Assembly (NCBI GenBank): GCA_036867785.1
Contig: CP145426.1
Location: 310,001-374,000 of the forward strand
DNA: 64,000 nt
Direction of reading: 5' to 3'
Source: Plasmodiophora brassicae
Taxonomy: Eukaryota
Each line of letters starts with the position of its first letter. Positions within the stretch are counted from its first letter, which is position 1. The notes beneath the pieces are model-generated. The model had not been told where the DNA came from and made no database searches. It saw nothing but the letters and a program-made list of their open reading frames with translations. The position numbers and the translations under genes were made by a program. Below, piece by piece: positions 1-64,000 of this stretch.

Positions 1-880
1 ATGTGTTCTACTGTCGCCACGGACAGTCCCTGAGTCTCGCGGTTCATCCGACCAATCTCGTCCACGTGTACACCATGGATGCGATGTGCTGCACGAGGGC
101 ATGCATATCAAGGTACTGTGCAGCTTCCAGCATACGCATTCGATCAGTAGGTTAACGCGAACCCAGCGACCCACACTGCCACTCTGTGACTTCAGGTGGT
201 ACGGTAATCAGTGTTGTATCGATCATCGATGATCGAAGGGAACGACTTACATCACTGGCATCAACTGTCGCGACGTAGTCTGCCAACAATGCCAGCGCTC
301 TGTCAGCGACGCCCTTCATGGGCAAGGGGTTGTAGACGAATTCTGCTCTCCAACATCTTCGACGGTATTCTGCAGAACACCGGAGTGGGCGATGGCACGC
401 TCGGTGTTGACCTGCATGCCAAACGGACCTGCCGTCTTTGTCACGGAGGTACAGCACAACGGGGATCCCGTAACTGACGCCAACGATCAGGATAATGTAC
501 GTCAGCACGACATGTGGGTCACGCCCGCCGACAGTCATTGGCAATCGCTGATCCGCGTTCCGGACACTGCGGCTGCTCTAGTTCAGGGCAAATGTCAGAT
601 TGAGACGGGAGACCTGCCGGCCGGTGCCCGCCCAGAGGACTGCGCGCCAGGCATCACCAGGAACCTCGGCGAGCTAATGTAGGTAGGCACATCTGCTACC
701 AGGACGGCTCCGAGCAAGCAGACGTTCGGCAAGCAAGGGGGCGACCCTGCTGTGACGCACAGTCCGCCCGGCCCTGGCCGCAGCCGGCAGGCCACAGGCC
801 ACAGGCCACACTGCCCGGAGCAGAACTGCGCCACATGCCACTGCAGTCTTGGTGTCCGTGTGCCTTTGGCATACAGAAAG

Positions 881-1000
881 GGGACGTACTTTTTCATCCC
901 GCGGGATCACATCCCGCGGGATGAAACGTCATATTGATCCCGCGGGGCGAAGCGGCATTTCCCGCGGGACGAATCTATAGGTTCATCCCGCGGACGAAAA
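881..1000. repeat. Left imperfect TIR of the MULE (ATCCCGCGGGA motif cluster)
   Basis: atcccgcgggatgaaac...attgatcccgcggggcgaa matches the reverse complement of 5936-6013 (ttcccgcgggatgacac...attgatcccgcgggacgaa). Confidence 0.7.
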
Positions 1001-1050
1001 GCCAGCGTGTCGTGCTCAGGAAGGAGTAGTTGGTGCGTCGGGTACAGGAC

Positions 1051-1272
1051 GGAGCCAGTCTCACTCGACGGTCAGCTGTTTGACCTAGCGGGCTCATTCT
1101 TTCCGTCAGGAACAATAGACTTAACAATTACGCCAGAACAAATGCAACCGCCAGCCGCGGGTGGAGGATGGAGCCGGTCTCCCGGTCTCGCTCGACGGGC
1201 AGCTGTTTGTCAACGGCGACTAACGCAGATCTTCACTGGTGCTCATTCGCTATATCATGAACAATAGACTTT
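1051..1272. repeat. Imperfect subterminal direct repeat (two copies)
   Basis: ggagcc(a/g)gtctc...ctcgacgg(t/g)cagctgtttg...gctcattc...gaacaatagactt at about 1051-1122 and 1170-1272. Confidence 0.6.
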
Positions 1273-1292
1273 AAGGCGGTGTTGCAACTTTA

Positions 1293-2346
1293 CTATTTGT
1301 TATCGAGGTAGAAATCGGCGTGCAAAAACCAGTACATCCAGCGCAACCTCATGACGTCCATGCACGACGACTTGAACGTTACCGGAAGGCTTCTGGCAAG
1401 AGCTTCCGCCATTGTCAAAACAAGCATGCCGCAATTGCAATCGTCCAATTGGCGCGGTCCCGCCAAGACTCTCGTCTCGAAAGGCTTGGCAGGAAACGCC
1501 GAAGTCGCCCAGGGCATGATGGCATTGGTCGCGATGGATCGCAGACGAGCGGTGTAGGTTGGATCGCAAAGACTGTCGTACAGGTACACCAGCCCCAAGG
1601 CAGCGTCGACGACGACCAGACACCAATGCACATTGAAGAACTAGGTACCATGAAACCAGCAGTGAGCAAAACCCGTAAGTCAACAGCAGAATGGATTGGA
1701 CTTACGTTGACTGGACAAAGGAACATCGTTGCGCTCGAGTCACATTCGGCGATGACTCCCCACCTGCCGTGGTCGTTCATCTCGACTTTGCACGGCGCCA
1801 CGTGCGTGCTGTCCTTTGAAATCAGAGTCATTGCCTCGTGAACGACGGACGAGTTAAGCCACGATCTGTGAGCCAGGTGGAAGATCAGGTCGTGGAATGA
1901 CAGCTTGATGACTTTTGAGACGTCCGAAACGCTCATCGGAGAGCGAAGTTCGTACAGGACAAATTGCGCCATTCCCTCGGCATCCAAGCCATCGAGTGGA
2001 ATGGGCGGCTGGCGACGCCTCTTCTCCCGACCCTCGAACGTCAAAAGCCAATCCAAGACCTGGCGTACACGTGGCCGCATCATAACGGCTTCGTGCAGTC
2101 GCGTCATTATGACTACAAGTTTACTGAAACATATAACAAGTCAATGTGCAAGTCCAGATGGAAGAGGCAAACCACTTACTAGCTCAGAGCAGCATCGCAG
2201 CACCCGGGAAACATTATACCAGGGTCTCTATCTTCGCCGGTCCCAAGTTCAGTCGACATACGATCCCACTCCCTATCCACAAGTGGATCTACGACTGGGG
2301 GACACTCAATCAGGGAGTCGGCAAATAGGAGATCGTCCAGCGGCAT
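1293..2346 (-). CDS. Ulp1/SENP-family (peptidase C48) cysteine protease domain, multi-exon; 5' extent uncertain
   Basis: WLNSSVV, HWCLVVVD, YLYDSL and QLDDCNCGMLV give the His-Asp-(Gln)-Cys arrangement of C48 proteases across ORFs 1415-2107 and 1293-1631. Confidence 0.8.
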
Positions 2347-3317
2347 CAACGCAGCGAAGTCCTATGGGATGACGTCAGAGAGGGCCAACAGCACACGCGG
2401 CAGCATAGCCCACTGCTTGTGCCGGTAACCCGGCTACATCAAGAAAGCATGGCTGTGACCCAGACTTCACCAAAACGGGTGGAATCTGGGTCACGTCGTC
2501 TTCAAAGTCAATTAACTTTGAATGCTGAATCCTACTGTAGGCTTGTACACTCGACAAGTGACCATCGGGGTTATGATCCGGCAAACGTGGAACGGAATCC
2601 ACCATAAAACTGTGTAGCTGCATCATCGCAGCCAGCGGCTCCCTAACCGACACACGTTACATAGGCATGTTGCAGCCAGGATGAATACCGAACCTTGCAT
2701 AGTATAGGGGCACCCCTGACAAACGAACGGCGGACACGTGATCATCGGCAGTAGAAGAGGATTTCGAAAACGCTTTGAGACACCGTCCAACCAGAGCCAG
2801 GGGGAATATTACGTCCGAATCATGCGCAATCTGTGCATGTCCTTCAGGGAGACATTCAAGGTACACTCGCTTCTTGGCCCAGGATTCATCGATCTGTGAA
2901 ACAGTCAAAATTAAGCTTCAGATGGAGCTGGCAGCAGGATCTTAAATAGCGTATCCTACGTGACGGCGGCAGGTCTGCAAACACTCCTGGATCCCCAGAT
3001 AGCTTCGAGCGCTGACGGCAGCGTCAGTGCCAGCAACAGCCAGTTACGACGCAGCAGCTGGTACCTCATTATTTGTGTAGCGTACCAGATGACAGAAAAC
3101 ACAGACTCTAGCGGCCGGGTGACTGATCAGACATGTGTAAACAGCCCATCAACGATGTACTAACCATGGTCGTGCTGGCGATGAAGAACGTGATCTCCGC
3201 GTGGCGAACTTTCGGTTTCAGCCAATGCACCATCGTTGTTGGACACATCCTCCTCCGCTCCGTGATCTGTATTCAGGTCGCGTCAACAGGCAGGGGGAAC
3301 GTTAACCACGAAGTAAG

Positions 3318-5864
3318 CTAACCTTGCTGACGACTATCGTAAAACGGACATTTGCGCCCTGAACGATGATCTGTTGCGGTGACGCCATTTCGCAGACACG
3401 CATGACACTTGGCGGCCTGCCTGTCCGTTGCAGAACGGGCGTCAAGTCGAGACGTGCGTTGAACACGATCAGGCAGTCGGCCACGCATTGCCCCCTGCCG
3501 CAACGGAGGACGAACGGCAACGTGAGCTTCTTGAGGATCCGCTGCGTGTCGAGCGCCAGCAAGATGCGACTGAAACTCGGTTTGCAAGGAGGCAAACGTG
3601 GACATCAAGCGCCGATACAAGTGCTCGTTGGATCGGGCATCATGAACCAAACGCCCAAATGCCTCGGTGAGTTTTCGATACCGAACCTCCTGTTTCGACG
3701 GGTAGACGACTCGGTGATAAATATCGTCCTGGGATGCACGAACTGACACTGCTGGTTCATCAACCACGATACTGTCGCACGAAGCGTCACGTTCTGGAAG
3801 CATTGCATGATCTCCACCGGCTGCCGGCGCGTCAGGGACGCGAAGGTTCCGCCTCACTGCCTCGTATTGTGGATGAAGGCGAAGCCACCATCGGCGGTGG
3901 ACGTACTGCAAACTGAAGATATCATCTTGCGTGCGATTGAAGACAGCACAAATGCCGCTACACGGAATTAGTGTAGACCTACGAGAATAATCAGGAAGAT
4001 ATGAAGCACAACGCAAAGACTGTACCTAACCTGAACTCGGGGCACGTGCAAGATGGAATGTTGCCAAGGGATACATCGCCGAGCATTACGTGGTGTCGAT
4101 CCGGCTGGTCAGAGGTTCCCACTTCGTACTCCCCTAAACAGATGTCACTGTAGGTAAACCCCAAACTGAATGCAGTATAGACTCTCACCTGTATCCACCT
4201 CCCTAACTGAACTGAGAAGGCGCGAATTGAGCTGTCTCTCTCGAAAAATGCTGTCAACGTAGTCGCTCCAATGCTTGCCCTTGCGAATAAGGTTAGACAA
4301 TAGTCTTGCCGCCTCGTCCTCCTGTTGTTTCTGTATCATTTCCAGATGCGTGAACATCTCGAATAAGTTCGCGCGTGAGAGCCACGGCTGCACATCGCGT
4401 TTGGTACGGCTGATCGTGCCTTCTGCCCGCTGGTTTGACGAGTGTGATCCGGTAAACTTACAACTGGTGAATGTACGACAAAGTTGTTGTCTCTTGTCAA
4501 CAATGTCGTCGAAGAGTTTCACGGCTCCACCGTACTGTAGAAACATGAGGCGATACTCGTCCGCCTTCGCGAAGAACGCGTCTTCGGACGGAAATATGTG
4601 ATAAACTAGCGTGTTCGCCTTGATCATGAACTCCTTCCCCTCGTGGCCAAGCCCTATAATGATGTTGTCTAAGAATTCGATAACGGCAGTACGAGAGTCG
4701 CAGAAACTAATTACCTGCACAGGCGCGAGCTATCTTCGCCTGATAATGCTTGGTGCATTGGTGGTACACCATATCGCATTCCACGGCAGCTGCCCGAAAT
4801 GCTAGAGCGTCGTCGGCGATCAGAACAGACTCGCTTCGTTTCACCCTAAAGTATTCTAGCGTCTTCACGACGTCCGCTTTGTTTTCAGCGGAGGGCCCAG
4901 CCATCGCGCCAACCACATACGACTTGCCTATTACCCATTGCGGTCACGCAAAGATATTGATCACAGCACGACAAACGTACCAAGGCAATCGATAACGGTG
5001 ACCGGAAGGAACACAAAGCCGTACGCGTTCATCTTCGCGCCGCCGTCGATTTGTACAACGTCGTTGTACACAGACGCGAACTGAAGCCCTTCAGCGCGCG
5101 CTAGCCAGATTTTTTCCAATCGACAATCGACATCGATGTCGATTTCAAAGAAACCTCCGTGTTCTTCGTAGCTTCGTCCCAGGTTGATAAGGGCGTTCAT
5201 AGCATCACGATCGCCGCCGAACGCCTGCAGTTTCCCCTTCCGCAGAAGACGGTGCAATAATGGCTTCTGAATTCTGCAGTCTGGAAATTGATCGGACAGC
5301 ATGCGTGTGACCTGTAACATAGTTATACACGGAAAGGAGCTCGTAATCTCCATTTACCATTGGAAACGGAAGGGAATACTTGCCCAGGTTAATTATGTAC
5401 GACAACTGGTCAGGAGTCAAATCCCGTTGGTCATTGACAATTACTGTCGTTGGAGATGGGATCATCACAAGGTGGTTGTGGGACAGACAGAATCTGTCCC
5501 CCTTAATGACGTATTGCCGTCGTCCAACATCGTACGTGAACGGAATGTTCAACGAACACGACGACTTCACTGACCGATCAGCTTTCTCCGACTCGGTCTT
5601 AAAGTTGCAGTATCCATCACCTGACGATGGCTTATGAGTAGGAACCAACGACGCAGTGAAGGAACGAAATAACGAACCACGCGCCCAGGCTCCTTCGTGT
5701 CCGAACAACTCTACAGAGCGAGATGCCTTGGCGAACGTTTTGAACTTTATGATGACCTGTGAAAAATGTCAAAATAATGGTACTTCAATTCACGGTTGGA
5801 TAGACGCTTGGGCGGCCTCGTCAACGCTCGCCATCTCAATCTCAACCAGATCAATGCTCGCCAT
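3318..5864 (-). CDS. MULE/FAR1-type DDE transposase with SWIM finger and C-terminal zinc knuckle (multi-exon)
   Basis: FAR1-like C..HNH segment; VVQIDGGAKMNAYG (D1); LIADD (D2); CTKH; SNQRAEG (E); SWIM CTCPEF..LIPC; CHAC..DH..C knuckle. ORF pieces join at short GT-AG introns. Confidence 0.85.
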
Positions 5865-5935
5865 CCACACACAGCTCAGAAATGCGCAGCGCTGGGTCAC
5901 GGACAGCGAACGCGGGCACCCGCAGTAAAGCAGCA

Positions 5936-6013
5936 GCTCGCGGGACGAATGGCATTTTTCGTCCCGCGGGATCAATCGGGGGTGTCATCCCGCGGGAAGA
6001 GAAACAATTTCCC
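5936..6013. repeat. Right imperfect TIR of the MULE
   Basis: Inverted counterpart of 881-1000, ending ...aatttccc, about 70 bp upstream of the transposase ATG. Confidence 0.7.
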
Positions 6014-6201
6014 ATAACGTGCTGCGCCCACGCGAGTTATCACACGTCTTTCCCGATTCGGCTCGGTGACCCGTGGAAGCCCTGCGCGCAACTTGCATGC
6101 TGTGGTAGAACGGTTACACACCCGGCATCAGGTGTGGTTGTAGTTGACTTCCAGCATCGAGCGACTGTGACGGAGGCTTGTCATGGGGTGAACAGTTGTG
6201 G

Positions 6202-7316
6202 CATCCGCATGTGGTTCAAGCCGTGTCACATGGGAAGACTTGCTGGTCGCGAACTGGCGCTGCGGATCCAGGCACAGTACAGGCACGCCAGCGTTAACAT
6301 TGAACAAGGCATAATTGTTGACAAAGCTGAGGATGACGACAGCGCCGTCCGACGCGACCTGCTGCTTGCCATGCAGGTGTGATCCACCACGCATCACATA
6401 ACGAGTGAGCGGCCACGGTACCTTCCTGCCAGTTCGCGCGTCCTCGAACCACGAGTGGCACGACGACATCTCGGTCTTGTCGCTAAGCACGAACAGACGT
6501 CCAGTCTTGGATGTTATCGCGCGGAACCGATCTGCCTCGCGGGAGTTCGTAGAGCGAAAACGCGCCGTCGAAAGGCATGTTACTGGCGTGCATGAAATCA
6601 GGTGCAAAGCCGCATGCGGCACATGGCGTAAGCTCCATCGTTGGCTCGACTGCGCCCTGAGGTTTCACTGCGATTACATGGTGCGACTGGCAATCGGACC
6701 TGTCTGCCGCGGACTGCATACTTTCTTACTGCCATGGCGGACTGCTGTCGATCGGCATGCTGTCGCCACGCGCCCGCATTCTGGACAATGCTGTCCGTCG
6801 CATCGTGGGCGCGCCTGTTGTGCGTCACTCGTTGCCAGTCGCACCATGTAATCGCAGTGCAACCTCAGGGCGCAGTCGAGCCAACGATGGAGCTTACGCC
6901 ATGTGCCGCATGCGGCTTTGCACCTGATTTCATGCACGCCAGTAACAAGCCTTTCGACGGCGCGTTTTCGCTCAACGAAGCCCCGCGAGGGCGGCGAGGC
7001 AGATCGGTTCCGCGCGATATCATCCGAGACTGGACGTCTGTTCGTGGTTAGCGACAAGACCGAGATGTCGTCGTGCCACTCGTGGTTCGAGGACGCACGA
7101 ACTGGCAGGAAGGTACCGTGGCCGCTCACTCGTTATGTGATGCGTGGTGGACCACACCTGCATCGCGATGGCGCTGTCGTCATCCTCAGCTTTGTCAACA
7201 ATTATGCCTTGTTCAATGTTAAGGCTGGCGTGCCTGTACTGTGCCTGGATCCGCAGCGCCAGTTCGCGACCAGAAAGTCTTCCCATGTGACACGGCTTGA
7301 ACCGCATGCGGGATGC
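6202..7316. repeat. Long inverted duplication: arms about 6202-6693 and 6832-7316, spacer about 140 bp
   Basis: Near-identical peptides on opposite strands (ORFs 6405+ and 7129-; 6622- and 6903+). Arm ends matched by eye; a few substitutions and two small indels. Confidence 0.9.
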
Positions 7317-7684
7317 TACGTATGTGCTGTGCATCATCTGCGCAGATGATGCACAGCACATTCCGCACTTGGTGCAATGCCCGCGTACCACATGACAAGG
7401 ACGCTGCCTTGGCGTTTGAGGGGGCCGCCGGAGAAGAGCATGCATGCGCATGCTCTTCCGCAGCGTAGCGACGTCGTGCCAGCGACTGCGCCGGTATGCC
7501 TACAGAACGACATGCCGCGAGCGCCATGTCGACGGGGGCCACCCCTTCATCCAGTCATGCTTGGCGAATGACGGAGGCGGCGATGGATTCCGCGAACACC
7601 ACGTCGGGGGTAGTTGCGGTGACCGGCTCCGTCAGCGGACGGGCGACTGCGGCGGCGGAGTTGGCAGTTGCCGTCGTGTGCGGG

Positions 7685-10600
7685 ATGGAGGTCGACTGCA
7701 CACTGCTGCGCTCCGTCGTCCAGGACGCCTGGAACGGACAGTACACGATCGACCACCTGAACAAGACGCTGGTCCGGTTCCAGGATGCGCTGGCGAACCC
7801 GTTGCAGCAGGCGGTGCGTGCGTGCGCGCGCGACGGCGCGTCCATCGTCTCTCGCGGGCGCGCGCTGACTTGTCACAGGCGCCGGACGCCGATAGCCGGG
7901 CGAAGATCCAGTCCAGGAGCGTCCGCCTTGCCGGCGAAGTACAGGAGATCACGTTGCAGAGCGATGTCGTTGCATGGGTACTGCCGGGTCGCATGCGCTG
8001 TGTTCGACGCGGAACGTTTACGTGTGTTTCAGATTCTGGAATTCAGTGACGCTGTCGAGCTGAACGAGCTGGACGTTCTTCGCCTGCTCCTGCAAGCGTT
8101 CAGGATGGTTTGTCGTGTGCGACCCGTCAGACGAGTGCGATCCTTCCAACACGTCGCCTGTGTGTAGGACCCTGATGATCGTCGGCGGTGTGACAGCGAG
8201 AAAGACACTGCAGTGTCGCTGTATTTCTCACAGCGCGAAGACCTTCTCGTTGCGCTGCTTGATATTGTGCAAATGGTTGGCGATGACGCCGACTCAAGCC
8301 CGAGTCTCGCCCGCGCGATGCAGTCGTTCTTTGACCGGCTGAAGGACGCCAACCTTGTCAGGAACTGTATCGACCGAATTCGCGTACTGCGCTCGTAGCC
8401 TGTTCGACGCCGACAATGGCTCTGACTGAGTGTTTCGTAGTTCTTGTCCCGCATGAAGCTGTCTGTGTATATGACCTATGTAGACAACGAAATTCGACTG
8501 CTCGCGCTTATCCTTTTTTACATCGAAATGCATTCTGGCCTGGACAACAGGACTTCGTCCCAAGGCCAACATTCAAACGTTGTTGCCTTGTGCACCGTTG
8601 CCGGTACGTTAACCGCGCCACGTTCGGTTGAGAGGCGTCCTGACAGTAATTGTTTCAGAGGAAATGTCGCTATCCATTCCTTCCGTTCGGACGCATTACC
8701 AACAGCAGAACAATGTTCTTGCCCACTGTCATTCCCTCACTACGGTACGATTATTCGTCACTGCTCGCCTATTGTCAGCCTTACCATTGGCCCGCAGTCG
8801 ATTTACATTATTCTAACGACGATCATCAATGCTGTATCGCAAACGGCAGGCGGAATCGATCTGCCGAAATGGGCGCCACCTGGGACGCCTAGCCCTCTGT
8901 TTGCATCATACGACCTCATGCGCAAGATCATTGGCGCAGTTGTTCCAAGTGCTCTTGGCGACACTGATCTGGCTACCGTCGCGTTTGATGGTCTTTCCGG
9001 TTTCGGCGCATTTGTCAACCAAATGCCTACATTGTCTCCGAAATCGCAAATCGACATTTGTGATTGCCTGGCGAAATTCGTCGTCTACTTCTTGGGTCGT
9101 CACTTCTCAACTGTCCGGTCGACCAAGAACCCGGGCGCTTTGCTGAGTCTGATTGGCTCGCTTATTGCCGCGATTGCCAACGTTTCTGAAGACCACGTTG
9201 CTGTGTTTTGTAAGGGCATTCGCAAGAAGACGGATAACATGTATCTGATGTATTTGCTTTAGGGCGATGCAAGGCTGTGTCAGACTTGCTGCACGCGCTT
9301 GACCTCGATACACCTCCTGACAGTCCCCGGTTCTCATCCTTCTGCGACCTTATCGTCGCGTTGAGTCGTGGCGATGATGGGCCACGTGCTGTCCAATTCC
9401 TTGCTGGTGCGAAGGGCACGAACTGGCACCGGATTTTCGACTTGTTCCATCGCGCCATCCGAGACATGTCGTTGGCTCCATCCAAAGGTCCAACATCAGC
9501 GCCTGTCGCCCAGGTTACTTCCTTGCTCCCGCTTGACATCAGCATTTTGTGTGACCTCGTTCGTCTCGTTGAGGCGATGGCTCGTTGCAGATCGAGTGTC
9601 TTGTCGCCGTAAGTGTTTGACGTATTTATGCTGCCACGACTAAAGGCCCTTTGTAGGTCTGTCCAACAACTTCAAGTTCTTGAAACGCTTTTCCAAATGG
9701 TTGTTTGTGCTTTCCCCGTTAGGTTGAAAGCGCGCATCCTGTCTGCCATTGCCGCTTACGTCGTGGGGCATCCAAGCGAGGTTGGTCAGGTTTGGGATCG
9801 CCTAGAAGGCGTACAGATCCTTGATACGCAACCTGTTCCGGGAACGAGCCCTCGACGAGGCCTCCAGCATGACCTGGAGGACGTCGAAGTTCCGGATGGG
9901 TCGTATCCTTTGACCACAGCGTTCCTGTCCCTGCTTCTCGCCTTGATGCCGTTGACGCCAACCTCTATGCGCGTCAAGCTTGGGGCTCCTTTGCGCGCTC
10001 CAGGTATTGCTCCGTACGTAACGTACGTTCGCACATCGATCCTGGCGCCTCTTTGCGGGCGCACGTACAATCTGCCCTCTGAAAAGTGGACGATCGCGTC
10101 CCTCTGCCTGCAATTCCTTTCGTACGTCATAGACGACAGTGATGTCGTCGAAAGCCTGATGTCCAGTCAGTCGCGAGAGCTGCGTGCAATCGTTGAGGTG
10201 ATTGAGTCCTGCGCTGCTTCTCAAGACGCCAACACGGGTGACGCCTTGCAAGCCGCGCTGGATCTGTTACGGGGCGCGCTAGAGCGACAGGATGACGTTG
10301 TGAAGCAGATGACACGTGCCAGTCGTGAACACGTTACGCTGTCGTCCGCTTTGCTCCGTCAACCGAACACCATCGGCATCATTTGCGGGCTGGTCGGCGC
10401 TCCTCCTGGTTCGTTCAAGGACCTCAGCGTTCAGGTCAACGCGGCCGATGTCCTGCAAGCGGTGGCGCTGCGGGATCCCACTCTGGTTGCTCGTCTTCTG
10501 TCTTCGCTTCGTCTCAGTGACAGCGTCCGCGCATCGTGGTCGACACAACTGCTCTGTGCCAGCTCGGATGCTGTGCTTCACGAACGCCTGAAGTCCACGA

Positions 10601-13249
10601 TCATCAGAACGATGACAGACACACTCGGAGGGCACTGGCCAAACATTGCCCATGTCCTTGTTGGGTTTGACACAACCAGCGCTGCGTGTGACGGCGCTCG
10701 CCTGGCTCATGCCAGCAACGGCTGCCTGACAGCCTTGATCGACCTGATATGCCGACCGGGCTGGTTGGCCGCCTGGCCACATTTAGGACAAATCTCGCTG
10801 CGTTTGATCTGCAATCTTCTGGAAGATCCCGTCACAAGAGCGCTGGTTCACCAGTTCATCTCCCTGCACTACGACTCGTTCTTCACGACATGTCTGCGCT
10901 CACTCCCGACCCTGGCGGATGCTGCGTCCTGCCCTCGTGAACGTCGTTCTGACTTCATGCTTCAGGAAGCGTGGCTTCTGAAGTCGATCGCCCTGGACCT
11001 GCAACTTCGTCGCCAGCTGGACCAGACCATGATGTTTGAGTCCACGTCGTCAGCGCTTGATTTACTCGGGCTGAGTACGGCGTACCTGCACCAGCTCACG
11101 CATCATGCAACGGCAACGCCCTCTTCGCCGCTAATGTTGACGCTACTCGACAGTATATACCCGGCGGTGGACGGCGGTCTTCCTGAATACGGCGGCCTGG
11201 AACGCTCCACATGCAGTGTGATCGGGCGCGAGACGCTGTCCAATTGCATTGAGCAACGTGGCGAGCAGTTCGTGTGGAGGCTTGACCGCCTGCAGCAGGC
11301 TTCGCTGTCGTCCGGCCTGGATGCTGCAGCCGTTGTCGAGTCTGCGAAGCGCTTCAACCGGAACGTGTTCGTGCTGGAGGCGTCGCGAACGGCAGCTCGT
11401 TGCTGGTGTCAGCTGATCCAGGTTTGGATTCTGGAGCGCAATGACGCAGGCGATCGCCACATGCTACCGATTCTGCTTGAACTCCTGTCGTCACTTCTAT
11501 CCAAGCTTTCCGATGCGAACTGGGCTCCTGCGAGCGCGTCGTTTGCCACGACTGCCCTTGCGCTTGCCGTTCAGATCCGTTTGATCGCTCGCGGGGGCGG
11601 CGTCACTGCTGATCATCGGGTCATGGAAGGCGTTCTCTCCGGGATCATGGGCAGCCAGTCGCTGCCCGCGAAGAACCACCTGTTCGCATTGTTCTACGTG
11701 TACATGGACCTGCTCGGTGCATCTGCATCCAGGACGCGCGGCCGCGAATGGGCTCTGTCGCAATCGTTAGCGGACCTGAACATTTCGTCCACGCACCTGA
11801 TCCAGCGAATCGGTACGCACGCCATCAGTGGGCACGCGGCCACCCAGGCCCTCGCCGTCATGTTCCTAACAGCGTATCCTGTCGATCTCCTCGTCCCGTT
11901 ATTGGAACGCTCATCTCAGGTCGTCCTCTGCATGTCGTCATCGTTTATTTATGGGCACACTGATCCGCGTTGCAGATGGTTCGCTTTGTCCAAGTGCTGA
12001 CTGCCGGCAGCCAGTCGTTGCCTACTGCGCTTACGTCGTCCCCTGCGAACTATCACCTGGTGCTGTCTCTGGAGTCGCACCTGCTGTTCCTCGTGCACGT
12101 GGCGCAGTCGCCATCGGGCGCGAAAGCGCTGTTCTCCGCCGACGTCCTCGGCCGCATCGGTGAGGCGAACTATCTGTCGGCGCGACCGCCGCCCACCGTG
12201 CATACCGACTGCATGAACCCGTCCGCCATGCAGAAGTACCACCAGCTGCTTCTGCCGACCCTGCAGCTCGTGATCTCGCTGCTGACGACGATGCCGAATC
12301 GTCACGACGTGCACGCGCGTGTGCTGGACTTCCTCCTCGTCGCACACCTGAACGCGTTCACGGCCGTCGTCAGCGCACAACCGCCGGCGACGTCAGCGGA
12401 CCACCTCAGTGCGTTCCAGTACGCCGTCGCCATTGTCCTGGCGTTGGCCAGCGGGCCGAGCCACGCCCGCCCGGAGCTTGCGGCCATGGTCCAGCTCGTG
12501 CTGCAGCAGTTCCCTGTCCTGTCAACCCTGTTCCGCGACTCGATGAATTCGCAACCGCCGTCCCCATCCTACGCCGACCTGTACCGCGACCTGGTGTCGC
12601 TGTGCGCGTTCCTCGTCCAGCGCCGCCTCTACGTCTTTGACGCCAGCATCGACCCGAAGCTGGACACGACGGCCGCCGTTTCGACGTCCAAGGCGATGCC
12701 TCTCGGTGGGTTGACGAGGGTTATCGTATTGCGCTGACGGTCGCTGATCCGCTGCCTGACTCGCCAGGCCTTCTGATCTACTTCGCCATACCAAGCTCGC
12801 TGGGCGTCCTGCGAGACGCACGTCTGCGCAAGGCGCGTGCCGAAGAGATCCTGGGCCGGCTGGAGCGTTCCGAGGTTGATGGCGAGGCCGTTGAGGACGG
12901 GGCAGCGCCGTCGACGGCGACGTACCGCGACGAGATCGCATCGGCGATCGGTTCGGAGCGGACCGCGACCATGATCGCCCAGCAAGCCCTGCAGATCGTG
13001 TTCCTGTCGTTGCAGATGTACGGGACGGACGGCGACGCGGCCGACAGCGTTCGCCCGCATACGAGTCGCCTCCGACAGGCCGTCGAGCAATGTGAAGCGG
13101 CGCTCGGCGCCGATGACGAGCTCGTCGACAAGCAGGTCCGGCGTATCCGGAGCGAACTGGACGCCCTGGACGGCAAGGCGGCGGCGGCGGCGGCAGTAGC
13201 CGTCCCCGATGCCGGCAGTACGCCCGTTCCCCAACTGATGTACTTCTAA
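7685..13249 (+). CDS. NUP205: Nuclear pore scaffold nucleoporin Nup205/Nup192 (multi-exon; start could be slightly upstream)
   Basis: Large helical protein with VWDRLE..GLQHDLEDVE...YPLTTAFLSLL, LGAPLRAPGIAPY, RTY..PSEKW and PNIAHVLVGFD, as I recall them in Nup205/Nup192. Confidence 0.8.
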
Positions 13250-13389
13250 ACTCGGTCGCGTAACAACCGGTCGTCCGGGTACGTAACCAGGTCGTACAGA
13301 GATATTCGGCGCAGGGTCGGCCGATCGGGCGCAGCACAGTGTGGTACTCTGCACGTTGACAGTACGCAGACGACGACGTGGTGCTGGCG

Positions 13390-14181
13390 ATGCAAGGTGT
13401 GTCGGGACTGGTCGCCTGGATCGCCGATCGCGGTGAGCGGCTCGGCCGTCTCTAGTCCGCCCCCTCCTGACTCCCGCTCTAGTTCGACGTCGACGCCCGA
13501 CTGCCCAGCAGACGTCGTGCGTCGAGCTGGCGCTTCTGGACTCAGAGAGAAACGTTCAGGGTGTAGATGGCCGGCAGAGCCGATCGTCGGCTTCGTCGTG
13601 TGGGGCGCCGCGCGACGTCGTCAGTGTCGAGTCGCCTCCCCAACGGCGTCGGAAGACCTGCCTCGTGAAACGGTCCGCTGGGACGGCAGCGTCCAAGGTT
13701 CTCCACGACTGTCCCGGTTCGTGTATCGCTCGCCCTGATTCCGTATTGGCAGAAGCACGTCCGGATCGTGCTGCCCTGCAGCAGACATGCCGGTGCAAGC
13801 CGAACGGGTCCCAAGGTGCAATCTGGCGCTCCGTCTCGCGGCCTTTGGACTGACCGCTGGGCGTAGAAGCAGGTCCGGTTCACACTTCCGCCCTCGTCTC
13901 CCCACGAGCCGATTGGCGATGCGGGCGCACCACCCTCTGCTGTTGACGTGACGTCGGCCATCAAAGACGTCAGCAAGGTCGATGGCATCGACCTGTCCGC
14001 TCAGTGTCGCCAGGCGCAGGTGGGGCAGCTCACGCCTGTTCGCGGCATGGGAGAAGCGATCCTCGACCTGCATGCCTCAGTCGACAGCGACACGCTGATC
14101 CAAAGCTTCTGCCGAAGCGCTGCCGACAATCTGGACCTCATAGCCGCCCTGATCGACGACTTTGAACACTGCTCATGCTGA
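13390..14181 (+). CDS. Hypothetical protein (exon structure uncertain)
   Basis: Plausible terminal exon after an AG acceptor near 13866 (KQVRFTLPP...DLIAALIDDFEHCSC*). No recognisable domain. Confidence 0.3.
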
Positions 14182-14363
14182 TTGATCACGGGTGCCAGTA
14201 CGTATATACACATTCGAGGAGCGCGTCCAAACGATTGCACCGATGCCGACGGTTGCATCGGTAGTGTATTCGTTCTGGCGTCGTTGCCGTTTAGGGCCCC
14301 GGGTTCGATCGAGAATGCCGATGCGTCCCGGCTATACTACTAGGTGACGATGGCGCAGAGCCT

Positions 14364-14592
14364 ACTGCGAGCTGCATCTTGGACGCACTGCGAGCTGCAT
14401 CGTGAAACCACTGCGAGCTGCATCTTGAACGCACTGCGAACTGCATCTTGAACGCGCTGCGAGCTGCATTTCGAACGCCACAGCGAGCTGCACGTTGGGC
14501 GTCCGTGTGAGCTGCATGTTGCGGCGTCAGTGTGAGCTGCATGTTGGGTCGTCAGTGTGAGCTGCATGCGGACCGACAGTGCGAGCTGCATC
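14364..14592. repeat. Minisatellite-like array, about 10 units of 23-25 bp, core GAGCTGCAT
   Basis: Units such as actgcgagctgcatcttgaacgc drift to agtgtgagctgcatgttgggtcgtc. Ends about 50 bp before the MRPL46 ATG. Confidence 0.85.
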
Positions 14593-14644
14593 GTGCATGA
14601 CGGTATACGGGGTGCGTCGGGGTCACGGAGATTCAGACGCCATC

Positions 14645-15433
14645 ATGTTGGGGGTGTTCCGGCGCTGGGCGTCGTCGCCGTCGTCGTTGTCCCGGTGCAG
14701 GGCGTCGCTGACGACGGTGGCGTCGGCGATCGTCGAGCGCCTGCCGCTGACCGTGCCGGACCTGGAGCCGTGGGAGAAGGACTGGGACGACGTCCAGGCC
14801 GACCTCGACGAGCGCTTCTCGAAGCCGATGCCGAAGTTCGTCGAGAAGGCGCTCGACGAGCGCATGTCCCAGCCGGACATGGTCCGGTTCAGCCAGAATT
14901 TCGAACCCGCCCCGCGTGTCACTCAGGATGACATCAACGATGTTCGCACGTCGCTCGACCGCAAACTCGATTGTCTGGCGTTCGCGTTTACCGCTCTGGC
15001 CGCGTTTTCTCATTTGAACCCGTAGGCGAATTGGTGCTGATTGTCAAGGATACGAAGACCGGCAAATGGCAGTTCCCCAGCGCTGTCTGGACTGGGGATC
15101 CGGAGACGATCCGCCAGACGGCGGACCGTGCCATCTCCACGACCATTGGTGAAGAGCTCGACTTCCAGTTCACCGGCCAGGCGCCGATTGCGCACGTGTC
15201 CTATACGGAAGGGGGCGAAGAGACACGGGTACGAGGTCGACTATGGCGACCTCGCCTAGTCGATGCTCACGCGTTGTGTGCCGCAGGTGTTCTTCCTGCG
15301 AGCGTTCTACGTGTCGGGGCAGGTCCAGTCGCAGGAGTTCCTCTGGGTGACGAAGAACGAGATCGGCGAGTACGTTGACGAGCGCCTGAATCCGACCATC
15401 CAAAAGCTGCTGCTCGTCGCCGGCAACGTATGA
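14645..15433 (+). CDS. MRPL46: Mitochondrial ribosomal protein mL46 (3 exons)
   Basis: Arg/Ser-rich presequence; IVERLP; PAPRVTQDD..D.RTSLDRKLD; LVLIVK..KWQFP; VFFLRA..FLWVTKNEI (Nudix-like mL46 fold). Confidence 0.85.
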
Positions 15434-15489
15434 TGTACGCTGCGGGTCGCCAACCACTGTATGGACAAACTATGTATTTACAGTGACGT

Positions 15490-15844
15490 TCACGACTTTG
15501 GCGCGAAGACCTTGAAATGCCCTTGCTTGTCCTCGACGTAGATGTACCAGCCCAGCATCGCAATCCCGAAGATGTCTGAGGCGCACGGCCAATCAATCAG
15601 TCAACGGTGGACACCTCGTATGGGACCACCACTGACCGGTGCAGAAGACGAAGAAGCGCCACAGCGTTGATTTCAGCCAGTACGTCGACAGGTTGACGAG
15701 GATGACGGCGCAGGCGAGAATAACGAGGGCAATGTCGGGCTGGTTGTACAACGCCAATCCGATGGCCAGGCCGCAACCGAGAATGGCGATCAGCGCCACC
15801 ACGCAGAAGGGCGTGATCTTGTTCTGCTCCGTTTCCATCTCCAT
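15490..15844 (-). CDS. Small multi-pass membrane protein (2 exons)
   Basis: Three hydrophobic segments. Removing one GT-AG intron gives ...FFVFCTDIFGIAMLGWYIYVEDKQGHFKVFAPKS*. Confidence 0.5.
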
Positions 15845-16966
15845 GGCGCTCTGTGTCGTGTCGTTTCACAGCGATGAGCTTGACTCTGACGTGAGCCCTG
15901 ACGATGACGCAACCGAGTTTCATGCTGGCGTGACTCAACCGGCGAACGTTTTATGCAGCGCTCAACACTGTATTCGTTCGTGATCGCAGGTGCGCATCCA
16001 CCATTGCCGTGATTGCTGTGCTCAGGAACACAGTCAGCGGGTAATCGAACCTGACGACCTGTAGGGCATCAGAAACGTTCCCATCGCATAGAAACGGTGC
16101 ACGAACCAGCTCGTTGGATCTGCTCTGCGTTTCGTCGAAGCGCCTGATTTCTAAAACGCTCCTAAAGTGGCACATCCGTTAGGTGGCACCCTGAGAGCGT
16201 CCCCTCGTCGCTGACCGGTTGGACTGCTCCACTCGTAGGACCAGGACCGGGCTCAGATAATTATTGATGAAGCCCGTCATGACTGGGACATTTGATATTC
16301 AGTACACGTTCTCGTTGGCATCTGCGAACCATTAACATTACCCAAGCCGGTCGCGCCAGTCTCGTGCCAGTTCAGATACTGCACACGACGGCATCAGCGC
16401 CGGCATGCCAACGTGTACTATGACTAACGGTTACCTGATTTAACAGTACGACTTTGACATGGTGCTTGCCGTATCGGGATGTGATCGTGATCAGCGCGAC
16501 TGGCATCCGCGTCTCCAGGCTAACCGTCTTCCACAGCATCGTTTGCAAATCTCCAACCATCCTGTAGGCACGCAGGACGTACGAATATCCAGTTGTCGGG
16601 GTCGGGCTTTCGAAAGGAAACCTTGCCGACGTAGTTCGGGTTCCTTCTCTTGCGCAACACGTTCTGGTCCACGCTGCCCCACCATTGGGTACACCGGCGA
16701 TGATGCTACCTATGCGATGCTGGTCTGACCTGAGACGGAACTTGCTCGCTCTGGATTTGCGTCGAATGCAGAGGCAGGGAAGGTCGTCGTTTCCGGATAC
16801 GAAGACCTAGACCGTACAGTCAGACGTCGTCGTTGCCGGTGAGCGGCGACCGCAGCCGCACAGACCTTGTAGAATGGGCGCTGGCCGGATTCCAGGACAA
16901 CGGTCAGCGCGGGACTATGCAGACCTTGACGATGGATGACCTCAACTGTGCGGGTCACGAAACAGG

Positions 16967-17567
16967 TCAGCTTGGGCCAGGAACGGGTGCCCCAAAGGAC
17001 GGACCGTGACGGATCGAGCCCCATTCGTAGATTCGCGGGCCGTCGCTTCGGACCTCGTCCCGCTCGAGTTGCATCAATGTCGGGTGCGCTTCAACAGCGA
17101 TCGCCCTAAAACAGGGCATATTAGCTTCGGGTTTGCCGCCCGGCCGCACCCGCTTACGATTCACGCGCTCGTGGAGGTGAGGATGGCCCCGGGTCGGCCA
17201 CAGGATCGTTGTCGTTGTCCAACGCGACGCCGTCAACCACCCACAACGCCGTATCGGGTTCCCTCATGGCCCCTTCGACCGACTCCGCCATCGACCGTCT
17301 CAGCCGCAAACTGGCGGCTCGGTCGCCGTCCTCCTCCTCGTCGTTCGCCTTTGCGGGCGTATCGCTAGGCAGATCGGCGATCAGCGCCAGATACCCCCGC
17401 AGGCTCCGACCAAGCGGAACGCGCTCCTCCTCCTCCTCGTCATGGTCGTCGATCCCCCAACGGTCCATCCACGAAGAGGTCCCCCAGACCCGCACTCTGG
17501 GCCCGTCCCTCCTCCACGTTTTTGGGGGGCGACGCCTTACGCCACGCACGATTAGGGCGCCCGTCAT
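16967..17567 (-). CDS. Hypothetical acidic low-complexity protein (partial model)
   Basis: ORF with DEEEEE/DEEED tracts and coding-like composition; 3' exons not resolved. Confidence 0.3.
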
Positions 17568-17657
17568 ATATCAATATTCGCCGTCGCTGCGGAACCAACG
17601 CACGCGCAACTCCACCACTGTGTCAAAGGCCTAGTACGTTTGTACAAGTGTATCGAC

Positions 17658-19394
17658 CTAACGGTAGTCGTTGCCGACCGTGATGTTGAACGACCGTTTC
17701 AGGAGCGCGTCGTCGTCGACGAGGTCGTACGACCCGACGCCGGGGACGCCGTTGCCGGACCCGTCGGCGAACCGCGACGACCGCGACCGGAACGCGGACA
17801 CGGCGCCGCCGGACCGCGCCCGCCCCGCCTTGTCGTCCGGGGCGGCGTACGCGCCAGGGCCGGGCGCCTGCGACGTTGGCCCGTCGGCGAACCGCTTCTG
17901 CCCCGAGATGAACACGTGGCCGGCGCTGCCCAGCCGTTTCTTTGGCGCCCAGGTCGCCATCAGGTTGTACGCGGTCGGCGGCGGCGCGTCCTGGCCCGCC
18001 TCCTGCAGCAGGACGCGCTTCGTCTTGGACTGGAACGCGCCGGTCGGCCTGCCCGACTTGTACCGCGGCTCGACGTGCACCGGGGGCGTGTACGCACCCG
18101 GCCCCGGGACGTCCCCCTGGACGGTGCTCCTCGACGGGAACCTTCCAGAGCGCACTCGCGTCAGCAACAGGCGCCCTCGACACACGTCGTCGTCGTCGTC
18201 GTACCGTTCGGCGCCGACGCCGAACCCGCTTCGCCGGCTGCGCTTGTACGCCTCCAGGTCCGGGTCGCCGCGCGCCGCCTTCTCGGGTGCGTACGCGCCC
18301 GGCCCGGGTGTGCCCGCCCCGGCGCCGGCCGCCGCCGCCTGGAACCGGACGGCCCCGGTCAGGAACGGCGCCGAGTCCTTGATGCCCAGCGCCGCCCTCC
18401 TCAGCTTCACGTCGGTCGCCGTCTGGAACGACGACAGCGCCCGCAGGTCGTACGCGCCGACGCCGGGCGCCGTGTCGCTGGTCGGCGGCGCGCGCCACCG
18501 ATCCGACCACCGCGAGAACGCCTGCTGCTCCTTCGGGATCGCGTTGCGCCGCGCCACCGAGCGCTGGGCGGCCACGTCGTACTGGCCGGGGGCCGGCCCC
18601 GTCGCCGGGCGCTCCACGAAGCGCTCCGGGCCGCCGGTGAAGGACGCGCCGCGCCCGGCCGCCTGCCATGGGTCGGGGATCGAGTGCGCGCCGGGCCCCG
18701 GCGTGCTCGTCGCCCGGCGGCGGCAGGGCGCCCGGACCGAGCGCGACCGGCCAAAGTCGCACGTCTTCGTGACGCGCAGCGCCCGGTCGTCCACCTGGTA
18801 GTCGGCGGGGCCGACCCGGTCCGCGCCGACGCCCGTGCGCGTCGGGAACGGGGCCGGGCGCGACTCCAGGTCGCCGTGCGCGTTCTCCACGTACCCGTGC
18901 GACTGCGCCCGCGCCGGGATCGACGGCGCCGTCGAGACGCGCACCCAGCTGACGACGGGGGGCGCGCGTCGCCGTCGTCGCCGGCCCGACGCCGCCGCCG
19001 AACGCCCCTCCCAGGGCGTATGCGCGATGAACGACACGGGCGTCGACGCGTTCGCGTTCGGCGTCGCGAACCTGCGGGACGTTAGGGACGAGGTTGGGGA
19101 CGACGGACGGACCCGCGAGGACGACCTGGCCGCCGTGCTTCGGAAGGCGGCGGACGCGGGCGAGGAGCGCGTCGCGGCGGGCAGGCCGACGGGCAGGTAG
19201 GCGCCCGGGCCCGGGACGTCGTCCCTGGGGTCGTGCGGGATGCGCGCCGCTGTGGAGTTGAACGGCGCCATGCCGACGGCGGCGCGGCGCGGCGCGTGCG
19301 CGTCGTCGTGGCCGATGATGTTGTACGACCCGGGGCCGAGCGCGTCCGCCCCGGGCCCCTGCCGGAAGCGGGGCGCGCGAAACACGAACGCCAT
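17658..19394 (-). CDS. Sperm-tail PG-rich repeat (SHIPPO/ODF3/STPG-like) flagellar protein
   Basis: About ten PGPG(A/S/Q)Y repeats interspersed with F.S...RF motifs. Confidence 0.85.
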   Translation of the reverse strand: MAFVFRAPRFRQGPGADALGPGSYNIIGHDDAHAPRRAAVGMAPFNSTAARIPHDPRDDVPGPGAYLPVGLPAATRSSPASAAFRSTAARSSSRVRPSSPTSSLTSRRFATPNANASTPVSFIAHTPWEGRSAAASGRRRRRRAPPVVSWVRVSTAPSIPARAQSHGYVENAHGDLESRPAPFPTRTGVGADRVGPADYQVDDRALRVTKTCDFGRSRSVRAPCRRRATSTPGPGAHSIPDPWQAAGRGASFTGGPERFVERPATGPAPGQYDVAAQRSVARRNAIPKEQQAFSRWSDRWRAPPTSDTAPGVGAYDLRALSSFQTATDVKLRRAALGIKDSAPFLTGAVRFQAAAAGAGAGTPGPGAYAPEKAARGDPDLEAYKRSRRSGFGVGAERYDDDDDVCRGRLLLTRVRSGRFPSRSTVQGDVPGPGAYTPPVHVEPRYKSGRPTGAFQSKTKRVLLQEAGQDAPPPTAYNLMATWAPKKRLGSAGHVFISGQKRFADGPTSQAPGPGAYAAPDDKAGRARSGGAVSAFRSRSSRFADGSGNGVPGVGSYDLVDDDALLKRSFNITVGNDYR

Positions 19395-19498
19395 GCGCGC
19401 TCAGGACGACGCCATCTAACGCGTTAGCGCGGGGGGGAACCAGGGTGGTACACCGCGATGATCGACACGCCCAGGTACGTGTATAGATAGGTAAACGG

Positions 19499-21262
19499 TC
19501 AGTCGGCGTGCGGACGCCGGTCGGGCGAGGCGAACGCGCCGACGACGGCGATGACGCACTGGGGGATGTACATCGAGAAGACCATGGGGAAGATGAGGTG
19601 GTCCGACGTGGGCGCCAGCACGACGAACCGGTACAGGAGCGTCACCGGGGACGCGTCGATAAGCAAGCCGACGACGACGAGCAGGACGAGCGGGTTGCAG
19701 ACCCCCAGGACGGTATAGCGTCGGACCGTTTCGAAACGCGTTCGACAGGGGAAGGCGAGCACGAACGGCAGCATGAAGAACATGAGCGCCAGGGTCATGG
19801 TGAAGTTGACAACGGAGAAGCTGACACAGATGACGACGGTGGCCGTGTGCACCAACGACTGCAGCCAGATCAAGGACAGGTGTCGACCTCGGAGCATGCG
19901 CCAGCAGACGATCACGCTGACGACGGCGATGCCCGCCCATATCGCCAGGGCGGCCACCGCCGAATCGGCCAGGGCAACGCCGAACCGCATGGCAGCCATT
20001 GCTGCATAAAGGACGGTGAAGGCGACGACGGCGGGGGGCATCTCCGACAGCGGCAGCTGGTCGGGGACGCGCTGCAGCACCTGCAGAGCGAACGGTAGCC
20101 CGAGGACGATAATCGCCCAGTAGTAGACGCTGAACGTGACCAGTTTCGTTGTCGACGTCACAATGTACAGGAACGACGAATGGTGGAGCTTCTCGATGCA
20201 GTTGCTGAACGCACGAACCGATTCCTCCAGGGCGCGCGCCACCGCCAGGTACGCCGACGTCTTCAGGCGCCCGTCGACGCGGGCACCCCGCGCGACAAGG
20301 CTCACTGCGTCGATGTTGTACTCGATGAACGGCCCGTGCATGCCTACGCGGGCCAACGGTTAGCGAACGGGTCGCCGGGTGGGGACACAGGGTCGCCCAC
20401 CTGAGAACGCGCCCGTCACCGAATCCGCCATGAAGCGCAGCATCGGACGGTAACGGTTGAACCACTGAAGAGCGTCGTCTCGGCGCGACGACGATTGCAG
20501 GAGGCCCGCGTAATTATCAGAGATGCTGATCGGCACGTTATGCTGCGCGGTGACGTACTGGACGACGGCAACGATGTCAAAGTTCGGCAGGATGCCGTGC
20601 GACGACGACGTCGTCAACGACAGCGTCTCGAACGACGTCGACGGCGGCAGGTCGATAACGAACGCGGCACGAATCGACCCCGCTCGATCGAGCGGTAGGT
20701 GAGCACCCGTCGGCGCCTCCCCGGAGTACACGGCGTGATACGCGTCCAGCCATTTGCTGAGAAGCGCTGGTCGGGCGGCAGGGACGCAGACCAGAATAAC
20801 GTCCTTGGCGAGCCATTTCACAGCGTTCAGATAGGTCAGCAGCGCGACGGCAACGTGCAAACCGGACAGGGCGCGTTTAAAGGCGACATGCGGGTGGTAG
20901 GGGGCGACAATGGCAATGGAGTCCTCGCCGTTGGACCGACGGGATCGAAGAACGGCGTAGTGGATATCGCGGTCGAATTCGCGGACGACGATACCGTGCG
21001 GAGACAGCAGTCGGTCAAGGAACGCGCGGACCGACGGCGACGTGGCGTTCGGCGCGTCGCTCCCGAACGCGTCGGCGACGTCGCCCGGGGCCATCGCCGA
21101 CTGGATCGAGTGGATGACCAGGGCGTTCTCGTCGACGTAGAACTCCTGCGACAGGTCCGGCAGCAGCAGCACGTAGGCCAGGCCGGCCGCGTACGCCACC
21201 GCCAGGAACGTGGGCAGCGGCACGCGCCGCAGCGTCTCCAGCTTGACGTACTGCCGCAACAT
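19499..21262 (-). CDS. GAA1: GPI transamidase subunit GAA1/GPAA1 (2 exons)
   Basis: N-terminal TM then YVDENAL; WLAKDVILV; GILPNFD; HGPF..YNIDAVSL; EKLHHSSFLY; C-terminal TM bundle. Confidence 0.9.
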
Positions 21263-21405
21263 GCTGCCGCACCCGTCCCCAAACAGTGGCCGCCGCCGCC
21301 GCCGCCGCCGCTCAGCACTGCAGCCCCGCCCCTATTCTCCATTTTTTGGTTGGCCGACGCTGGAGCCGCGAACCAGGTCACCTCGTGGGGACTAGGGGTG
21401 GGCAC

Positions 21406-21565
21406 GGTCCGGTCCGGGACCGGTCCCGGACCGGACCGCTCAGAAGTTGGACCGGACCGGACCGGACCGAGCAGTGTAACGTAAAGGACCGGACCGGACT
21501 GGACCGATCAAGTCTCGGACCGATAGGACCGGGACCGCAGTCTCAGGACCGGTCCTGTACCGACC
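21406..21565. repeat. Left subterminal (GGACC/GGTCC)n array of the hAT element
   Basis: Repeated pentamers in both orientations, as in hAT transposase-binding subtermini. Confidence 0.85.
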
Positions 21566-21814
21566 GCCATTGACGTTGTATTATGGGGCGTGGAACCGCC
21601 TCTTCAATGAACTATGACAACAGTATAATGTTGACCGTTGAACTTATATTGGTCGTTTTCATCCAAAATGAAATTTTCTGCGTCAGTTGACAGCCGTGGA
21701 TCCAAGTATCGCGACGGCATTTTTTTGACTGGTCAGGATCGCTCCGGATCATCACCAAACTCCGTACGTCAGCCTGCGATCAGCGCGCTCAGGTTGCCAG
21801 CTGTTCGACCAGCG

Positions 21815-22888
21815 ATGGCGTCGTCTGGACCTGGGGATAGTGGATCAACCGCCAATGAGATCCTCGAAGGAGACGATCGTGTTCATGTCACACTTGACGT
21901 GATTGTGAAACCGTATGTAAGCATACAGCCGCGGAACACGTTGTATCACGTTCTAGGCCAATTCGACGTCGAAGTGGCCACCGTTGGCGACTTTACAGAC
22001 GCCGTACTTGGTCTCGTTCAAGAAAACGTAGACGGCCTGGCTCGCAAGTCATCTGACGACGACTCGACGTATATACTTGCTAAGGAGACCGTAACGTTAA
22101 CGTCACTGGACCAGTTTGTTGCCATCAAACACAACAATCACTTCTACGCCTTCCACCGTCCACATGGCGAGGATCACCGAGATCCAATGCGTACCCCAAC
22201 TGTTGTGCTAACGTTCAAATTGAAGTTAGTCACTGAATGTTGTTCTTGGCATACAGGCATAACCAAGGACACGCTTAACCGCTGGAGTAAGGACGTCCCG
22301 AGTCTATTCATTTATCAGTACGGGAAAGAGCTGCGAAACGCATCGGACTTCAAGAAGTTTCAAGCGTCTGTGTTCTCGGCTCCGCAGTTGGACCGTGCTC
22401 GCGCCGCTGCCGATGAACAAGTGAGAGCGATCGAACGCCAACTGAAGGATCACTGGGGAACGGTATATCAATCCCAGTCAGCCAACTGGCGGATTTGGGC
22501 CAGTCGCATCGCGCGCGAGCCGGTCACACGTCGAGCTGCTTTGATCGAGGATCCGCCTCCATACGAAATCGTCCACCTCTTCGAGCACTCGCCACTACAA
22601 AATGGACCGTTGCTCACGACCCTCCGGGAAGACAATTCCACAACGCTAGCGATTCTGGACACGATGGACGATCACTTGCAAGAGTTTCAGGACTTTATCC
22701 ATCGCCAGATCGAGGCGTTTCGCGACAGCGTTGGGTGCCAGATGCGGCAGATGCGCGACACCGTGCGCCGACATCGACGAGTTGCTGAGGCGCTTAGGGC
22801 TAGTCTTCATCCCGAGGAACTTCCTGATAATCTGAACAGGCTGCAGAGGGCTCCCAATCAGAGTGATTTTGACCATGAGGATCAATAA
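21815..22888 (+). CDS. Transposon-associated protein of unknown function with C-terminal coiled coil
   Basis: Long intact ORF with a probable in-frame 66-nt intron (about 22191-22256); core DRARAAA..LKDHWG..WRIWASRI..PPP; heptad-rich C-terminus. Confidence 0.75.
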   Translation: MASSGPGDSGSTANEILEGDDRVHVTLDVIVKPYVSIQPRNTLYHVLGQFDVEVATVGDFTDAVLGLVQENVDGLARKSSDDDSTYILAKETVTLTSLDQFVAIKHNNHFYAFHRPHGEDHRDPMRTPTVVLTFKLKLVTECCSWHTGITKDTLNRWSKDVPSLFIYQYGKELRNASDFKKFQASVFSAPQLDRARAAADEQVRAIERQLKDHWGTVYQSQSANWRIWASRIAREPVTRRAALIEDPPPYEIVHLFEHSPLQNGPLLTTLREDNSTTLAILDTMDDHLQEFQDFIHRQIEAFRDSVGCQMRQMRDTVRRHRRVAEALRASLHPEELPDNLNRLQRAPNQSDFDHEDQ

Positions 22889-22890
22889 AT

Positions 22891-24088
22891 TTATTCGAAT
22901 CCGGCCTCCGTCATGCGATTGGTGATGTCCTTGTAGGCGACGCCTGGATTGAACTTTCCGTTTGCGCCAAACCCACATTTCTTGAACAGACCTCTCATAT
23001 CATATCTCCGAAACTTCTTGAGTTCCGTTAAGATTACAACAGGGAGGTCCTTCGGTTTGACATTGCCTTCAGCATACCAACGCCTAAGGCTTTTCTTGAC
23101 AAGACCGAACACAATCTCAATCGGGTTGAACATCGGACAGTAGGCTGGCAGGAAGATGGGAATGATGCCGAGATCCCGTAGGTACTCGACTATCGTATGA
23201 TGGCAATGTATCCTGGCTCCATCCATGATCCAAACCGATTGCCGCCCAGGATGCTTCTGAACTCGGCCGGACAGAGCATGCTCACGGACGCATTCGACAA
23301 ATTTCTGACGATCGAACGTGCCCTCTGTGAGAAATGTGCCTTCCAACCCATCACATCCGATGAAGCACAACAACGAGCTACGCGGCCTTCTGACGAATTC
23401 GCCTCTGAAGAGCAGTTCCTGGCCCTGCATAACGCATGTTAGGGTCCTGTATACGGATAACGTTGGGGAACTCGTCGACAGACCTTAAGCGCATAACCCT
23501 TGCGACGTAGCATGTCCCGGTTGTCGAGGCCGAACTCGTCAAGAAAGCACAGGCTGGAGTGGGTCCAGTCGATAGCGTTGAGTTCCTCGAAGAATCGGAC
23601 GATGTCTGCTTCCTTGATCTGGATGGCTCGACGGACAATGAGCTATTCAACAGTAAGCCGAAACTGATAACCCATTCCTGTTCGAGTCGTACCTTTCGAG
23701 TAAAGCCGTATTCGCGAAGTATGCGCCAGATCGTGCTCAAACTGATGTCGTTCTTCCAGTTGATTTCGAATGCCAGCTTGGCTTCGTCAAGAAAGGACAA
23801 AGGGTTGGCGAGGAAGTAGTCCCTTATCCATTCGCGGTGTTCAGGCGTGTACTTCCGCTGCGACTCTGTTGCCTTACGGGATACGGCACCGGTGCGCTCG
23901 TACCGCTCGATCCATCTGCCGATCGTCGATGGCGCCTTGCGATACAAAAGGGCTATCTGATTCTGCTTGAGGCCGATGAAATAGTAGGCGTACAGCGCAT
24001 GCAGTTTGGTGTTCTCTGTAGCATGTTGGCTTTCAATTGCTTCGGACACGTGTACACCATGAGCGGCCGCCATCTCCAACGCTGGCAC
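22891..24088 (-). CDS. IS630/Tc1-mariner superfamily DD34E transposase (3 exons)
   Basis: N-terminal HTH (IALLYRKAPSTIGRWIERY; ISLSTIWRIL); FLDE; IMDGARIH; LPAYCPMFNPIE with 34 residues between D and E. Two GT-AG introns restore the frame. Confidence 0.9.
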
Positions 24089-24547
24089 CTACGCGCTTTG
24101 CAATAATTTTGTAACTGAAAAAGAGGGAGCACGACGCCACAGATCACATCTACAACCTTGAACGGGCGTTACATCGTCTGCTCGCGCTCGTGCAATCCAA
24201 ATCAGGTATAACAACTAGTCTCAGGTCAACCACTACCGAACAGGACACGATTGCGAAGACGGTTGTTTCTCGAGCTCCGTTTAATTGATCAGAATCGCCG
24301 CTACGTATCTTCTCTACCTGCTTGACTGAAAGATTGCCACATCCCGTCCCTATATCTTCTGGAAGCTACAGGTTTCAAGTCAAACCAGCCGAGCAAGCGC
24401 GCTCGCGATAGTTGGGCACCAACAATCGCGAAAAAAATGCGTGGCGACGGTTGATAGTTGGGGCGATTGCATTTCGGACGGCAATCGCAATACTTACCAT
24501 TTGGCACCAAAATAAGTATAAGTTCAACGGTCAACATTATACTGTTG

Positions 24548-26576
24548 TCATAGTTCATTGAAGAGGCGGTTCCACGCCCCAAGCTTCATGTGCATCTCCA
24601 CGGTAAGTGGGTCGAGCGAGCTCCGGTCTGGGCCGATAAGGTCGCCCGACTCGGAAAATATGCATTCACAGGGCACTGAGCTGCCCTGGATCACGAATAC
24701 GTCTCGAGCGAGCCGGCTGATTGTGGGAAAGCGCTCCTCATGCGCTTTCCACCACTGCAGGATATCTTTGCAGGACCTGTCGGCGCGAGCGGTCATGAGG
24801 TAGAAGTCATCGACCTCGTCGTCTTTAGCCGCCTGATCTCCTTCGGCCTCTGCAAACAGATCGAACGCGACATCCACGTCGTCTTCCTGTCGAGGCGGAG
24901 CCGCTGACTGGTAGCCGTAGTTGGCCGCAAGGGTGCCGGACAGGTGCTCCTTCATGTTCTTTGCGTCGTCGCATGCATTCGATGTTCTTGGATCGAGCAA
25001 CAGAGCCAACAGATTCAGCTTCGAGCACATGTAAGGTTCGTATTTGGTCAGTTTCGTCAGCATTGCGGTGGCCGCGCGCTTAACAGCTGGGGTCGTGAAC
25101 CCGCAAGGGCTCCTGCCCGCTGCCGTCCGCTCGCAGAGATGCTTCATGTGCTTATAAATCAGGGACTGCATCGAGATCGTCGCGTACGCCGATCCGCTCG
25201 CCGCCTTTGTGCAGTTGTACGCATCCTCCCGGAAGTCTTTGCATGACTTGAGCACCCGCCATGTCAGCGGTTTGGTCAGGTCTGCGAACGCCTCGAGCCG
25301 TGAGGAAAACCTCGCTGCGCTGATCAAGTGAACTGCGACCTTCTCGAAGGTGAACCACCGGTCTATCATGTCGAACGTTGTGTTCCACCTCGACTCGCAG
25401 TCGAGATTCGGGACGTGTATCTGCTGTTTGGCAAAACCAAACAACACGCAAGCTTCCTTGAATGTGTCCGTAAGAGCCGATGATACACGAATGACCTATC
25501 GACACCAGTATTAATTACAACAGTTACAACCAACATAGACATGAGGCACCTTTGCAAACTCTCTCAACAGAGAAATTTCCGTGCGTATGACATCTAGTGC
25601 GTCCACCACACTCCTGTGTAGGATATGACAAACGCACCGAATGCGGAATGTGCCAATTATCATCCAAGTCAAGTTGCATCTCAGACTTCAAGTAGTCCTT
25701 GACCCGAGCAACAGCGGGGGGCATTTCACCGCCGTTGTCGCTGGTGACGGCCCGCACACGCGATGCGACGTTGTACTCGTTCAACACCTTAATGATCCGT
25801 TCTGACGTTGTTAACTGGTTATGCGGGCGGGGGAAATAGCTGTACTCGACAAGAACCCGTCGAAGACGCCAGCTCAAGACAATCCAGTGCCCGGTGAGGG
25901 CGAAGCACCCTTGCATCATGCGTGATGACCACCCATCGACTGTTATAGCTAGACGCCCTGGAATTCTGTCGAGGACCACTTGAATCTTCTCGCGCGCAAT
26001 GTGGTACTGATCAACTAACGACCGCACCAATGTGCGTCTGCTAGGAAGTTGGTAGCGCGGATCAAGGGTTTGCAAGAACGACTCGAAGTACGGGCTCTCC
26101 ACAATACTGAACGCTCTCTTCTCATCGACGATCCACGCAATTAACGCTGCCAGCTGCCTTTCCCGCGTCGAATCATCGATGTCTGGGCGACGGCTGCGGT
26201 TGCTGACGTCATTGTGAGGCGCCTTTCCGACAGGTCCGGTTGCGACCGGGCGCTCGATGTCGTGCGCGTGTTGGAGATGCCTTCCCAGAGTACTATTTCC
26301 AGTGTGGGCGCCGACGGTTGTTGATTTGTCGGGTTCGCAAAGAAGGCATATGCGAAGGTTCTCGACAGATGGACTCAGGCCAAAGTATCGTTTGCCCCAG
26401 AATTCGCCTCGATGCCGTTTGCCCGTTCGTCCACAGGCAGAAATCGAAGTCGACGGACCTGATGCCAAAGGATCGGGCCCCCCTGAACTCGATGCCAAAG
26501 GATCGGGCCCCCCTGAACTCGATGCCAAAGGAACGGAGTCCCCTGAAGGTTGTGATTCCATATCTCTGGCATTCAT
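24548..26576 (-). pseudogene. hAT transposase (BED finger, DDE core, dimerization domain) with a 7-bp frameshifting insertion
   Basis: BED CLLC..LGRHLQHAH; ITVDGWS; VTSDNG; CVCH lying in a shifted frame after the cattccg/cattcgg duplication at 25637-25650; ESRWNTT; SSVPCECIFS. Confidence 0.85.
26461..26548. repeat. 30-bp coding tandem repeat (about 3 copies) in the hAT transposase N-terminus
   Basis: gatgccaaaggatcgggccccctgaactc-type unit, encoding SSGGPDPLAS. Confidence 0.85.
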
Positions 26577-26721
26577 CCAGATTAGGACAGCAACACTGAT
26601 CTAAAAGAGCCATTGTTCATACCGATGAACTGGCAGATTGCTGACGTGCTCCACGTTCCGAATTCGGACTGAATCGTGGGTAGCGGCGCAGCGCAAAGTC
26701 CAAACGGCGCGCTCATACGGC

Positions 26722-26935
26722 CATACCGCTCATGGGAACACCCGAGCCGAGCTCAAACGGTGCGTCCCTACAGCTCATGGAGACACCCGATCCGATCGAA
26801 CGAGGCGCCCCTACCGCTCATGGAAACACCCGATCCGATCAAACGAGGCGTCCCTACCGCTCATGGAAACACCCGACCCGATCGAACGAGGCGGCCCTAC
26901 CGCTCAAGATGTCATTCCCCGATCCGATCGGATCC
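26722..26935. repeat. About 42-bp tandem repeat (about 5 copies) upstream of the hAT transposase
   Basis: Units of ccctaccgctcatggaaacacccgatccgatcgaacgaggcg. Confidence 0.85.
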
Positions 26936-27160
26936 GGACCTTCAAAGACACGGCATCGTCGGGACCGGACAGTTGGGACCGGTCCTCAACGGTCCAGGAC
27001 TGAACCGAACCGGACCGCAAGTGGGACTGGACCGGACCGGACCGAAGAGCGGCCGGACCGGACCGGACCGGACCGCGAGACGAGCAAGAAGGACCGAACT
27101 GGACCGGACTGCAAAAATTGGGACCGGACCGGACCGGACCGGACCGGACCGGACCGGACC
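26936..27160. repeat. Right subterminal (GGACC)n array of the hAT element
   Basis: Dense GGACC pentamers, including an uninterrupted run at 27121-27160. Confidence 0.85.
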
Positions 27161-27981
27161 GTGCCCACCCCTCGTGGGGACGTCCGGGCCTGCACTGCGG
27201 CACTTTGCGCGTGGCTGTGCCGATCCACGCGAGCGCCTGTGACGTGGCCCATTGCGGGGTGACACGATGACGGAGCGGACGACTCGTCGCCAGCTTGAAG
27301 CCGTGCGCCTGCCCCCTTCGGTGCCCGAGCATCGCGCGCTCTGCACTGACGACGACGGGGCGCATCCTTTGATACGACGTACAGTGCCGATCTCAGAACA
27401 GGTTGGCCAGCGGTTCCTGGGCGGGATGTAAACGGCTCTGGTCCAGCAACGCAGGGTCCGTTGCGATGGTCACCACAACGTTCAACTGCATCCGGATCGC
27501 GCGCGTAATCCGCTGATTCGGAAGAGTTGCCCTGGGAGAATTGCACGTCATTAGAAGGATGCGTCCAGTGTTTCCGTGCCCACCATACCAGTGGAAGGTC
27601 ATCACATCGTTCCTGGGGACGTTCCGGGTTCGGTTTCCAGCCCGGACGAGCAGCGCCTGGCGATCGAGTTGCGACAGGTCCTACGGGTGGTGGCGGGGGC
27701 GCCTGCACAACTCAGAACAGCATCGCGGAATGTACCACGGGTTGACGAGCTGGCGTATCGTCTGACGTCGGCCAGTCCACAATACATTGCGAGTAGGTGA
27801 AGGACACCTCGCTGCCGTTTGCGTCAGACAGGCAGTAGCAGTGATGGTTGTGGCGGCGGCCGGGGCAGTGATCGCGGCGCATCGGCCAGGCCCCGACAGT
27901 CCAGCGCGGTCGCGAATGTGACGTTGTTGGCATCGTCGAAGACGCAGTCCGCGTCGGGGCGGTGCCGGTGCCGCGCCCGCA

Positions 27982-30900
27982 ATGGGGCTCCTGGACGCCG
28001 AGTTCGACGCCGCCCTGGTCGCGCTGGGCGACCTGGAGCTCCCGGCGCCGTGCACGAGGTTCCTCGTCCTGGAGGCCGGCGTCGACTCTGCGGGAACCGT
28101 ATGGGGCGCGCGCGCGCGCGATGTCACCATGGGCGCGCCCGCCCTGCTGACGTCCCCCGGTCGCAGGTGCTGCGGCTATTCCACGAGGGGCACGGCGCCG
28201 AACGCGTCTGTCGCGTTCGTGGCGACTGGCGGGAGTGTTTCATCGACGTCGGCGACTACGTTAACGTCATCGGCGAGGTCTCCGTCCCCGTAATCGGCGT
28301 CGGCACGCGCGGCGCTTCTCGTTGACCTTCGCGCGGCAGGCGGGGTCCGATGGCGAGTACGTCGTCGACAACGAGAACAACATGATCATTGTGCATCCGG
28401 ACCGGCTCGTATCGGGGACGCGTGTCGGCTCCAGCGTCGCCTGCATGCGGCGCGCCGTCCTCAGCGAACGCGTCAACGTGCGTATCTGCTCCTCCCCGTA
28501 CGCTCTCTGAGTTCATCGTACTGCCTGTCGCAGGCGCCGTCGTCATCCGTCAAGGCCATTCGCGGTACGCTTGCGCACCAGCTGTTCCAGGCCTGTCTGA
28601 GGAGCGGCAACTTCTCTGAGCGGTTCGCCCGCGATCAGGTCGCTGACGTTGTCCGCGACGCCTACCTGGATCTGTACGGTCGACCGGGTTTGGCATCCCG
28701 TCTGTCTCCATTGGAAGTAACGCCGTCGTCGAACACAGGATCCTGTTTGAGGAGACCGAGCAGGACACGGTCCACTACCTGACGTCGCTCATCCCCCAAC
28801 TCCAGGCGTGGTCGTCCACGTTCTGCGGCCGTGCCGCTTCCGCCGACAGCGAAGTCCATTTCGCGGACAAGCGAGTGTCCACCCGCATCGTGGACGTTCT
28901 CGACATTGAAGATCAGGTTCTGGCCCCCAGATACGGTCCGATCGATGGGCGGTCGTTGTTTCGAGGGTTCGGTGGCTGAATGTCGTGCAGGGCTGCAGGG
29001 CAAGATCGATGCGACGGTTCGTGCTGAGTGCCGGGAGCTGGGCCCGCTCTCTGCAGCAGTGCCACGTGTCCTGCCCTTAGAGCTGAAGACCGGCAAGCCT
29101 CGTACGGCAGATAACGCCCAGTTATCGCTCTACACGCTGCTCCTCAGCGAGCGGTACTCGCCCGAGAGGGTCGAGAGTGGCCTGCTCCTGTACCTGACCG
29201 CACAGTCGGTGGCAATGAAGGGTGCGTCCCGAACTGGTCTCGTCTGCAGCAGCGTCCGGATGACTCGTCTCGTAGGCATCGTACACCGTCATGGCGAGCT
29301 GCGACAATTGATCATCAAGCGCAACATCATCGCGTCGTACGCTGTCGGCTCTGAGATGCACGGGCGAAGTGGTGCACTGCCCGCGTTGATCGATAACGAC
29401 CACTACTGTCGAAACTGTTTCCAGGTCCTCCGTTTCCGACCACGCCCGTTTCCTGCAGGTGACATGACCACGGTTGCAGGCCGATTCCTGCATGCTGTTC
29501 CGGAAGGCGTACGAGTCCTCTGACGATCGTGACCCACACCCATTGGACGACATCGTGGTACGCTGTCCGGTCTGCTGCGCCGACGAGGTTGATGACGTTA
29601 CGCGCGCTTCTACAGGGACATCTGAACGAGAACCATATGCGTTATTTCCGGTTCTGGAACCAGATGATCGATCTGGACTCGCGGGAGGCACGCCAACGCC
29701 AGTCCCGGATCTGGACTGAAACGAGCGCGACCTGCCAAGCGCATGGCCGCTGCGTTTCGAATGTTTGCCTGGACTCTGAACAGGTGCGTTTCATCCGCGA
29801 TGTCCCCGGTTGGCAGTCCCTATAGCTGATATACAGCAAGGTCATTGGAGAGATGTTCTTCTGCACGTTCAAAGCGTCTCTCGATTCGACGACCAATTTC
29901 ACGTCGTTGTACTTTGAGGAAGGCGACAAGGTGGCGATCAGCACCGAAGACGGACAGGTCGGCATAGCCACCGGGTTCGTCGTCAACGTCGACGAGCGCT
30001 CCGTTGTCGTACGAATCTACAACCGGCGCCTATCCGTCCGCTTCCAGCACTGCCGGTTTCGCATCGATAAGGACGAGTACATCAGCAGGTACGCCAACCT
30101 GCGCGGCAACCTTGTCGCCCTCTGTGCCCAAGCCCCGGATTCGGACCGTCTGCGGGACCTCATCGTCGACCTTGTAAGATGGGAACGGCTTCATTGACGG
30201 CCGGATTGGCACTGAACCGGGCCCGAATCAGAGATCGCCGCTCTTCGACATCGAGCGCGATCTGAGTGTTTCCGATGACGACCTCCGGGCTGCCTATTTC
30301 AACGACCTGAACGAAGATCAGCGGAAAGCGGTGCGGCATGTCATGGCAACGCAGGACTACGCGTTGATCCTGGGCTTTCCCGGCACCGGCAAGACTACGC
30401 TGATCGTGTTCCTGGTACGCCTGATGGTGTTCCTTGGCCAGCCCGTCCTGCTCTGCTGCCATACGAACACGTCCCTGGACAACATCCTGCAGAAGCTGGT
30501 TCCGATCGGCGTCCCGTTCATCCGCCTCGGCATCATGAACCGCATCCAGCGGTCGCTGCACGACCATACGCTGGAGGAGGTCTGCTCAGCAGCGGTCTAG
30601 CACCATTGATGCTAACCCAGTCTAATTCGCGGTCGAATGCCCAGCAACGCTTTCAAAGCCTACAGGAGGCTCGCGAGTTCTGCGCCTCCCAGCCTGTGGT
30701 CGGCTGCACATGCCTAGGTGCTTCGCAAACCATGCTGGGCAGGCGCCGGTTCGACTGGGTCATCTGCGATGAAGGTTGGGAACTGGCACGTTGTTTGACA
30801 TGCGAATGCCGATGCCTGTCCATGCAGCGTCACAGGCGACGGAAATCGCCATGCTGGCCCCGCTGCGTCTCGGGAAGCGGTTCGTTCTGGTCGGTGACCA

Positions 30901-31816
30901 TTATCAGCTGCCGCCGCTCGTCAGGGACCCGGTCGCCAAGCGCAGCGGGATGGATACCAGCCTGTTCCTGCGATTGTCAGAGGCCCACCCGCATGCTGTC
31001 AGTGCAACCCCACGTGTCGTGCTGGTCGCCCCATCCGCTGATTCGCAGTGACAGGTCGTCCAGCTGAAGTCGCAGTACCGGATGAACGAGGCGATCCTGT
31101 CGCTCAGCAATTCGCTGATCTACAGCAACGCTCTCGTCTGTGGAACGGACAAGGTCGCCTCGGCCCGTCTGCATCTTCCAGCGCCGAAGCGCCTCCCGAG
31201 GGTCACCGTCCCCGGCGCAACGTTCGACTGGCTCGGCCGTGCTCTGGACCCGGAACGCCCTGTCCTGTTCCTGAATACGGACGCGGTGCCAGCCCCCGAC
31301 GGCCATCGCGGCGAGCAGAACGAGACAGAGGCGGAGCTCGTGCTGGCGCTACTGGACGCGTTATCGGGCGCAGGCGTTCCCGGGAGCCACATCGGGGTCA
31401 TCAGTCCCTACCGGTCACAGCTCCAGCTGCTGAGACGGCGTCTGGGTGCACGACGGGGCGATGTGGAGGTGGAATCCGTGGACAAGTTCCAGGGGCGCGA
31501 CAAGGACGTCATCATCATGTCGCTGGTCAGGAGCAACCCGAAGAACCGTGTCGGCGAACTCCTGCAGGACTGGAGGCGGATCAACGTGGCGCTGACGCGA
31601 TCGCGGTACAAGCTCGTGCTGGTCGGGTCACAGACCACGCTCAGGCATTCCCCGATCATGGCCGCGCTGATCGACGTCATCCACCGTCAGCACACGGTCG
31701 TGGATCTGCCCGCGCGAGCCCATTTGTTCTACCGCCAGGAGGAGGCCGACGAAGGTGCGGGTGCTGCCGTCCCACAGGCAAAGCGGCTGAGACTGGGCCC
31801 TCCTGGCGATGGTTGA
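27982..31816 (+). CDS. DNA2: DNA2 helicase/nuclease (many exons; start approximate)
   Basis: HPDRLVSGT..CMRRAVL; GKIDAT; PLELKTG; CRNC (Fe-S); GFPGTGKTT; LVGDHYQLPPLV; QYRMN; VDKFQGRDK; RRINVALTR. Confidence 0.95.
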
Positions 31817-31932
31817 CCTTCCGCGAATGCCTTCGGGGGATACACATATACGAACCGATGACCTTTCGATCAGAAACCGCGCTGCTCAAGAATCGGCAAC
31901 ACATGGTGGGACCAAACGGTGACCCCCATACA

Positions 31933-34104
31933 TTAGTTCGCAGCGGGCCACGACGCCGACGAGTCCTGGTTCAGGTGCGTCTTCAGGAAGATCCTGGTGA
32001 GTGTTCGTCAGTAACGACTGGTGTGGGGGCATCGCCCCCAGCGGAACCCTACCAGAAGCCGGTGATGCCGGGGCTGAAATCCATGTACACGTCTTCCTCC
32101 TCGTCCTGGACGGCCGCCTGCACCGGGATCGGCAGGCCGTACAGCAGGCCACGAAGACTGGCGCCCAGCGAGTACCGCTGCAACAGCCGCTGCATGCCGA
32201 GCACGTAGTTCTCGAAGATGGTCCCGATGGGGATTTCGCTGTTGTGCAGGCGCAGGTAGGCGCACTGCGACGTCGAGTTGTCCAGCACTTCGAGCCGGAT
32301 GCCCGACGGCAGGCGGCCGCGGTCGACGAAGTAGACGCCCAGCTCGAAGAATGGGAAGAAGTTGAAGAAGCACATGACCATCCATAGCAGGGCCTCGACC
32401 AGCATGATCAGGAAGCGGACAATGGCGAAGAACAGGTAGTAGATGGCGACCGTGGGGAACAGGAAGAAGATCAGCGTGAACAGAATCGTCCCGAGGAGAA
32501 GCTGGTCGACCTCAAAATGGCACGAGTCGATCCGATGCTGGAGAATGTTGTGCTTCTTGCCGCTGAACAGTTTCGACAGCGCCGATAGCGCCGACAGCGC
32601 CAGCGAGTACAACCGGGAGAACGCGGTGTGTACGAACAGGATGTGGGTCGTCATCGTCGACAGCAAATCAATGGCGCAGGCGACGCTCATCGAGGCGCCC
32701 GTCGCACCCACGATCGACACGAGCGATATGATCATCGGCTCCAGCGGCGTCAGCACCGTCGTGATCGAGTTCCAGAAGTCGATCTCGTACAGGACCATGG
32801 CGCCCAGGGCCTGGTCCAGCGGCAGGTTCAGCTTCATGCCGGCGGGAAACCCCATCAGCCAGATGATCTGCCGTCGCAGCACGTCGACGTGCAGGATCTG
32901 CCCGGCGACATGGATCCCTTGCAGGAACTCGGCGGAATACCCTCGAAGGAGGACGCCGATCAGGAGGCCCGCGATGATGTCAGCGAGCAGCTGCGACAAC
33001 GACGACCAGAAGCGGATGAAGGTGATCGTCGCCTCGCATTTCGTCTGCCAGGTGGTCGCCCGCGAATGCAGCCAGAACTCCATCAGCTGCGTCAGCTCGC
33101 TGATGCGCCGGTCGAGCTGCTGCAGAACTGCGGACCTGTCCTTGAGGCGACCGCCGCCCACCAGCTGCGGCATCGGCGCGTTCATCGCCAGCTGGATGAT
33201 CGAGAACACGACCCGGAACAGAAACCATGTGACGCGACCTGCGTTCGTCGAGCATCGCGTCAACCAGCTCGCCGGCCGTGATGACGTTGCGGTCGGCGCA
33301 CGATCATCAGAGCGCTTGTCGGGTAGCCGTCGTTGCCGCAGAGACGCGGACGCTGACGAACGACGCGGGGACGTTGATGCTGAATCCGGGCCTGAACTGG
33401 CCAGCGCATCGTAGAGCAACTCCTCGACCTTGGCGGCGGCGTTGATCTGACGAAGGACAAACTGCAGGTCGGTGACGTTGGTGTTGTCGGACGAGATGGC
33501 GGTGGCGGCGCTCGGGTCGAACGTGAACCGCTCGTCGGACAGGTACGCGTTGCTGTGGGCGGGCAGGTTGTACAGCAGGATCTGCGAGCACGTCTTGTAC
33601 AGGAACCCGCAGCAGTACACGTTCGTCAGCGACGGCAACGTTGCGGACACGTCGACAGTCGCCCAGAAGTTGGCGGTCCGCATGCGGTCCTCGATGACCG
33701 GGTCGACGGACGTGGACGCGGCGGCCGAGTCGACGCAGTTGCCAATGACGGTCGGCGGGCACATCGTGTGCACCCATAAGCGTGCCAGGCCCGGGTCCCG
33801 CATCAACTGCGACAGAGCTGGGGCGCGCACACGACACCATGGGTCACCAGAGGGTACGGGTTTGGCATAGAAGGCGAACCCTACCGCGTTCCAGGACGGC
33901 CAGGTCGTTCCCGGGGACGACGGCGACGACGCAGGCGACGAAATTGCGGATGTTCCAGCCGATCAGCAGGCCGGGCGCGACGCCCCGGCCGCTGCACTCG
34001 GGCCAGTACAGCTTCGAGACGAACGATTTCTGCACGGACGGCGACGACACGCTGCGCCGCGAGTCGCTGCGCCCGATCATCGACAGCATCGTGCGCTCCG
34101 GCAT
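31933..34104 (-). CDS. PIGQ: GPI-GlcNAc transferase subunit PIG-Q/GPI1
   Basis: WLMGFPAGMKLN; LFSGKKHNILQHRIDS..VDQLLLGTILFT..FLFPT..YY; N-terminal LLIGWN. A short terminal exon ends at 31933. Confidence 0.92.
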
Positions 34105-34179
34105 CGCCGCGCGCCCACGACCGACCGCCGCAATCCGAAACCCCGTCTGGCCGACCAGGGACCAGTCGGGATTACGAAG

Positions 34180-34325
34180 TACTGTGGGTAGCTGCACGTG
34201 CGGCACAGTCGGGAGCTGCACGTACGATGCGGCAGTAAGCTGTACATGCGATGTAGTCAGAGCTACAGGTATGATACAGTCTGGGGGTGCATCCGCGATA
34301 CAGGCGGAGCTGCACCTTGGCGCAC
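34180..34325. repeat. Degenerate ~24-bp-period array with AGCTGCA core (about 6 units)
   Basis: tagctgcacgtg, gagctgcacgta, aagctgtacatg, gagctacaggta, gggtgcatccg and gagctgcacctt at about 24-bp spacing. Confidence 0.65.
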
Positions 34326-34579
34326 TGTCAGGCCCGACGCGTCTGCAACGGTAGGAGCTACACATACGACCCGGACGGATAGGCCGCTAGCGTGACGCAT
34401 TCGCGATGGCCGCGCCAGTCGATGTCGTTCATGTATTTGAGGACGTTTCCAAGTCAGTGCTGGATGATGGACCGGAGATGCCATAGCGTAGACGGCGTCA
34501 GTGATAGCGGTCCTGATCGTAACAAAGAGCATGAGAGTAGCGGAGCAGCTCTGAGCTCGCATGACGCGAGAGGATGCCG

Positions 34580-34621
34580 GGTAAGCAGACTAAAGCGGGT
34601 GGTAAGCAGACTAAAGCGGGT
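34580..34621. repeat. Perfect 21-bp tandem duplication
   Basis: ggtaagcagactaaagcgggt x2. Confidence 0.85.
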
Positions 34622-35416
34622 GTCGCCGAGCTCGTTCTGAACAACTCGATCCTTCTCGAGGTCGTTCCGCTTGGCTGGCTCCCCTCACGAAACGAAGCCC
34701 CTGTGTCCAGACGGATACCAGAGCGATGTTCAATCGGGATTCTAACTCATCGCAAACGCTATGGGCCATGGCCGATGTCCGACACAATAACCAAGGGTGG
34801 GCGGTCCACACGTCGCTGCCTGCACCTGGATGCCAGGCTTACGAGTTAGGACACGCAAGCCGAATAAGCCACGTACGGAGGCCCATGGGCTCGCAGAGCA
34901 ATGCAATCAGGATGGCAGTGCCGGCATTGACCCGGTCGACAGTGACCTCATAGATGTGTTGATGATGACGGAGGCGACGAAGGCGAACGAGGAGAGGACG
35001 TCAAACGGGCGGTCAACGTACTCATTCCCTCGACCATGATGCATTGGCTCATGACGTATAGCTCGCGCTGTTGGCCCAGTGGGGGTACCAGGCAACCCCA
35101 CGTGTAACGGCGCGTCTCTATATCGGCGGTGCCCACGCTGGACCCGTCGTCTTCGTCGACAGCAGCAGCGTCCGGCCCCCCGCGGCATCCATCGCATTAC
35201 CAGGTGGCGTGGCGGGCCCCAGTGCGTTACCGTCCGAACGCCTTTCCCGGGGACTATAATTAGCCGCCGACACAGTCGCGCAGTTTCGCTTGTTCCCCGC
35301 GGCCGCGTTGCTGAGGGGGCCGTCCTGGACGGCGGCGGTCGCTGTCGGGCCACTGCGGCGTCTGACGCGCCGCCGCGCACCGAGCGTCACCGAAGATCGC
35401 ACGTCGTACGAAGTTG

Positions 35417-36920
35417 ATGACTGCCGAGGACGCCGATCTGCCGGGCAAACCGGCGACATCTGCCGCGTTGCGCGATGGGACTGGTGATCCGGCCGGCGCA
35501 GACACGGGGGCGACGACGACGAAGGCACCGGCGGCCGTCTGGAAGTCGGTGGTGGCGATGTTCCTGCTGAGCACGCTGTTCCAATCGTTTAAGCCGTCGT
35601 CGCCGTTCCTGCCCGTGTTCCTGGTCGAGCACCAGGGCGTCACGAAGCAGGCGCTGGCCAACCTGTTCTACCCGGTGCGCACCTACTCCACGTTCGTCAT
35701 GCTGGTGCCGATGACGTTCTTCGCCGAGTTCGTCACCGGGTACAAACCCGCCCTGCTGCTCGGCATCGCGTCACGCGTCGTGGAACAGTTCATGTTGTAC
35801 TACTGCTCCGGCATCGGGTTGCTGTGCCTCAGCCAGGCCCTACGCGGCGTTGCAGCGTCGACCAAGACGATCCACGGCGCGCTGATGTACCTGATCATCC
35901 CGCATCACATGTTCCCGCTGGCGACCGGGTTCCTTCGCGCGGCGAACCTGGCCGGTCAGGTGCTCGAGGGCGTCATGAGCAACCTGATCATCCAGACCAT
36001 GGGTGGGCGCTCCGCGTACAGAGTCGTGTTCACCACGACGCAGGCGTCGGTGACGTTCGGTGCCGCCCTGATGATGATCGTCTTCGTTGCCCTGTCGTTG
36101 AACCGGGACTCGGCCAGCAGCCGCGATTCAGACCGGCCGCTGGCGCCCAAGATCACGTCGTTCCGGATGGCCAGGAGCCTGATCCGCACGGTGTACTCGT
36201 CGCCCGTTGTGCTCCTCTGGTCCTTCTGGTGGTGGACCGCGTACGCCGTCTCCGAGCTGGTCGACGACATGCACATGGCGCTGTTCCAGCGCATATCGGG
36301 GACGGAGCACAACGGGTTCATCAGCGCCGCCATCGGCGTCGTCTCGTTCCTTGGCGCCTTGATCGCCGGGAGCTCCAGCCGCATCCGACTCCACTCCCTT
36401 CGAATCGTCCTCTTAGGTACATCGGCATTCCCGGCGCCCATCCACAACATGGTCTGAATGCGTCTCAGGTCTGCTCCTGTCCGGGTCGTTCCTGGTTGCG
36501 GCCGCGTTCTGCAGGAACGTCCTCGTGTCGTACGCGCTGATCATCGGGACGTTCTTCGTGCTGGAGGCGTCCGCGGTCGCCGCCAATTCGATCATCTCGC
36601 TGCACATCGCGAAGGAGCTGCGCGGCCTGGCCCTGTTCCTGAACATGTTCATCTCGCTGCTCGTCCAGTGCGCGATCCAGTTCGCCTGCCAGATGCTCGA
36701 TTTCCGGATCAACCACAAGTTCGCCGTCCTCGGCGTCATCATGTTCGTCGTCGGCATCGTCATCTACGTCGCGTCGTTCCGCCTCATGATCGCCGCCACC
36801 GACGTGGCCGAGAGCACGGTCGGGTCGACGCTGACGACGTCGAGATCCGACCCTGGCGACCTGTCCACCGTTATCGAATTGCCTCCTCCAGCGACAACAA
36901 CAACGCACAATACAGAATGA
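35417..36920 (+). CDS. SLC19-family reduced folate/thiamine carrier (2 exons)
   Basis: FKPSSPFL..FL; YPVRTYS; GYKP; WSFWW; about 12 hydrophobic segments. Confidence 0.85.
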
Positions 36921-37006
36921 GCGCACGACGCCGGTCTACTAGGTACAACGGTTTAATCGGAATCTGGGGTCGACCGTCGTACCTCTCGCTGCGGTTAGTC
37001 GTCGTC

Positions 37007-38329
37007 ATGGCGCTGGATACGCAGCGGCAGCCGTTCCTGGACAAGGAGGACAACCGGTTCACGACGACGGACATCAACCTGCCGCGCCCGCGCTATTACT
37101 TCCGTAAGGCCGACCACCGGTTCGATGTGTCCGACATCGAGGGCGCGCGGTCCACGTTCCGCGACGCGAAGCTGAACCCTTCGCGTCGCTGCGTGAACCC
37201 GCTGGACCCGATCTACAAGCTGGCGTCGTTCACGCACGTGCCGCCGGAGCCGGTGCGTTTCGTCCGGGACACGCTGGACATCAGCGACATCCCGGGGACG
37301 AAAACGACGGTCCCGTACGTGATGCGCATGCGGACCCGGGACCACATCAACTACGACGACGTGCCCGGGTCGGTCGCCGCGTACCACATCAACCGGCACC
37401 TGGCCCGACGGACGCGTAACATCCTGCGCGTCGACGACATCAACGACAACGGGTCGTTCCGGACGCGCCGGCACACCGACCCGCTGTCGCCCCGGTACGA
37501 CTACGACTCCGCGTGCAGCTCCGGACTTTTATCGTTCGCTGCCGACGGCAAACCCGTCGCCGCCCGCGAAGGTTCGCGGCGGCCCCGTCGTCCGGGCGTG
37601 GTGGTCTACGACGCTGAACATGGCATTGCAGATCGGCCGGCGCTGGAGAACGATTTGGGCTACATTCCGGGGTCACATCCGAAACGGTTGGGTGCCAGGG
37701 CGGTGCCGACGTTCGCGCTGACGACGCGGGACATTGCGGGGAACGAGACCATGTTCCAGGCGCACAGGAAGGATCGGTTGCTGCGGTATGGGACGGCGAG
37801 ACACACGAACGACACGCGGGACATCGTCGGGGCCCAGGCGGACACCGCCGGCAAGTGGAAATGGATCCGCCGGACGAACCCGTTGATGCCCGACTACCAG
37901 CCGCTGGACCGGGGCGACGCCGAGCTGAACGCGTGCTCGCTGAACAACATCGGCATGCTGTCGGAGCTGGGCGAAACGAAGGAGGGCGCAGTGCAGCACT
38001 CGACGGAGAAGATGTACGCCGACGTCGAACGGGAACGCCTGCGCTCTCGGGGATCGGACGGCGCCAGCTCAACGGGAAGCAGCGACGCGGACCGTCGCGA
38101 GACGAAACGATGTCCGTGGCCGTGTTGCATTCGATGGGCCGCTGCACACACTGACGACACGTGCGCAGATGAACGAGTGCCTGCTACCCGCAGCAGCGCG
38201 TCGTCGGTGACGTCGAGAAGTACCGGCGGGCGGTCGTCGAAGAAGTCGTCGAAAACGCGATCCACGAAAGAGGTGAGGGAACGTCGGGAGAACGAGGCGC
38301 TCGTCAGGGCGCTGCCCATCGTCACCTGA
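37007..38329 (+). CDS. Repeat protein with NPLxPxY and D(I/V)xDIxG motifs, possibly flagellum-associated
   Basis: NPLDPIY, DPLSPRY and NPLMPDY alternate with DVSDIEGA, DISDIPGT, TRDIAG and TRDIVGA. Confidence 0.6.
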   Translation: MALDTQRQPFLDKEDNRFTTTDINLPRPRYYFRKADHRFDVSDIEGARSTFRDAKLNPSRRCVNPLDPIYKLASFTHVPPEPVRFVRDTLDISDIPGTKTTVPYVMRMRTRDHINYDDVPGSVAAYHINRHLARRTRNILRVDDINDNGSFRTRRHTDPLSPRYDYDSACSSGLLSFAADGKPVAAREGSRRPRRPGVVVYDAEHGIADRPALENDLGYIPGSHPKRLGARAVPTFALTTRDIAGNETMFQAHRKDRLLRYGTARHTNDTRDIVGAQADTAGKWKWIRRTNPLMPDYQPLDRGDAELNACSLNNIGMLSELGETKEGAVQHSTEKMYADVERERLRSRGSDGASSTGSSDADRRETKRCPWPCCIRWAAAHTDDTCADERVPATRSSASSVTSRSTGGRSSKKSSKTRSTKEVRERRENEALVRALPIVT

Positions 38330-38413
38330 CCGATGCTGTCGTCCGGCAATGAACGCTTTAATATGTTGTGTGAGCCCCCGGGTAGAAATAGTAGTCGTAT
38401 TGCAATGATGGTG

Positions 38414-40656
38414 TTACAGGTCGTCTTCGAGATATCTGTACTCGAATGTGAAGTCGGATTTGATGCGCTGGCACCAGGAGTGGTCGTAGTCGAAGTAGAC
38501 GTAGGTGCCCTGCTCGAACTCGTCCGTGGTGACCTGCGGGTCCTTGTGCCGCTGGAACCAGGTCAGGTACTTGGAGTGGTACCGCCACGACTGCTTCTTC
38601 AGCTGCGACGCCGCCAGGTACTGCTGGTAGGTGCCCTGCTGGAAGTAGAAGATGAAAAACAACGTGTCGGTGTCGTACTTCTCGAAGAACGACGGGTCCT
38701 CGAACACGGGCGACGGCGCCGACGGCCACGACGTCGGCGTGTGGTACGGATTACGAGGCAGGTAGTGCTTGGTGCGATCGGAATCCGCCTGCGTCGGCAT
38801 ATGCCGAAGACTGGCCTCCATGACCTCCAGGTTCCTCGCCTGCTCATCCGACAACGGCGCATCGAACGTCTGTGGCGGCGGCGCGCGTACCGCCGGCGAA
38901 CTGTCTCTCGCGGATGACCCTTGCACGGCGGCTAATCGCGCCGGGCGAAGCAGGGACGGATCGGCGGCGGGCTCTTCCGACGTGGCAACGCTCTGTTGCT
39001 GCTTTTGCCTCATCTTGTTCGCCAGCACCGTCTTCGACGGCGGCCCACCGAGCCCCGGTGGCGGCATCACCGTCAGCGGCGACGACGACCGCATACCAGG
39101 TGGCGGCGCCGTTGTCGCCGATTTGGCCGCCTCTTGCTGTTGTTGCTGGAGACGTTGCCGTTCGGATTCCTGTGCAGCCGCTGTTTCCGCCTCTTCTTGC
39201 TGCTTGCGAGCCGCCGCGGCCATCTCAGCTTCAAGTTGCTGCTGGCGCACCAGCGCCGCTTCCTGTTCACGTTGCGCCTGGAGCTTCGCTAACGCTGCCG
39301 CCTGCTCGGCCTGCTGCTTCTGCTGCTGCTGCTTGACGATATTGGCGAAGGGTGCCGGCGGTGGCGCTGCCGCAGCCGGGGACGGAAGGTCCAGGGGACG
39401 AGGCCCGGGACCGCCCGTCTTCGGTGATCGTTTCGGCGACACGGGCATCATCGCCGGCGACTGTCGAACAGCAATCGCAGACGGTTCCTGGTAGTTCGCC
39501 GAGACCTGGACCGAGGTGACAGACGGCTTCTCTTTCTGGCGCTTCTTCTTCGGCTCCTTCTTCGGTGTCTCCTTGACGCCCTTTGGACTCGTCAGGCCAT
39601 CTGCAATTGGAGCGGTCGTCAATGGCGCTGGCGCCTTGTCTTTCTGCCCTTTCGGCGGTGCATCGGGGATGGGCGCAGATGATACCGGCAGTGGGCTCTT
39701 CTTCGCTGTCGACCTGCGACCAGCATGCGGTGGAGCGCGGGGCGATTCCTCTGGACCGTGATCGGCGCTGACGGCCGTCTCCTTCTCGTCCAAATCGTCT
39801 TGTTCCGCACCCGATTCCAGATCTTCATCGCTGAGCTCCAGGTCGCTGGCCTCCTCTTCCTCGGTCGGAAACTGAGCGGGCGGCGGCGCCGGCTTCGCGT
39901 TCCGCTTCTGCGACAGCAAGTCGTAGATGTACGCGTCGTCGAACTGTTCCATGTCATCGTCCTGGAGACCTGCGGGTCAGAAGACGGCCATGGAGCGAAC
40001 AGGAACCAACGGACCTGGTTGTTCTCGATGAAATAGTCGACGTCGTCCTGTATCTCGAGGATGTCGTTGACAATGATCTCATCCTCGAACAGCATCTCCC
40101 ACGCCATCTCCAGGTGCTCGATATGGAATTTGTACCGCTCGACGAGCTTCTGCAGGTGTTCGATGTGGACCTCCTCGTTGCCCTTGCTGCGCTTCTTCCC
40201 GCGCCGTTGCTCGGCATCCAGCTGCGCTTCCCGCTCGCTGAGCTGGTGCTTCAGCAGCGATATCCGCTTATCAATCCAGGCCTTGACTTCGAGTTTCGGT
40301 TTGTCCAAGAGCTTCTTCTTGGGCGTGTTGTTCAGCGCTTCCTTTGAGAACGCTTTCGTCTTCGTTTCCTTCTCGCAGACTTTAAACCGCTCCATATCGC
40401 GTTCGATCTGTTTCCGGGCCTGCAGCATCTCATCCTTGTCCCGGATTTCCGGACTGGACAACCATCCCTTGATCTGGTCGCGGTATCGCTGCAACCGTTT
40501 GATCTCCTTCTTCAGGTCGGCTTCATGCTTCTCCTTGAGCGCGGCCGTCGGCGCCGAATACACTTTCTGCCAGATCGACTCGAACTCGACCAGGCCGTCC
40601 TGGACGCGCTTCAGGACGCGCTCGATCTCGGACTGCTGCTTCCTGGTTTGCGCCAT
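38414..40656 (-). CDS. CNOT3: CCR4-NOT subunit Not3/CNOT3 (2 exons)
   Basis: RKQQSEIERVLKRV..DLKKEIKRLQRYRDQIK..KTKAFSKE; NOT box DTLFFIFYFQQGTYQQYLAA..WRYH..GTYVYFDY. Confidence 0.97.
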
Positions 40657-40990
40657 GACGCGCGCAACGCGACGACGACGTCCGCCGCAGCGACCGCGAT
40701 CCGGGTGTCGTTCGTCCGCGTCACCACGGACTTATCAATGGTTGCAGCTCCAGTCGGTCCGACTCGGGGCCCGATGGCTCCCGGGCACATCCGCCAGGGG
40801 CCGTCGACACGTGCTTGATCGGCGTGCAGCCCACTCTGGGCTACGCCCCCTGGTCGGTGACTGCCCTTGTGCAGTTCGCGCTGTGCGCAACTGTGTCGGT
40901 TGCGTGTCGAGAGTCGAGACGTACAAAGGGCCGTGGGACCAGTCGTGGTTGCGGGACGACGCCGGCGCAGTGCGTCCGTCGGCGGCCAGT

Positions 40991-41290
40991 ATGTCGGGCC
41001 TCGTGGCATATTCCTCCGAGAGCGATGACGACGATGGCGGGAGATGCGCGTCAAGTCCAAAGCGGCTGCCGCCGGCCGCTGCCGTACTGCCAGGGAAAGT
41101 CGTCGGCGACGTTCATCGTGCGCCGGCGCCGAAGCGGCAGTGCGTTGTCCATAGTGAGAACCTGGACATGATACCTCCGCAGCTTCGCCTTCGCAGGCCG
41201 AATGTGGTCACTGAAGAATCGTTCCGGACGCAGCGAGTTCGACGCCAACATCAACAGCAACGTCCTGGCCCATCCACCCCTGATAAATGA
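40991..41290 (+). CDS. Small conserved-looking hypothetical protein
   Basis: MSGLVAYSSESDDDD N-terminus and MIPPQL..RPNVVTE motif. Confidence 0.55.
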   Translation: MSGLVAYSSESDDDDGGRCASSPKRLPPAAAVLPGKVVGDVHRAPAPKRQCVVHSENLDMIPPQLRLRRPNVVTEESFRTQRVRRQHQQQRPGPSTPDK

Positions 41291-41405
41291 TTCCCCAGAC
41301 TGAACGTAGCACGCTCGATCCACCTCCATTCGAGGCTGGGAACTTTTATCCAACGCGAATTGCCGGACCGGTCGATGCCAGCCAGTGTATTGTGCCCATT
41401 CAGCA

Positions 41406-42096
41406 TTACTTGGCGGCCATGGCGGCATGCGCACTCTTGACGAAATCAAGGGCAGCAATGTTGTCGTGGTACGCCTGCAGCGCTGGGAACGCGCCCAGGT
41501 CGACGCCCAAGTACTTCATCCAGGACAGGACGATGTACAGGTAGGAGTCGGCGACCGTGAACTTGTTGCCGACCAGGTACTTCTTGTTGTTCAGCTCGTG
41601 CTTGACCAGGTGCTCGTACTTGGTCTTCAGCTTGGCCTTCAACCACTCCTTGACCTCGTTCGGCGTCGCTGGGTTGAACAACGGGCCAACCAAGCTGTGC
41701 ACTTCGCTCGAAATGTACGACAGTTTCGCCTGGATCAGGTAACGCGCGCTGGTTCCCGCGGCTGGTGCCAGTTCCGACGTTGGGTTCTGATCCGCGATCC
41801 ACTGCAGCGTCGCCGCATTCTCGTTCAGGATGGTCTTATCCTCGAGGACAAGGCACGGCACGTTGCCCTTCGGGTTGATCTGGTAGAAATCCTTGTCCTT
41901 GTTGGGCCCGGTGGTAACCTTGTGCGTCTGCAGGTCCACTTGGTACGCGTTGACCTTGGACCCGATCAGACCGGCCTTGTGTGCCGCGATGTAGTTGCTG
42001 GCGCCTGCCATCACGATACGAATCAGGCGATACAACACGTGCGGGTCGCGCGGGCGTACCGCAGGACGTCGGCGTGTAGTACAGTTCGGCGACCAT
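41406..42096 (-). CDS. Glutathione S-transferase, beta-class-like (2 exons)
   Basis: LYYTPTSCG; INPKGNVPCL; LNENAATLQWIAD; YLVGNKFTVADSYLY. Confidence 0.92.
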
Positions 42097-42763
42097 GGTG
42101 CGTGCGTGCGTGCGTGCAACAATCCACCCGAGCCCCACCGCCGACTTTGTAAAATGACGCCACATCGGACCGAGTCGCCGCATGGCCATGGAGGTACCTA
42201 CAAGGGCACGGACTTTGTCCGCCGGCCCGGTCGCCCCTCCACCACCAGTGCGGCGGGGTTCGCAAAAGTACACCCCGGGCCCCGGTGCAAGGCGGCGTCC
42301 GTCCGTCCCACAACCTGCAAGCCGGACCCCTCGCCCCTTTTGCGTGTCCGGAACATTCCGACGGGATGGCGCGGCCTGGCAACAGCACCACATCAAGCTT
42401 TTTCGATTTTGAGTGCTCTGTAGGCGACCTGACCCAACAACACACGATCGTGTTGACGTCCTTGCCTCGGCAGCGCGGGCACTGTGACAACGCGATCTAC
42501 ATGGCGCTTCGACGTCTCGCGATCTGACCACTGTCTACAAGGGCACCAGAGGACGGTCTCCTGTTGCGTCATGCGCACTGCGAGGGGGCACCGAAGCACG
42601 CGGTACAAGAAGCGGACCGCGCCTGGTCTGAGGTTACGGATCGATCCGCCCCAGACTGGGCCGACTAAGAACAATCTACGCGGTTCGTCGTGCTTCGAGC
42701 GTTCACGCGTCCTGACACCTTCTTAGGCTTGGGAGTATCGTTAAATATCAGTGAGCGAGTGTC

Positions 42764-43824
42764 TCAGCTAGCACGCGAAACGAGAATGAATGCGATCCAG
42801 AGGATGATAACGGCCCAGATGACGGTGACCGCGGGCGGCTCGTTACTGATCCCGCGACGCTCGCTGCTATCAGGCGGCGGTTTCCTGTCCAGAACGGTGG
42901 GGATCAGGTCCAGGATCGGCGTGATTATCGTTGGGGACGCGGCCGGCGATACGGCAGGGGACACTGGCGGTGACACGGCCACGCCATGGTGCCGGGCGTT
43001 GTCCCTGTTGATCTCGTCGACAATCGTCTGCAACGTGCGCTTCAAACCCACGTTATCGCACGACGACCGTGCTGTTGACCAGGAGCAAATTAGCAACCGG
43101 TCTCTGTTCCAGCACGAGTCAACTTACGTGTCCGCGGTGATGGTCGCCGCAGGAATTTCGGGATGATCCTGAGGACGCCCTCCAGGATGGTGTACACGGG
43201 TACCAGCATGTGCGGCTGCTCATGAAACGACTTCGAGTTGAAGTTCCGTTCGACGATGGCTGCGCATTCGCCGACCTCGCTCACTAGCTCGGCCGCCGTG
43301 AACACGTCGAACGAATCGATCTGCAGCGCCCAGTCAGTGTTGTTCAGACAGACGGCAGACGCCAGCCCTAGACCTGAAGGCCGCATGCCTCATCGCTGTG
43401 GATGACCATCAGGATGCGGTGCGTATTGGCGAAGTCGTCCGCCGATCCGGAGTCGAACGCCATCTGAGCGCACATCTCGATGCGAAGGCTGAAGCGCACG
43501 CTCCACTGATGGAACACCTCGCGGACGGCGTCATCGGCCCTGGACAGCACGTCTCAGTTCAATGTCGTTCATATGGTGCACAGGTCTCAACGCGTTCTCC
43601 TCGACGATTAACGGCGAGCTCGTCGCGCGTCTGGGCCTGACAAGGCCGAACGACGACGTCCGGAACGGAGCGTTGGCGTCCTCGTCTTCCTTGGTGCCGG
43701 TCCGCCGATGGATACTGGAAGTGCTGCGCCTCCAGGACTTCATATGCCCAGCGTTATTATCGCGTCGACTTGACGTTTGCAGAGTCACCGTTGTCACCGA
43801 CCGTGAGTCAACCCGCCGAGTCAC
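42764..43824 (-). CDS. Hypothetical multi-exon protein with C-terminal TM anchor
   Basis: Chain of minus-strand ORFs separated by intron-sized gaps, ending VTVIWAVIILWIAFILVSRAS*. Confidence 0.35.
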
Positions 43825-44640
43825 CTCCTGACGAACACAGCAGGTGATGAGTGATGACCCGTGCTAAATCGGGCACCCGGACTCCAGGTCTCCAGCCATC
43901 CGACACCGTCCATGCCCTTGGCTGACCTTTCACAGTGCAGAAAAAGTGAACCGAACGGAGCCATGATGAGCAGAGTCGTTCGCCGTTGCATTATAGCGCT
44001 GGGCATGATAGGGAGCACCTGCCTTGGATAGTGCACCATCAACGCATCGCGCCTGTGCGCAGCATCGTTCAACAAAGGCGGGCGCCATCAGTGCCGCTTC
44101 GCGAAGACAAATCGCGTCAGCGCACGGGCTGGCCGCCGAATCACCACACACCACGCCTAGGTTTCCGTCCTGCCCATGATGATGTCATCAAATCATCATA
44201 AATGTGCCCCAATTTTCTATTTTTAGAACGAAGCTCTACCGCAGGCTACCTACCCATACCTGCGATACGAGTCAAATCTAAAAATAGTACGCCGGGAAGC
44301 GCGCTTGTCGGAACCTCGAAGCTGGTCTGACAGTCTGAATTGGAGTCGGTTCGGTGAGCATGGTCACGACGACGTTAGTGGCGGTGCCTGATGGCCACGG
44401 ACAGATGGAGCCGGGTCTCCCTCGCCGACGCGCCGCTGTCTGCGCTGCGCTCCTTACCAACCTGGACGTGTACCAGCTCGCCCTGATCAGCTCTCGCAAG
44501 CGCAGCCGGTCGCCCATCCATCGCACGAGCAACAAGCGCGCCGCGAGACGCCTTGACGGCCTTGACGAAGCACTGGTCAGCTGGACACTCTAACGCTGCT
44601 CCCGACATCAACGATCATAATATACGGTGCGATATTACCA

Positions 44641-45216
44641 ATGAACGCGGAGGTCTGGCACCAGCTGGGTGCCGGATCGGAGGTCATGAACTCCGCCGGT
44701 TATGCGTCTTCAATATCGATGAATAACGTGAGCCAGCGTCGGTGGGCGATCCTGATCGATGATTCCGAGGGCTCGGTGGCCGCCGCCCGATGGTCCGTCG
44801 CCAACCTGGCCCGGTCCGGCGACGACATCACGTTAGTGACCGCGGTTGAGCACCAGACCGGCCTTCACGACGCGCTACTTCTGGCCCTGTCTCCGTTGAT
44901 GTTCACCACCCTGGGCGAACCCGATGCCGATCCCGAGCGCGCGATCGACCTGCTCAGTAAGTTCCGGGACATGCTGGAACCCACCGACAGGACGTGGACC
45001 ACACACTGTGTCGCGATCGACGGCGACAAGAGGAAAGGGCCTGCTCTCGTGGACTTTGCCGCGCGAGAGCATCTCGACTTTGTCGTCGTCGGCTCTCGGC
45101 ACCTTGGTAGCGTCTTCCGAATCCTCCTCGAGGCCGCCGGCGACGGGAGCTTCTCCGACTATGCCATCCATAACATGCCCTGCCCTGTCGTCGTTGTTCT
45201 CTGCGGCCGTCGTTGA
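44641..45216 (+). CDS. Universal stress protein (UspA domain)
   Basis: ILIDDSEGS..AARW; DFVVVGSRHLG..GSFSDYAIHNMPCPVVVV. Confidence 0.9.
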   Translation: MNAEVWHQLGAGSEVMNSAGYASSISMNNVSQRRWAILIDDSEGSVAAARWSVANLARSGDDITLVTAVEHQTGLHDALLLALSPLMFTTLGEPDADPERAIDLLSKFRDMLEPTDRTWTTHCVAIDGDKRKGPALVDFAAREHLDFVVVGSRHLGSVFRILLEAAGDGSFSDYAIHNMPCPVVVVLCGRR

Positions 45217-45378
45217 CGATGATACCCTGGAATACATAGGAGTATACTGGTTTCCCGCTCAGGTCGTACGTGACCGGTGATCATATCACGCGCCGAGTAC
45301 ACAAATCTGGATATTCGAGAAGACGCGCGCGCCTTCCCATGGGCAATATATCCATTGGGTGACCCGCGACCCTGGCGA

Positions 45379-47938
45379 ATGCATCCGCGTTCGTTGTCGG
45401 GGACGCTGCCGAGCGGCGGGCCATTCGTCCCCGAGGCGGACCCGTTGCAGGCCCCGTACCAACACGCGCCGAAGAGCGCCCCGATCGCACCGCCGAAGTG
45501 GCAGCAGCAGGGGGCGCACGAATCCACATCCCTGGCCAATCATCCAGTCATCTCGGATGACTTCGTTGATCAGCAGCAGTGCGGCAGCGATGCGAACATG
45601 GGCGCTATGAACGAGGACCCATCGGGGCTAACGGCGCCGATGGTCGAATACGACCTGGCCGCCCCGCAGGGCCAGGACCAGTACGTCAGCATGGTGCCCG
45701 GGCCGCATTCGGCGCGAACATCGCGCTCCATGGTCCCCATCAAACAGCCAGCTGTCCGGTCAAACACGCAGCCGATGATGATGTCGCGGTTCCCGATGGC
45801 GGGCGGCGAGCCGAACGGCGCGATGAACACGCAGGCAGTGGACCTCGCCTGGGAGATGATCCGGCAGGAGCGGAAACTCCACAAGAACTGGCGCGAGATC
45901 CTCGACGCGTTCGAACGCGTCATGCCCCGGTTCGGCAGCATCGACCCGCGGCTCATCGAGCGCGGCAAACCCATGATCGTCTCGCTGTCGACGATCACGA
46001 GCGCGCACGAGGCGCTGGTCCGGTCCGTCGCCGGCGTCGCCAGCGCCAGCCAGCTGCTCGACCCGAACGTCTGGTGCCAGTCGATCAACGGGATCGCCCT
46101 GCTGGGATCCGCGCAGATCCACATGAACTACAAGGAGTTCGCCGACGGGTTCGCCTTTGTCCAGATGCAGTACGCGCAGTTACTGCAGGCCTGTTCCGCA
46201 AGGTGCGTGCTGCAGCCACGGACATTTTTCACGGCGCGCGTGCTTTAACCATCTGTGTGTGCGCGCAGTTCGGCGCCTGCCAAGCTGGCGTCCGCTGTCA
46301 GCGTCGGGACGCCGGATACGGCCGAGGTGTTCCTGGCGAAGCTGGTGAAACCGTTGCTGGCGCTGGCGCGCCTCAGCGACCTGGTGGATTGGCTGATGCG
46401 GGTCAGGCCGTGCGACCAGGTGGCGGTCGCCGCCGGCGTCATCAACGCGATACGGCACGACCCGAACGTGGCAGCGTTGATCCTGCGGATTCGTGCCGGT
46501 CGCGTCGAATCGATCAACGCGCAGTTGCACGTCCTGTCGGCCGGGCGGGTCGTCATGGCGTCCGGTATGACCGGGACGACCATCATCTGGAGCGGTCGTC
46601 TATCACATGGGCTGCGAGGCGCAAGGCATTCCTTCCTACTTGTGCCGGGATTGCTGGTCTGGCTGGCATGCGGCAACGCCGGCAAACTAGTCGGGTTTCA
46701 GTTGCTGTCGTCCGACGTCCGGATCGATATCGTCCCGTCGAACCCGAAATCCCTGACGATACTGGGAAAGGACGGCACCCAACTCGCTAAGCTGACCTCG
46801 AAGTCGGCGTCGACGACCCGAATCTGGGCAGCCTTGCTACGGCAAGCGTCGTCGCCGATCGTGTACCCGGAGCTGGCGTCCAGCGTGGGCTTGCCGTTCA
46901 ACGTCCAGCATAAGGTGCACGTCACCAAGGATCTCGTGTGGTCGGCGGGCGGAGACCCGGAGAACCTGTTCGTCCTCGTCAGGAAGATCGGCGAGGGAGC
47001 GTTCGGCGCTGTCTACGAGGTCATCCACAAGATGCTGGGCGTTAAGATGGCCGCCAAGGTCGTTGCCGCAGGCGGTGCCCAATCGGACGCCATTCGCAAG
47101 GAAATCGACATCCTCACCGTTTGCCGGCACCCGAACATCGTAACCTATTACGGTAGGGGAGCGTGTTCGAATGTCTGCTCCTGCGAGCGTTTAATCGCCC
47201 ATAGGGACAACGATGGACACGAAGAAGCGGTTGTGGGTGCTCATGGACATCTGTGAGGGCGGGTCCGTGCACCAGCTCGGCAAGGCGCTTCACCTGCAGT
47301 GGAACGAGTTGCAGGTGGCGTACATTTGCCACGGGACGTTGCTGGCCCTGGCCTACCTACACGGCCTGAGGATCGTGCACCGCGACGTCAAGGGGCGCAA
47401 CATCCTGATTTCCAGACAGGGCACCGTCTGCCTGACCGACTTCGGTAACGGTCGCCCGCGGGTACCTGGATAGGTCGTTTCTGACCCCGTTCCCGCAGGC
47501 GTGTCGAAAAGGTTACTGCCGTCGGCACAGAATTCAATGTTAACAGGGCCGGTTGGGACCCCCTACTGGATGTCCCCAGAGGTGGCCGCTGGACGGGGAT
47601 CTCGGGTCAGCTGGTCGGCAGACATTTGGTCGCTGGCGATCACAGCGATCGAGCTGGCCGATGGGCACCCGCCGTACTTCTCGTTGAAACCCGCGCAGGC
47701 CATGAAGCTGATCGCGGAGAACGATCCGCCGACGCTGGAGAACCCGTCGCGATGGTCGTTCGAGTTCAGGGACTTCCTCAACTGCTGCCTGCAGAAGGAC
47801 CCGTTCGACCGGCCATCGGCCGAGTCTCTGCTCAGGCACCCGTTCGTCATTGCTGGCGCGCAGGTCGACCCCCGAATACATATCGCCCCGCTGGTGGAGC
47901 ACTACCTGTCGTCGACCGCGGCCACACCCGCCAAATGA
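45379..47938 (+). CDS. STE20/PAK-type Ser/Thr kinase with CRIB-like motif and upstream DH/PH-like region
   Basis: [13 protein letters not shown] (CRIB-like); [49 protein letters not shown]. Confidence 0.9.
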
Positions 47939-48074
47939 ATTAATTAACCTCGACGTCATGTCCTAAGAGACGTTCCACCGTTGCACAACGCAGGTTGTTC
48001 TCAGGCCGTTACTCTGATAGACAGCATAATGCCAGGGACGATCTGAGTCGTTTTCATGCGCTCGATTCTATTAG

Positions 48075-49415
48075 CTATGGAAGGCCGATTGCTAAAAGCT
48101 GCGACGATGGGGACGACGACGTCAGGGACTTGCGGTGATCGAACCCGGGGACAGTGCCTGACCAGGATCGGGAGCTGGGTGATAGCAAATGATATGGGAA
48201 TTCATCACGGCAGCAGTACAAGCCGTTAGCGCCGCCGAAGTCGCTCTGGACGGGCAGCAGCCAAAAGTAGAACTGGGTGCCAAACACATCGACAACGTTT
48301 CCATAGTAACCCTTGTCGAATTTGACATGAGCCTGACACCTGATCAAATGGGGGTTTCTCGAAGGCGACACCAGTACCTACCAGTAACGATCGTCGCCTG
48401 ATATCGGCATGCGATGACCCGTGCTTTTCCCTGAACTCTATCGTGGTGACCGCGTTCAGAACCGCCTGTTTCGTGGATTAGCCAGGGCCACAGAGGGGAC
48501 GAGGAACGCGATCAAGATGTACATAGAGGTGGAACAGTGTGAACGGAAGCAGGCCGACGCTGACCACCACGACTGCAAGGAACGCGCATACAACTGGAAT
48601 ATCAGTGCCCAGACCTTGCTGGAGGTAGACCGCGTTGCTGAACGAGGTTTTCGCGCGTTCAACAAACGTGACCAGAAACAGGACGGTGGACACGAATGCG
48701 TAGACCAGGAACAGGACAAAGAACTTGCGGTTATAGAACCCGACCGTCGTATTGGCAAACGCGCAGAAGTGGTCCATGGCAAGAACGCATTGGCCCAGTC
48801 GCGAGCAGTGGTGCGTCCGATCCGGTTTGAAGTGCGGCGGCTGGCACTTGACACACTTACGGATGTAGGGCCCTGTATCGACGTTCGGGATCGACTGTTT
48901 TAACTCGACGAACGGCAACTGCCGGACGCGCTGGCGAAGCGGTTCCGTGCACGGGAAGAAGCCCGGCTCGACGATCTTGCTCATGAGCTCGACTTCGTCG
49001 CGTGTGAACAGGAACCGGTCGGCTCCGTTATCGTCCTCCGTGCACGCCCAGAACTGTTTATCGGGTCAGTTTGACGCGTTCGATGGACGTATGGCGGCAA
49101 CCGTACAGGCGTGTCCGGGACAGAGCCCGGTTTGGTTATGATCATCCGGAGATAGCAAATGATCATCATCGCGTATGTCATGTGAAACGCAACCTGACAG
49201 GCGTCGACGTTCGGCACACGTCAAGGAAGAACATACGACCGACGTACCAGAGCGAAGATCTGCCAGGAGGACGTGCCAGGGGACCGCCACGCGTTCAAAC
49301 CGTAGAACCCGAGGTAGACGCTGTAGGCGAACACGTTCGTCAGGAGGAACAACAGCGGCGGAAACCGGCCCGGGACATGATTCGAAATGGGCGGAGGCCC
49401 GGGTTTGGTTGGCAT
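48075..49415 (-). CDS. DHHC-family palmitoyltransferase (DHFC variant), multi-exon
   Basis: TKPG; CVKC..KPDRTHHCS..CVLAMDHFC..VGFYNRKFFVLFL; FDKGYYGN..VFG..WLLP. Confidence 0.9.
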
Positions 49416-49679
49416 GATCGTCTTCGGGTCCAACGCTATCACGTCGTCATGCCAGCGGCACTACTACCGGATGCTCGGACGAGTACATACAACGTCGCTC
49501 TGTGACGGTCCTACGGTGACGCGCGTGCGTTCGTGTAGGTATACCCGCCAAACTGGCACTCCTGAACAATCGCTGAGGGCATCTGGAGAGGCGCTGAACG
49601 TGTGGCGATGTTCGACGACGACGATTTGCCGCGTCAGTCACGTGGATGCATTCTGGATCGGGACGCCGACCGGGAACGG

Positions 49680-64000: not shown

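Follow-up and report, generated by a model that had tools for sequence, protein, structure and literature searches.

The transposon at positions 21649-24490 of the window (the whole 64-kb stretch of Plasmodiophora DNA that was analysed) belongs, judged by its sequence, to a eukaryotic IS630-type DD34E lineage of the IS630-Tc1-mariner (ITm) group with a dedicated second gene placed tail to tail with the transposase gene, and it has been active recently. We designate it family A and call the second gene the partner. Transposases of the Tc1/mariner/IS630 type are textbook single-protein systems and the basis of the Sleeping Beauty tools. The features of the locus are the following.

21393..27173, minus strand: host hAT transposon, with a BED finger, a hAT dimerisation domain and an 8-bp target duplication (21385-21392 / 27174-27181)
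21584..21648, plus strand: left arm of a 65-bp perfect inverted repeat, an inverted duplicate of hAT sequence adjoining the left TA and specific to this copy
21647..21648, no strand: left TA target-site duplication (TA on both sides in seven of eight copies, TA/AA in one)
21649..24490, no strand: two-gene IS630-type (DD34E) transposon, family A, defined by shared boundaries in eight copies and by the empty-site joint
21649..21673, plus strand: left imperfect terminal inverted repeat, starting TTGG and resembling the family C left end
21815..22888, plus strand: partner (accessory) gene, 335 aa spliced, 357 aa with the intron retained
22191..22256, plus strand: in-frame GT-AG intron of the partner, 66 nt, joint in three of four runs
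22884..22895, no strand: back-to-back AATAAA on opposite strands, containing both stops (22886-22888 plus, 22893-22891 minus)
22891..24073, minus strand: transposase gene, 357 aa, exons 24073-23693, 23642-23484 and 23424-22891, HTH region and DD34E
22933..22989, plus strand: GT-AG intron antisense to the transposase, one of four runs (X5), contig 22726-24389
23700..23759, plus strand: second GT-AG intron of the antisense read-through contig, one of four runs (X5)
24466..24490, minus strand: right imperfect terminal inverted repeat, starting TTGC
24491..24492, no strand: right TA target-site duplication, from comparison of family A copies
24517..24581, minus strand: right arm of that 65-bp repeat, native hAT sequence that comprises C-terminal codons, the stop and the 3' flank and lies outside the two-gene element

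The ends of the element were fixed by comparison of its copies. An earlier note on this DNA had drawn it as 21584..24581, bounded by perfect inverted repeats, and this had to be corrected: eight genome copies share the boundaries 21649-24490 (2842 bp here, 2847 bp in each of the five other uninterrupted copies), and the match of other full-length copies to this locus is confined to about 21647-24492. The 65-bp perfect repeat was excluded as the terminal repeats, because its right arm encodes, in frame, the C-terminus of the hAT transposase together with the stop, directly 3' of which family A inserted, and its left arm is unique to the insertion; the wrong repeats had thus led to the wrong boundaries. 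The left arm is missing from the other copies and from the empty allele, a search for a second locus carrying it found none, and it was probably made during insertion or repair. The true ends read TA/TTGGTCG...ATCGCAA/TA (slashes mark the boundaries), with short imperfect inverted ends (TTG...CAA) of about 25 bp. For families A and C, the end-alignment score at 25 bp exceeded that of all 2000 shuffles, and TA was also present at every family C end shown.

An empty-site joint (21584 to 24494) was found in two of the four sequencing runs. This empty allele and the near-identical dispersed copies show that family A has been mobile recently. In the 97% copy, the partner carries 6 synonymous and 8 non-synonymous changes and the transposase 5 and 13; there is no apparent sign of purifying selection in these counts, as expected after insertion, and they are uninformative. 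The flanks of the eight copies have only TA in common (by eye), which speaks against a partner that steers target choice through a tether to a host chromatin protein and does not enable transposition. Such steering seems highly improbable to us, even though the present copy lies within another transposon and the ubiquitin-like adaptor fold proposed below would suit tethering.

The earlier description of a spliced, intact minus-strand transposase with HTH and DD34E holds. Introns 23643-23692 and 23425-23483 were spliced out in contigs from three of the four runs compared (none is recorded as RNA, and their type, 'RNA?', is a guess), and the spliced frame is open along its 357 aa, with the triad D162/D248/E283 and 34 residues between the D and the E. 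Pfam matches to HTH_23 and DDE_3 (PF13358) were above cut-off and that to HTH_32 below it, and the match to the Sleeping Beauty profile was weak (E 0.0008). The NCBIfam model NF033545 (IS630), scanned against two Plasmodiophora transposases, gave 122.6 bits for P0198 (the 97% copy) and 112.4 bits for P0168 (family C), with a cut-off of 100. The DD34E spacing was found in 112 of 121 transposase homologues, the other 9 being unparsed. The locus thus combines the DDE_3/IS630 triad, the TA duplication, terminal inverted repeats (short and imperfect) and the N-terminal HTH, the features of ITm membership.

The partner gene runs from an ATG at 21815 to a stop at 22886-22888, in agreement with the intact plus-strand ORF of about 340-360 aa noticed before. 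Translation from the upstream first in-frame ATG is unlikely, since a 5-bp indel shortens that open frame, 417 codons here, to 400 in the other copies. An alternative donor at 22202 (55-nt intron), whose joint was present in all four runs, leads to a frameshift and a 130-aa protein. The two stops were indeed found 2 bp apart, each within an AATAAA, and these back-to-back signals are two of only five AATAAA within the window. This arrangement is not conserved: the gap is 10 bp with one AATAAA in family B and about 155 bp in family C.

Analysis of the Plasmodiophora genome revealed the convergent arrangement of partner and transposase in four lineages: family A (eight copies), B (C5:730 kb), C (three full copies and one deletion copy) and D (C18:592 kb). 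All ten intact full-length partner ORFs detected in the genome face a transposase of the same clade. Partner identity between lineages is about 21-44%, with 38% for A and B, 44% for C and D and 22-26% across these pairs; the corresponding transposase values are 62%, 69% and 41-51% (the B and D sequences compared are fragments). The grouping (A,B),(C,D) is therefore identical for both proteins, with congruent divergence, and the partner diverges much faster than the transposase. As a control, five more distant DDE transposases (about 31% identity) were inspected, and no partner lay within about 4 kb of any of them. The genome also contains 13 other partner-like matches with no transposase match nearby, of which 12 are short or broken pieces and one is a repeat-domain gene (four were profile-checked); several broken transposase pieces lacked a partner (three checked), whereas every intact transposase of this clade detected in the genome had one. 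A quick partner tree, rooted at its midpoint, has two main clades with good support; family A belongs to one and family C to the other, so that the linkage brackets the family. The central idea of the earlier note, a two-component IS630/Tc1-type element with a true partner gene, is supported by these tail-to-tail pairs and by the matched divergence it had proposed to look for. We consider the two-gene element very probable, and the linkage of both genes is likely to be general across the family.

Convergent transcription was also examined at the level of contigs. In run X5, an antisense spliced contig spans the whole transposase gene, and no transposase-sense joints were seen in that run. The convergent read-through suggested earlier thus gains plus-strand GT-AG joints inside the transposase gene, a thin record from one of four runs. 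Contig depth was higher for the partner than for the transposase in all four runs, although depth cannot rank the genes, and a contig end at 23217 was not accepted as a transcript 3' end. A partner acting as a self-limiting repressor, whose acidic tail would block the transposase at its active site or DNA-binding surface and whose antisense RNA would also restrain transposition, would be consistent with the X5 contig and with the conservation of that acidic tail. A repressor would be expected to be lost frequently, yet the clade has no intact partner-less transposase in this genome, and MuDR is reported to be insensitive to added antisense RNA (PMC3440606, in part), so that we regard repression as decidedly unlikely to be the role of the partner.

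To get insight into the partner protein, its structure was predicted (mean pLDDT 83.9 and 90.6 for the models). The predicted layout comprises a beta-grasp-like domain, a DRAGA-type linker, a helical domain with WxxWA/PP-HLF motifs, a coiled coil of about 70 residues and a D-x-D-H tail. The N-terminal domain aligned with ubiquitin-like, PB1 or UBX domains in almost every one of the 50 best rows (whole-protein model: Z 4.7-5.5 over about 75 residues at an rmsd of about 3 A; Z below 8 may reflect a common arrangement only), and Foldseek placed the PB1 of Cdc24 first (E 0.023). The structural check proposed in the earlier note therefore returned a beta-grasp-like N-terminus with middling matches, consistent with a ubiquitin-like beta-grasp domain, a fold that in itself shows no function. 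The wide structure search was swamped by the coiled coil; by sequence, nothing beyond coiled-coil noise came from the PDB. BFVD contained no match at E<=0.001, and an Atlas lead to DUF2420 was rejected for its low score of 0.78.

Nearly invariant polar residues lie at two separate sites of the partner. At the first, 125 of 131 rows have D144 and 120 of 131 have R145; in the tail, the D is retained in 116 of 118 and the H in 114 of 117. Such D, R and H residues would be just as compatible with a catalytic or metal site. A partner working as an enzyme or metal-binding factor on DNA ends or a host protein, in excision or target capture, would have a precedent in ISL2EU, whose second ORF is a YqaJ exonuclease (PMC4482050, in part). 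The motifs, however, sit in the low-structure linker and tail, no enzyme family was found in Pfam (131 members) or above the NCBIfam cut-off (four members), and the structure matches included no enzyme fold; we hold this role to be very unlikely. The median net charge of the partner domains is neutral to acidic, which makes the protein unlike a DNA-binding helper.

Beyond Plasmodiophora, the partner belongs to an unnamed family of 512 clusters at 50% identity, present in chytrids, mosquitoes and midges and visible only by a full HMM scan, as word-indexed searches gave three to four close proteins. The suggestion of oomycete relatives remains a lead, with one Atlas cluster at 0.89, a score in the range of mere leads, while the named homologues are from chytrids and Diptera. 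Partner copies in Sabethes are 99.2-99.5% identical and located on different chromosomes, and hence are not single-copy cargo. All five mosquito species named among the partner homologues were also among the transposase homologues, and one pair of records (P0077 and P0204) had an equal contig size of 4005, the sole plausible partner/transposase match among 30 (a second, at 2834, is doubtful, the sources being different). An adjacent pair was sought outside the Plasmodiophora genome and none was seen; support there comes from shared hosts, repeat-like copies and this one equal contig size. The partner motif pattern gave no true locus among the 238 matches listed from metagenome and viral contigs (profile check; positive controls worked), and exact-pattern scans of low sensitivity found no transposase relatives in viral contigs or GTDB genomes.

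Host genes of the midge and of the Plasmodiophora genome contain the same domains, as would be expected if the partner were simple captured host cargo without a role for the element. This reading is largely refuted and hardly credible: the partner stays intact and convergent at about 21% identity with divergence congruent with the transposase, its mosquito copies behave as young dispersed repeats, and the host versions are derived multi-repeat fusions without the element motifs. The refutation set in the earlier note, a single-copy host gene unlinked to DD34E transposases, was thus not borne out. Among the fusions are ZAD-C2H2 zinc-finger proteins of biting midges, in which the beta-grasp and helical domains occur three-fold; they keep the domains and lack the DRAGA motif, the coil and the tail. 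In all seven fusion proteins examined (three clusters), DRAGA was missing and the profile match stopped at the helical domain.

ZAD-C2H2 zinc-finger proteins are generally regarded as chromatin proteins. Their recruitment of the partner domains, together with the fast evolution of the partner, would fit a VANC-like adaptor that works on chromatin or against silencing, shields the expression of the element and needs no contact with the transposase; VANDAL elements pair degenerate terminal repeats with VANC (PMC6446971, in part), and the ends here are degenerate too. On the other hand, the partner has neither a basic surface, judged by net charge, nor a recognised DNA-binding fold, and its best-conserved motifs are those missing from the host fusions. 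Such an adaptor appears unlikely.

Comparison with known systems separates the family from described elements. Gambol, from mosquitoes, shares the DD34E triad and mosquito hosts among relatives; its signature, reportedly W[ILV]DEDC according to Coy and Tu 2005, was present in none of 121 transposases, and the literature passages at hand mention no second gene in Gambol. Fanzor-carrying IS630 elements and L31 (DD37E) are ITm elements with a second ORF, in the former a TnpB/RuvC nuclease; the partner showed no Pfam match to RuvC/TnpB (131 members), and its predicted fold is a beta-grasp-like domain, helices and coil. The IS630-like DD34E branch of ITm shares the TA duplication, the HTH + DD34E transposase and the NF033545 match, but ITm elements usually have one gene (PMC13469147, in part), whereas this family has a conserved second gene, short, strongly imperfect TTG ends and a spliced transposase. 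L31 differs in its DD37E transposase (PMC7325037, in part) and Sagan in a long insertion between the second D and the E (PMC3164196, in part), against the DD34E spacing here. Dici, a DD34E element of Diutina yeast with three CDS, is likewise an ITm element with several ORFs and shares the TA duplication and the shortness of the terminal repeats; its ends start CAGTCGGT, its transposase has 432-478 aa, the additional ORFs correspond to a protein of 143-146 aa and to a relic of a transposase, and its fungal relatives are single-gene (PMC13469147, in part). In contrast to the CA-starting repeats and the CDS3 relic of Dici, the present element has TTG ends, a 357-aa transposase and a partner without a transposase or homeodomain match. 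The ciliate Tec and TBE are DD34E elements with extra ORFs, but they differ by having three ORFs, by encoding a recombinase or zinc-finger protein and by terminal repeats that are about 700 bp long or telomere-tipped (PMC7325037, in part), compared with two genes, ends of about 25 bp and no recombinase or zinc-finger Pfam domains here. PIF/Harbinger, Pangu and ISL2EU (PHIS) also have two ORFs, tail to tail in Ectocarpus Harbingers; they differ in an IS5-type transposase, 3-bp or AT duplications and a Myb/SANT or YqaJ partner, domains that are not found here.

The closest working analogy is maize MuDR (mudrA/mudrB), with two convergent, alternatively spliced genes, antisense read-through (PMC3440606, in part) and a helper of unknown biochemistry, mudrB, apparently required for integration (PMC6446971, in part). 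MuDR belongs to the Mutator superfamily, with 8-11-bp duplications and long terminal repeats, and Pfam suggests no homology. By this analogy, the partner may be a transposase-binding helper or regulator, the reading we favour while placing it somewhat short of even. From established ITm chemistry, the HTH+DDE transposase would bind the short imperfect ends, excise the element and insert it at TA. The partner would be a non-catalytic factor acting by protein contacts: it would oligomerise via the coiled coil, grip the transposase with the element-specific DRAGA motif and the acidic D-x-D-H tail, contact a host factor or itself through the ubiquitin-like domain, and so assemble or license the transpososome on asymmetric ends, in some way as mudrB does for MuDR. 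A second, RNA-level brake is likely, in which antisense partner read-through over the transposase gene would combine with the frameshifting donor that diverts some partner RNA.

In the clubroot pathogen, family A is a mobile, insertion-polymorphic element. The literature search found no description of it or of its partner; Repbase, Dfam, TEfam, supplements and subscription journals (the Gambol, Hiker and L31 papers) were not covered, and a prior database entry is quite possible. Tentatively, and with the chances against it, the lineage could be an undescribed eukaryote-wide ITm family (a rhizarian, chytrids, Diptera, perhaps oomycetes), obligately two-component with a ubiquitin-fold/coiled-coil subunit and tolerating asymmetric ends, whose helper domain was domesticated at least twice, including in insect ZAD zinc-finger proteins. 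A large unnamed family, whose members in mosquitoes, chytrids and the clubroot pathogen are at present annotated as ordinary hypothetical genes, gains an origin, and so does the repeated domain of the midge zinc-finger proteins. Family C, with intact, intronless pairs, is suited to the with/without question that is still open for mudrB. A widespread lineage keeping a second protein would reveal a new way to build or control the Tc1/mariner/IS630 transpososome.

The ends of the two-gene element were set by comparing its copies in the P. brassicae genome, and the features concerned are as follows.

21649-24490: two-gene element of family A, 2842 bp (2847 bp in the other uninterrupted copies), delimited by comparison of genome copies
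21584-21648 and 24517-24581: perfect 65-bp inverted repeat
21393-27173: hAT element around the two-gene element, with an 8-bp duplication

A search of the organism's own genome returned 23 matches. They include seven additional copies, five of them uninterrupted and two interrupted, and family A comprises eight copies. In the copy alignment, the matching of all other copies breaks off near 21647 and 24492, and TA lies on both flanks in seven of the eight. The boundaries proposed in the earlier note (21584 to 24581) were therefore wrong. The actual termini start TTG and form short, imperfect inverted repeats; at 25 bp they outscored each of 2000 shuffles, and the left one is similar to that of a diverged family. 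Across the six uninterrupted copies, variation amounts to one 5-bp indel and 8 substitutions. With these corrected ends, the element is a genuine two-gene transposon of the IS630 type that has moved recently. A MITE-like derivative of roughly 380 bp (locus L099, G000:C8:52968-53351) has both family-A-like ends and lies between TA sites. The two copies interrupted by inserts are located at G000:C7:842.7-849.4 kb (L096), where the insert measures 3.9 kb and contains retrotransposon-like ORFs, and at C15:674-684 kb (L097, L098).

The element lies within the hAT element, immediately past the stop codon of the hAT transposase. The perfect inverted repeat noticed earlier does exist, but it belongs to this insertion site and was ruled out as the element's termini: copies match only within ~21647-24492, and its right arm consists of in-frame final codons of the hAT transposase gene. 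No second location was found for the left arm, an inverted copy that is missing from the empty allele, seen in two of four runs as contigs joining 21584 directly to 24494. An inverted 65-bp duplication of target DNA (21584-21648; junction 24491-24494) accompanies the insertion, and we infer that it arose during insertion of the element or repair. The empty allele differs from the right junction by one base, hinting at a repair or excision footprint. The hAT element is single-copy, with a BED finger, ACCGG-type subterminal repeats and 43-bp and 30-bp internal repeats, and lies just upstream of a GPI-transamidase (Gaa1) gene. Elsewhere in the window, two tandem, near-identical ankyrin-repeat genes (55125-56600 and 57645-59129, minus strand), a class reported as expanded in P. 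brassicae, are flanked on both sides by plus-strand genes (52548-54212 and 60213-62210) in which a bacterial-type solute-binding domain is fused to a class-C GPCR-like 7TM segment.

Gene structures were derived from contigs of four runs, each belonging to a different study; the RNA type of the runs is a guess, and the contigs were taken as spliced RNA because GT-AG joints are present. Two minus-strand introns of the transposase gene are joined in three of the four runs, leaving an open product of 357 aa with HTH and DDE_3 domains and catalytic residues D162/D248/E283, in agreement with the intact, spliced HTH+DD34E transposase first proposed; P0198, its close relative from a 97% copy, scores above the IS630 cut-off. 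The plus-strand partner gene has a 66-nt in-frame intron (three of four runs; 335 aa) and an alternative splice donor, used in all four, which shifts the frame and yields a 130-aa product. Public proteins identical or nearly so to the partner ORF come from P. brassicae, the agent of clubroot. As first described, the two stops (22886-22888 for the partner, 22893-22891 for the transposase) are 2 bp apart, each inside an AATAAA, an arrangement confined to family A among the families compared. Convergent read-through, also suggested in the earlier note, was found in one run only: a single contig of run X5 begins within the partner gene, reaches 24389 and shows two GT-AG joints of plus-strand orientation within the transposase gene; minus-strand joints were not recorded in this run. 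Antisense read-through across the transposase gene is directly evidenced by this contig, in 1/4 runs.

The convergent arrangement is present in four lineages of the genome, families A to D. Families B and D are each represented by one broken copy, and family C by three copies of 2485 bp, whose genes have no introns, plus one deletion copy. Identities pair (A,B) and (C,D) for partner and transposase alike, B and D being fragments, in keeping with joint movement of the two genes within this genome. A transposase faces each of the ten intact, full-length partner ORFs, and partner copies on different chromosomes of Sabethes are 99.2-99.5% identical, as expected of young transposon genes; a single-copy host gene unlinked to DD34E transposases is thereby contradicted, and that the partner is mere cargo is extremely improbable. 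The genome also holds 13 partner-like matches for which no transposase match lies nearby: 12 are short or broken, and one is a host gene with repeat domains. Several broken pieces of transposase likewise lack a partner. Of five DDE transposases that are more distant, none has a partner within about 4 kb.

A profile of three partners (E<=0.001, 50% clustering) retrieved 512 representatives, of which the best 150 were used. Among 30 members examined for host, the last 10 being selected on the tree as probable insect sequences, were the chytrids Terramyces, Irineochytrium and Phlyctochytrium, Culicoides midges and five mosquito species; oomycetes gave a weak Atlas lead only. In a quick partner tree of 106 rows, restricted to 280-520 aa, families A and C fall one in each of the two main clades, and therefore the linkage seen in P. 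brassicae brackets the partner family. At E<=1e-20, 169 relatives of the family-C transposase were found; of these, the best 120 are mostly 42-50% identical to it and include the same five mosquito species, more mosquitoes, Bradysia and one chytrid. DD34E spacing occurs in 112 of 121 transposases. Among those best 120 of 169, identities of 42-50% across a rhizarian, flies and chytrid fungi (P0168-P0287) are suggestive of cross-kingdom horizontal transfer of these transposases.

Pfam showed no family common to more than two of 131 partner members, consistent with the earlier impression of no nameable domain. Two confident predicted models show, in order, an N-terminal mixed domain, the DRAGA linker, a small helical domain (WxxWA, PP-HLF) that in family C spans residues ~126-207, a coiled coil of ~70 residues and a D-x-D-H tail. 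In structure comparison the N-terminal domain consistently resembles ubiquitin-like, UBX, PB1 and RBD beta-grasp domains at Z of only 4.7-5.5, so that a beta-grasp fold is likely, with no function implied. The protein is neutral to acidic in net charge, and the polar residues that hardly vary are D144, R145 and the D and H of the tail. That the partner is an enzyme appears improbable, and a targeting factor more so. Partner domains also occur fused in host genes: Culicoides has ZAD-[domain x3]-C2H2 proteins, and P. brassicae a multi-repeat gene. The DRAGA, coil and tail motifs look specific to the element's job, since all seven fusions examined are without DRAGA and their profile matches stop before coil and tail. 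In ZAD zinc-finger proteins P0056, P0082 and P0160 (including Culicoides), the central region is three repeats of partner domains. The host gene at G000:C4:513464-515167 (P0107/P0162 cluster) has three tandem partner beta-grasp domains and one helical domain; no transposase match lies near it, and it appears to be a second domestication.

Its triad, TA duplication, HTH and inverted ends place the element in the IS630-Tc1-mariner (ITm) superfamily. The Gambol signature W[ILV]DEDC occurs in none of 121 transposases, and by this signature the element is presumably not Gambol; an identity as Fanzor carrier was rejected. Comparison with the respective reports set it apart from Dici (PMC13469147), Tec/TBE (PMC7325037) and Sagan (PMC3164196), and two-ORF PHIS elements have partners of other kinds (PMC4482050; PMC12477816). 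The accessible text of PMC3212995, PMC5718144, PMC11544213, PMC8533490 and a P. brassicae pangenome preprint (10.64898/2026.10.14.759018) makes no mention of such an element. Searches of the open-access literature turned up no description, so a prior entry in a database such as Repbase, Dfam or TEfam is quite possible. Our working analogy for the partner is maize MuDR, which likewise has two convergent genes and antisense read-through, together with alternative splicing (PMC3440606), and whose mudrB is apparently needed for integration (PMC6446971).

Because of established ITm biology, the DD34E transposase would move the element by cut-and-paste at TA. For the partner, we tentatively favour, with somewhat under even confidence, a non-catalytic helper or regulator: it would oligomerise through its coiled coil, use DRAGA and the acidic tail to grip the transposase, and help or license assembly on the asymmetric ends, while antisense read-through and unproductive splicing may act as an RNA-level brake. 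An anti-silencing factor is an unlikely alternative reading, and a repressor slightly less likely again. The partner represents a large, unnamed protein family with the behaviour of a transposon gene, and one that has undergone domestication.
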